From: an uncultured Erysipelotrichaceae bacterium
GTDB taxonomy: Bacteria; Bacillota_I; Bacilli_A; Erysipelotrichales; Erysipelotrichaceae
Direction: 5' to 3'
Length of the DNA stretch: 32,000 nucleotides
Assembly (NCBI GenBank): GCA_964401865.1
Contig: CAYNZZ010000009.1
Coordinates: 26,357-58,356 of the forward strand
In this document: positions 1-32,000 of the stretch, in pieces
Layout of the letters: each line of letters begins with the position of its first letter
Numbering within the stretch: the first letter of the stretch is position 1
The notes under the pieces: model-generated
The model's database searches: none
The model's input: the letters and a program-made list of their open reading frames with translations, nothing else
Told to the model about the DNA's origin: nothing
Made by a program: the position numbers and the translations under genes

Positions 1-524
1 AGACACATTGATGCAAATACTCCGACGATAGTAATTGCCGATGCAATGAATTGAGGCATACTTTGAGAAATCATTTGTCTTAAAGTATCCGTATCATTGG
101 TATAAATACTCATGATATCGCCATGAACATGAGTATCAAAGTATTTAAGTGGCAATTTTTCCATGTGTTCAAACATCATATCACGAATTTTTTTTAAAGT
201 TCCTTGGGTTACACTAACCAGAATTCTGTTGTAGGTAAAGTTTGATATAACACCTAGAAGATATATCATTGCCATGACCATTAATGCGTTAATCAATAAA
301 CTGAAATCAGGATTATCTACGCCAATCAGTGGGGCAATATAATCGTCGACTAGTGTTTTGATGAAGTTAGTTCCGATAACACTGGCAATACTACTGATAA
401 AAATCAAGATTACTACTACGATACATTGCCATTTATAGTCTTTGAATATAAATTTTAATAATCTAAATAATGATTCTTTAGGATTTTCTAATTTTACTTT
501 CGTTTTAAAACCTCCTCTACTCAC
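1..524 (-). CDS. ABC exporter permease/ATP-binding protein, N-terminal (transmembrane) part only; the gene runs off the window start
   Basis: Absent from the ORF track because there is no stop in the window. Minus-strand translation from GTG (524..522) gives VSRGGFKTKVKLENPKESLFRLLKFIFKDYKWQCIVVVILIFISSIASVIGTNFIKTLVDDYI...LKKIRDMMFEHMEKLPLKYFDTHVHGDIMSIYTNDTDTLRQ, a typical TM1-TM3 region of MsbA/MdlB-type half transporters. The GTG overlaps the TAG stop of the upstream gene (GTGAGTAG), and GGAGG lies 8 nt upstream. Confidence 0.8.
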   Translation of the reverse strand, partial: MSRGGFKTKVKLENPKESLFRLLKFIFKDYKWQCIVVVILIFISSIASVIGTNFIKTLVDDYIAPLIGVDNPDFSLLINALMVMAMIYLLGVISNFTYNRILVSVTQGTLKKIRDMMFEHMEKLPLKYFDTHVHGDIMSIYTNDTDTLRQMISQSMPQFIASAITIVGVFASMC

Positions 525-2250
525 CTAGGTTACCTCCTTTCTTTTGAACATTTACAATATCTCGATATATTTCATTGCTTTCAAATAATTCATCATTGGT
601 TCCGATACCATTTATTTTACCGTCGTCTAAAACAATAATCATATCGGCATCTTCAACACTGGAAATTCTTTGAGCGATAATGATTTTGGTCGTATTTGGT
701 ATTTCTTCTTTAAATGATTTGCGAATCATGGCATCGGTACGGGTATCGACAGCACTTGTTGAATCGTCTAATATTAATATTTTAGGTTTTTTCAAAAGAG
801 CACGAGCTATACACAATCTTTGTCTTTGCCCACCTGATACATTAGTTCCACCCTGTTCGATATAAGTGTCATATCCGTCTTTAAACTTATCAATAAATTC
901 ATCGGCACAAGCTAATTTGCACACACGTTTAATATCTTCGAGTGAAGCATTTTCATCACCCCATCTTAGATTTTCAGCGATAGTGCCACTAAATAAGACA
1001 TTATTTTGCAAAACGACGCTGACATTGTCTCTTAAAGTCTTGATGTCATAATTTCTGACATCTTCATTTCCTACTAATACACGTCCTTCATCGACATCAT
1101 ATAGACGGGATATTAGGGAAATAAGGGTACTTTTTGCGCTTCCTGTACCACCGATAATACCAACAGTCATACCACTTTTTATATTTAAGTTGATGTCGGT
1201 TAAATTATAATCCTTTTCACTCGCCTTATATTTAAAATAGACATGATCAAAAACGATGGAACCATCTTTTACTTCCATGATTGGATGGTCATTATTAGCA
1301 ATAGTTGGTTTTTCGTTTAGTACTTCGGCAATTCTGCGCATACTGGCAATTGACATCGTCATCATGACAAAAATCATTGATATCATCATTAAACTCATCA
1401 GGATATTTGTGGTGTATGTGAATAGACTCATCAATGAACCGGTGGTCAAATCACCGACAACGATGAGTTTGGCACCTAAATAGCTAAGAGTAATTAAACA
1501 GGCATACATAGTTAACTGCATGACCGGTGAGTTGAATGCTAAACGATTTTCAGCTTTAGTGAAAACACTATAAATATCTTGAGATGCTTTTTTAAATTTA
1601 GAAGTTTCATACTTCTCTTTTACGTAAGCTTTTACAGTTCTAATACCTTTTATATTTTCTTCAACACTTTCATTTAAGCGGTCGTACTTCTCAAAGGCAA
1701 CATCGAATATTTTGGTTGTAACTTTTATGATAAGGAATAGAACACAAGCCAAGAAAATGATGGCGCATAGAAATACAATGGTTAAACTTGGACTGATGTT
1801 AAAAGCCATAAACATTGCACATATTAGTAGTAACGGTGCTCTAAAACAAATTCTTAAAACCATCTGATACGAATTTTGAACATTAGTTACATCAGTTGTC
1901 ATACGAGTAACTAAACCGGCAGTGGAATATTTGTCAATGTTTTCAAATGAGAAATCTTGAATATTTCTAAACATAGCTTTTCTTAGATTTTTTGCAAATC
2001 CACTAGACGCATAAGCAGCATATTCTCCACTTTTTGCTCCGCCATAAAGAGCTAAAAGCGATAATCCCAGCATCAACAAACCATTGACGACGATAGCTTT
2101 GATATCGTTTTGTTCAACTCCAAGGTCGATGATACGAGCCATCGTGAAAGGGATTGCCATTTCACATATTACTTCAACACTTATGAAGATAGGTGCTAAA
2201 AAACTTGCTTTTTTATATTCTTTTACTTCTTTGATTAGTGTTTTTATCAT
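517..2250 (-). CDS. ABC exporter permease/ATP-binding protein (fused TMD-NBD half transporter)
   Basis: 577-aa ORF with an N-terminal 6-TM-type domain. Walker A GGTGSAKST, ABC signature VSGGQRQR, Walker B ILILDDSTSAVD. The ATG overlaps the marR stop (ATGA), so the gene is translationally coupled on both sides. Confidence 0.92.
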   Translation of the reverse strand: MIKTLIKEVKEYKKASFLAPIFISVEVICEMAIPFTMARIIDLGVEQNDIKAIVVNGLLMLGLSLLALYGGAKSGEYAAYASSGFAKNLRKAMFRNIQDFSFENIDKYSTAGLVTRMTTDVTNVQNSYQMVLRICFRAPLLLICAMFMAFNISPSLTIVFLCAIIFLACVLFLIIKVTTKIFDVAFEKYDRLNESVEENIKGIRTVKAYVKEKYETSKFKKASQDIYSVFTKAENRLAFNSPVMQLTMYACLITLSYLGAKLIVVGDLTTGSLMSLFTYTTNILMSLMMISMIFVMMTMSIASMRRIAEVLNEKPTIANNDHPIMEVKDGSIVFDHVYFKYKASEKDYNLTDINLNIKSGMTVGIIGGTGSAKSTLISLISRLYDVDEGRVLVGNEDVRNYDIKTLRDNVSVVLQNNVLFSGTIAENLRWGDENASLEDIKRVCKLACADEFIDKFKDGYDTYIEQGGTNVSGGQRQRLCIARALLKKPKILILDDSTSAVDTRTDAMIRKSFKEEIPNTTKIIIAQRISSVEDADMIIVLDDGKINGIGTNDELFESNEIYRDIVNVQKKGGNLGE

Positions 2251-2702
2251 TTATTAGCTTCTCCTTTCTTTAAATGGACAATTATTTTTTCAAGTGAATT
2301 AAATAGTTGATTTTTTTCTTCTTCATCTAAACATGAAAGCATGTACTCATCGAATGTATTGAATTTTTCGATAATCATATTATTTAAATGGTCGGCTTTT
2401 TCGGTTTGAATAATAAGCTTTTTCCTATTATCATCAGGATCATTAATTCGGTTGATAAATCCTTTATCTTCTAAGCGATCTAAAATACCTGACACCGTAG
2501 GATTAGATATATTTAAATGTCTTTCAATGTCTTTTTGACTAATGCTAAAACCCTTATATTTGGCATGATGCAAATATCTTAAAACATCAGATTGACTTGC
2601 TGTTAAATCACACTCTTTAAATGCTTCATTAGCCATCTTGTCAATTTGCCAATGAATCTTTTTGATGAGTGGGCCAAGTATTCTTTTATATTCCTGCTTC
2701 AT
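2247..2702 (-). CDS. MarR-family transcriptional regulator
   Basis: Winged-helix region LTASQSDVLRYL...SQKDIERHLNISNPTVSGILDRLEDKGFINR is typical of MarR. I place the start at ATG 2702 (MKQEYKR...) because AAGGAG sits 6-7 nt upstream. The track start at 2726 has no RBS and lies inside the operator palindrome. Confidence 0.85.
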   Translation of the reverse strand: MKQEYKRILGPLIKKIHWQIDKMANEAFKECDLTASQSDVLRYLHHAKYKGFSISQKDIERHLNISNPTVSGILDRLEDKGFINRINDPDDNRKKLIIQTEKADHLNNMIIEKFNTFDEYMLSCLDEEEKNQLFNSLEKIIVHLKKGEANK

Positions 2703-2716
2703 ATGCAACTCCTTTT

Positions 2717-2776
2717 TATATAGCATACTATTACATAGTATGCTATATATTATATCATCATTATATTATCGGTCAA
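2717..2776 (-). promoter_or_regulatory. marR-ABC operon promoter (TTGACC-16-TATAAT) with an adjacent 15-bp/3-bp/15-bp perfect inverted repeat (candidate MarR operator)
   Basis: On the minus strand, TTGACC is the complement of 2771..2776 and TATAAT is the complement of 2749..2754, with a 16-nt spacer. The palindrome TATATAGCATACTAT-tac-ATAGTATGCTATATA spans 2717..2749, covering the -10 edge and the early transcribed region. Confidence 0.55.
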
Positions 2777-2908
2777 CACCTATGGATATATTACTCCGTT
2801 TTTTAAAATACTATGCTTTGATGTTTTTATGTATTTCTTGTTTAAAAAGAAGTTAAAACATGTGTAAAAGAACTAAAAACGGGCATAGAAATGCGATATA
2901 ATTATTAC

Positions 2909-3274
2909 ATGAGTAAAATTGAAGATTACAAGATAGGAATGATTGTGTATGGTCGAATATCAGGTATCAAACCATATGGGGCATTTGTTTCGTTTGATGG
3001 CAATGTCAGTGGATTAATTCATATCAGTGAACTATCTAATGGTTATGTAAAAGATGTCAATAAATTTGTGCATATTAATGACCATGTAATGCTTAAAGTA
3101 ATAGACATTGATTATGAACATTCGCAGTTAAGGCTTTCATTTAAAGCAATGAGCCAGAATAAAAGAAAGTATTTAAAAAAAGTAAAAGCGGTATCCATGC
3201 CTGATAAGAAAATAGGTTTTTCATCAATCGAGAAAATGATGCCTATATGGAAAAAGGAGAGAGAAAATGATTAA
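2909..3274 (+). CDS. S1 RNA-binding domain protein (general stress protein 13 / YugI-like)
   Basis: GMIVYGRISGIKPYGAFVSFDGNVSGLIHISELSNGYVKDVNKFV...VMLKVIDIDYEHSQLRLSFKA is a canonical S1 OB-fold. I prefer the start at ATG 2909 (MSKIED): the length matches GSP13-type proteins and TATAAT at 2897..2902 lies 6 nt upstream. The track start at 2891 has no SD. The gene overlaps the pgi start by 8 nt. Confidence 0.8.
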   Translation: MSKIEDYKIGMIVYGRISGIKPYGAFVSFDGNVSGLIHISELSNGYVKDVNKFVHINDHVMLKVIDIDYEHSQLRLSFKAMSQNKRKYLKKVKAVSMPDKKIGFSSIEKMMPIWKKEREND

Positions 3275-4538
3275 AGTAGATTTGAGTAACGCAAAACTTG
3301 AACAGTCGATTTATGATTTTCAAGATGAAGTAAACAAAGCACATGATATGTTGCATAAAAAAACCGGAGCAGGTAATGACTTTGTTGGATGGGTCAATTG
3401 GCCTTTAGACTACGATAAAGAAGAATTTGAAGAGATACTTGAACTCAAAAAGAGCTTAGAAGGTAAATACGATACATTATTGGTGTGCGGTATAGGTGGA
3501 TCATATTTAGGTGCTCGTGCAGCAAGTGAAATGATTAGGGGTTTATACCCTGATGACGGAATTGAATGTATATTTGTGGGTAATACATTCTCACACACTT
3601 ATATTTCACAGGTTTTAAAACATATTGAAAATAAGAATGTAATCTTGAATGTTATTTCAAAATCCGGCACAACAACCGAGACTTCGTTGGCCTTTAGAAT
3701 CTTTGAACAATTCATGTATGAAAAATATGGTGAAGATGCTAAAAATAGAATTATTGCCACTACTGATAAAAGCAGAGGTACTCTAAAAGCTTTGGCGACA
3801 GCTAAAGGGTATAAGACCTTTACTATTCCTGATGATATCGGTGGTAGATATTCGGTATTCACTGCTGTTGGTTTATTACCATTGGCTCTTTTAAACATTG
3901 ACATTAAAGAATTGATGAATGGTGCTAAAAAAGCTTATGAAGATTTATCGAATCCAGATTTAAAAGAGAATCCGGCCTATCAATATGCAGTCGCAAGAAG
4001 AATTTTAGATAAGCAAGGTTATAAAGCTGAAATGTTTGTGACATATCACTTACAACTTACAATGGTTGCGGAATGGTGGAAACAGTTATTCGGCGAATCT
4101 GAAGGCAAAGATGGTTTGGGTATTTTACCTACCAGTGCGTGTTTTTCGACTGATCTGCATTCTTTAGGACAGTTCATTCAAGAAGGTAAAAAAGTTTTAT
4201 TTGAGACTTTATTGACTGTTGAAAATATGCCGTTAGATATTGCATTCCCTTATGACGAAGAAAATCTTGACAATATGAATTATCTATCTGGTAAAAAAGT
4301 ATCTTGGGTAAATGAAATGGCTATGAGAGGTACATTGAGTGCTCATAGTGATGATGGCAATGTTCCAAATATCGAGTTTAGTCTAAAAGATAATAGTGCA
4401 TATAGTTTTGGATATATGATTTATTTCTTTTTCAAGGCTTGTGGTATGACTTGTTATTTGCTGGATATTAATCCATTTAATCAACCGGGAGTTGAAGTTT
4501 ATAAACGAAAGATGTTTAAACTATTGGGTAAGGAATAA
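3267..4538 (+). CDS. pgi: glucose-6-phosphate isomerase
   Basis: 423-aa ORF with PGI signatures GIGGSYLGARAA, ISKSGTTTET, GGRYSVFTAVGL and GESEGKDG. RBS AAGGAGAG. Confidence 0.93.
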   Translation: MIKVDLSNAKLEQSIYDFQDEVNKAHDMLHKKTGAGNDFVGWVNWPLDYDKEEFEEILELKKSLEGKYDTLLVCGIGGSYLGARAASEMIRGLYPDDGIECIFVGNTFSHTYISQVLKHIENKNVILNVISKSGTTTETSLAFRIFEQFMYEKYGEDAKNRIIATTDKSRGTLKALATAKGYKTFTIPDDIGGRYSVFTAVGLLPLALLNIDIKELMNGAKKAYEDLSNPDLKENPAYQYAVARRILDKQGYKAEMFVTYHLQLTMVAEWWKQLFGESEGKDGLGILPTSACFSTDLHSLGQFIQEGKKVLFETLLTVENMPLDIAFPYDEENLDNMNYLSGKKVSWVNEMAMRGTLSAHSDDGNVPNIEFSLKDNSAYSFGYMIYFFFKACGMTCYLLDINPFNQPGVEVYKRKMFKLLGKE

Positions 4539-4541
4539 TAA

Positions 4542-4560
4542 AAGCCTTTATAAAAGGCTT
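4542..4560. terminator. hairpin between convergent pgi and the small membrane gene
   Basis: AAGCCTT-tataa-AAGGCTT. The T-rich flank is on the minus-strand reading (ttattatt). There is no T-run on the plus side, so it is a better terminator for the minus-strand apbE transcript. Confidence 0.5.
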
Positions 4561-4586
4561 AGACAGAGCCTATCGGTAAGCAGCGC

Positions 4587-4934
4587 TTATTGATGGGCTT
4601 TTTTATTAATGGCATATTCGAAGATAAAACCGATTATGATAAATATCAAATATACGCATGACCATATAATCCATAAATTATTTAAACCATCTCCATAATC
4701 GGATTGAAACAGATAAGCCAAGATAAATCCAATGATATAACCGGTGACAGTTAAACTTGGAAGTATTTTCCTTTTTTTAACAATTCCTGAAAAGAAAACA
4801 ACAATAACACCAATGTAAAGAAGAAAGAGTGGGAAGGATTTCATTCCGTGAAAAGAGAATAATGGATATCTAATTGCCAGAAAGGCTAGTGCTAAAATAA
4901 GCAAGGATAATAAACCGGTTTTTCTTTCGCTCAT
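4587..4934 (-). CDS. small integral membrane protein, unknown function (4 predicted hydrophobic segments)
   Basis: 115-aa ORF, strongly hydrophobic (LLSLLILALAFLAI, LFLLYIGVIVVFFSGI, VTGYIIGFILAYLF, IIWSCVYLIFIIIGFIF). ACGGAG lies upstream. It sits 34 nt downstream of apbE on the same strand. Confidence 0.6.
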   Translation of the reverse strand: MSERKTGLLSLLILALAFLAIRYPLFSFHGMKSFPLFLLYIGVIVVFFSGIVKKRKILPSLTVTGYIIGFILAYLFQSDYGDGLNNLWIIWSCVYLIFIIIGFIFEYAINKKAHQ

Positions 4935-4968
4935 ATTTTATACTCCGTTTTTGTTATGTATAAATGTT

Positions 4969-6075
4969 TTATTTGATGGTGTAGTTCGTAAAATCATCAG
5001 TCATATAGACATTTAATCCGTTGATATTTTGAGTTTTGATATCTTCCGGATTATTTTCGCTCAATACCCAAAGAACTTCGATTTCAACATCATAATAATC
5101 TTCGACTCTTTGAATAAACTTCATTCCTTCTTCGATATTCATATTGAAAAGCGAAGTGCTTAAAGCATCCGCTAAACCGCTATTACTCACAATAACGCTT
5201 ACTGATTCATATAAATCTGAAGGATATAGTGTATCGGGATTGATGATATGGTGCATTTTTTTATTGCCCTCAGCAATGTAATAATTGAAGTAATTTCCTG
5301 ATGTGACAACCGATGCACTATTTCTAGTGAAAACATTGATAATACCATCATATGAATATTCTTGACTGCTTCTTGGATCTTGAATAGCTACGCCCCATGG
5401 TGTGCCGTCTGCTTTGTCATTTATTGTTCTGACATTGCCACCACCGACAATGCTGGCGTGTTTGATGCCGTTTTCTTCGAGCATTAAAGCTATCTTTTCG
5501 ACGGTATATCCTTTAGCAATACCACCGACATCAAGCGAAATATCTGGATCATCAATATAGACGGTACTATTTTCTTCATCAATTATGATATGTTCAAAAC
5601 CATGGTGTTTGCTGGCCTCGATTAAGTCATTTTCATCAGGAAGAATACCATAAACACCCGATTCATTCAGTGTTTTACCATCTTCTCTAACCTTATGCCA
5701 AACTTTTAATAAAGCACCCTGAGTAATATCAAATTTACCATTTGAGAGTTCATACATCTCTTTTGAAATCTTCAACATTTCAATGATTTCCTCATCAACT
5801 TCAATCGGTTTGATGCCGGCGTTATCATTAATGGTTTTGATATTATTGATATTTTCATAGTTATTATATATATCAAATAATTTATTATATCTTATGACTG
5901 ATTCTTTAATCATCTCTTCGTACTGGTTATTCTTATTTTCATTTTCAGTATAGATTATCCAGTTCCATACAGTGTTGAATCCGCAGTCATAACATATGTC
6001 GCTATACCTATTTAATGGTTTACATCCCGACAATAAAAAAGTAATTGTTATTAGTGATAAGATGATTTTTTTCAT
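4969..6075 (-). CDS. apbE: FAD:protein FMN transferase (ApbE family) lipoprotein
   Basis: Signal peptide with lipobox LLSGC. ApbE motifs DITQGALLKV, DVGGIAKGY and SVVTSGNY. ATG 6075 is preceded by AGGGAG; the track start at 6078 is an adjacent TTG. The gene is divergent from rnfC. Confidence 0.9.
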   Translation of the reverse strand: MKKIILSLITITFLLSGCKPLNRYSDICYDCGFNTVWNWIIYTENENKNNQYEEMIKESVIRYNKLFDIYNNYENINNIKTINDNAGIKPIEVDEEIIEMLKISKEMYELSNGKFDITQGALLKVWHKVREDGKTLNESGVYGILPDENDLIEASKHHGFEHIIIDEENSTVYIDDPDISLDVGGIAKGYTVEKIALMLEENGIKHASIVGGGNVRTINDKADGTPWGVAIQDPRSSQEYSYDGIINVFTRNSASVVTSGNYFNYYIAEGNKKMHHIINPDTLYPSDLYESVSVIVSNSGLADALSTSLFNMNIEEGMKFIQRVEDYYDVEIEVLWVLSENNPEDIKTQNINGLNVYMTDDFTNYTIK

Positions 6076-6104
6076 CAAAAGCTCCCTTGTAATTTAATGG
6101 AGTT

Positions 6105-6126
6105 ATTATAGCATATATGCTAAAAT
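6105..6126. promoter_or_regulatory. compact bidirectional promoter: two back-to-back extended -10 elements built on a palindrome
   Basis: ATTATAGCATATATGCTAAAAT is a 22-bp palindrome with one mismatch. The plus strand reads TGcTAAAAT (6118..6126) toward rnfC. The minus strand reads TGcTATAAT (complement of 6105..6113) toward apbE. Strong SDs follow on both sides. Confidence 0.5.
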
Positions 6127-6153
6127 ATAACTATTGAATAAGGAGGATAATAT

Positions 6154-7437
6154 ATGGCGTTCTTGATAGGACCAATGCAGAAGCATTTAGATGGTCATAA
6201 AGAACTAACCGCTCATAATGAAATAATTGATTTAACAGCCGGTGATAAAGTTTATATTCCATTAATGCATGGTGGTGCAGTGATAAAATGCCTTGTTAAT
6301 GTCGGAGACGAAGTTAAAATCGGTGATCGTATTGCGGTTAGAGACGATCATTTCTATGTGCCTTTTTTTGCGTCGGTATCAGGCAAAGTGATAGGTATCG
6401 AAAAGCGCATGTCTTCTAGTTTAAGACCGGTTGATCATGTGGTTATTGAAAACGATCATCTCGATACAAAAGCTGAACTTCCTACTCTAGGAAAAGATGC
6501 TTCAAGAGAAGAAATCATTGATTTTATGAAAGATAAGGGACTTGTAGGTTGTGGTGGTGCTGGTTTTCCTTCATACATCAAGTATCAGACTGACAAGTGT
6601 GAAACATTAATCATCAATGCAGTAGAATGTGAACCTTATATTACTGCTGATGCCAGAATGGTAGAAGATAATAAGGAAGACTTTAAATTAGGCGTTCTTT
6701 CGATGCTTAAAGCTTCTAATGCTAAGGTGTGCTACATTGGTATTAAAGAGAGTAAAAAAGAATTAATACCTCAACTTCAAGAATTATTTAAAAATGACGA
6801 TAATGTTGAGGTAAAAGCAGTAAAAGATGTTTATCCAATGGGTTGGGAAAGAACCTTGGTTTTCTCGATTTTAGGCAAGCGATATGAAAAACTTCCTATT
6901 GAAGTAGGAGCCATTGTTTCTAATGCTACGACAGCTATTATGTTGGCGAGGGCAATGAATACCGGCTTACCAATTTATGAAAAGTTAATTACTGTTTCTG
7001 GTGATGGTATTAAAGAACCACACAATGTTTTGTGCCGTGTAGGTACAAGTTTTAAAGATTTAATTAATGCTTGTGGTGGATTAAAAGATGATGCTGATAA
7101 GTTTGCGCTTATCGCTGGAGGGCCAATGATGGGGACTTCGGTTATCAAAGACGAAGTGTGTATTGGTGCTGCCAGTAATGCAGTTACGGTCTTAAAGTAT
7201 GTTGAAGTAAAAAGTATTGCTTGTTTAAGGTGTGGCCAATGTGTTGATCATTGTCCAAGTGGTCTAGAACCGGTCAATATCAACAAGGCATTAAAGGCTA
7301 AAGATCTTGATATGGTAAAGAAACTTCATCCAATGGATTGTATTGAATGTGGTATGTGTACATATGTTTGTCCTTCGAATATCGAAGTGACTGAAGGTGT
7401 ACGCCGTGCTAAGAAAGCTATGGCTTTAAATAGATAA
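6154..7437 (+). CDS. rnfC: Rnf electron transport complex subunit C (NADH/FMN-binding, 2x[4Fe-4S])
   Basis: 427 aa. Contains GCGGAGFPSYIKY (51K-type NADH/FMN site) and two ferredoxin motifs, CLRCGQCVDHCP and CIECGMCTYVCP. RBS AAGGAGG. Confidence 0.92.
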   Translation: MAFLIGPMQKHLDGHKELTAHNEIIDLTAGDKVYIPLMHGGAVIKCLVNVGDEVKIGDRIAVRDDHFYVPFFASVSGKVIGIEKRMSSSLRPVDHVVIENDHLDTKAELPTLGKDASREEIIDFMKDKGLVGCGGAGFPSYIKYQTDKCETLIINAVECEPYITADARMVEDNKEDFKLGVLSMLKASNAKVCYIGIKESKKELIPQLQELFKNDDNVEVKAVKDVYPMGWERTLVFSILGKRYEKLPIEVGAIVSNATTAIMLARAMNTGLPIYEKLITVSGDGIKEPHNVLCRVGTSFKDLINACGGLKDDADKFALIAGGPMMGTSVIKDEVCIGAASNAVTVLKYVEVKSIACLRCGQCVDHCPSGLEPVNINKALKAKDLDMVKKLHPMDCIECGMCTYVCPSNIEVTEGVRRAKKAMALNR

Positions 7438-7449
7438 GGTGGTGTAAGA

Positions 7450-9330
7450 ATGGAATTAAAATATAAAGCAGCGCCTCATGTTAGGCATAATTATTCAACT
7501 GCTAAGATAATGATGCATCTTACTATTGCTTTACTTATCGTTTATGCTTTTGCACTATATCGCAGTTTCACTTTAGGGCAGGCGTATTTAATTAGAGCTA
7601 TCGTACTGATGCTTACTTCTGTTGTAGTAGCGTGTTTGACCGAAACTATTTGGGCACTTTGCACACACAAAAATGTCATTGATTATTTAAAATCATCATT
7701 TCCTTGGGTTACAGCTATTATTTTAACCTTAATGGTTCCTGTTAATACTGAACCATATGCCTTAGGTGTTTCAACTTTCATCGCTATCTTCTTTGGCAAG
7801 TTGGTATTTGGCGGTTTTGGTCAAAATATTTTCAATCCGGCTGCTGTTGGTAGAGCGATTATTTTTTCGAGTTTTGCAGGCAGTATCTCAGCCGATCTAA
7901 TCACTAGCGCCACACCTGCCACTACTCTTGCGAGTGTTGGACAAATTGCTTCATCTGGTGATTTTTCGGTTTTCTTAAATGATTTTGGTGGGTTATTTAA
8001 TTTAGGCCTTGGTATGTATCAGGGGGCAATGGGTGAAACATGTTCAATTTTGATCATTGTTCTTGGCATTTATTTAACTATTGTAAATGTTATTGATTGG
8101 CGTATCCCGGTTACATACTTAGGTGTAATGTTCTTCGGTTCATTATTTGTCGGTATGGGGCATGGTCTTGGCTTTGATTATGCGCTATATTCAATTTTAA
8201 CTGGTGGTGCAATGTTCGGTGCTGTATTTATGCTTACTGATCCGGTCACTAATCCAACTACTAGAGCCGGTAAGATTGTTTTTGCAAGTATTGCCGCTGT
8301 CATTACAATCGTTATCAGATATTATGCTAATCTTCCAGAAGGCGTATTATTCTCTATTCTATTCGCAAATATGCTTACGCCAATTATTGATAAGTTTTTT
8401 GCGGGTAAACAAGTTGCCCGTATCAATAAAAACATCATCAGCACATTCGGAATGGTAATTTTATCCGTTGTCCTGATAGTTGTTATGGGGTTGGGTTTAG
8501 AATCCAAGACATATACGAGTATCTTGGTTCCTGAGTTTAACAGAGGAGCCAGTGTATCATTAAGTGATGATTATAGTATCTATAAACCAAAATTAATATC
8601 TCAAGATGGCGACACATATCAAGTGAGTGCCTTAGGCTATGGTTTATTAGGAACGCAATACGGTGGAGCAGGTGGTGAAAGTCACACAGGCGATACTTAT
8701 AAGAGAAATGAAATGACTATTGTGATTGATTCAAGTACCAATACAGTTGTATCGGTTGAGATTACTTCATTTGGCGATACGACTGGCATAGGTGATAAGG
8801 TAGATGACAAAGGATTCTATTATCAATTTATTGGTGCTGATCTTGATAGCGATGTCGATGTTGTGAGTGGCGCTACATATACATCTAAGTCAGTTAATGC
8901 AGCGGTTAATTTTGTGTTAAACGGCTGTCCTGAACCGGCAAAGATAAATGATGATTACAGTGCTTACAGCGCCACAATTACCGATGCCACGGTTAACGAC
9001 AATGGTGATGGAACTTATCATGTATCAGTAAGAGGCTATGGCTTGCTCGATGTTCAAAGCGGCGGTGCTGGTGGCGTGAGCCACACGGGCGATACTTATA
9101 CGAGAAATGAATTTGATATTACGGTGAAAGACGGCAAGATTGATTCTATCGTATTAACACATTTCGGCGATACAACAGGTATTGGCGATAAAGTTGATGA
9201 TGCATATTTAGAGAGTTTTAATGGAAAGGGTATAGATGATAGTGTTGATTTGATGAGCGGCGCTACCTATACTTCTGTGTCTGCCATAGCTGCTGCGCAA
9301 GCGGTCTTGAGCACAATCATAATTGACTAG
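7450..9330 (+). CDS. rnfD: Rnf subunit D fused to an extra TM helix and two tandem FMN-binding domains
   Basis: Residues 1-~325 are canonical RnfD/NqrB (GQNIFNPAAVGRA, native flavinylation-type site DLITSATP, MLTDPVT, ANMLTPIIDK). Residues 329-350 form an additional hydrophobic helix (IISTFGMVILSVVLIVVMGLGL). Residues ~372-490 and ~500-620 are two homologous FMN_bind-like domains, each ending in D(V/L)xSGATYTS. Confidence 0.9.
   Translation: MELKYKAAPHVRHNYSTAKIMMHLTIALLIVYAFALYRSFTLGQAYLIRAIVLMLTSVVVACLTETIWALCTHKNVIDYLKSSFPWVTAIILTLMVPVNTEPYALGVSTFIAIFFGKLVFGGFGQNIFNPAAVGRAIIFSSFAGSISADLITSATPATTLASVGQIASSGDFSVFLNDFGGLFNLGLGMYQGAMGETCSILIIVLGIYLTIVNVIDWRIPVTYLGVMFFGSLFVGMGHGLGFDYALYSILTGGAMFGAVFMLTDPVTNPTTRAGKIVFASIAAVITIVIRYYANLPEGVLFSILFANMLTPIIDKFFAGKQVARINKNIISTFGMVILSVVLIVVMGLGLESKTYTSILVPEFNRGASVSLSDDYSIYKPKLISQDGDTYQVSALGYGLLGTQYGGAGGESHTGDTYKRNEMTIVIDSSTNTVVSVEITSFGDTTGIGDKVDDKGFYYQFIGADLDSDVDVVSGATYTSKSVNAAVNFVLNGCPEPAKINDDYSAYSATITDATVNDNGDGTYHVSVRGYGLLDVQSGGAGGVSHTGDTYTRNEFDITVKDGKIDSIVLTHFGDTTGIGDKVDDAYLESFNGKGIDDSVDLMSGATYTSVSAIAAAQAVLSTIIID
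8563..9309 (+). repeat. tandem duplicated coding module (two FMN-binding domain copies) inside rnfD
   Basis: Copy 1 is about 8563..8919 and copy 2 about 8947..9309. Aligned strings include GYGLLGTQYGGAGGESHTGDTYKRNE / GYGLLDVQSGGAGGVSHTGDTYTRNE, FGDTTGIGDKVDD in both, and VSGATYTS / MSGATYTS. Similarity is also visible at the nucleotide level (ggcgatacttataagagaaatga vs ggcgatacttatacgagaaatga). Confidence 0.85.
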
Positions 9331-9339
9331 GAGGCATAT

Positions 9340-9840
9340 ATGAAAAAAACAATTACATTAGTATTATTCTTAGGAATTGTGGCCGCTGTTTCAGGTTTAT
9401 GTATCAGTTTGGTAAATGATGTCACTAGTCCGATAATTGCTGAAAATGATATCGCTTCTGAAAAGGCAAATTTAGAATTGATGTTTCCTAATGCTGAATT
9501 TACAGTTATCGATTACTCGGGTGACGATGATGCGGTACTGGGCATCTATGAAGTTAAAGATATTGGCTATGTAGTAAAGGTTGAGGGATATGGATATTCG
9601 TCGACACCAATTGTTGCCTTGATAGGCATGGATAAAGATCTTACCGTTCTTGATGTAATTATCTTATCTAATCAAGAAACAAATGGTTTCGGTAGTCGTT
9701 GCTTTGAAAGAGACTTTGTGGAAAAAGCCTACATTGGCAAGAAAAAAGATGAAGAAGTAGATATGCTTTCAGGTGCAACTTTAACATCGACAGCCATGAA
9801 GAAAATGATCAACTCTGCGCGTATGGCGCTAGGTGATTAG
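9340..9840 (+). CDS. rnfG: Rnf subunit G (membrane-anchored FMN-binding subunit)
   Basis: 166 aa. N-terminal TM anchor, an FMN_bind domain and the flavinylation motif DMLSGATLTS. RBS GGAGG. Confidence 0.9.
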   Translation: MKKTITLVLFLGIVAAVSGLCISLVNDVTSPIIAENDIASEKANLELMFPNAEFTVIDYSGDDDAVLGIYEVKDIGYVVKVEGYGYSSTPIVALIGMDKDLTVLDVIILSNQETNGFGSRCFERDFVEKAYIGKKKDEEVDMLSGATLTSTAMKKMINSARMALGD

Positions 9841-9848
9841 GAGGACTT

Positions 9849-10490
9849 ATGTGGAAAAATTTTAAAAATGGTTTCATTTTAGAAAATCCAGTATTCGGTC
9901 TTTATTTAGGTATGTGTAGTGCGTTAGCTATTTCTACAACATTAAATAATGCAATCGGTATGGGTATGTGTGTTACATTGGTATTGATTTGTTCAAATAT
10001 CATCGTATCAATCATTCGCAAAGTTACACCGGATGAAATTCGTATTCCGGTATATATTGTTGTAATAGCATCTTTAGTTACAATTGTAGAAATGTTAGTA
10101 CATGCGTTTATGCCTGAATTATATAAATCGCTTGGTGTATTCTTATCATTGATTGTAGTAAACTGTATTATTCTTGGACGTGCCGAAGCATTTGCGTCTA
10201 AAAATGGTGTGGTAGCAAGTGCCATTGATGGCTTAGGCATGGGTTTAGGATATACTTTCGCTTTATTGTTAATATCGGTTGTAAGAGAATTTTTAGCGAC
10301 GATGGCAATTACATTTGTAAATCCATTCAATGCCGAACAAGTTTTATTCTCGTTTAGTATTGAAGCTTTGGAACCATTCAAGATTTCTTTATTCTCTTCA
10401 TCTGTTGGTGCATTCTTTACATTTGCGTGCTTTGCGGCATTATTCTCGGTTATTCGTAAGAATATGAAAAAGAAAGAGGAGGCTAAATAA
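9849..10490 (+). CDS. rnfE: Rnf subunit E
   Basis: 213-aa polytopic protein of the RnfA/E-NqrD/E family: NPVFGLYLGMCSALA and LSLIVVNCIILGRAEAFA. Its position after rnfG is as in rnfCDGEAB operons. Confidence 0.9.
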   Translation: MWKNFKNGFILENPVFGLYLGMCSALAISTTLNNAIGMGMCVTLVLICSNIIVSIIRKVTPDEIRIPVYIVVIASLVTIVEMLVHAFMPELYKSLGVFLSLIVVNCIILGRAEAFASKNGVVASAIDGLGMGLGYTFALLLISVVREFLATMAITFVNPFNAEQVLFSFSIEALEPFKISLFSSSVGAFFTFACFAALFSVIRKNMKKKEEAK

Positions 10491-10492
10491 TT

Positions 10493-11068
10493 ATGGGTGA
10501 AATTTTAACTATGGCTTTGGCCGCTATACTTATCAATAATGTTGTGCTATCTAAATTCTTGGGTGTTTGTCCGTTCTTAGGTGTATCTAAAAATTCTAAG
10601 AATGCGATTGGCATGGGTCTTGCGGTAACATTTGTTATTCTGGGTGCTTCACTAATTACATATTTCTTGTATTATGGTGTTTTAGTAAAATTTGAGATTG
10701 AATATATGCAACTTATTACTTTCATTTTGGTAATCGCTGCTTTTGTTCAATTTGTTGAAATGTTTATTAAGAAATATAGTGCGCCATTATATAAGAGTTT
10801 AGGTATCTATTTACCACTTATCACTACTAACTGTGTCGTATTATTCGTGGCAAAAGACAATATTGCACAAGGCTATAATTTAGTTGAAACAATCGTTAAT
10901 TCAATTTCTGTACCTTTAGGTTTCATGCTAGTGCTATATTTATTCTCTAGCATTCGTGAAAGACTTGATAGTTCTGATGTTCCCGAGGCATTTAAAGGCA
11001 ATCCGGTTGCACTAGTTGTTGCAGGTCTTATGGCTTTAGCCTTTAGCGGTTTAGCTGGTATTGTTTAA
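10493..11068 (+). CDS. rnfA: Rnf subunit A
   Basis: 191 aa: NNVVLSKFLGVCPFLGVS and LGIYLPLITTNCVVL, of the RnfA/NqrE type. RBS GAGGAGG. Confidence 0.9.
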   Translation: MGEILTMALAAILINNVVLSKFLGVCPFLGVSKNSKNAIGMGLAVTFVILGASLITYFLYYGVLVKFEIEYMQLITFILVIAAFVQFVEMFIKKYSAPLYKSLGIYLPLITTNCVVLFVAKDNIAQGYNLVETIVNSISVPLGFMLVLYLFSSIRERLDSSDVPEAFKGNPVALVVAGLMALAFSGLAGIV

Positions 11069-11256
11069 TGTCGGCAATTATCTATTTTATTGTTTTGGCA
11101 GCTTTGTATGGAGTATTCTATTATTTTAATCATAAGACTCCAAAACCTGAAGGTTGCGAAAATTTAAAATCTAACTGTGATGGATGTAAGATAACTTCTT
11201 GTATGTCGCATCCTATTCACGATGAAGCTTATAAGGGAGGAAACAAAGATGATTAA
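11068..11256 (+). CDS. small Cys-rich single-pass membrane protein (resembles FeoB-associated Cys-rich membrane peptides)
   Basis: 62 aa. N-terminal TM helix (SAIIYFIVLAALYGVFYYF), then the motif CENLKSNCDGCKITSC (C-x6-C-x2-C-x4-C). Its ATG overlaps the rnfA stop (TAATG) and its 3' end overlaps the rnfB start by 8 nt. That coupling on both sides argues for a real gene. Confidence 0.6.
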   Translation: MSAIIYFIVLAALYGVFYYFNHKTPKPEGCENLKSNCDGCKITSCMSHPIHDEAYKGGNKDD

Positions 11257-11557
11257 TGCTATATTAGTAATGTTGGTTGTTGGTATGGTTTTGGGATTAT
11301 TATTGTCGCTTGCTTCAAAACTGTTCTATGTCGAGATAGATGAAAGACAAGAAAAAGTTACGTCTATGCTTCCAGGGTTCAACTGTGGAAGTTGTGGACA
11401 TCCTGGCTGTAGTGGATTGGCGAGTGCGTTAATAGAAAAAAGTACTGACACAGTGAATTGTAGGCCATGTAAGCCTGAACAAAGGCAAGCTATTGTTGAT
11501 TATCTCAATAGTACGCCAGGTCCAGATGGCGAAGTATTAAAAGTAAAATCAATATAA
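11249..11557 (+). CDS. rnfB: minimal Rnf subunit B: membrane anchor plus N-terminal Fe-S module only, no ferredoxin-type domains
   Basis: 102 aa from ATG 11249; GGGAGG at 11235..11240 gives an 8-nt spacing. TM helix MINAILVMLVVGMVLGLLLSLA, then LPGFNCGSCGHPGCSGLASAL...NCRPC, the RnfB N-terminal C-x2-C-x4-C-x17-C pattern. The ORF stops before any CxxCxxCxxxCP domain. The track start at 11222 has no SD. Confidence 0.8.
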   Translation: MINAILVMLVVGMVLGLLLSLASKLFYVEIDERQEKVTSMLPGFNCGSCGHPGCSGLASALIEKSTDTVNCRPCKPEQRQAIVDYLNSTPGPDGEVLKVKSI

Positions 11558-11561
11558 TAAA

Positions 11562-11589
11562 TAACGGTATCATAGCTATGATACCGTTA
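11562..11589. repeat. perfect 28-nt palindrome between rnfB and mrp
   Basis: TAACGGTATCATAG|CTATGATACCGTTA. No U-tract follows. TATAAT at 11593..11598 comes directly after it, followed by the AAGGAGG of mrp. Confidence 0.7.
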
Positions 11590-11615
11590 CGTTATAATGC
11601 AAAAGGAGGAATAAA

Positions 11616-12437
11616 ATGAGCGAAAATTGTAATCACGATTGCAGTAATTGTAATGAAAATTGTAATTCAAGACAAATCGAACCAAAAGTACCACTAGAAG
11701 ATACTAAAATAAATAAGATTGTTGGTGTTTTAAGTGGAAAAGGCGGCGTCGGCAAATCGATGGTGTCTTCGCTTTTAGCAGTAGAATTAGCTAAAAAGGG
11801 ATATAAGGTTGGTATCATGGACGCTGATATCACAGGTCCAAGTATTCCGAAGATGTTCGATATGCATGAACCTGCATATGGTGATGAAAAAGGTGTTTTC
11901 CCTAATTTGAGTAATAAATACGGTATTAAAATATTATCTATCAATATGATGCTAGAAAGCGAAGATACACCGGTGTTGTGGCGTGGTCCTATCATTGGCG
12001 GAATGGTTACTCAATTCTATACTGAAGCGCATTGGGGTGAATTAGATTATTTAGTAATTGATATGCCACCAGGAACCAGTGATGTTGCATTATCTGTTTT
12101 ACAAGAAATTCCAGTAGACGGTCTGGTAATGGTATCCAACCCATCTAAATTGGTGTCAATGATTGTTTCTAAGGCTATTGTTATGGCACAAAAAACTGAT
12201 ACTAAGATGATTGGCTTAGTTGAAAATATGGCATATGTAAAATGTCCGGATTGCGGAAAGATCATTAAGATTCATGGTGATAACGATACTAAAAACATTT
12301 GTCAAAAATATAATTTGGATGTTTTGGCTAGTTTGCCATTAGATACCGAGTTAGCTAATTTATCTGATGAAGGTAAAATTGAAGATTATAGTAGCAATTA
12401 TATTGATGAATTGGTTGCTTCTGTTATTACATTTTAA
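11616..12437 (+). CDS. mrp: Mrp/NBP35/ApbC-family ATP-binding Fe-S cluster carrier
   Basis: 273 aa. Deviant Walker A GKGGVGKS, the DMPPGTSD motif, a C-terminal CPDCG pair and an N-terminal Cys-rich tail CNHDCSNCNENC. RBS AAGGAGG. Confidence 0.9.
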   Translation: MSENCNHDCSNCNENCNSRQIEPKVPLEDTKINKIVGVLSGKGGVGKSMVSSLLAVELAKKGYKVGIMDADITGPSIPKMFDMHEPAYGDEKGVFPNLSNKYGIKILSINMMLESEDTPVLWRGPIIGGMVTQFYTEAHWGELDYLVIDMPPGTSDVALSVLQEIPVDGLVMVSNPSKLVSMIVSKAIVMAQKTDTKMIGLVENMAYVKCPDCGKIIKIHGDNDTKNICQKYNLDVLASLPLDTELANLSDEGKIEDYSSNYIDELVASVITF

Positions 12438-12455
12438 GTCTCGAAAGAGACTTTT
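12436..12455 (+). terminator. putative intrinsic terminator after mrp
   Basis: AAGTCTC-gaaa-GAGACTT followed by a short T-run. The stem is short (7 bp), so confidence is moderate. Confidence 0.5.
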
Positions 12456-12499
12456 AAAAATTTCAGATATATTTCACATGGTTTTGTTATGATTAAAGT

Positions 12500-13168
12500 A
12501 TGAATGAAAAAATATTGGTTGTTGATGATGAAGAAAAGATAAGAGAAATGATATCTAAGTATGGTTTACATGAAGGATATGATATCGAAATGGCTAAAGA
12601 TGGTGTTGATGCAGTCGAAAAATGTGAAAATAATGACTACGATTTAATTATTATGGATGTCATGATGCCAAAAATGGATGGATTTAAAGCTTATCAAAAA
12701 ATTAAAGAAAACAAGGATATTCCATGTATCTTTTTAACTGCGTTAAATGAAGAATACGACAGAATATATGGCTTTGATATTGGTGGTGAAGACTATGTAT
12801 CTAAACCTTTCTCTTTAAAGGAACTAATGCTTAGAATAAAAGTTATTTTGAAAAGGCATAATGAAAGCAATGACTTTTTGGAAGTTAATGGTTTAAAGGT
12901 TGATTTACAAGCTAGAATTGTAACAGTTGATGGTGAAAAGATTAATCTTTCTTTAAAGGAGTATGAATTGTTGGTATATCTTTTAAAAAATCAAGGTATC
13001 GCCTTGTCTAGGGAAAGTATTTTAGAAAAAGTATGGGGATATGATTATTTTAAAGATGATAGAACTTTGGATACTCATATGAAATTGCTTCGTAAGGCTA
13101 TTGGACCTTATGCTAAACACATCACGACGATTAGAGGGGTAGGTTATCGCTTTGAAAAAAACGCGTAG
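12500..13168 (+). CDS. OmpR/PhoB-family response regulator
   Basis: 222 aa. Receiver domain (VDDEE...DLIIMDVMMPKMDG...KP) plus a winged-helix output domain (LSLKEYELLVYLLKN...RTLDTHMKLLRKA...TIRGVGYRF). Confidence 0.9.
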   Translation: MNEKILVVDDEEKIREMISKYGLHEGYDIEMAKDGVDAVEKCENNDYDLIIMDVMMPKMDGFKAYQKIKENKDIPCIFLTALNEEYDRIYGFDIGGEDYVSKPFSLKELMLRIKVILKRHNESNDFLEVNGLKVDLQARIVTVDGEKINLSLKEYELLVYLLKNQGIALSRESILEKVWGYDYFKDDRTLDTHMKLLRKAIGPYAKHITTIRGVGYRFEKNA

Positions 13169-14561
13169 TTTGCGATTTAAGATTACCTGTATTTTATTAG
13201 TTTTTGATTTGTTGATATTAGGGCTAATATATCTATTCCAGACATTTTTCCTAGATGATTTTTATTATCGCAGTAAAATTAAAGATATGATAAGTGTTTC
13301 GGATACTTTAGTTAAAAGGATTAGTGATGAAGATATTGAAGGGTTGGTTGCTGAAACATCATATCTAAATGAAGTGTGTGTAAGAATAGAAACCGATTTA
13401 ACATCAATTACTAGTCGTAATAATAATCAAGTATGTGCGCTTAATAATTTAAGTGATGACCAAGTGAATGATATAATAAACATTACAAAGCAAGAGGGTG
13501 GCAGTCACCTATTTAAGAATTATCGTCTTTCATATCCTTTTAATGATAAAGATTTATTTATATATGGAAAAGTTACAACTTTATATAATCAGCCAATCGT
13601 AGTGATGGTTTCCTCGACTATTGAACCTTTAAACGCGACCATCTCAACTATTCAATCACAATATTTAATTATTGTTGCAATCATTATCATCGTAACGATA
13701 TTATTGGCTTTGCTTATTTCACAAATGATAATAAAACCAATCAAACGCATCAATACCGAAGTCAAAAAGCTGCCAAAAGGAAAATATGACGATACAAAAA
13801 CTTCTCATAATTCTAGCGAGTTTAAAGAATTGAATGATACTTTGGTTGCAGCTAATAAAGAAATTAATAAAGCCGATAGAGCTAGAAAAGAATTACTATC
13901 TAATGTGTCTCATGATTTACGCACACCACTTACTATGATTGTCGGTTATGGTGAGATGATAAGAGATATTAAAGAAGAAAACAATGATGAAAACATTAAT
14001 GTGATAATTAATGAAGCTAAACGTCTGTCTTCTTTAGTTGATGATTTATTAGATGTTTCACGCATCGAAAATGAAAAACTTGTTTTAAATTTAGAAGATG
14101 TTTCGCTAAATGATTTCTTAACTAATGTCTATAATCAGTACCAGAAGTATTGTAGCAGTTTAGGTATTGATTTTTCGCTTGAACTTGATGAAGATGCCAT
14201 TATTACAATTGATAAAAAAAGAATTGGTCAGGTGCTATATAACTTTTTAAATAATGCGATAAATTATAATGACAATGAACACAAGATTATCAAAATCATG
14301 TCTAAAGAAGAAGAGAGCAGATACAAGATTTCAGTTTATGATAATGGTCAAGGAATAAAAAAAGAAGATATCGAAAATATATGGAGTCGCTATTACAAAG
14401 TTGATCAGGAGCATGTAAGATTTCATATCGGTAGTGGTATAGGTTTATCGTTAGCTAAACAATTACTTGATTCCCATGGCTTTGAATATGGTGTTGAATC
14501 GGTGTATGGAGAATATTCTGTGTTTTATTTCTATATTGAAAAAGAAGAGGATGAAGAGTAA
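13152..14561 (+). CDS. sensor histidine kinase (HisKA + HATPase_c), two TM segments flanking an ~140-aa extracytoplasmic region
   Basis: 469 aa. H-box LLSNVSHDLRTPLT, N-box LYNFLNNAINY, G-boxes DNGQGI and GSGIGLSLAK. The TTG start at 13152 overlaps the end of the response-regulator gene. Confidence 0.9.
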   Translation: MKKTRSLRFKITCILLVFDLLILGLIYLFQTFFLDDFYYRSKIKDMISVSDTLVKRISDEDIEGLVAETSYLNEVCVRIETDLTSITSRNNNQVCALNNLSDDQVNDIINITKQEGGSHLFKNYRLSYPFNDKDLFIYGKVTTLYNQPIVVMVSSTIEPLNATISTIQSQYLIIVAIIIIVTILLALLISQMIIKPIKRINTEVKKLPKGKYDDTKTSHNSSEFKELNDTLVAANKEINKADRARKELLSNVSHDLRTPLTMIVGYGEMIRDIKEENNDENINVIINEAKRLSSLVDDLLDVSRIENEKLVLNLEDVSLNDFLTNVYNQYQKYCSSLGIDFSLELDEDAIITIDKKRIGQVLYNFLNNAINYNDNEHKIIKIMSKEEESRYKISVYDNGQGIKKEDIENIWSRYYKVDQEHVRFHIGSGIGLSLAKQLLDSHGFEYGVESVYGEYSVFYFYIEKEEDEE

Positions 14562-14590
14562 CTGGCGATTCATCGTTTGGAGGTACAATT

Positions 14591-14989
14591 TTGGAAACAA
14601 TTATTAATTATTTGGATATTCCGTATAAAGAAAGAGATAGTGTTTTAGAACAATTGTTTCATATTGGTTTTTGTCCTGCCTAAGGAAAACAAAAAACGCT
14701 AAAAAGGGAAATGGAAAAATCGCAAAAAGACAAATTACCTCAATATATCTTTGTATTTCGAGATAATTTACTCATCGGATATTCCTTTTTGATAGGCGAA
14801 AAAGAACATACATGTAAAGCTTTGCCTTGGTGGGCAGTAGATAATTCAGATGAGCTGCCATTAGAAACTGCTGTTCATCTATTAGAATATGCAATTAGCC
14901 TTTCTAGAAAATGCGGTTATCCTATATTAGCAGATAGATTAGCAGATAGATTAAAATGTAACTTAGAGATTCAAAAGAATAAAATTTAA
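14591..14989 (+). pseudogene. hypothetical ORF interrupted by one in-frame TAA (or two small independent ORFs)
   Basis: TTG 14591 lies 7 nt after GGAGG (14579..14583) and opens a frame giving LETIINYLDIPYKERDSVLEQLFHIGFCPA. That frame hits TAA at 14681..14683 and continues in the same frame into the track ORF 14711..14989. I recognise no family. Confidence 0.35.
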
Positions 14990-15092
14990 TAATCTTTCAT
15001 TTGTCATAAACATTTATTAGTTTCTAACAAAAATCTAACTAAGTCGATTTTATAATGAAAATGCAATTATATAAATATATGGTTAGAGCAAA

Positions 15093-15588
15093 ATGAAAAA
15101 AAGTCGAAGTGTAACTATCATTATTTTTTTCATGCTACTTCTTGTATGTGTATGTGTGATAGCAAGAGAATGTTTAAATGGTATAGTATATTCAAATCGT
15201 AGCGAACAAATAGAAGGATATCTTTATCATAAAACTATTGATGGAATTGAAATTGAATTAACAATCCCTAATGATTGGACATATGAAGAATTACCTCGAG
15301 GCGATTCTTATAAATACGCTTTAAAGATATACAAGTTTATACCAATATAATCAGATGATGGGTGTTTGTGGTACAGGCAGAAGTGACAAAGAAATAACCT
15401 TAAATAACGGAGATATAAAAACAATTGGTTATTATAATGGTCAAAATAATTGGAGCGATGTATTTCTTTCTGATAATGGCAACGATATATATTTAGCTTT
15501 CTTGAATTATGGTTTAATTGATAAAGAAGCGGATGAAATGCTAGATATTATTAAGACAATAAATATAACAAAAAATAAAAATGCCTGA
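15093..15588 (+). pseudogene. small secreted/membrane-anchored protein split by a frameshift near 15325..15350
   Basis: ORF 15093..15350 (signal/TM MKKSRSVTIIIFFMLLLVCVCV...) and ORF 15355..15588 are adjacent in different frames. The second frame is already open from 15325 (RYTSLYQYNQMMGVCGTG...), so it overlaps the first. The second ORF has no RBS of its own. Confidence 0.5.
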
Positions 15589-15610
15589 AATTTTATCTTA
15601 GGCATTTTTT
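15576..15610. terminator. bidirectional intrinsic terminator between convergent genes
   Basis: AAAAATGCCT-(13 nt)-AGGCATTTTT, with an A-run on one side and a T-run on the other. Confidence 0.65.
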
Positions 15611-15616
15611 AGTGAG

Positions 15617-17065
15617 CTATATCAATGATTTATTAACATATATATGATATGATCCGCCGTTTACCTTAAACTGCCCGATACCATTTTCATCAATCAGTAT
15701 TTCATTGCTGGTATTACCAGTGATATCAATATAGACTTCATTTGCATGTTGAAGCCCAATATACATTGATTTTTCGCCTTCTGGACCATCTGACATAATG
15801 ACGGCAAAACCGCTTTTTGCGTCATTGTTTCCTTCGAAAGTCCAACCTATAATATCGTGGTGGTCAAAATAGTTATTTCTATTTCCTTCCATTAACTCAT
15901 GACGAACTTTAATCATTAAATCAATTTCTTTATTAAAACTTTTGGTATTCATACTGGATATTCCATAATAATCACCGTAGAAAACACACGGATATCCTTC
16001 GCCTATCAATATGATGATAGCGTAGGCAAGGGGTTTGAACCAATCGGATACAATAGTTTGTAGTGCTTGACCAGCTTGAGTGTCATGGTTTTCAACAAAT
16101 GTCACAGCGTTTTGGCTTTTTAATGAAACAAGAGTGTCATTTAGTATTGAACCCATATCAAATTCACCGTTACTGTTTGATGCTTCAAAGAATTTAAAAT
16201 GTAAAGGAACATCAAATAATGACAATGCATTATCGTTTTCGTTAAGATATGTAACCAAGTCATCGACATTACCTGACCAGTATTCACCAACCGTAAATAG
16301 TTCTTTATTAGAGATATTCCTAAGATTTTTTATCCAGCCTTCAAAGAAATGATTATCAATATGTTTGAGAGCATCCAATCGAAAACCATCGACATTAGTT
16401 TCTTTGAGATACCATTCGCCATAAGAATACAATTCTTGAATAACTTCCTTGTTTTCAAAATCAATATCAGCACCCATTAAATAGTCATAGTTCCCGTTTT
16501 CATCATCGACATCTTGATTCCACTGTTTACTGATTTTGTATATGGCACTTCTTGATTTGCGATTATCAAAATCAACGCCAGTAAAATGAGTTTTATTCCA
16601 TTTGAATGAAGAATATTTGTTGTTACGTTTAGGAAAAGTGAATGATGTCCATGCTTGAATAAATTCTTCATCTTCCACATTGATATTTCTATTCGTTGCA
16701 TCAGTAACGCTTGCCTTAACCCATTCAGTGCCATCGGCCCCCATTTTGTGATTGAAGACCATATCGGCATATACATCAATTTCATTTTCATGTAATACCT
16801 CAATCGCTTTTAAATATTCATCTTTTGTACCATACTTTGTGGCAACGCTTCCTTTTTGATCGAATTCTCCCAAATCATAAAGGTCATATGCGCCATATCC
16901 AACATCCATTGCACCGGCTTGTCCCTTGTATGCCGGTGGTAACCAAAGAGCAGTAAAACCGCTATTTTTAAGGTTTTTAGCTTCGGCAATTATTCGATTA
17001 TATAGATGTGGTTCGCTATTTAAATACCACTCAAAATATTGCATCATTACACCATGTTTTTTCAT
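15617..17065 (-). CDS. alpha-amylase, GH13 (liquefying-amylase-like), no signal peptide, so presumably cytoplasmic
   Basis: 482 aa starting MKKHGVMMQYFEWY. GH13 conserved regions DMVFNH, GFRLDALKHI, VGEYW and FVENHD. RBS AAGAGG. Confidence 0.9.
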   Translation of the reverse strand: MKKHGVMMQYFEWYLNSEPHLYNRIIAEAKNLKNSGFTALWLPPAYKGQAGAMDVGYGAYDLYDLGEFDQKGSVATKYGTKDEYLKAIEVLHENEIDVYADMVFNHKMGADGTEWVKASVTDATNRNINVEDEEFIQAWTSFTFPKRNNKYSSFKWNKTHFTGVDFDNRKSRSAIYKISKQWNQDVDDENGNYDYLMGADIDFENKEVIQELYSYGEWYLKETNVDGFRLDALKHIDNHFFEGWIKNLRNISNKELFTVGEYWSGNVDDLVTYLNENDNALSLFDVPLHFKFFEASNSNGEFDMGSILNDTLVSLKSQNAVTFVENHDTQAGQALQTIVSDWFKPLAYAIIILIGEGYPCVFYGDYYGISSMNTKSFNKEIDLMIKVRHELMEGNRNNYFDHHDIIGWTFEGNNDAKSGFAVIMSDGPEGEKSMYIGLQHANEVYIDITGNTSNEILIDENGIGQFKVNGGSYHIYVNKSLI

Positions 17066-17106
17066 AAAAATGAACCTCTTATTAAGACAATATTATTAAT
17101 TATCTG

Positions 17107-17115
17107 TGTTATAAT
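17107..17115 (+). promoter_or_regulatory. extended -10 promoter element upstream of rubrerythrin
   Basis: TGtTATAAT at 17107..17115, 21 nt upstream of the ATG. AGGAGG lies between the element and the start. Confidence 0.5.
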
Positions 17116-17136
17116 CAAGTCAGGAGGAAAGAAATT

Positions 17137-17679
17137 ATGAAAGATTTAAAAGGCACAAAAACCGAAAAGAACTTAATGGAGGCATTTGCTGGCGAATCAC
17201 AGGCACGCAATAAATATACATTCTATGCTTCTAAAGCTAAAAAAGAAGGATATGAACAAATTTCTGCTATTTTTACAGAAACTGCTGGAAATGAAAAGGA
17301 ACATGCTGAATTATGGTTCAAGTATCTTCATGGCGGTGCAGTTCCTACAACAGTAGAAAACTTAGCAGATGCAGCTAATGGCGAAAACTATGAATGGACT
17401 GATATGTATGCACGTATGGCTAAAGAAGCTAGAGAAGAAGGTTTTGAAGAAATAGCAACTACTATGGAAGGTGTTGGCGCTATTGAAAAAACACACGAAG
17501 AACGCTACAAGAAGTTATTGGCAAATATTGAAAATGGCGTAGTATTTGATCGTCCTGAAGAAGTTGAGTGGGTATGCCGTAATTGTGGTCACATCCATAA
17601 AGGCGTTTCAGCTCCAGAAGTATGCCCTGTATGTAACCATGCAAGATCATATTTCATGCTTAGAGAAGAAAACTATTAA
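17137..17679 (+). CDS. rbr: rubrerythrin
   Basis: 180 aa. Ferritin-like di-iron domain ([29 protein letters not shown]) plus a C-terminal rubredoxin-like CRNCGH...CPVCNH. Confidence 0.93.
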
Positions 17680-17704
17680 TAAATAATATTTTACTGAGTT
17701 AAAT

Positions 17705-17735
17705 AAAAGGTGTATCTCAAAAAGATACACCTTTT
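17705..17735. terminator. bidirectional intrinsic terminator
   Basis: AAAAGGTGTATCT-caaaa-AGATACACCTTTT, a 13-bp perfect stem flanked by A and T runs. It overlaps the stop of the minus-strand kinase gene. Confidence 0.8.
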
Positions 17736-18237
17736 ACTTTTTATTATATTTGCTAGCTAAATTATCAAGATATTCATCAGCTTCTGTGCGATTCTTAAAG
17801 ACGATAATCTCAGAATGATAGTTTTCTAATGATTTTAAAATACGGGGAAAATAATCCTTTTTGAAGTCTTTAATATATTGGATGAATTCATCATCGACTT
17901 TATCTTCAAACCACGGAAGGTCATCTCGCTTGGTGCCGATTCTTGATAGAGCTCCTTTAACACAGATATCGGTATCAACGTCAAAAAGAAAGACGCAATC
18001 GGCATATTTAAGTCTTTCATCTAAAGTGCGAAAGTAATTGCCATCAATAATCCACGAACCTTTTTCAAGTAGTTCCCTATGGCGAATATCAAACTCCTCG
18101 TCAGACAAATATGTTTTGTCAGGTTTATGCCAAATCATATCTAAGTGATATAGAGGAATATTTATTAATTTAGTCAATCTTTTAGAAAAATATGATTTTC
18201 CTGCTCCAGGACATCCTAAAACAACAACTTTTTTCAT
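17734..18237 (-). CDS. P-loop NTPase / adenylate-kinase-like protein (topology-modulation-protein family)
   Basis: MKKVVVLGCPGAGKSYFSKRL (Walker A) with WIIDGNY further on. I place the start at ATG 18237: the P-loop sits at the N-terminus as in this family, and TGcTATAAT lies 6 nt upstream. The 19-aa track extension is hydrophobic and has no RBS. Confidence 0.75.
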   Translation of the reverse strand: MKKVVVLGCPGAGKSYFSKRLTKLINIPLYHLDMIWHKPDKTYLSDEEFDIRHRELLEKGSWIIDGNYFRTLDERLKYADCVFLFDVDTDICVKGALSRIGTKRDDLPWFEDKVDDEFIQYIKDFKKDYFPRILKSLENYHSEIIVFKNRTEADEYLDNLASKYNKK

Positions 18238-18365
18238 AGAACCATTATAGCAAATAAAGATTATAGAATGAACTTTAATCTGAGCCTTTGCCATGTGTTG
18301 TGATAACTTTTATATCATTTGAAACTATCTTTTTTTTATTTTTGGAGAAATATCTACTTTTATCA

Positions 18366-19145
18366 TCATTGTATTTTTTGATATAAATAGACATTAAAAG
18401 AGAAAGTTATTTCTAAAGAATCAATGTTATCTAATTTATCTTTATCTTCTTTAGATGTTTTGTAGAAGTAAGGTGTCATTTTGAATAGATTATACAAGTC
18501 TTCTTTTTCTAGCGTAAACTTATTAGATATCACTTCTTTATTGATAAGCTTTAAACCATCGATATCAATGTCGTCATCAATATTTTCATATGGGTTTTCA
18601 TAAATGACTTTCTTTAATTCATAAAGGTGATCAGCATGAGGGTTGATTAGAAGAAAATAGCCACTATCCTTTAAAATTCTTTTTATTTCTTCTTTAGCTA
18701 TTGGTGCAAAACAAGTAATTGCCATATCAACGCTTTTATCTTCGATTGGAGTATGAAAAATGGAAGATAAGATATATGTGGTAGAAGGGTCGTTTTTTGA
18801 AGCTATTTTTAAGCCTTTCTTCGATAAGTCAATGCCTGTCTTATGTTCAACTTTTAAATCTTTAGTGTAATAGCCTTCTCCACAAGCTAAATCACAAAGC
18901 GATGTGATATCTAAATCAGTGATTATTTCATTCATTTTCTCTTTTAAAAAGAGATAATAGTTTTTGTTTAAAAAGCTATGTCTAGCAGTAATTGATTCCT
19001 TTGAATCACCTGAGTCAATGGCTTTTTTAAGGTATAGATTGACATATCCTTCTTTAGAGATATCAAATGAGTGACGATTAGAACAATAATAGCGTTTGTC
19101 GTCTTTAATAAGTTTTTCTTTACAAATTGGGCAAATAATTTCCAT
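18366..19145 (-). CDS. rlmA: 23S rRNA m1G methyltransferase, RlmA family
   Basis: 259 aa. N-terminal zinc ribbon CPICKEKL...YYCSNRHSFDISKEGYVNL and the SAM motif LCDLACGEGYY. Confidence 0.85.
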   Translation of the reverse strand: MEIICPICKEKLIKDDKRYYCSNRHSFDISKEGYVNLYLKKAIDSGDSKESITARHSFLNKNYYLFLKEKMNEIITDLDITSLCDLACGEGYYTKDLKVEHKTGIDLSKKGLKIASKNDPSTTYILSSIFHTPIEDKSVDMAITCFAPIAKEEIKRILKDSGYFLLINPHADHLYELKKVIYENPYENIDDDIDIDGLKLINKEVISNKFTLEKEDLYNLFKMTPYFYKTSKEDKDKLDNIDSLEITFSFNVYLYQKIQ

Positions 19146-19190
19146 GTATCCATTTTATCATTTACTTTAAGATGTTGTATAATTATTAAT

Positions 19191-19658
19191 ATGAAATGCG
19201 AATTAGATATTATAAACAAGACAAGAGATAAATCGTATGAAGAATATTATGATTTAGCTAAGGAATTATTTGAAAAAACATTAAAAATGCATAAAATGAA
19301 TGGAAATTATGCATTGTCTTTGATATTGGTTGGACCGATCAGCATCAAACGAATTAATAGGGACTATCGAAATATTGATAAGGTTACCGATGTCATTTCT
19401 TTTGCAATGTTAGACAGTGAAGATGATTATAGTATGCCAGAAGAAGAAATTATTTTAGGCGATATTTTCATCAATTTAAAAAGAGTAAAAAGTCAAGCTT
19501 TAGAGTATGGACATAGTGAAGAAAGAGAATTTTTATTTTTATTCATTCACGGTCTTCTTCATTGTTTGGGCTATGATCATATGAATAAAGAGGATGAAAA
19601 GAAGATGTTTGATATGCAAAAGAAGATTCTTGGAGAAAGAAATGCTTCAAAAGTTTAA
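19191..19658 (+). CDS. ybeY: rRNA maturation endoribonuclease YbeY
   Basis: Metal-binding motif HGLLHCLGYDH. Start at ATG 19191 (MKCELDIINKT). The 40-aa track extension is antisense to rlmA and the promoter region. Confidence 0.92.
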   Translation: MKCELDIINKTRDKSYEEYYDLAKELFEKTLKMHKMNGNYALSLILVGPISIKRINRDYRNIDKVTDVISFAMLDSEDDYSMPEEEIILGDIFINLKRVKSQALEYGHSEEREFLFLFIHGLLHCLGYDHMNKEDEKKMFDMQKKILGERNASKV

Positions 19659-19983
19659 AGTCGCTTTTAGAGGACTTCTTATCGCGTGCGAGCATAGAGC
19701 GGTTTTGATTCAACTGTTGCTTGGTGTGTTGACGGTTATTGCTGGTTTTATTGTTCGTTTAGATTGTCTGGAGTGGTGCATATTCGTTTTATGCATTGGT
19801 TTGGTTATTGGATTTGAAATTATCAACACAGCTATTGAAAAGATATGCGATTTAATTGATGAGAATTATAACGAAAAGATAAAAGTGATAAAAGATATAT
19901 CGGCTGGTTCGGTGCTGTGTATCAGTATTATGTCTTTAGCGATATGTATAATTATCTTGTTTCGAAGAGCAATAGGAGGTTAA
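19642..19983 (+). CDS. dgkA: diacylglycerol kinase family protein (undecaprenol kinase type in Gram-positives)
   Basis: 113 aa from ATG 19642 (MLQKFKVAFRGL...). Three TM segments and the NTAIEKICD motif. GGAGAAAG lies upstream. The gene overlaps the end of ybeY. Confidence 0.85.
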   Translation: MLQKFKVAFRGLLIACEHRAVLIQLLLGVLTVIAGFIVRLDCLEWCIFVLCIGLVIGFEIINTAIEKICDLIDENYNEKIKVIKDISAGSVLCISIMSLAICIIILFRRAIGG

Positions 19984-20379
19984 ATGAATTACAATTTATT
20001 AATAAATGAAGCATTTGAAGCCATGAAAAATGCGTATGCACCATATTCGAATTATCATGTTGGGGCATGTGTTTTGTGCAAGGATGGCAGTACATACAAA
20101 GGGGCAAATATCGAAAATGCATCTTTTGGTGCTACTAATTGTGGTGAGCGTACAGCTATTTTTTCAGCATATGCTAACGGTAAGCGAAAAGATGATATTG
20201 TAGCTATTGCAATCGTATCAGACGGAAAAAGACTAGCAGCTCCTTGTGGCATTTGCCGTCAAGTTTTATCAGAACTCATCAATCAGGATACGCCAATTAT
20301 TCTTTCTAATAAGATAGATTATATGGAAACAAATATTAAAGAATTATTACCTATGCAGTTTAGCGAAGAGGATTTGTAA
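19984..20379 (+). CDS. cdd: cytidine deaminase
   Basis: 131 aa. Zinc and catalytic motifs CGERTAIF and PCGICRQVL. Confidence 0.92.
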   Translation: MNYNLLINEAFEAMKNAYAPYSNYHVGACVLCKDGSTYKGANIENASFGATNCGERTAIFSAYANGKRKDDIVAIAIVSDGKRLAAPCGICRQVLSELINQDTPIILSNKIDYMETNIKELLPMQFSEEDL

Positions 20380-21272
20380 TGAAAAGTGCATTCGTAGCTA
20401 TTATTGGTCGTCCAAATGCGGGCAAGTCAACTCTACTTAATACCCTATTGGGTGAAAAAATATCTATTACTTCACATAAAGCGCAGACGACTAGAAATAC
20501 AATTATCGGTATATATAATGCTGATGACTATCAGATTGTTTTTCATGATACTCCTGGGCTGCATCATGCAAATTCTAATTTGGGCAATTATATGAATAAG
20601 GAAGCGATTGCTCAGGCTGAAGGTGTTGATATCATATACTACATTATCGACATCAATAAGAGTATTACTGGCGATGATAGAGAAATATTGGATCGATTAT
20701 TTACATATAAGACAAAGATTTTTTTACTGGTCAACAAGATTGACTCTCTTTCCAAAAAACAACTCATCAACAAAATCAGTGAGTTATCAAGTGCCTATGA
20801 TTTTGATGAAATCATCCCTATTAGTGCATTAAATAGTGATAACCTTGATGAACTATTGGAAGTTACCAAAAAGTATCTGCACGATGATTTAGCGTATTAT
20901 CCAAGTGATATAAAAACCAGTAGCACCATGGAATTTAGAATTGCAGAAATCGTAAGAGAGAAAGTGTTGTTGAAATGTCATGAAGAAATACCACATTTGG
21001 TTGCCACTAAAGTTATTGATATCAGTGAAAAAGAAAATAAAATTTATATTGATGTTGATATTATATGTGGCAAAAACTCTCATAAAGGCATCATTATTGG
21101 CAAGCATGGCGATAAATTGAAAGAGATCAATATGCTGGCATCGAAAGACATTAAAGCGATTTATCATAAAAAAGTTATTTTGTCGTTATTTGTGAAGGTT
21201 GAAGAAGACTGGATGAATAAGAATTCAAAATTAATGGATTTAGGATATTTCTTGAACGATAAATATGAATGA
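20379..21272 (+). CDS. era: GTPase Era
   Basis: 297 aa. G1 GRPNAGKST, G3 DTPG, G4 NKID and a C-terminal KH domain (GIIIGKHGDKLKEI). The start overlaps the cdd stop (TAATG). Confidence 0.95.
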   Translation: MKSAFVAIIGRPNAGKSTLLNTLLGEKISITSHKAQTTRNTIIGIYNADDYQIVFHDTPGLHHANSNLGNYMNKEAIAQAEGVDIIYYIIDINKSITGDDREILDRLFTYKTKIFLLVNKIDSLSKKQLINKISELSSAYDFDEIIPISALNSDNLDELLEVTKKYLHDDLAYYPSDIKTSSTMEFRIAEIVREKVLLKCHEEIPHLVATKVIDISEKENKIYIDVDIICGKNSHKGIIIGKHGDKLKEINMLASKDIKAIYHKKVILSLFVKVEEDWMNKNSKLMDLGYFLNDKYE

Positions 21273-21954
21273 TAAAGTTAAAGGATTGGTTTTATCACAA
21301 ATGGATTATCGAGAGAATGATAATCTGATTCAAATAATTACCAAAGAATATGGTCATATGTCATTGATTACAAGAGGAAGCAAAAAAATCAACTCTTTAA
21401 ATAAAATTTTTCCGATGACCATCTATGAATTTATTATTGATTATAATTCCAATAAAGATATTTTTTTATCTCATGGCAAAACCTTGATTAAGACATATTA
21501 TAATGATGATTTAAAAAAACTGAGTTTTAAGAATATTTTTTTGGAAGCCACATTAAAAGTTAAAACCTTAGATGTTAATATTTATGACGATTTATTATTT
21601 TGTCTTGAACATGCAAACTATACTAGTGGATGCTTATTTTTTAAATATTTAGCTTATTATCAAGGTATTAGTCCATATGTAGATGGTTGTGTGATATGTG
21701 ATAAATCTAAAATCATTCGTTTAGATAATGAAAAAGGTGGCTTTGTGTGTGCCGAACATTCATTGTTGAAGGAAAATGATAATATCGAAAGATTGAGAAA
21801 GTTTAGGATACTAAATAAAGCCGGCTATAAACAATATGATAAGTTATTGGCTTATGAATATGATTTTAGTGATTTTAAGATGATGATAGATTTTTTCATC
21901 ATCAATAGTGGTATTCATTTAAATTCATATGATTTTTATTGCCGATTATTATAA
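21265..21954 (+). CDS. recO: DNA repair protein RecO
   Basis: 229 aa. Its position after era matches the conserved era-recO synteny. N-terminal OB-fold-like region (KGLVLSQMDYRENDNLIQIITKEYG) and the Cys cluster CVICD...CAEH. It overlaps era by 8 nt. Confidence 0.85.
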   Translation: MNDKVKGLVLSQMDYRENDNLIQIITKEYGHMSLITRGSKKINSLNKIFPMTIYEFIIDYNSNKDIFLSHGKTLIKTYYNDDLKKLSFKNIFLEATLKVKTLDVNIYDDLLFCLEHANYTSGCLFFKYLAYYQGISPYVDGCVICDKSKIIRLDNEKGGFVCAEHSLLKENDNIERLRKFRILNKAGYKQYDKLLAYEYDFSDFKMMIDFFIINSGIHLNSYDFYCRLL

Positions 21955-22034
21955 GTTGATAAAAAAGCTAGCAATCGTTTAATTAATTATTGAGCTATAA
22001 TAAAAGTATCTTTAGTGCTAAGGGGGACTATTTT

Positions 22035-23219
22035 ATGAAATTTGTTTATATATCGCCTAATTTCCCGACGAATTTTTATTTATTTTGTAAGGCTTTAAAA
22101 AATAATGGCGTTACTGTTTTAGGTATCGGTGAACAGCCATACAATGAGATTAGTGAAGAATGCAAGAATAATTTAGATGAATATTATGCAGTGAGCAGTT
22201 TAAATAATTACGATGAGGTTTATCGTGCATTTGCTTATTTGAGCCATAAATATGGCAAGATAGATTTTGTTGAATCTAATAATGAATATTGGTTGTCTTT
22301 AGACGCAAGACTACGCGAAGATTTCAATATCAACACTGGTGTTAAATTAGATAAGATATCTTTTATTCGCTATAAGAGTGAGATGAAGAAATTGTATGAA
22401 AAAGCCGGTGTAAAAACTGCTAGATATCATTTGGTCAGCGATTATGATGCTGGCAAGAAATTCGCTGATGAAGTGGGATATCCGCTAATTGTTAAACCAA
22501 ATGATGGTATGGGTGCCTCAATGACTTACAAAATCAATAATGATGAAGAACTTGTTGAATTCTATCAAAGTTATTTCCCTAGTCAAATGATTATGGAAGA
22601 ATTTGTTGATGGCGAATTAGTTTCTTTTGACGGTATCTGTGATAGTGAAAGAAATATTCTGTTTGAAATACATCATGTTTTCCCAAGACAGGTTATGAAT
22701 ATTGTTAATGAGAAACTTGATTGTTTCTATTGGACAGAAATCGATATTCCTCAAAAGCTTAAAGAAGTTGGAACTGCGGTGGTTAAGAATTTTCCTAGTA
22801 ATTCTCGCTTTTTCCATTTGGAATTCTTTGTTTTGAACAGCGATAAAAACGGTTTGGGCAAAAAAGGTGATGTGGTAGGACTTGAAGTGAATATGCGCTC
22901 ACCTGGTGGACCAACTTTAGATATGATGGATTTTTCATGCGACATTGATGTTTATCAACTATGGGTAAATATGATCTGCTATGGTGAGGCGAGAATGAAC
23001 ATTGAACATAAATATTATGTTGTGTATGCTTCAAGAAGAAAAAGCCATATCTATAGAGATAGTTTAGAAGAAGTTAAGAATCGCTACTCACAATATATTG
23101 TGATGGAAATGGAAAATCCAGAAGTTATTGCCGGAGCGATGGGCGATAATGTATTGGTTGCGAGATTTAAAAATAAAGAAGAAATTTGGCCTTTTATTCA
23201 TGCGGTGATAGGAGAATAA
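22035..23219 (+). CDS. ATP-grasp domain protein (carboxylate-amine/thiol ligase superfamily), substrate unknown
   Basis: 394 aa from ATG 22035 (RBS AAGGGGG). ATP-grasp strings GYPLIVKPNDGMGASMTYKI, IMEEFVDGELVSFDG and HLEFFV...GLEVNMRSPGG. Confidence 0.8.
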   Translation: MKFVYISPNFPTNFYLFCKALKNNGVTVLGIGEQPYNEISEECKNNLDEYYAVSSLNNYDEVYRAFAYLSHKYGKIDFVESNNEYWLSLDARLREDFNINTGVKLDKISFIRYKSEMKKLYEKAGVKTARYHLVSDYDAGKKFADEVGYPLIVKPNDGMGASMTYKINNDEELVEFYQSYFPSQMIMEEFVDGELVSFDGICDSERNILFEIHHVFPRQVMNIVNEKLDCFYWTEIDIPQKLKEVGTAVVKNFPSNSRFFHLEFFVLNSDKNGLGKKGDVVGLEVNMRSPGGPTLDMMDFSCDIDVYQLWVNMICYGEARMNIEHKYYVVYASRRKSHIYRDSLEEVKNRYSQYIVMEMENPEVIAGAMGDNVLVARFKNKEEIWPFIHAVIGE

Positions 23220-23221
23220 AA

Positions 23222-23980
23222 ATGGAAGTGGAATATTATAAACAGTACTCAACGTTTCTTAATCGTGATATGGAGTTTAAAGTATATGGACATTCCGGAA
23301 AGGTGTTTGTCGTTTTTCCGGCTCAAGATGGAAGATTCTTTGATTTTGAAAATTTTAAAATGGTAGAAGCTTCTTCGTGGTATGTAGAAAATGGACTTGT
23401 TCAATTCTTTTGCGTCGATTCGGTTGACAAAGAATCATGGTCTTTAATGTGGCAAGATGAATCAAAACGTATTGAGGTTCAAGAAAATTATTTCCACTAT
23501 ATTTGTGATGAATTTTATCCATATATGAAAGAAATACATGATACGACATCTAATAGTGATGAAAATTTTGAATGTTTTACTACTGGATGTAGTATGGGAG
23601 CTACTCATGCTCTAAATTTCTTTTTGCGTCGACCTGATTTATTTAATGGCACATTGGCAATGAGCGGTGTATATCATGCATCATATTTCTTCCCTGATTA
23701 TCATGACTCAAGGATATATGATAATTCAATAGTTGATTATCTGTCCAATATGGCTATCGATCACCATTACTTAGATTTGTATCGTAACAGTAAGATTGTA
23801 ATATGTGCAGGACAAGGTAAATGGGAAGAAGAAACAATTAAAGATACCGATTTTGTGAAAGAGCAATTAAATAGGCTTAATGTTCCAGCATGGATAGATT
23901 TTTGGGGTGGCGACGTCGACCACGATTGGCCTTGGTGGCGTAAACAAATCGCCTACTTTCTTCAATTTTTTGTGAGGTAG
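23222..23980 (+). CDS. esterase-family alpha/beta hydrolase (Pfam Esterase PF00756-like), copy 1
   Basis: 252 aa from ATG 23222 (MEVEYYKQYS...; AGGAGAA upstream), 3 nt after the ATP-grasp stop. Nucleophile elbow GCSMGA and a C-terminal DHDW. Confidence 0.75.
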   Translation: MEVEYYKQYSTFLNRDMEFKVYGHSGKVFVVFPAQDGRFFDFENFKMVEASSWYVENGLVQFFCVDSVDKESWSLMWQDESKRIEVQENYFHYICDEFYPYMKEIHDTTSNSDENFECFTTGCSMGATHALNFFLRRPDLFNGTLAMSGVYHASYFFPDYHDSRIYDNSIVDYLSNMAIDHHYLDLYRNSKIVICAGQGKWEEETIKDTDFVKEQLNRLNVPAWIDFWGGDVDHDWPWWRKQIAYFLQFFVR

Positions 23981-23992
23981 TGTTTAGATAAT

Positions 23993-24751
23993 ATGGTTAT
24001 TAAAGAAAAAGTTTGTATTAGCACTTTAGATAATCGTGAAAGAACTATTCACATTTATATTCCGCCAGTGAAAAAAGATAAAAAACTAAGTGTCATCTAT
24101 ATGTTTGATGGTCATAATCTCTTTTTTGATAAGGAGGCTACATACGGCACATGTTGGGGATTAAAAGAATATTTTGATAAGAAAAAATATTCGGTAATGA
24201 TTGTAGGCATCGAATGTAATCACGAGGGCAATAAACGATTAGAAGAGTTTTCTCCATACAGTTTTAATGATCCAGAATATGGATATGTTAATGCCGAGGG
24301 AAAAGAAATCATGGAATGGATAGTTAAAGAACTTAAACCATATATTGATTCAAAATATAACACTTATGCCGATCGTTATCATACTTTTATTGGTGGAAGT
24401 TCTATGGGTGGTTTGATGTCTTTATATGCTGGCTATACTTACAGTAATATCTTTTCTAAGGCGTTATGTTTATCGCCTTATGTCTATCATGTGATGCCAG
24501 AACTAATCAAAGATCTTAAAAAAGCTAATTTGAATAGTGACACCGATTTCTATATCAGCTATGGAAGTAAGGAATGCTGTAACTTTAAAGAATTTGTTTA
24601 TTATACTGAAGAACTATTTACTATTCAAAGAGTTATATTGAATAGAGCTAAGGTTTATTCACATTTATTTAAAGGTCATAATCATTCTGAGAGTTCGTGG
24701 GCAAAAGAAACTAATGTTTGGGTTAAGGAATTAGGCTTTGATAAGCTTTAA
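23993..24751 (+). CDS. esterase-family alpha/beta hydrolase (PF00756-like), copy 2
   Basis: 252 aa. IHIYIPP...VIYMFDGHN, nucleophile elbow GGSSMGG and the C-terminal His region GHNHSE. Confidence 0.8.
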   Translation: MVIKEKVCISTLDNRERTIHIYIPPVKKDKKLSVIYMFDGHNLFFDKEATYGTCWGLKEYFDKKKYSVMIVGIECNHEGNKRLEEFSPYSFNDPEYGYVNAEGKEIMEWIVKELKPYIDSKYNTYADRYHTFIGGSSMGGLMSLYAGYTYSNIFSKALCLSPYVYHVMPELIKDLKKANLNSDTDFYISYGSKECCNFKEFVYYTEELFTIQRVILNRAKVYSHLFKGHNHSESSWAKETNVWVKELGFDKL

Positions 24752-24763
24752 ATTGAATATTTT

Positions 24764-24813
24764 AAAACAACAGCAGGATTATGAAGATTCATTCGTCTTC
24801 CTGCTGTTGTTTT
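24764..24813. terminator. bidirectional intrinsic terminator
   Basis: AAAACAACAGCAGGA...TCCTGCTGTTGTTTT, with 15-nt arms and an inner GAAGA/TCTTC pairing. Confidence 0.75.
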
Positions 24814-24822
24814 TAATCTTGA

Positions 24823-25509
24823 TTATTTATTGATTCTTTTGAGCATTCTTAAATGGAGTCTTCGAGAATTGTTTTTCTTATAGTTGATAATCAGGATAAT
24901 TAAAACGATGATTATCACGATGCCGATCGCTATATCAATATATACTATGTTACTAGCTAAGCTAACAATTATAAGCTGAGTATCGAAATTATCCAAAAGA
25001 TTGATTTTTACATCGTTTAGACCTACATGGCCAAAACTTGAAGAAATAACCTTTCCGGGCATGATAATTGTGAGATTTAATTCGACTCCTAAATCGGACA
25101 GTATTTTAAAATCATTGTTCTCTTTTAAAAAGTCTAAATCAATATCTAAAACACTCAAGAAATTTTCATCGATTATTAAGGTGGTCTTGTTGTCGCTGGT
25201 TTGAATTTTGAAAAGTGTACTTTCAAATGGTTCTTTGCTACTCATCAAAAATCCCTTGTATTCAACATCGTCTATTGTTTTTTCAATTTCAGTAAATTCG
25301 ATGTTATTAGATAACACTTCATTGACATGATTTATAAAATCATTTATTTCTTCTGCTTGGTCGCCTATCATATCGCTTTGAAATAGCAGTTCTCCACTCA
25401 ATGTAATTTTATCGTCTTCTTGTACTTTGACAACTCCATTATATTTTGCACACGAACATAAACTAAAAATAAGGGCGACTAGACACACTATTTTTATTAT
25501 TCTTTTCAT
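24823..25509 (-). CDS. lipoprotein with an additional C-terminal TM anchor, unknown function
   Basis: 228 aa. Signal peptide with lipobox FSLCSC, a C-terminal hydrophobic helix (IAIGIVIIIVLIILII) and a basic tail. Confidence 0.6.
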   Translation of the reverse strand: MKRIIKIVCLVALIFSLCSCAKYNGVVKVQEDDKITLSGELLFQSDMIGDQAEEINDFINHVNEVLSNNIEFTEIEKTIDDVEYKGFLMSSKEPFESTLFKIQTSDNKTTLIIDENFLSVLDIDLDFLKENNDFKILSDLGVELNLTIIMPGKVISSSFGHVGLNDVKINLLDNFDTQLIIVSLASNIVYIDIAIGIVIIIVLIILIINYKKNNSRRLHLRMLKRINK

Positions 25510-25582
25510 ATTGTTATTATAAATAAACTATTATTTTTCTTCAAGCTAACATATAATTGACATAATAAGGGGCGATAAAAAC

Positions 25583-26494
25583 TTGAAAAGGTCAACTAAG
25601 ATCATCTTAAAAATAATTCTTTTGGTGATAGTTTTTTCTATAATCGTTTTAGTACGAGAAATATTTTTCATTGATAAAAAGGAAGAGCTTTTTAATGCTT
25701 GCCCATATAACCAAAAAGAACCTTATAATTTGAGCTTAGATTTATATTCTAATCATTATCATATTTTTTCTCTCGATGATGAGATTGATTACTATGCTTA
25801 CGAAAACGATGAGATGATATATCCTGCATCTTTGACTAAACTGATGACACTTGATGCGATCTTACATCTTAATCCTAAACTTGATGATGAATTAGAGATA
25901 AAAAGTTCGGATTTTGAACTAATGTACACAAGAAATGCATCGGTTGCTGGACTAAGAATCGGCCAAAGTTATTCGATAAAAGATCTGTTATATACAATGG
26001 TTTTATCTTCGGGTGCCGATGCATGTACAGCTTTAGAAAGATATTATAGTTATGAAGATATTGATTTGGTTTCTAAAATGAATGATTTAGCTTTTGAGCT
26101 TGGCATGAATAGTTCACATTTTGCTAATACGACCGGTTTATATGAAGACGATAACTATACTACTTTAAATGATTTAAAAAGATTGATACTCGATCTATAC
26201 AATAATCCATTAGCCATGGATATCTTATCATCTTATGAATATGCAGTTGATGGCATAGTTTTTTATTCAACATTATATAGATATGGACTTTTTGATATAG
26301 ATTATGTTGAAGTTTTGGGTGGTAAGACAGGTTTTACTTATGAGTCTAAACAAAATATTATTGTGTTATATAGTTATGACGGTAAAATGTTTTGCATGAT
26401 GCTGGCGGAAGCTGGTGAAAATTTTGACGGAGGGGTTGGATACCATGCTTTAGACGCTGACAAAATATTGGAATATCTGTATAGTCCGTATTGA
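25583..26494 (+). CDS. serine-type D-Ala-D-Ala carboxypeptidase (peptidase S11 family), membrane anchored
   Basis: 303 aa. Motifs SLTK (SxxK) in YPASLTKLMT, SSGAD, and KTG in GGKTGFT. TTG start with AAGGGG upstream. Confidence 0.8.
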   Translation: MKRSTKIILKIILLVIVFSIIVLVREIFFIDKKEELFNACPYNQKEPYNLSLDLYSNHYHIFSLDDEIDYYAYENDEMIYPASLTKLMTLDAILHLNPKLDDELEIKSSDFELMYTRNASVAGLRIGQSYSIKDLLYTMVLSSGADACTALERYYSYEDIDLVSKMNDLAFELGMNSSHFANTTGLYEDDNYTTLNDLKRLILDLYNNPLAMDILSSYEYAVDGIVFYSTLYRYGLFDIDYVEVLGGKTGFTYESKQNIIVLYSYDGKMFCMMLAEAGENFDGGVGYHALDADKILEYLYSPY

Positions 26495-26531
26495 TAAAAT
26501 GGTATAATTGTTTGTAGTAGAGGAAAAATGT

Positions 26532-27473
26532 ATGAATAAAGTGTATGTAATTGGTGGAGCTAATATTGATATCTTTGCGACTTGCCATAATGAAATTATA
26601 ATCAGAGACTCAAATCCCGCAAATATGACGATGTCTTTTGGTGGAGTTGCGCATAATATTGCTAAAAACATAGCTAATTTAGGTGAACATATATATTTTA
26701 TAACTTGTCTTTCAGATGACCATTTCGGTAAGATGATACATCAAAACTGCATAGATAGTGGTTTTGATATGCAATATTCTTTCTTTAAAAATGATTATCC
26801 AAGTTCTATGTATTTGGCGATAATGGATAAAAATAGAGATATGTATTTGGCGTCAAGCGACATGCGCATTGTCGAAGGATTAAAATACGAAGATTTAGAA
26901 CAATTAAAAGATTGCGTTGATGATGAAGATTATTTGATTATTGATACCAATTTGGATGAAGAAGTTATTTCTAAAATATACCAGAACTTTAAAGGTATTA
27001 AGGTTAGCGATGCAATTTCAGCAAACAAGGTTCATAAGTTAAAAAATAATTTAACATATGTTGATATTTTGAAATTAAATATGATCGAAGCTGAAACGAT
27101 TATTAATCATGAGTTAGACAGTGATGAAAAGGTCGTGGCTGCACTTAGAACTCTTAGAGCTAAAGGTGTAAAAGAAGTGCTGATTACCACTAAAAAAGGA
27201 GCTTATTTAGCAAGTGATAAGATATATTATTTTGAACACGACGCTTATGATAAAGATGTCGTCAATACCACTGGTGCCGGGGATGCTTTTTTAGCTGCTT
27301 ATACATATGCTCATAAAAATAATTTTTCTATTAATAAAAGAGTGTGTTTCGCTTTGACTCAAGCGATATTGACAGTTCGTTCAAATGATACAGTAGCTGA
27401 TATTGACTGTGAATTAGTTGAGAAAACGATGAGAAATATTCATTTTAAAGTTGCGGTTCTATATACTTTTTAG
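26532..27473 (+). CDS. PfkB-family carbohydrate/nucleoside kinase (pseudouridine-kinase-like N-terminus)
   Basis: 313 aa from ATG 26532 (RBS AGAGGAAAA). VYVIGGANIDI and the PfkB signature NTTGAGDAFLAA. Confidence 0.8.
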   Translation: MNKVYVIGGANIDIFATCHNEIIIRDSNPANMTMSFGGVAHNIAKNIANLGEHIYFITCLSDDHFGKMIHQNCIDSGFDMQYSFFKNDYPSSMYLAIMDKNRDMYLASSDMRIVEGLKYEDLEQLKDCVDDEDYLIIDTNLDEEVISKIYQNFKGIKVSDAISANKVHKLKNNLTYVDILKLNMIEAETIINHELDSDEKVVAALRTLRAKGVKEVLITTKKGAYLASDKIYYFEHDAYDKDVVNTTGAGDAFLAAYTYAHKNNFSINKRVCFALTQAILTVRSNDTVADIDCELVEKTMRNIHFKVAVLYTF

Positions 27474-27475
27474 AT

Positions 27476-28279
27476 ATGAAATTAATAGATAATGCTTTAT
27501 CAAAAGATGATTTAATCAAATTATTTATCGAGGTAGGTGTAAAATCAGGAATGATACTTGAAGTGCATTCTTCTCTTTCGAAGTTTGGTTATGTTATAGG
27601 GGGAGCGCAGACTTTTAATGATGCTTTGATAGAAGTATTAGGTTACAACGGAACGATTATTATGCCACTTCAATCAGCATCGATGAATGAACCGAGTTTT
27701 TTTGAATTTCCGCCAATAGCGAGAGAACTATTTTCTAAGTATCGCGATAGTTTGCCGGCATATGACATGCGAAATACTGATAGCGAGATGATGGGCAAAG
27801 TAGTTTCTAATTTAAGAAGAAGGAGCAAATCTATCATATCGTGCCATCCAAATTGTTCGTTTGTTGCTTATGGTAAATATGCAAAAGTTTTATGTGAACA
27901 TCAAAAACTAGATTATGCTTTATCGGATACCTCACCTTTAGGAAGATTGTATGAATTGAAATCACATTGTCTTTTAGCAGGTGTTGATTATGATAATATG
28001 ACTTCGTTGCATTTAAGCGAATATCGTTCTTCAATAAGACCAATTATTTTACAAGGAACAAAGATAATGAAAAATGATAGAGCCGTTTGGGAGAAATATC
28101 TAGATTTAGATTTGAATAGTGATGATGGTTTTCTGGAAATTGGTAAAAACCTTGAAAATAAAAAACTTGTGAACATCATTGATATCCCAAAAGGTAAAAT
28201 GAAATTATTACGAGTTGATGTGGCTGTCGATGAGGGAATGCACTACTTTGATAAGATGTTAGAATATTACAAGAAATGA
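27476..28279 (+). CDS. aminoglycoside N(3)-acetyltransferase family protein (Antibiotic_NAT, PF02522-like; YokD-like)
   Basis: 267 aa. LEVHSSLSKFGYVIGGAQTFNDALIEVLGYNGTIIMP is the characteristic N-terminal block of AAC(3)-family enzymes. The gene starts 3 nt after the kinase stop. Confidence 0.8.
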   Translation: MKLIDNALSKDDLIKLFIEVGVKSGMILEVHSSLSKFGYVIGGAQTFNDALIEVLGYNGTIIMPLQSASMNEPSFFEFPPIARELFSKYRDSLPAYDMRNTDSEMMGKVVSNLRRRSKSIISCHPNCSFVAYGKYAKVLCEHQKLDYALSDTSPLGRLYELKSHCLLAGVDYDNMTSLHLSEYRSSIRPIILQGTKIMKNDRAVWEKYLDLDLNSDDGFLEIGKNLENKKLVNIIDIPKGKMKLLRVDVAVDEGMHYFDKMLEYYKK

Positions 28280-28289
28280 GGGGGATACG

Positions 28290-29246
28290 ATGAGAATATT
28301 AACAACCGGAACATCAAAAATTACTAAAACACTTGTTAAAGCCTTTCAAACTTGTGGTATTGAAACATATGCGGCTTGTGGAAGAGATTTAGAAAAAACA
28401 GAAAAGTTCTGTTTGGACAACGGCATAGCCAGAGCTTACGATAATTACGATAAGGCATTAGATGATAAAAATGTCGATGCAGTTTATGTAGGCGTTCCAA
28501 ATAGTTTGCACTACATTTACGCATTGAAAGCTATTTTAAAACACAAACATGTCATATTAGAAAAACCATTTACTTCCAATTTGAATGAAGCGATGGATTT
28601 AGTAAAGAAAGCTATTGATAATGATGTCATCTTATTTGAAGCTATTTTACCGATTCACTTGCCTGCTTATCAAAAAATGAAAGAAGAGATTAAAAACATT
28701 GGTAAATTAACTTGTGCTGAACTTAACTTTTCGAAATATTCTAGTAAGTATGATGCTTTTAAAAGAGGGGAAAAACCAAATGTATTTACTAAAGAATTCG
28801 CCGGAGGTGCTTTAGTGGATTTGAATGTTTATAATTTATATTATGCAATTGACTTGTTCGGATTTCCAAATAAGTATCATTATATTTGCAATATTAAAGG
28901 TGATGTCGATGTATCGGGAACATTTATTTTGACATATGATAACCATTATGTCGTAGGAACAGCTTTAAAAGATAGTAATGCTCATAATTTTGTTTCGATT
29001 TCTGGTGAAGAAGGAGATATATATTACGAAGGAGCTCCTTCGTTGATTGATAATTTTGTAATGCATACAAAAAACAGCGGAACAATTACATACGATTATC
29101 CATTTGATGACGCTTATGTCTATGAAGTTAATGTCTTTAAAGAGCTAGTTGAAAAACACGACACTAAATTAATGAAGTATTATTTAAGGAAAACATTAGA
29201 AGTGATGAGTGCTTTAGATAATTTGAAAAGTTCAGCGTCGCTTTAA
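28290..29246 (+). CDS. Gfo/Idh/MocA-family NAD(P)-dependent oxidoreductase
   Basis: 318 aa. N-terminal Rossmann region and the family motif ILEKPFTSNLNEA. RBS GAGGGGGA. Confidence 0.8.
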   Translation: MRILTTGTSKITKTLVKAFQTCGIETYAACGRDLEKTEKFCLDNGIARAYDNYDKALDDKNVDAVYVGVPNSLHYIYALKAILKHKHVILEKPFTSNLNEAMDLVKKAIDNDVILFEAILPIHLPAYQKMKEEIKNIGKLTCAELNFSKYSSKYDAFKRGEKPNVFTKEFAGGALVDLNVYNLYYAIDLFGFPNKYHYICNIKGDVDVSGTFILTYDNHYVVGTALKDSNAHNFVSISGEEGDIYYEGAPSLIDNFVMHTKNSGTITYDYPFDDAYVYEVNVFKELVEKHDTKLMKYYLRKTLEVMSALDNLKSSASL

Positions 29247-29684
29247 TCTGCTATATAGACATAATGATATACAGTTAGCCACTTTATTAAAGAAGATTTC
29301 ATCTTCTTTTTTAAAACGGTTTTTTATTGGCGAGTCGATATCCAAAACACCATAAATGATATTTTTATAAATTAATGGGATGACCAGTTCAGAGTTTGAA
29401 GCACTGTCGCAGGCGATATGACCTATAAATTTGTGAACATCATCGATATTGACTATCTGACGTTCATTGAATGATTTTGCGCATACTCCTCTTTCTAAAG
29501 AAAGCGGGCTGCAGGCAACCTTTCCTTGAAAAGGGCCAAGAATTAGTTTTTCATCATGATAAAAATACAAGCCCAACCAATTAATATTTTCAAATTCATA
29601 GAAAAGGTATGACACCGCATTGCATAGTCCAGATAATAATTCTCCATCTAATAAAGAGAGTAAAGTTTTTATTCTTGTATCCAT
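29232..29684 (-). CDS. msrC: GAF-domain free methionine-(R)-sulfoxide reductase family protein
   Basis: 150 aa from ATG 29684. WLGLYFY...LGPFQGKVACSPLSLERGVCAKS...GHIACDSASNSELVIPLI...GVLDIDSP matches the fRMsr/YebR pattern, including the conserved Cys residues. The 23-aa track extension runs into the thiT promoter and riboswitch. Confidence 0.8.
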   Translation of the reverse strand: MDTRIKTLLSLLDGELLSGLCNAVSYLFYEFENINWLGLYFYHDEKLILGPFQGKVACSPLSLERGVCAKSFNERQIVNIDDVHKFIGHIACDSASNSELVIPLIYKNIIYGVLDIDSPIKNRFKKEDEIFFNKVANCISLCLYSRLKRR

Positions 29685-29697
29685 GCATCTATTATAC

Positions 29698-29726
29698 TTG
29701 TGCATTAAAAAATAAAAAACTATAAT
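29698..29726 (+). promoter_or_regulatory. sigma-A-type promoter for the TPP riboswitch-thiT transcript
   Basis: TTGTGC (29698..29703), a 17-nt spacer, then TATAAT (29721..29726). The riboswitch P1 starts about 8 nt downstream. Confidence 0.6.
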
Positions 29727-29733
29727 TGTAAAT

Positions 29734-29808
29734 GTAACAGGGGTGTCCGTCATGGGCTGAGAAATACCCTTATTACCTGATCTAGGTTATGCTAGCGTAG
29801 GGAGTTAT
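29734..29808 (+). promoter_or_regulatory. TPP (THI-box) riboswitch aptamer (Rfam RF00059 type)
   Basis: GTAAC...GGGGTGTCCGTCATGGGCTGAGAAATACCCTTATTACCTGATCTAGGTTATGCTAGCGTAGGGA...GTTAT. It carries the conserved CUGAGA, ACCUGAUCUGG-like and GCUAGCGUAGGGA cores with a closing P1 helix, and sits upstream of thiT. Confidence 0.9.
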
Positions 29809-29816
29809 CTATCCTT

Positions 29817-29841
29817 GCGCCTTCTATGGAGGTGTTTTTTT
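29817..29841 (+). terminator. riboswitch expression platform: hairpin that sequesters the thiT SD and is followed by a T7 run
   Basis: GCGCCTTC-tat-GGAGGTGT (8 bp including G-U pairs) followed by TTTTTTT. The GGAGG in the 3' arm (29828..29832) is the thiT RBS. Confidence 0.6.
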
Positions 29842-30408
29842 ATGTCAAAAGCAAACAAAACGATCAAAATTATGGTGTATATTGCATTATATGCCGCACT
29901 TGCTACTGGACTTGATATCATCAAAGAGATGTTGTCATTTCTAGATCTTCCTCAAGGTGGTTCAATTAATATTGCCTTAATTCCTATTGTTCTATCTTCT
30001 TTTCATTTAGGGCCAATATATGGCATGGCAACAGGAATCTTATGGATGCTAATATCTTTTGTAGTTACTCCACCATATATTGCATCAAGTATGGCGATAC
30101 TCGGTTTTATCTGTGATTATGTTATTCCATCGATTATTATTGGAGCTTCATCAATGTTTTTTATGAAAAAAAAGAATTACATTATGATGGAACTAGGAAT
30201 AGTTATAACGATGTTTATTAGAACGGTGTCAATTCTAATATCTGGTGCATACGCATGGCCGGGTGATGAAGCCGCTGGTTCGCTTGCTGCTTGGACTGGA
30301 TCACTAGGCTATAATCTCCCATATTGCATTGCGACAACGGTCTTATTACTTGTCATTGTTCCTATTTTATATAAAACGTTGAACAAACAAATTACTAAAA
30401 CAATATAG
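29842..30408 (+). CDS. thiT: thiamine ECF transporter S component ThiT
   Basis: 188 aa from ATG 29842 (MSKANKTIKIMVYIALYAALATGLD...), a six-TM S-component-like protein. It lies directly behind the TPP riboswitch. Confidence 0.85.
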   Translation: MSKANKTIKIMVYIALYAALATGLDIIKEMLSFLDLPQGGSINIALIPIVLSSFHLGPIYGMATGILWMLISFVVTPPYIASSMAILGFICDYVIPSIIIGASSMFFMKKKNYIMMELGIVITMFIRTVSILISGAYAWPGDEAAGSLAAWTGSLGYNLPYCIATTVLLLVIVPILYKTLNKQITKTI

Positions 30409-30423
30409 TCTGAATGGTACTTT

Positions 30424-30453
30424 AGCGAAAATCTTTATGGTTTTCGCTTTTTA
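30424..30453 (+). terminator. intrinsic terminator after thiT
   Basis: AGCGAAAA-(9 nt)-TTTTCGCT followed by TTTTATT. It overlaps the track's predicted start of the next ORF (30437). Confidence 0.7.
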
Positions 30454-30466
30454 TTGTAGTATTATT

Positions 30467-31012
30467 ATGTTTGTTATGATGGATTTAAAAGTTGGTGAAA
30501 GTACATATATTCAATCTTATAAGCATGATGGTTCTTTACATCGCACTTGGTCTAAGGCTTTAGTCATTGATGTAAAAGAAGATTTTACGGTGGCGGTAAC
30601 CGATCATACTTGGGTTGTTGAAAGCGATGGCAGAAAATGGCTTACTAAAGAACCGGCTATCTGTTTTTTTTATGAGAAAAGATGGTTTAATGTCATTTCG
30701 ATGATTAGAAAGAATGGCATATATTATTATTGTAATTTAGCATCGCCATCACTATATGATAAAGAAGCAATAAAAAATATTGACTATGATTTGGATGTCA
30801 AAGTCTATCCTGACGGCACTTACAATATTTTAGATGAAAATGAGTATGCCGATCATAGCAGGGCGATGAATTATCCAAAAAGTATCATGCGAATTGTCGA
30901 AACCGAAATGAGCGAACTAATAAAAATGATTGAGAATAATATTGAACCATTTAATTCGAGTTATATAAATGAATATTTATTAAAATATTTTAAAATGATT
31001 TCTTTTGAATAA
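30467..31012 (+). CDS. DUF402 / UPF0374-family nucleoside tri/diphosphatase (YgaC/Ntdp-like)
   Basis: IQSYKHDGSLHRTWSKALVI...ESDGRKWLTKEPAICFFYEKRWFNVISMIRKNGIYYYCNLASP...IDYDLDVKVYPDG closely follows the YgaC family pattern. The start is ambiguous (ATG 30467, 30476 or 30479); 30437 is rejected because it lies inside the thiT terminator. Confidence 0.8.
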   Translation: MFVMMDLKVGESTYIQSYKHDGSLHRTWSKALVIDVKEDFTVAVTDHTWVVESDGRKWLTKEPAICFFYEKRWFNVISMIRKNGIYYYCNLASPSLYDKEAIKNIDYDLDVKVYPDGTYNILDENEYADHSRAMNYPKSIMRIVETEMSELIKMIENNIEPFNSSYINEYLLKYFKMISFE

Positions 31013-31028
31013 TATTAAAGACATAGAC

Positions 31029-31057
31029 TTGTATGCGTAAAATATAAGTGGTAGTAT
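31029..31057 (+). promoter_or_regulatory. promoter for the FMN riboswitch-ribU transcript
   Basis: TTGTAT (31029..31034), a 17-nt spacer, then TGgTAGTAT, an extended -10 with its hexamer at 31052..31057. Confidence 0.55.
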
Positions 31058-31071
31058 TTTACTAGAAGATC

Positions 31072-31175
31072 TGTTTCAGGGCAAGGTGCAATTCCTTACT
31101 GGCGGTATAGTCCGCGAGCGAAAGCTGAATGGGTTAAATTCCCATACCAACGGTAAAGTCCGGATGAAAGAAACA
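31072..31175 (+). promoter_or_regulatory. FMN riboswitch (RFN element, Rfam RF00050 type) aptamer
   Basis: TGTTTC-AGGGCAAGGTGCAATTCCTTACTGGCGGTATAGTCCGCGAGC...GGGTTAAATTCCCATACCAACGGTAAAGTCCGGATGAAA-GAAACA. It has the conserved RFN cores and a P1 helix TGTTTC/GAAACA. Confidence 0.92.
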
Positions 31176-31195
31176 TTTTATTTCTTTTTCAATTT

Positions 31196-31224
31196 AAGCC
31201 CTAAACTATTAGGGCTTTTTGTTT
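31196..31224 (+). terminator. FMN riboswitch terminator (expression platform)
   Basis: AAGCCCTAA-acta-TTAGGGCTT followed by TTTGTTT. It lies between the aptamer and the ribU RBS. Confidence 0.8.
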
Positions 31225-31249
31225 CAGACTTCTTAGAATAGAGGAAAAC

Positions 31250-31786
31250 ATGAATCAAAAAATTCAAAAAGTCGCCAGAATGGGAATATTAATCGCCATT
31301 TCAATCGTATTAGTGTATTTTGTCCATTTTCCAATTTTCCCCCAAGTCAGGTTTTTGGAATACGATCCTGCTGATGTTTCAATTTTGATTGTCGGGTTTG
31401 CATATGGCCCGATTAGTGGCATAATCGTTACTGTGATTGCGTCGATTATTCAAGGCTTGACCGTCAGTAGTCAAAGTGGAATATATGGAATAATCATGCA
31501 TATTATTGCCACTAGCTTTCTAGTTGGAATCTCAAGTTTTATCTATCGACGAAATAAAACGATGAAAGGAGCGATTATTAGTCTTGTGTTTGGGTGTTTA
31601 GCAATGCTTGGCGCAATGATAATCGCTAATTTGATTGTCACTCCTTATTTTATGCATATCACTGTACAAAGCTTAATACCGCTAATGCCATTTATCGCTT
31701 TATTCAATCTTATAAAATCAATCATTAATTCAATAATCACATTCTTTCTATATAAAAGAATTTCTTCTTTTCTACATCTGCGATAG
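31250..31786 (+). CDS. ribU: riboflavin ECF transporter S component RibU
   Basis: 178 aa. KVARMGILIAISIVLVYFVHFPIFP...LEYDPADVSILIVGFAYGP matches the RibU/FmnP pattern. The gene is preceded by the FMN riboswitch. RBS AGAGGAAAA. Confidence 0.88.
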   Translation: MNQKIQKVARMGILIAISIVLVYFVHFPIFPQVRFLEYDPADVSILIVGFAYGPISGIIVTVIASIIQGLTVSSQSGIYGIIMHIIATSFLVGISSFIYRRNKTMKGAIISLVFGCLAMLGAMIIANLIVTPYFMHITVQSLIPLMPFIALFNLIKSIINSIITFFLYKRISSFLHLR

Positions 31787-31809
31787 AAAATATATTGATC
31801 GTTAATCGC

Positions 31810-31846
31810 AAAGCATTGCAGTTATTATTAAGCTGCAATGCTTTTT
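31810..31846 (+). terminator. intrinsic terminator after ribU
   Basis: AAAGCATTGCAG-(11 nt)-CTGCAATGCTTT followed by TT. Confidence 0.75.
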
Positions 31847-31960
31847 GTATAAATCAAATAAAAAATAAATCAAAAATTATTTGAAAGCATGACTTGAATA
31901 TATGTAAAAACGGTGTTTTCGATATATTTGATAAATAATTCCTCCCCCACCCAAACCAAC

Positions 31961-32000
31961 TTCTTCACTTTTCTTCACTTTTTTCAACTTTTTTCAATTT
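31961..32000. repeat. 10-bp-periodic degenerate tandem array (at least 4 units, truncated by the window end) in a G-free tract
   Basis: The units are ttcttcactt, ttcttcactt, ttttcaactt and ttttcaattt. The plus strand has no G from 31931 to 32000. The array is preceded by the C-rich cctcccccaccc, which is unusual in this AT-rich DNA. Confidence 0.7.

Follow-up and report, generated by a model that had tools for sequence, protein, structure and literature searches.

The closest described relative of the locus reported here is the canonical Rnf complex (RnfABCDGE), represented by the structures from C. tetanomorphum (7ZC6), A. vinelandii (8AHX) and A. woodii (9ERI). The locus lies in a 32,000-nucleotide stretch of DNA from an uncultured Erysipelotrichaceae bacterium, which we analysed as a whole and call the window. 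It encodes the same six homologous subunits in one operon, adjacent to apbE as in canonical systems, and the cofactor ligands match throughout: those of RnfC, the Thr-FMN site of RnfD, the SGAT motif of RnfG, the four Cys of RnfA/E, and the RnfB anchor with its FdI domain. Canonical RnfB, however, has a C-terminal domain of 2-7 clusters that binds RnfC and accepts ferredoxin, as it does in every characterised case (PMC12174285); the RnfB of this locus lacks it. Relative to the canonical complex, the locus also has a gene for a ~60-aa Cys peptide between rnfA and rnfB, and its RnfD has an 11th transmembrane (TM) helix and two predicted external FMN_bind domains.

In multi-flavinylated RnfG clusters, extra FMN_bind domains of the ApbE type likewise face outward, and these were proposed to form a second path to extracytosolic acceptors (Méheust 2021, eLife; PMC8238504). 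Relatives of our locus, Holdemania among them, have extra domains on RnfG too, whereas in the locus itself they are fused to RnfD via the added TM helix. The text of that study, in which RNF clusters were defined by a KEGG RnfB match, mentions neither the minimal RnfB nor the Cys peptide (PMC8238504).

Other systems offer partial parallels. Listeria-type extracellular electron transfer (EET; Ndh2, DMK, EetA/EetB, PplA, FmnB) likewise has an ApbE-family lipoprotein transferase, and there too the final membrane-proximal carrier is a pair of FMN_bind domains on the outer side of a monoderm membrane; NADH is a possible electron source in both. In our locus, by contrast, the pair lies within RnfD and not on a lipoprotein, and transmembrane transfer would use Rnf cofactors instead of quinone; genes for Ndh2, EetA/B, Dmk and PplA were not found within the window. 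The Rnf of Methanosarcina acetivorans, with the multihaem protein MmcA, also has an extra extracytoplasmic redox part, and MmcA diverts electrons from the classical loop to other acceptors (PMC8238504; bioRxiv 10.1101/2022.07.20.500911). There a haem outlet accompanies a full polyferredoxin RnfB, whereas here flavins accompany a minimal one. Finally, a related membrane core is found in Na+-NQR and in a two-subunit Nqr/Rnf-like system, in which NqrB/RnfD is fused to a cytosolic NAD-binding domain. The NqrF ferredoxin domain feeds the D/E cluster, as the mobile FdI would feed the A/E cluster here, but the locus has neither NqrF nor the PF00175 fusion. Its RnfC carries cofactors whereas NqrA carries none, and it keeps the RnfD flavinylation Thr that is missing from the Nqr/Rnf-like systems, for which one-way flow from NAD(P)H to the outside has been proposed.

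Results

Profile and domain searches found every gene that a first-pass annotation of this DNA had assigned to an Rnf locus: a divergent lipoprotein apbE, then rnfC-rnfD-rnfG-rnfE-rnfA, a 62-aa Cys peptide and a 102-aa rnfB. The apbE product (4969-6078, minus strand; PF02424, E=3.2e-66) is a lipoprotein (MMKKIILSLITITFLLSGC...) and FAD:protein FMN transferase with a lipobox (LLSGC); its gene is transcribed divergently from rnfC, a placement shared by most related loci. The operon itself is on the plus strand. rnfC (6154-7437; TIGR01945, 361 bits against a cutoff of 246) encodes the NADH/FMN-binding subunit, with GCGGAGFP and two CxxCxxCxxxCP motifs (CLRCGQCVDHCP, CIECGMCTYVCP) for two [4Fe-4S] clusters, whose Cys are all invariant (8/8, in 33 sequences). 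RnfG (9340-9840) consists of a TM anchor and one FMN_bind domain (PF04205, E=3.9e-14; 52 bits against TIGR01947, under that model's cutoff), with acceptor T147 in DMLSGAT (codon 9778-9780). RnfE (9849-10490; TIGR01948, 219.6 bits, cutoff 213.4) and RnfA (10493-11068; TIGR01943, 238 bits, cutoff 229) supply the intramembrane [2Fe-2S] ligands. C23 and C106 of RnfE are both kept in 33/33 sequences; at C26 and C114 of RnfA, Cys is found in 33/33 and 32/33, with one gap. RnfD, RnfG and RnfB all score under their NCBIfam cutoffs. Nevertheless, the core cofactor sites are intact across the complex: RnfC FMN/NADH and two [4Fe-4S], RnfD T155, RnfG T147, RnfA/E [2Fe-2S] and RnfB [4Fe-4S].

A perfect 13-bp hairpin (11561-11590, no strand assigned) directly 3' of the rnfB stop codon may be the operon end or an attenuating structure; it has no clear U-run on the plus strand, and its function is thus uncertain. 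The Mrp carrier annotated after rnfB is indeed present (11616-12437, plus strand), as an mrp/apbC-type Fe-S cluster carrier ATPase (PF10609, E=6e-85; NF041136, 288 bits, below cutoff). However, among related loci just L001 and L005, the closest relatives, place it beside rnfB, so we regard it as a possible accessory and not as part of the conserved system. The ORF at 4587-4934, a 115-aa membrane protein without a family match, is not apbE and also falls outside the conserved part.

The 626-aa RnfD (7450-9330, plus strand) combines PF03116, over residues 6-321, with two FMN_bind domains (PF04205). Its core (aa 1-324; 7450-8421) shows homology to solved RnfD from end to end, matching 7zc6_D (phmmer, 1e-39) and 9eri_D, with a Foldseek TM-score of 0.80, target-normalised. 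The native covalent-FMN acceptor is T155 in DLITSAT (codon 7912-7914), the counterpart of Thr153 in C. tetanomorphum RnfD and invariant in 59/59 sequences. The AF2 model (pLDDT 88.5) continues with an extra helix, the 11th TM helix (aa 325-347; 8422-8490), and then two beta-rich domains. This helix is preceded by a K/R-enriched stretch and followed by neutral sequence, and it persists even in relatives without flavin domains. Since the solved RnfD ends in the cytoplasm (PMC9588780), one added TM helix is predicted, by homology, to place the extension outside the membrane, within reach of flavinylation by the lipoprotein ApbE.

Both extra domains have the motif expected of such a substrate. Domain 1 (aa ~365-495; 8542-8934), a confident region of the AF2 model, has acceptor T476 in DVVSGAT (codon 8875-8877), and domain 2 (aa ~496-626; 8935-9327), which PF04205 matches in two stretches, has T606 in DLMSGAT (codon 9265-9267); the two share 52% identity. 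Every RnfD sequence that possesses the respective domain keeps a Thr or Ser at its acceptor position (55/55 for domain 1, 40/40 for domain 2), just as T155 is kept in the core. The long RnfD with two extra SGAT domains was thus correctly recognised in the first-pass annotation, with both motifs intact behind the extra helix. The same is true of its four covalent-FMN acceptor sites on the outer face, which we also predict (RnfD T155, T476 and T606; RnfG T147). The extra domains are predicted to be flavinylated, and may pass electrons outward.

RnfB is reduced (11249-11557, plus strand; PF04060 only). A ribosome-binding site, AAGGGAGG, at 11233-11240 backs the ATG start at 11249. The 102-aa product comprises a TM anchor, a mobile [4Fe-4S] 'FdI'/FeS domain (C46, C49, C54, C71) and a conserved tail (TPGPDG..LKVK); solved RnfB chains, 174-333 aa long, align to it over their residues 1-74. 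Its AF2 model (pLDDT 91.5) matches the N-terminal 4Fe-4S domain of CFeSP. Homologues form 79 clusters, nearly all of 100-108 aa with one 74-aa exception, and those aligned share an end point. The earlier claim of an RnfB free of ferredoxin domains needs a correction: a domain search of the 102-aa product found no Fer4 motif or polyferredoxin domain, but the [4Fe-4S] FeS domain keeps its full set of four Cys. To call the ferredoxin side missing, as that annotation did, was an overstatement. The RnfB anchor and FdI remain, and the cluster Cys are invariant with those of RnfA/E across 33 loci, implying that the cytoplasmic Fe-S route is under selection.

Between rnfA and rnfB lies the gene for the 62-aa membrane peptide (11068-11256, plus strand). 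One of its bases also belongs to the rnfA stop codon, and its last 8 nt overlap rnfB; its translation is coupled to that of both, and it makes a seventh, clade-specific gene in the operon. The peptide starts with a TM helix and contains the motif KTPKPEGC as well as the pattern C30-x6-C37-x2-C40-x4-C45, in which C37, C40 and C45, together with N21 and P27, are invariant. Only 66 representative clusters were found among 1.84 billion proteins. A search for a PDB relative found none, and the sole Pfam match, PF12669, is sub-threshold. The peptide may be an extra metal- or cluster-binding subunit, or an assembly factor, for the minimal RnfB input module.

This type of Rnf is the standard one of Erysipelotrichaceae. 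We find this operon at 34 loci, in Holdemania, Massilimicrobiota, Anaerorhabdus and many MAGs, and related loci share a conserved housekeeping neighbourhood, NifU-S1-PGI. Wherever such a locus reaches the rnfA-rnfB junction, both the peptide and an RnfB of ~100 aa without a Fer4 motif are present (34/34); the peptide is missing from both outgroup loci with a long RnfB. The extra FMN_bind modules, on the other hand, number 0 to 3 on RnfD and 0 to 2 on RnfG; such variation in number and position agrees with a modular accessory outlet rather than with re-engineering of the core. In three relatives (L044-L046), short RnfB and peptide are present with no extra FMN_bind domain at all, which means that an Rnf of this type can do without the outlet. 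Conversely, Treponema (L035) has a two-domain RnfG alongside a 271-aa polyferredoxin RnfB. Short RnfB and extra flavins are thus not obligately coupled, and the functional link between them implied at first pass is not supported.

Discussion

These data lead us to conclude, with moderate confidence, that the locus encodes a complete, vertically inherited, ion-motive Rnf of Erysipelotrichaceae-specific design, with a possible tethered-flavin route to extracytoplasmic acceptors. On the cytoplasmic side, RnfB is cut down to an anchor and a single-cluster mobile FdI, always with the four-Cys peptide; on the outer side, the 11th TM helix would bring the RnfD tail out, setting two ApbE-flavinylatable FMN_bind domains beside RnfG. 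Electrons could enter the outer FMN node from NADH through RnfC and RnfD, or from a low-potential cytoplasmic carrier that docks in trans on the minimal RnfB/RnfC and is relayed by RnfA/E. From the node they would either complete the classical loop or exit via the tethered extra flavins. Candidate acceptors are secreted flavinylated reductases, of a kind abundant in Erysipelotrichaceae, free flavins and other oxidants. Holdemania filiformis, which carries the same Rnf type (L010), grows and gains ATP from urocanate and has many secreted flavin reductases, whose membrane donor is not defined (bioRxiv 10.1101/2022.12.26.521950). Neither an extracytoplasmic reductase nor another flavinylation target was found in the window or beside the operon in the loci examined.

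The first-pass annotation read the locus differently, as a possible NADH:extracytoplasmic-acceptor oxidoreductase that has given up ferredoxin altogether, with electrons running from NADH through RnfC and the outer flavins to an acceptor. In one version of this model, the RnfC clusters would pass electrons to the FdI of the minimal RnfB for delivery to RnfA/E; if so, the complex would be a respiratory entry point that is NQR-like, independent of quinone and possibly able to pump Na+. In the model's favour, RnfB lacks the domain at which ferredoxin is accepted in all characterised complexes. In the solved complex this domain rests on RnfC, so its absence leaves RnfC exposed to the mobile FdI. 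Moreover, there are no ferredoxin-type motifs in the window outside RnfC, H. filiformis shows a respiratory gain of ATP with extracytosolic reductases whose membrane donor is undefined, and in other Firmicutes RnfC-RnfD modules that have no G/E/A/B in their vicinity (L037, L040) show that the NADH half can be deployed alone. Nevertheless, we consider this model unlikely. Its two traits separate in L044-L046 and in Treponema, the invariant Cys of RnfB and RnfA/E imply that a cytoplasmic Fe-S interface is maintained, and a small soluble ferredoxin could dock straight onto the minimal RnfB or RnfC. The proposed outward flavin branch is plausible, but the loss of cytoplasmic Fe-S entry does not hold.

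An equally doubtful model has the complex working as a conventional Rnf pump between ferredoxin (or flavodoxin) and NAD+, in which free ferredoxin binding in trans replaces the missing RnfB domain and the extra FMN_bind domains act only inside the complex, for example as RnfG-like shuttles, as an electron buffer or as protection of the outer flavin node. The core ligands are all conserved, as this requires; in no locus are acceptor genes linked to the operon, the extra domains are tethered directly beside RnfG, and some relatives work without them. However, the repeated gain or retention of 1-3 extra modules on two subunits, with strict acceptor Thr/Ser, suggests a selected function. Three are present in Holdemania, the relative reported to secrete a battery of flavin reductases, and flavin-domain relays to outside reductases have precedents in Listeria PplA and in the multi-flavinylated RnfG proposal (PMC8238504). 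An artefactual origin of the short rnfB and long rnfD, through truncation, frameshift, misassembly or pseudogenization, is highly improbable: an identical RnfD occurs on 24 independent metagenome contigs, RnfB homologues are nearly uniform in length and, where aligned, share an end point, the isolates Holdemania filiformis DSM 12042 and Massilimicrobiota timonensis have the same architecture, the AF2 models of both proteins are confident, and we found no evidence in favour.

Overall, the outward flavin branch of our preferred model, the ion-motive Rnf with tethered flavins, is already proposed in general for RnfG, whereas the minimal RnfB with its Cys peptide is undescribed in the literature we searched. 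Gut bacteria of this family may use an Rnf of this type to pass electrons to acceptors beyond the cytoplasm.

Results

One operon holds all six Rnf genes (rnfC, D, G, E, A and B), as seen from the ORF list together with Pfam and NCBIfam scans. The series opens on the + strand with rnfC (6154-7437), which matches TIGR01945 at 361 bits and encodes a GCGGAGFP motif and two CxxCxxCxxxCP motifs. It is followed on the same strand by rnfD (7450-9330; 626 aa), by rnfG (9340-9840), and by rnfE (9849-10490) and rnfA (10493-11068). A gene for a 62-aa Cys-rich membrane peptide (11068-11256) then precedes a short rnfB (102 aa) starting at 11249, and mrp (11616-12437), for an Mrp/ApbC-type carrier, follows. 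On the - strand, apbE (4969-6078) encodes a lipoprotein with the lipobox LLSGC (PF02424, E=3e-66). The first-pass annotation had proposed this set of genes, and the ORF list, Pfam and NCBIfam confirm it. Its boundaries for the locus, 4587-12437, hold only in part: the Rnf genes do lie inside them, but the ORF at 4587-4934 is unrelated, and mrp adjoins rnfB in the closest relatives only. That ORF (- strand) encodes a 115-aa protein with multiple TM segments and no family assignment beyond a weak, sub-cutoff match to DUF6609; among the related loci it was detected solely in L001, which is identical to the window, and it is outside the Rnf system although it falls within those boundaries. A perfect 13-bp inverted repeat (11561-11590), with no clear U-tract on the + strand, lies directly after the rnfB stop codon and 5' of mrp; it may be a terminator, an attenuator or a processing site.

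RnfC, RnfE and RnfA exceed their NCBIfam cutoffs. RnfD (187.5 vs 207), RnfG (52 vs 102) and RnfB (58.5 vs 68.7) score below theirs, although each still aligns to the right subunit. The NADH/FMN site of RnfC is present, with matches to PF01512, PF13375 and PF10531, and all eight cluster cysteines of its two [4Fe-4S] motifs are invariant across 33 sequences. The cysteines that ligate the intramembrane [2Fe-2S] cluster, C23 and C106 of RnfE and C26 and C114 of RnfA, are kept in 32-33 of 33 sequences. Within the 32-kb window, flavinylation-type motifs occur in RnfD and RnfG only, and ferredoxin-type Cys motifs in RnfC only. Four predicted covalent-FMN acceptor motifs had been proposed, and all four were found: the native RnfD site (DLITSAT, T155), one in each of two extra RnfD domains (DVVSGAT, T476; DLMSGAT, T606) and one at residues 141-147 of RnfG (DMLSGAT, T147). 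From its sequence, the locus most likely encodes a genuine Rnf-type complex in which all core cofactor sites are present.

RnfD is longer than its solved counterparts. Its core, matched by PF03116 over residues 6-321, aligns full-length with RnfD of Clostridium tetanomorphum (7zc6_D) and Acetobacterium woodii (9eri_D), whose ends fall where the window protein goes on. A confident AlphaFold2 model (pLDDT 88.5, built on 59 homologues) has an extra helix at residues 325-347, past the last core helix, and then two beta-rich domains. Two stretches of RnfD match FMN_bind (PF04205). In Foldseek searches the core resembled RnfD/NqrB (target-normalised TM-score 0.80), and the extension gave a weak match to NqrC/RnfG. 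The extension domains share 52% identity with one another. T155 is invariant in all 59 sequences and is equivalent to Thr153 of 7ZC6 RnfD, and for each extra domain every homologue that has it keeps the acceptor Thr/Ser (55/55 and 40/40).

In C. tetanomorphum RnfD, FMN is bound to Thr153 and the last ten residues are cytoplasmic, lying on RnfC (PMC9588780). Because the solved C-terminus is cytoplasmic and the window protein adds one TM helix, residues 348-626 are predicted to lie outside; this placement draws on homology to 7ZC6 and on the distribution of charge around the added helix, with basic residues before it and a neutral stretch after. The side on which a lipoprotein ApbE acts is the same one, outside. 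In closest relatives whose RnfD is 71% identical (L005:10001-11842 and L006:650-2491), the extra-domain motifs read SAAT or SSAT rather than SGAT, and the acceptor Thr is kept. The Gly of [S/T]GA[S/T] is therefore not strictly required in this family, as at the native TSAT/TTAT site of RnfD.

RnfB departs from the solved proteins in the opposite direction. Its start at ATG 11249 is preceded by a AAGGGAGG ribosome-binding site and agrees with gene calls on independent contigs. Solved RnfB chains run to 174, 274 and 333 aa; the protein aligns to their residues 1-74, with no match further on, and the FeS domain PF04060 was the only domain found in it. The aligned portion comprises the TM anchor and FdI, the mobile single-cluster [4Fe-4S] domain; FdII+III, the C-terminal polyferredoxin part, is absent. 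In the solved complex FdII+III, which holds the other clusters, is fixed tightly to RnfC and serves as the ferredoxin docking site (PMC12174285, PMC9588780). Conservation across the family covers the cluster cysteines C46, C49, C54 and C71 as well as the tail TPGPDG..LKVK at the C-terminus, and of the 79 homologues found nearly all are 100-108 aa long, with one exception of 74 aa. The AlphaFold2 model is confident (pLDDT 91.5), and its soluble part superposes on the [4Fe-4S] domain at the N-terminus of the corrinoid iron-sulfur protein, which is the archetype for PF04060. The description of the locus as one whose ferredoxin side is missing thus goes too far: the route between RnfB and RnfA/E is strictly conserved, RnfB retains its FdI cluster, and in place of the missing domain a free ferredoxin or flavodoxin could bind in trans.

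The 62-aa peptide encoded between rnfA and rnfB combines a TM helix at its N-terminus with a KTPxPEGC motif and the spacing C30-x6-C37-x2-C40-x4-C45; three of these cysteines are invariant and one nearly so. A word-indexed homologue search gave only four close relatives, and the family was therefore delimited by exhaustive phmmer, which showed it to be small, with 66 representative clusters in 1.84 billion proteins, almost all of 50-70 aa. A PDB search found no relative. We considered whether the peptide is NqrM (DUF539) and rejected this, since no NqrM appeared among the Pfam families for 41 family members scanned at E<=1; with its single TM helix and four cysteines, a functional analogy to NqrM is possible. 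The sole Pfam similarity was to FeoB_associated (PF12669), at 18.3 bits against a cutoff of 27, with sub-threshold matches in 9 of the 41 members. Aligned with hhalign to the short-RnfB family, the peptide gave a probability of 65% (E=6e-5) with the TM helix and C-x2-C-x4-C in register, a score that the TM helix may inflate. This similarity is suggestive, but not conclusive, of the peptide being a degenerate copy of the N-terminal module of RnfB (TM helix plus PF04060).

We then looked at how these features are distributed. The exact RnfD protein is present on 24 metagenome contigs, and RnfD-FMN_bind fusion homologues are numerous, their lengths grouping into classes that match 0, 1, 2 or 3 extra domains. 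Those with a named source belong to the Erysipelotrichaceae (Anaerorhabdus, Solobacterium, Holdemania and Massilimicrobiota). The architecture was found again on many independent contigs and in isolate genomes, which excludes a short rnfB or long rnfD produced by artefact or truncation. Complete genomes with the operon include those of Holdemania filiformis DSM 12042, H. massiliensis AP2, Massilimicrobiota timonensis AP031415 and Anaerorhabdus furcosa. Our census of loci covered a few dozen species within the family, for which GTDB has about 116, plus outgroups. Of the Erysipelotrichaceae-type loci, 34 extend to the rnfA-rnfB junction, and every one of these encodes a peptide of about 60 aa and an RnfB of about 100 aa without Fer4 motifs; as in the 102-aa protein of the window, CxxCxxCxxxC is absent. 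Both outgroup loci with a polyferredoxin RnfB of 271-301 aa, from Treponema (L035) and Clostridia (L038), lack the peptide. The number of extra FMN_bind modules ranges over 0-3 on RnfD and 0-2 on RnfG; in Holdemania, for instance, there is one on RnfD and there are three in RnfG.

The first-pass annotation had proposed a test of whether a long RnfD and a short RnfB occur together. On the 34 loci and the outgroups, such co-occurrence was not obligate: the short RnfB always came with the peptide, but not always with extra flavin domains. Three loci (L044-L046) have the same synteny and no extra flavin module, and still encode a short RnfB and the peptide. Conversely, a locus of Candidatus Treponema excrementipullorum (L035:8538-14075) encodes a 373-aa RnfG bearing two FMN_bind domains alongside a complete polyferredoxin RnfB of 271 aa, and lacks the Cys peptide, so extra outer flavins do not need a short RnfB. 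The RnfD proteins of L044, L045 and L046 (372-386 aa) retain the 11th TM helix and a poorly conserved outer tail of 25-40 aa; either the domain was lost and the helix retained, or the helix is older than the gain of the domain. Elsewhere, in Enterococcus sp. HY326 (L037:8566-11572) and a Peptoniphilaceae MAG (L040:8229-11281), we observed rnfC-rnfD pairs followed by an unannotated ORF of 193 or 256 aa. No rnfG, rnfE, rnfA or rnfB was detectable near them, and they look like stand-alone RnfCD modules.

The operon sits among conserved housekeeping genes (NifU, S1, PGI). A scan of the window and of the regions flanking the loci from Holdemania, Massilimicrobiota, Anaerorhabdus and MAGs gave housekeeping genes only, with neither a PF00890 reductase nor another FMN_bind protein; in no locus examined did a reductase or other candidate acceptor gene adjoin the operon. 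A gene of about 231 aa 3' of rnfB in L042, L043 and L045, with a counterpart in L041 that has RcpC (PF16976), was considered as a part of the system and set aside; it is absent from the window. The window also encodes a 228-aa predicted lipoprotein (24823-25509, - strand; lipobox LCSC, C-terminal TM helix, no Pfam family), which is not an obvious Rnf partner because it has no flavinylation motif. An FMN riboswitch (RF00050, 106 bits) lies directly 5' of a RibU-like S component of an ECF-type riboflavin transporter, and a TPP riboswitch lies 5' of a ThiT-like thiamine transporter (31068-31786 and 29729-30408 for these features). The organism probably imports riboflavin, which bears on the supply of flavin for at least four covalent FMN sites. 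An aminoglycoside 3-N-acetyltransferase family gene (27476-28279; PF02522, E=2e-56), also amid housekeeping genes, could be an intrinsic resistance determinant.

Discussion

Rnf is central to energy conservation in anaerobes, and to our knowledge all structurally or biochemically characterised Rnf complexes admit ferredoxin via the polyferredoxin domain of RnfB. The window locus matches every core feature of canonical Rnf except this ferredoxin-acceptor C-terminal domain, which holds 2-7 [4Fe-4S] clusters. We conclude that it most likely represents an Rnf with two additions specific to the lineage: on the cytoplasmic side a minimal input module, consisting of RnfB-FdI and the peptide, and modular extra flavin carriers tethered outside.

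The extra domains are read most economically as an outward flavin outlet. This reading agrees with the earlier proposal that multi-flavinylated RnfG provides a second path to extracytosolic acceptors (Méheust 2021; PMC8238504), and with the family's biology: Holdemania filiformis, which has this operon type (L010), respires urocanate and other compounds via secreted flavin reductases, and the membrane donor has not been identified (bioRxiv 10.1101/2022.12.26.521950). The first-pass annotation went further and suggested that electrons may pass from NADH to the outside in place of ferredoxin:NAD+ activity. As stated, this is unsupported, since the RnfB-RnfA/E route is conserved and the short RnfB and the extra flavins can each occur without the other. 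We regard as unlikely an oxidoreductase that runs outward from NADH only, perhaps with FdI shuttling electrons from RnfC to RnfA/E much as in NQR. A conventional Fd:NAD+ pump whose extra flavins act purely internally is about as unlikely.

Still less probable, in our judgment, is a ferredoxin-free complex, in which the minimal RnfB and the Cys4 peptide would make up a new module for electron input that has dispensed with ferredoxin. As no polyferredoxin domain is bound to RnfC, the mobile cluster of FdI would move to and fro between the clusters of RnfC and RnfA/E, and the complex would in effect be an NQR without quinone, that is, a quinone-independent, Na+/H+-pumping NADH:extracytoplasmic-flavoprotein oxidoreductase with outer flavins feeding secreted reductases. 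If this were true, the tethered flavins would supply the large arsenals of secreted flavin reductases of Erysipelotrichaceae, which would explain a respiratory gain of ATP.

An Rnf with an outward flavin outlet, the reading we prefer, can be set beside several known systems, the closest of which include NQR and the Nqr/Rnf-like systems. Like multi-flavinylated Rnf (Méheust 2021), it has multiple FMN_bind domains on an extracytosolic subunit; the two extra domains of the window sit on RnfD, not RnfG, although relatives of the locus bear one or two extra domains on RnfG. The two-subunit Nqr/Rnf-like system (Méheust 2021; Huang 2024) has NqrB/RnfD fused to a cytosolic PF00175 NAD-binding domain and lacks the membrane-domain flavinylation Thr, whereas the window RnfD has no PF00175 match and conserves T155. 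The likeness to flavin-based extracellular electron transfer in Listeria lies only in the outer carrier, ApbE plus two FMN_bind domains. Listeria PplA is a secreted lipoprotein with two such domains, whereas the pair described here is a C-terminal RnfD fusion behind a TM helix; the window holds no separate PplA-like lipoprotein with a flavinylation motif, and no Ndh2, EetA/EetB or DMK synthesis families were found among its scanned ORFs. The Rnf-MmcA system of Methanosarcina is also an Rnf with an extracytoplasmic outlet, but one made of haem.

The idea of outward flavins is anticipated in the literature. In the literature searched we found no description of the minimal RnfB, the rnfA-rnfB peptide or the RnfD-FMN_bind fusions in Erysipelotrichaceae, and public annotation names these proteins plainly RnfD and RnfB. 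Taken together as one design conserved across the family, the minimal RnfB with its obligate Cys peptide and the 11th TM helix of RnfD appear to be undescribed.

Overall, a whole family of gut bacteria has an Rnf without the polyferredoxin domain of RnfB, always with a small Cys-rich membrane peptide, and with up to three or four outer flavin carriers. Secreted flavin reductases, whose membrane donor is undefined, enable Holdemania and other Erysipelotrichaceae to respire many metabolites of diet and host (bioRxiv 10.1101/2022.12.26.521950). The Rnf variant described here is a concrete, testable candidate for that missing donor, and it offers a natural experiment on the minimal electron-input module of an Rnf/NQR-type pump.

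Follow-up and report, generated by a model that had tools for sequence, protein, structure and literature searches.

The rnfD gene in the 32-kb stretch of Erysipelotrichaceae DNA analyzed here (hereafter the window) encodes a genuine, conserved three-part protein, in which an RnfD/NqrB core is followed by an 11th transmembrane (TM) helix and two FMN_bind modules. This RnfD-FMN fusion is not a singular oddity but one form of an architecture that varies across the family and is standard in Erysipelotrichaceae. The most likely function of the accessory modules, which we favor with moderate confidence, is that of a covalently tethered extracytosolic flavin relay, which would lead electrons out of, or into, the Rnf loop where the RnfG and RnfD flavins act. 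Rnf is usually described as a closed loop between ferredoxin and NAD+; covalent flavins facing outward on its largest membrane subunit would give this loop a third terminal at the cell surface.

The rnfD fusion is an authentic reading frame

A preliminary description of this DNA had proposed a single ORF of 626 aa. Both the ORF list and the DNA itself, read at 8380..9360, uphold this claim, with a frame that opens with ATG and runs without a stop or frame break (Table 1). The residue-to-nucleotide coordinates of that description were exact for T155 and for residues 329-350 (8434..8499), and those of T476 and T606 were reproduced on recomputation. We considered whether the long ORF could nevertheless stem from an error of assembly or sequencing, or from a recent pseudo-fusion of rnfD with a downstream gene for a membrane-anchored di-FMN protein, given that the helix and FMN_bind domains look like a signal-anchored protein of the RnfG/PplA type and that the RnfD ORFs of a few related loci end past the extra helix. 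However, an identical 626-aa RnfD (P0178) is present on 2 other contigs in a public protein collection, same-architecture orthologues of 613-618 aa occur in other genomes, continuous two-module orthologues of 57-75% identity are found in about 10 other species-level genomes, and, of the 150 top-ranking clusters (50% identity), 20 have a two-module representative. Together with the unbroken ORF, this recurrence across species effectively refutes a frameshift or other artefact, and we see next to no chance of one.

The first part of the protein is a recognizable RnfD. Pfam NQR2_RnfD_RnfE (PF03116) matches residues 6-321 (E 2.9e-74; 250.5 bits against a cut-off of 27.7), a phmmer comparison of the fusion with 7zc6_D gives 1.3e-39, and the AlphaFold2 (AF2) model matches 9eri_D, 7zc6_D and 8ahx_D in Foldseek (E 6e-15 to 2e-12) with target TM-scores of 0.75-0.83. 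Solved RnfDs of 310-318 aa align with query residues 3-323 and reach no further than about residue 323, in agreement with the proposed end of the core near residue 325. The NCBIfam rnfD model TIGR01946 scored 187.5 bits over two stretches, under its curated cut-off of 207.05, and this RnfD clade is divergent from the TIGR01946 seed RnfDs.

Table 1. Features of the rnf locus, with positions numbered from the first letter of the window.
Feature	Position	Strand	Evidence
apbE, flavin transferase, divergent from rnf	4969..6078	-	Pfam ApbE, 3.2e-66
rnfC, NADH/FMN + 2x[4Fe-4S] subunit	6154..7437	+	Pfam RnfC_N, Complex1_51K, SLBB and Fer4 families
rnfD fusion gene, 626 aa	7450..9330	+	ORF list, Pfam
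RnfD/NqrB core, residues 1-325	7450..8424	+	PF03116, alignment to 7zc6_D and 9eri_D, Foldseek
T155, predicted covalent-FMN threonine of RnfD core, motif DLITSATP	7912..7914	+	Invariant in two homologue alignments
Extra 11th TM helix, residues ~325-350, after K/R-rich linker	8422..8499	+	Hydropathy, AF2, clade conservation, charge bias
Accessory FMN_bind module 1, residues ~365-492	8542..8925	+	Pfam FMN_bind 422-490, AF2, conservation
T476, predicted flavinylated residue of module 1, motif DVVSGAT (D470 start)	8875..8877	+	
Accessory FMN_bind module 2, residues ~497-626	8938..9327	+	Second FMN_bind stretch, 52% identity to module 1
T606, predicted flavinylated residue of module 2, motif DLMSGAT (D600 start)	9265..9267	+	
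rnfG, 166 aa, anchor helix + one FMN_bind domain	9340..9840	+	Pfam FMN_bind, 3.9e-14
T147 of RnfG, predicted flavinylated, SGAT site	9778..9780	+	
rnfE, [2Fe-2S] ligand cysteines C23 + C106 present	9849..10490	+	Pfam Rnf-Nqr, 1.4e-60; cysteine census
rnfA, conserved cysteines C26 + C114 present	10493..11068	+	Pfam Rnf-Nqr, 3.3e-55; cysteine census
Small conserved ORF, 62 aa, N-terminal TM helix + 4-Cys motif GCExLxxxCxGCxIxSC	11068..11256	+	
Short rnfB, TM helix + single FeS (FdI) domain	11222..11557	+	Pfam FeS PF04060 only
Mrp/NUBPL-type Fe-S carrier ATPase	11616..12437	+	Pfam ParA/NUBPL, 6.3e-85

Two homologous modules carry conserved flavinylation sites

The Pfam search that returned the core also returned FMN_bind (PF04205) on the extension, in two stretches (E 2.1e-20; 73.5 bits, cut-off 22). 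The two modules, described earlier as homologous and as carrying SGAT motifs, are 52% identical over 122 residues (BLASTP 98 bits; BLOSUM62 local score 292), a sequence resemblance that is far beyond chance, and each does contain the pattern Dxx[S/T]GA[S/T]. The C-terminal fragment was modeled with a pLDDT of 88.3 and a pTM of 0.73, and its fold matches NqrC, RnfG, CbFMN4 and SaFMN3 in Foldseek, while a profile search with the accessory module retrieved a domain of the multi-flavinylated protein 8p2b at 2.1e-10 and RnfG at 3e-7. In the AF2 model the terminal helix 476-490 has T476 at its N-terminal end, and helix 606-625 begins at T606; a comparable position is taken by Thr164, the flavinylated residue of C. 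tetanomorphum RnfG (PMC9588780).

Conservation follows the same residues. T476 is invariant or at least 90% conserved even when homologues with as little as 37% identity are included; at least 90% of two-module homologues have T606; and a Thr or Ser is kept at the flavinylation position in nearly all of 97 RnfD-borne and 60 extra RnfG-borne modules. We rejected the idea that module 2 arose by tandem duplication in recent times: between orthologues, each module matches the one at its own position, first with first and second with second, and the duplication is therefore older than the subclade.

The 11th helix should place the modules outside the cell

The single additional TM helix that had been suggested after the RnfD core is visible in a Kyte-Doolittle scan as a hydrophobic stretch at residues 325-356 and in the AF2 model as a helix at 325-347 (pLDDT 84-95). 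An equivalent helix is present in 87/87 RnfDs of the clade, 7 without any FMN module among them, and it is therefore probably not just the leftover signal anchor of a fused gene. The PplA-like anchor that had been proposed for the extension did not hold up: the extension has no lipobox, and its anchor is the TM helix.

The C. tetanomorphum structure has the 10 C-terminal residues of RnfD in the cytoplasm (PMC9588780). Because canonical RnfD ends in the cytoplasm and one helix is added here, the C-terminus of the fusion is predicted to lie outside. The linker before the helix, predicted to be cytoplasmic, contains 3 K/R and 0 D/E, and the extension beyond the helix is acidic. The N-terminus of ApbE, MKKIILSLITITFLLSGC, carries a lipobox, and the protein is predicted to be an extracytosolic lipoprotein; ApbE should therefore be on the same side as the FMN modules. 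The number of helices, a charge pattern that agrees with the positive-inside rule and the lipobox of ApbE support the prediction that the 11th helix moves the normally cytoplasmic RnfD C-terminus to the outside.

The fusion gene lies in a cluster of six rnf genes

The genes for six Rnf subunits, rnfC, D, G, E, A and B, form one cluster (6154..11557), and a divergent apbE lies upstream in most related loci. The earlier observation of a separate rnfG after rnfD was confirmed. This gene has its own ribosome-binding site, an AGGAGG that overlaps the stop codon of rnfD, and its product has an anchor helix, an FMN_bind domain and a SGAT site of its own; the fusion is therefore additional to RnfG and not its replacement. 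The best module matches of this RnfG are RnfG core modules from other loci, and its top NCBIfam match is TIGR01947, with a score under the cut-off. All four RnfA/RnfE ligand cysteines of the membrane iron-sulfur center are kept in the window. The 62-aa Cys-rich ORF has an equivalent position in about 58 related loci; its sole Pfam match is a sub-threshold one to FeoB_associated, and we regard it as a candidate extra Rnf subunit. Whether the Mrp/NUBPL-type ATPase belongs to the Rnf system is uncertain, as its gene neighbors rnf in the window and in a single relative (L012) only.

RnfB is short, and its true start is probably the second Met (11249). The TIGR01944 match covers positions 3-92 of 190; ferredoxin-type dicluster domains are absent from RnfB in the window, and no RnfB of the clade contains a CxxCxxCxxxC motif. 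The 10.6-kDa RnfB of Thermotoga maritima (Kuhns et al. 2020, PMC7414866) similarly combines an anchor helix with a single [4Fe-4S] FdI domain, and the T. maritima Rnf with this short RnfB still oxidizes ferredoxin (PMC7414866). In view of this precedent and the intact RnfA/E cysteines, we rejected the short RnfB as proof of lost ferredoxin coupling in the window.

Genes for acceptors or extracytosolic reductases were found neither in the 32-kb window, where the neighbors are housekeeping genes, nor in four related operon neighborhoods that were inspected. A promoter and terminator scan of 5900..12700 gave the same counts as shuffled controls and was uninformative. Elsewhere in the window, an FMN riboswitch precedes the gene of an ECF riboflavin S component (31068..31786); from these two elements the organism appears to import riboflavin.

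Module number varies across the family

We compared 86 related loci, mostly from Erysipelotrichaceae with a few from Clostridiaceae. Among these, RnfD carries 0-4 accessory modules and RnfG 1-5 modules; core RnfG is retained in every locus, RnfB has the short one-cluster form throughout, and one relative has an FMN module fused to RnfE. The RnfD-borne and extra RnfG-borne modules are mutual closest relatives and form a single family that is separate from the RnfG core domain, with the modules of the window sharing 36-39% identity with the extra modules of ~400-aa three-domain RnfGs in related operons. Such drift in module number is easier to reconcile with a modular wire than with a catalytic part that is fixed.

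Eight Clostridiaceae loci of the same clade represent a reduced variant. These keep rnfC, rnfD-FMN and a two-module rnfG, while their RnfA/E lack all four [2Fe-2S] cysteines and no rnfB is adjacent, so that only the RnfC-RnfD-FMN route is left there.

Comparison with known systems

No description of an RnfD-FMN_bind fusion was found in the literature searched, and the parts of Méheust et al. 2021 covered by our search mention PF03116 only for an NAD-binding fusion, with no PF03116 + PF04205 fusion among them. That study (eLife, PMC8238504) proposed multi-flavinylated RnfGs as a second path to extracytosolic acceptors. Its RnfG clusters resemble the window in that all Rnf genes are present and FMN_bind domains of the ApbE-type are added, which in the window are predicted to lie on the outer face. 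In contrast to the multi-flavinylated RnfGs, however, RnfG in the window has 166 aa and one domain, and the extra domains are borne on RnfD via the 11th helix. The relay proposed here carries the concept of that study from RnfG over to RnfD.

With canonical RnfD/NqrB (7ZC6_D, 9ERI_D, 8AHX_D; NqrB 7XK3_B) the fusion shares the core fold, the SAT-P threonine and the position in rnfCDGEAB. While those proteins have 310-366 aa and a cytoplasmic end on RnfC, RnfD in the window has 300 further residues that make up a helix and two domains predicted to lie outside. The closest solved relatives of the accessory module are the stand-alone multi-flavinylated proteins CbFMN4 and SaFMN3 (Tong et al. 2023, PMC10339131; PDB 8P2B, 8P2A), with TM-scores of 0.73-0.79 and an rmsd of 2.6-2.9 A. 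Like the modules in the window these are tandem FMN_bind domains with covalent FMN (predicted in our case), but they exist as proteins of their own, secreted or anchored, and lack a membrane core that resembles a transporter. Compared by description, the 'FMN-bind2' subtype of Huang et al. 2024 (NTW96865.1) is unlikely to be the same, since that protein is listed with no InterPro family in the table of these authors and the modules in the window match PF04205 strongly.

By features alone, PplA of the extracellular electron transfer system of Listeria, a Gram-positive, is also similar, with two FMN_bind domains at the outer surface of the membrane and ApbE-like flavinylation (PMC8238504), a location and a modification that are predicted for the modules in the window. 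As a lipoprotein, PplA receives its electrons from Ndh2, quinone and EetA/B, whereas the tether in the window is the RnfD helix and the electron source would be Rnf; none of the annotated ORFs in the window belongs to the ndh2, eetA/B or dmk families. NQR/RNF-like systems use an NqrB/RnfD-type domain for one-way export to extracytosolic FMN_bind domains (PMC8238504; Huang 2024, PMC11334425). These two-subunit systems are functionally nearest to the degenerate Clostridiaceae relatives. They have a cytosolic NAD-binding PF00175 domain fused to RnfD and have lost the RnfD flavinylation threonine; unlike them, RnfD in the window has no PF00175 match and retains T155, and rnfC/E/A/B are kept.

A proposed role for the tethered flavins

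Under the branching relay that we favor, T155 of the RnfD core would bear covalent FMN, and the neighboring lipoprotein ApbE is predicted to attach FMN at T476 and T606. The tethered flavins would then stand on the outer face, next to the flavin of RnfD and the mobile one of RnfG, as a side branch of the Rnf loop. Electrons could enter from NADH by way of RnfC and RnfD, or from ferredoxin by way of RnfB, RnfA/E and RnfG, and the tethered FMNs could relay them singly to acceptors or reductases beyond the cytosol; the flow might also run the other way. The ion-pumping Rnf core would be retained. The analysis shows the architecture of the fusion, its fold, its operon and the conservation of the protein and its motifs; outside topology, flavinylation, direction of electron flow and identity of the partners are each what we infer for this scheme. 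Erysipelotrichaceae have large arsenals of signal-peptide flavin reductases, and common gut species of the family have been reported to respire many dietary and host metabolites via secreted flavin reductases (bioRxiv 10.1101/2022.12.26.521950). The RnfD-FMN architecture would be a testable candidate link from cytoplasmic NADH/ferredoxin to these secreted enzymes. As a more tentative possibility, the 11-helix RnfD, the RnfD and RnfG flavin modules, the short RnfB and the small Cys-rich subunit might all be parts of a quinone-independent respiratory export machine, in which the Erysipelotrichaceae Rnf would pass electrons from NADH/ferredoxin over its covalent flavins directly to extracytosolic flavin reductases while its core pumps ions, and of which the Clostridiaceae derivative might be a one-way NADH-to-outside version.

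No part of a normal ferredoxin:NAD+ Rnf is missing from the complex in the window, and since a short RnfB works in T. maritima, the extra domains could be an embellishment of the normal loop. The modules might then serve as additional or alternative RnfG-like shuttles from the RnfA/E center to the RnfD flavin, with no outlet and with higher throughput or a tuned redox potential as possible benefits. The six canonical subunits with all cofactor ligands, the lack of acceptor genes nearby, the RnfG/NqrC fold of the modules and the RnfE-module fusion in one relative would all suit such shuttles. However, the accessory family is distinct from the RnfG core module, which is never lost; the range of copy numbers on RnfD and RnfG is hard to square with a stoichiometric role; and the Clostridiaceae variants keep the modules without the RnfA/E ligands and rnfB. 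We therefore consider this explanation rather improbable, if worth keeping in view.

We give still less weight to the tethered flavins being an electron inlet, through which external donors such as reduced flavin shuttles, partner cells or extracytosolic dehydrogenases would reduce NAD+ or, driven by the ion gradient, ferredoxin. Rnf is reversible (PMC12174285), sequence does not fix a direction, and the riboswitch-controlled riboflavin ECF S component would be compatible with an inlet, but genes for donor-side enzymes are absent nearby and the characterized Gram-positive systems with ApbE-flavinylated extracytosolic domains export electrons (PMC8238504). The same signs of riboflavin import could also point to modules that transfer no electrons, and instead capture or store flavin outside the cytosol or stabilize the complex in the Gram-positive envelope. 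We find this hard to credit, given the strong conservation of the attachment threonine in its Dxx[S/T]GA[S/T] context and the fact that all FMN_bind domains of this type that have been characterized carry electrons (PMC8238504, PMC10339131).

For the assembly of flavin wires, such as the branching relay would be, these operons offer a natural series that runs from zero to four modules on RnfD and from one to five on RnfG, plus a lineage in which the ferredoxin branch is apparently dead. Cultured members include Anaerorhabdus furcosa ATCC 25662, Holdemania massiliensis and Proteiniclasticum ruminis DSM 24773.

The RnfD fusion and its operon

Direct reading of the junction DNA (8380..9360) shows no stop and no frame change, bearing out the uninterrupted 626-aa ORF of the preliminary description, whose positions for T155, the extra helix, T476 and T606 all proved exact. 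The Pfam comparison it proposed matched NQR2_RnfD_RnfE to residues 6-321 (E 2.9e-74) and FMN_bind to two C-terminal stretches (E 2.1e-20, 73.5 bits against a cut-off of 22). Solved RnfD chains (310-318 aa) align with residues 3-323, which agrees with a core ending near residue 325 and leaves about 300 residues as extra sequence. The AlphaFold2 model (mean pLDDT 83.5, 46 homologues as input) contains the one additional helix that had been claimed, confidently placed at 325-347, and two alpha/beta domains whose terminal helices start exactly at T476 and T606; the two modules are indeed homologous (52% identity over 122 residues). Profile, motif and fold all assign the protein to the RnfD/NqrB family, although it scores below the cut-off of the NCBIfam rnfD subfamily, and both modules are members of FMN_bind. 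Each module carries a Gly-rich insertion, modelled with lower pLDDT (about 70-80), missing from RnfG-borne accessory modules and shorter or different in remoter RnfD fusions.

Features of the rnf operon and of the rest of the window
Feature	Position (nt)	Strand	Remarks
apbE	4969..6078	-	lipobox LSGC
rnfC	6154..7437	+	
rnfD fusion gene	7450..9330	+	single unbroken ORF, 626 codons
RnfD T155	7912..7914		
RnfD extra helix	8434..8499		residues 329-350
Gly-rich insertion, module 1	~8638..8706		residues 397-419, LLGTQYGGAGGESHTGDTYKRN
RnfD T476	8875..8877		
Gly-rich insertion, module 2	~9028..9105		residues 527-552, LLDVQSGGAGGVSHTGDTYTRN
RnfD T606	9265..9267		
rnfG	9340..9840	+	166 aa, one FMN_bind, T147
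rnfE	9849..10490	+	
rnfA	10493..11068	+	
small ORF between rnfA and rnfB	11068..11256	+	62 aa; N-terminal TM helix, then NHKTPKPEGCENLKSNCDGCKITSC (4 Cys)
rnfB	11222..11557	+	TM + FeS domain only
hairpin just 3' of rnfB	11561..11590		perfect, 13 bp
Mrp/NUBPL-type Fe-S carrier ATPase	11616..12437	+	directly after rnfB; Cys-rich N-terminus CNHDCSNCNENC
aminoglycoside 3-N-acetyltransferase-type ORF	27476..28279	+	strong Pfam Antibiotic_NAT match, 1.9e-56
TPP riboswitch	29729..29820	+	RF00059, 71.7 bits; upstream of thiamine transporter
YuaJ/ThiT-type thiamine transporter	29815..30408	+	
FMN riboswitch	31068..31179	+	Rfam RF00050, 106 bits; upstream of riboflavin S component
ECF-type riboflavin S component	31250..31786	+	

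The gene lies within a complete rnf operon with a divergent apbE, and the separate rnfG shows that the fusion adds to RnfG rather than replacing it, as had been proposed. All four cysteines for the membrane iron-sulfur centre are present in RnfA/E. RnfB has only 111 aa, an anchor helix and one FeS/FdI domain without ferredoxin dicluster domains; its true start is probably Met10 (11249), since the first ATG overlaps the small upstream ORF. About 58 of the 86 related loci have an ORF with the same cysteine motif at the equivalent position. The sole Pfam match of the window's ORF is a sub-threshold one to FeoB_associated (18.3 bits; cut-off 27), and its product may be a metal-binding seventh subunit accompanying the short RnfB. 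Any Rnf linkage of the Mrp/NUBPL-type ATPase is uncertain, because it adjoins the operon only here and in one related locus (L012). The remainder of the window consists of housekeeping genes.

The last ~10 residues of RnfD in the Clostridium tetanomorphum structure are cytoplasmic and lie on RnfC (PMC9588780). One further high-confidence helix would therefore place the residues that follow it outside the cell. The 13 residues ahead of this helix include 3 K/R and no acidic residue, and acidic residues predominate in the 276-residue extension (40 D/E versus 16 K/R), which has one cysteine. ApbE, the enzyme needing access to the flavinylation sites, carries a lipoprotein signal.

The architecture is the norm in Erysipelotrichaceae

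While the preliminary description was correct in its observation and most of its interpretation, the sequence it was based on could not reveal that an RnfD with an 11th helix and FMN modules is the family norm in Erysipelotrichaceae, not a one-off. An identical protein (P0178) occurs on two other contigs of a public collection, and together with relatives of the same architecture this effectively rules out an artefact. The nearest relatives, from uncultured Erysipelotrichaceae MAGs, have RnfDs of 613-618 aa with 57-71% identity and the same two modules. A full HMMER search yielded 5298 RnfD-like matches from among 1.8 billion cluster representatives; in the best 150, the module profile found one FMN module behind the RnfD core in 44 representatives, two in 20, three in 5 and four in 1.

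A one-genome-per-species scan yielded 80 related loci. In the 86 related loci, some of them near-duplicates, for which ORFs were called and scored with home-made profiles, the most frequent combinations were one RnfD module with two RnfG modules (29 loci) or with one (26), followed by two with one (10 loci, the window additional), one with three (6) and one with five (3); 3,1, 4,1 and 2,2 occurred once each, and seven loci had no RnfD module and 1-3 on RnfG. All RnfDs of the clade, including these seven (L024, L045, L053, L058, L062, L065 and L080; 363-386 aa), have the extra hydrophobic helix, preceded by a K/R-rich linker. In L024, module sequence matched by tblastn past the RnfD stop indicates that rnfD may be frameshifted or split. 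Wherever detected, RnfB has 88-149 aa and lacks a ferredoxin-type cysteine motif, and most loci have a divergent apbE upstream. Hosts are nearly all Erysipelotrichaceae (Anaerorhabdus furcosa, Holdemania massiliensis, Traorella massiliensis, Solobacterium, Thomasclavelia, Erysipelothrix, [Eubacterium] hominis), with a few Clostridiaceae (Proteiniclasticum, Youngiibacter). Public annotation calls these RnfDs merely 'RnfABCDGE type electron transport complex subunit D'. In T. massiliensis (L052, 9354..10463), a 369-aa RnfE ORF with a fused FMN_bind-type module, beside a two-module RnfD, is another mode of attaching accessory flavin domains within the clade.

Origin of the modules

The nearest sequences to the extension (36-39% identity) are the two extra C-terminal modules of three-domain RnfGs of ~400 aa, encoded within homologous operons. 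In a best-hit analysis of all 242 modules, RnfG core modules cluster among themselves, while RnfD-borne and extra RnfG modules cluster together, often inside one locus; the accessory modules are thus a single family that has moved between RnfD and RnfG C-termini. Within the window's subclade, module 1 pairs with orthologue module 1 and module 2 with module 2, so the tandem pair predates the subclade. The model of residues 351-626 (pLDDT 88.3, pTM 0.73) resembles NqrC, RnfG and crystallised single domains of the multi-flavinylated proteins CbFMN4 and SaFMN3, with a TM-score of 0.73-0.79 against 8p2b; a profile search is in agreement, with 8p2b found at 2e-10 and RnfG at 3e-7. Thr/Ser is retained at the attachment position in nearly all accessory modules.

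An apparent Rnf derivative in Clostridiaceae

Eight Clostridiaceae loci (L041, L042, L048-L051, L055 and L082, from Proteiniclasticum, Youngiibacter and others) share the order rnfC, rnfD, rnfG, rnfE, rnfA, with one FMN module on RnfD and two on RnfG (one detected in L051). Thr/Ser/Gly stand in place of all four RnfA/RnfE iron-sulfur cysteines, and the operon has no adjoining rnfB. Judged from these sequences, they look like an Rnf derivative that has lost its ferredoxin branch, in which RnfC, RnfD and the flavin modules would be the sole redox route left.

Proposed role and relation to known systems

In Rnf, electrons pass from ferredoxin through RnfB and the RnfA/E iron-sulfur centre to the mobile outside RnfG flavin, and on through the RnfD flavin, riboflavin and RnfC to NAD+ (PMC12174285). 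Two additional predicted covalent flavins, attached to RnfD through a linker of ~15-25 residues, would be positioned beside the RnfG and RnfD flavins. From this loop they could pass electrons on to reductases or other acceptors outside the cytosol, or carry reverse flow. We somewhat favor such a side branch as the likeliest role; Méheust et al. proposed the same outlet role for multi-flavinylated RnfGs (PMC8238504). The drift in module copy number, the distinctness of accessory from core modules, the retention of modules in the eight Clostridiaceae loci and the large sets of secreted flavin reductases reported in Erysipelotrichaceae (bioRxiv 10.1101/2022.12.26.521950) all speak for it. Against it, no reductase or other obvious acceptor gene is found among the genes of the 32-kb window, the complex still has all the elements of an ordinary Rnf, and in Thermotoga maritima ferredoxin oxidation goes together with a short RnfB (PMC7414866). 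That the extra modules act inside the ordinary Rnf loop is a considerably less probable reading, use of the tethered flavins as an electron inlet is improbable, and an artefact or a non-redox function has very little likelihood.

Published Rnf variants include multi-flavinylated RnfGs, a cytochrome-fused RnfG and an NAD-binding RnfD fusion. The window is not a multi-flavinylated RnfG system in the strict sense (its RnfG has one domain), nor NQR/RNF-like (no NAD-binding fusion, T155 retained), and the PplA-like character earlier suggested does not hold, with no lipobox on the extension and no EET genes among the annotated ORFs of the window. The flavinylation and Rnf-structure papers covered, an incomplete set whose silence is absence of evidence only, nowhere describe an RnfD that combines an 11th helix with FMN_bind domains facing outward. 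For RnfG, the broader notion that additional flavin domains give Rnf an outlet is already in print; of more value are the family-level leads, namely an 11th helix shared by every RnfD of the clade, the small, conserved Cys-rich ORF, and a lineage whose ferredoxin branch seems to be dead. Riboflavin import, which is probable in this organism, bears on flavin supply for the four predicted extracellular covalent FMN sites.

Follow-up and report, generated by a model that had tools for sequence, protein, structure and literature searches.

An RnfB reduced to a membrane helix and a single FdI module, of the type known from Thermotoga maritima, at the end of an Erysipelotrichaceae rnf operon

The window, which is the whole stretch of 32,000 nucleotides analysed here from an uncultured Erysipelotrichaceae bacterium, contained a complete rnfCDGEA(x)B operon on its + strand. 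The first gene, rnfC (6154..7437, +), encoded an NADH/FMN module with two [4Fe-4S] clusters (TIGR01945, 361 bits, above cutoff; two CxxCxxCxxxC motifs). It was followed by rnfD (7450..9330, +), composed of an RnfD core (PF03116, residues 6-321), an extra transmembrane (TM) helix and two FMN_bind repeats (PF04205, matched twice), and by rnfG (9340..9840, +), for which Pfam, NCBIfam and a motif scan indicated an FMN_bind domain with the flavinylation motif SGATLTS. Genes rnfE (9849..10490, +; PF02508; TIGR01948, 219.6 bits, above cutoff) and rnfA (10493..11068, +; PF02508; TIGR01943, 238 bits, above cutoff) came next, then a micro-ORF (11068..11256, +) and, as last gene of the operon, a short rnfB referred to here as mini-rnfB (11249..11557 including the stop, +). 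Divergently from rnfC lay the apbE flavin transferase gene (4969..6078, -; PF02424, 224 bits), whose position was kept in most related loci.

Gene mini-rnfB consisted of 102 intact codons preceded by a ribosome-binding site and terminated by TAA at 11555-11557. The sequence GGGAGG (11235-11240) was found 8 nt 5' of ATG 11249. Another ATG, located in frame upstream at 11222, would yield 111 aa; the start at 11249 gives 102 aa, which is the length typical of nearly all mini-RnfB homologues. The product displayed an N-terminal transmembrane anchor helix at residues 2-25 (11252..11323, +; helix in the AF2 model, aligned with TM1 of RnfB chains from 7zc6, 9eri and 8ahx) and a PF04060 [4Fe-4S] module at residues 41-73 (11369..11467, +), with ligands C46, C49, C54 and C71 assigned from Pfam and Cys conservation. 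The latter formed the pattern C46-x2-C49-x4-C54-x16-C71 within FNCGSCGHPGCSG...NC. The protein ended with the conserved tail STPGPDGEVLKVKSI (residues 88-102; 11510..11554, +), delimited by alignment, pN/pS and the AF2 model.

An earlier note, made from the letters of the window, had already described this product as a 102-aa RnfB with an anchor helix, an RnfB-type Fe-S module and a short tail. The ORF, Pfam and the RnfB models all agreed with that description, and the motifs it quoted (FNCGSCGHPGCSG...NCRPC) as well as the tail were found as given. The comparison with family models that it had proposed returned PF04060 ('FeS', 'Putative Fe-S cluster') as sole Pfam match, scoring 42.4 bits over residues 41-73 (cutoff 23), and no Fer4-type family in the Pfam scan. 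Best NCBIfam matches were RnfB/RsxB models, aligned over model positions 1 to ~70-90 only and scoring below cutoff (TIGR01944, 57.4 bits against 68.7).

The statement that no ferredoxin-type cluster is encoded within or after mini-rnfB was likewise borne out. A regex scan for CxxCxxCxxxC found none in mini-RnfB or downstream of it, and among the ORFs of the window only RnfC carried the motif. The distance from the mini-rnfB stop (11557) to the mrp start (11616) was 58 nt and was filled by a hairpin (11561..11590), leaving no space for a degraded ferredoxin domain 3' of the gene. This hairpin, detected by folding and noticed earlier as a palindrome, displayed a perfect 13-bp stem (-18 kcal/mol, z = -5.0) and was unique in the window. 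There was no U-tract on the + strand, and a T-rich run followed it on the - strand; terminator, RNA stabiliser and operator are candidate roles. Gene mrp/apbC (11616-12437, +; PF10609, 285 bits) encoded an Fe-S cluster carrier ATPase with a Cys-rich N-terminal stretch (CNHDCSNCNENC). Its location directly 3' of rnfB was particular to the window and was encountered in none of 80 related loci.

Relatives of the operon were gathered by scanning one genome per GTDB species, which led to 587 confirmed stretches, of which the best 80 loci were analysed. These belonged to Erysipelotrichaceae, Izemoplasmatales, 'Tenericutes', Ca. Bathyoplasma and unclassified Bacilli; Erysipelotrichaceae were represented by Faecalicoccus, Faecalitalea, Anaerorhabdus, Holdemania, Merdibacter, Solobacterium, Bulleidia, Stecheria and [Eubacterium] hominis. 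The order rnfC-D-G-E-A-(micro-ORF)-B was kept across these 80 best loci of 587. The survey of RnfB lengths suggested in the earlier note gave a uniform result, the short form being present in all 80 species-level loci (best 80 of 587): the rnfB frame ended ~88-107 residues from the conserved start and contained zero CxxCxxCxxxC motifs in every one of them. A search of 5.8 billion proteins retrieved 34 homologues at 47-100% identity, all of 101-107 aa and all with PF04060 only, and relatives with as little as ~42% identity shared the short length. When 1.84 billion cluster representatives were searched exhaustively with an HMM, the top matches included dozens of separate clusters (50% identity) with lengths of 85-120 aa, which indicates that short RnfBs form a large family. 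One short RnfB from the representative search originated from a 'Clostridia bacterium' MAG. Literature searches yielded no description of an RnfB from Erysipelotrichaceae, nor of a truncated RnfB in the lineage.

The conserved positions extended over the whole protein. In an alignment of 16 divergent homologues, C46, C49, C54 and C71 were invariant while C74 was not, and Y85, G91, P92 and G94 of the tail region were invariant as well. Compared with six relatives, synonymous sites of mini-rnfB were saturated (pS 0.5-1.0) and pN amounted to 0.15-0.42 across helix, cluster domain and tail; for codons 76-102, pN was 0.17-0.29 against a pS of 0.5-1.0. Purifying selection has thus maintained mini-RnfB across the Erysipelotrichaceae and adjoining lineages of Bacilli.

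These data bear on the possibility that mini-rnfB derives from a full-length rnfB by recent truncation, as a pseudogene or through an assembly error. The sole point in favour of such an origin is that the protein is short and scores under the cutoffs of full-length RnfB models. Its length was however shared by 34 out of 34 homologues and by 80 out of 80 loci (best 80 of 587), purifying selection reached its final codons and no coding space was available 3' of the gene. When all frames of the 80 loci were inspected, remnants of Fer4 domains were absent beyond RnfC and three unrelated ORFs. Neither a full-length RnfB in a close relative nor a frameshift, the two observations that the earlier note had named as speaking against its reading, was found. 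Length conservation (34 proteins, 80 loci) and pN/pS together rule out a pseudogene or frameshift, and a recent truncation or assembly error deserves practically no credence.

The missing clusters were not encoded next door either. The earlier note had raised the possibility of a separate ferredoxin-domain protein acting as substitute; a scan for CxxCxxCxxxCP in ORFs of at least 35 aa, covering the window and ±7 kb in 84 loci, detected no conserved ferredoxin gene near the operon. Only RnfC and three unrelated ORFs (two in locus L075 and one in L082) displayed the motif in these 84 loci. A 'split RnfB' encoded by neighbouring genes is thus excluded within 7 kb.

A few proteins displayed other module arrangements. 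P0037 (182 aa) and P0069 (231 aa) were RnfB-like and combined a TM helix with two tandem PF04060 modules, without ferredoxin-type motif, and P0046 contained two PF04060 modules plus a polyferredoxin. The FdI module was evidently duplicated in some lineages.

Canonical RnfB/RsxB proteins were represented by the solved chains of C. tetanomorphum (7zc6_B), A. woodii (9eri_B) and A. vinelandii (8ahx_B). A 2025 review divides RnfB into three parts, namely a TM helix, a small [4Fe-4S] domain on a flexible tether and a ferredoxin-accepting C-terminal domain with two to seven clusters. The N-terminal ~85 residues of the three chains, comprising TM1 and FdI/B8, were homologous to mini-RnfB, whose gene also occupied the same operon position. 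A profile of the mini-RnfB family matched their N-termini with E-values of 1e-13 to 1e-16, over TM1 and the cluster module and with identical Cys spacing. Mini-RnfB thus displayed the TM anchor, the FdI/B8 module and the rnfA, C, D, E and G neighbours expected of a canonical RnfB/RsxB. In contrast, the C-terminal domain with its two to seven further [4Fe-4S] clusters was wholly missing, as were the minimum of two CxxCxxCxxxCP clusters by which this domain is recognised. Canonical RnfB attaches to RnfC through this domain, which is considered to receive electrons from ferredoxin. Mini-RnfB is accordingly a membrane helix carrying one small flexibly tethered [4Fe-4S] domain, and no other cofactor binder.

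The closest described counterpart was RnfB from T. maritima, for which Kuhns et al. 2020 (PMC7414866) noted a mass of only 10.56 kDa and a single predicted 4Fe-4S centre, and raised the question of whether clostridial ferredoxin could still serve as donor. The purified T. maritima Rnf complex accepts clostridial ferredoxin, acts as Fd_red:NAD+ oxidoreductase and transports Na+ (PMC7414866); Kuhns et al. cautioned that the single cluster of its RnfB 'remains to be established' (PMC7414866). Vitt et al. 2022 described the same protein as an FdI domain only (PMC9588780). The earlier note had stated that at least two clusters follow the Fe-S module in characterised RnfB proteins, and this is contradicted by the T. 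maritima protein, which has one predicted cluster in an active complex (PMC7414866).

TM0249 of T. maritima (AGL49173.1; P0308) measured 97 aa from its annotated start, against 102 aa for mini-RnfB. Both displayed a TM helix and a single PF04060/FdI domain with identical CxxCxxxxCx16C spacing and without Fer4 motif, and they were 36% identical over residues 1-77 of mini-RnfB. Both were also encoded by the last gene of an rnfCDGEAB operon, directly after rnfA in T. maritima and separated from it by one micro-ORF in the window. Size (~90-105 aa), TM helix, single FdI domain without further cluster motif and terminal location in an otherwise complete rnfCDGEAB operon, which characterise the TM0249 type, were thus all encountered in mini-RnfB. 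TM0249 differed in ending with a plain helix (..KKILEEYKNVSS), without the TPGPDG..KVK tail of mini-RnfB. The operon differed as well, since T. maritima, which belongs to a different phylum from the window organism, had no Cys-rich micro-ORF, no adjacent apbE and an ordinary RnfD (318 aa). Against the mini-RnfB family profile, the TM0249-like sequence scored 64.9 bits and the N-termini of long RnfBs 52-61 bits, with only ~80 alignable residues, and the family's affinity to the former is regarded as no greater than to the latter. Judged from these sequence features, mini-RnfB is a member of an already characterised class, the FdI-only RnfB of T. maritima type, this class being defined by architecture, shared ancestry aside. 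Because TM0249 shares architecture, Cys spacing and operon position, the unusualness of mini-RnfB is much reduced. The FdI-only form is at the same time no Thermotoga oddity, being standard among a large set of Bacilli from gut and sediment (Erysipelotrichaceae, Izemoplasmatales and relatives). Family-model cutoffs built on long RnfBs under-call it in these Bacilli.

The AF2 model of mini-RnfB (pLDDT 87.6) displayed the TM helix at residues 2-25 with pLDDT above 90 and a small three-helix domain surrounding the Cys residues. A tail strand at residues 100-101 was paired with residues 68-69. Best Foldseek matches in the PDB were to the N-terminal [4Fe-4S] domain of the CFeSP large subunit (2ycl, 4djd, 9fzy_F), with rmsd of 1.4-3.5 A over ~50-59 columns and 18-28% identity; E-values were weak, the domain being so small. 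This domain shares PF04060 with mini-RnfB and is likewise a flexibly linked single-cluster electron relay. It differs in being soluble, fused to a TIM-barrel/corrinoid protein, devoid of membrane helix and unrelated to Rnf. The same likeness of RnfB FdI was noted by Vitt et al. 2022 (PMC9588780). No RnfB chain appeared among the Foldseek PDB matches because FdI is unmodelled in deposited Rnf structures (residues 31-95 untraced, PMC9588780).

The tail consensus ..YLNsTPGPDGxxlKVK was found in about half to two-thirds of short RnfBs, that of the window included. It was missing in about a third to half of them, which stopped soon after the last helix. As far as alignments indicate, the TPGPDG..KVK tail is a conserved, lineage-specific feature of 15 residues.

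The micro-ORF at 11068..11256 encoded a 62-aa membrane protein with the pattern C30-x6-C37-x2-C40-x4-C45, and was recognised from the ORF list and from its conservation between rnfA and rnfB. Its start overlapped the rnfA stop (TAATG) and its stop overlapped the rnfB start by 8 nt; since the ORF overlaps both neighbours, translational coupling is suggested. The layout consisted of a TM helix followed by N(H/K)(K/R)TPxPxG-C-x6-C-x2-C-x4-C. A micro-ORF of this type was located between rnfA and rnfB in 77 out of 83 loci, while seven short-RnfB loci had no counterpart and rnfA abutted rnfB in them. N21, P27, C37, C40 and C45 were invariant in the alignment and the remaining Cys was near-invariant. 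In locus L036 from a Bacilli MAG (693-1001), the upstream micro-ORF had kept only three Cys (..DSCQGCYNFEC), which indicates that the first of the four is not universally required. The family comprised 289 homologues, of 53-88 aa among the 120 matches listed, and among these matches almost all named ones were annotated 'hypothetical'.

Affiliation of the micro-protein with known families was tried and rejected: none of 27 micro-proteins scanned matched the NqrM family, and only seven out of 27 matched PF12669 (FeoB-associated Cys-rich membrane protein), all below threshold, no other family showing any resemblance. NqrM (DUF539), an Fe-S maturation factor, is a small membrane protein on which insertion of the [2Fe-2S] cluster into Nqr depends. 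The micro-protein resembles it in being small, single-TM and provided with conserved Cys, and in being encoded in the operon of a homologous pump, the NqrM gene being co-transcribed with the Na+-NQR operon; this likeness is an analogy, without sequence match. By such analogy, a role of the micro-protein in iron delivery or assembly is plausible. The micro-ORF can be put forward as a concrete candidate, either for a factor assembling Rnf or for an additional subunit.

It was also considered whether the micro-protein could be a seventh subunit whose four cytoplasmic Cys bind a metal centre and which, together with mini-RnfB, would replace the ferredoxin domains as a composite input module. The overlap of the micro-ORF with both neighbours, suggestive of translational coupling, its presence in 77 out of 83 loci with short RnfB, the invariance of three of its Cys and near-invariance of the fourth, and the large size of its family, restricted to 53-88 aa among the matches listed, are in line with this idea. 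Seven short-RnfB loci and the active T. maritima operon nevertheless lacked the micro-ORF, which indicates that short RnfB does not require it. Furthermore, Cx6Cx2Cx4C beside the membrane is not a recognised [4Fe-4S] motif, and both the sub-threshold resemblance to PF12669 and the NqrM analogy favour iron delivery or assembly. A composite input module is hence quite improbable.

The rnfD product was extended (residues ~330-626) by an additional TM helix followed by two FMN_bind repeats of ~130 aa each. Each repeat displayed an SGATYTS motif of ApbE type (residues 473-476 and 603-606), and flavinylation motifs of RnfD were located at residues 152 (TSAT, core), 473 and 603. Core site, two repeats and RnfG add up to four predicted extracytosolic covalent FMN sites. 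In related operons, RnfD was enlarged (to 780 aa), RnfG was enlarged (to 440 aa) or neither was, enlargement of one of them being frequent without being universal. Meheust et al. (PMC8238504) proposed that multi-flavinylated RNF clusters serve as outlets towards alternative acceptors outside the cytosol, and the RnfD extension fits such clusters. A link between short RnfB and extra FMN domains was rejected, as many short-RnfB operons contained ordinary RnfD and RnfG; the RnfD extension is independent of RnfB shortening.

The same extension could indicate an outward-facing Rnf, in which electrons from NADH would mainly be delivered through RnfC to flavins outside the cytosol, namely RnfD-FMN, RnfG and the additional pair of FMN_bind repeats, and further to extracellular reductases or acceptors. 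RnfB and RnfAE would then be secondary, and the antenna would have been lost as ferredoxin was no longer the main partner. Such an orientation would agree with the additional TM helix of RnfD and the two FMN_bind repeats, equipped with ApbE motifs, that follow it, with the apbE gene adjoining the operon, with the many related loci displaying an enlarged RnfD or RnfG, with the proposed function of multi-flavinylated RNF clusters (PMC8238504) and with the large arsenals of secreted flavin reductases in Erysipelotrichaceae genomes. Short RnfB was, however, equally present beside ordinary RnfD (~360-400 aa) and RnfG (~170 aa), as in loci L010, L012, L019, L025 (Faecalicoccus) and L076 (Faecalitalea), and T. 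maritima possesses a short RnfB without FMN expansion. RnfA, RnfE and the four RnfB Cys were moreover under purifying selection, an argument for actual use of the B/AE branch. This explanation of the short RnfB is considered unlikely.

Architecture, an intact operon, conservation and selection, and the T. maritima precedent instead suggest that mini-RnfB functions as an RnfB and belongs with the short, FdI-only proteins of which T. maritima RnfB is the known example, a reading that we consider probable. On the basis of published Rnf structures and of the T. maritima enzyme, its single cluster would correspond to RnfB-1/B8, the last RnfB station. Reviews and structures assign this domain the part of a mobile carrier handing electrons to the RnfA/E [2Fe-2S] cluster. 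In A. woodii, the domain (B8) shifts to a position on RnfA/E from which the intramembrane [2Fe-2S] cluster is reduced, and the B8 cysteines are among the cofactor-removal mutations that validated the electron pathway. FdI of mini-RnfB would similarly swing onto the cytoplasmic RnfA/E face to reduce the [2Fe-2S] cluster in the membrane. With the polyferredoxin 'antenna' missing, FdI would itself be the docking site of reduced ferredoxin (or flavodoxin) and be reduced by it directly, as T. maritima enzymology and the structures suggest; by analogy, the soluble low-potential donor would most likely be ferredoxin. Electrons would then travel along the conventional U-shaped path from RnfA/E to RnfG-FMN, the RnfD flavins, RnfC and NAD+, coupled to Na+/H+ export, or follow the reverse route. 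In the AF2 model, the lineage-specific tail appears to fold back on FdI and may shape the donor-docking surface.

Since the Cys-rich micro-ORF and the two extra FMN domains of RnfD differ from T. maritima, electron flow may not be purely from ferredoxin to NAD+. A more speculative proposal, to which we attach limited confidence, is that Erysipelotrichales and relatives possess a remodelled Rnf. The antenna would be replaced by a single-cluster RnfB with a TPGPDG..KVK docking tail and by the unannotated, translationally coupled 4-Cys micro-protein, acting either as seventh subunit or as an Rnf counterpart of NqrM installing the intramembrane [2Fe-2S] cluster; multi-FMN RnfD or RnfG would provide an outlet to extracellular reductases.

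The short RnfB by itself poses no challenge to current understanding, the T. maritima enzyme having already demonstrated that ferredoxin:NAD+ activity can do without a polyferredoxin domain. The main value of the locus lies in the Cys-rich micro-ORF and in a mesophilic minimal Rnf as experimental system, and mesophilic, culturable gut carriers offer a natural minimal system for direct ferredoxin reduction of a mobile FdI/B8. Cultured carriers among the loci were Faecalitalea cylindroides ATCC 27803 (L076), Faecalicoccus pleomorphus DSM 20574 (L025) and Anaerorhabdus furcosa ATCC 25662 (L032). Elsewhere in the window, a rubrerythrin with a rubredoxin-like C-terminal domain was encoded at 17137-17679 (+). 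Together with the remaining content (pgi, alpha-amylase, a two-component system, era and recO), it was consistent with an oxygen-sensitive anaerobe.
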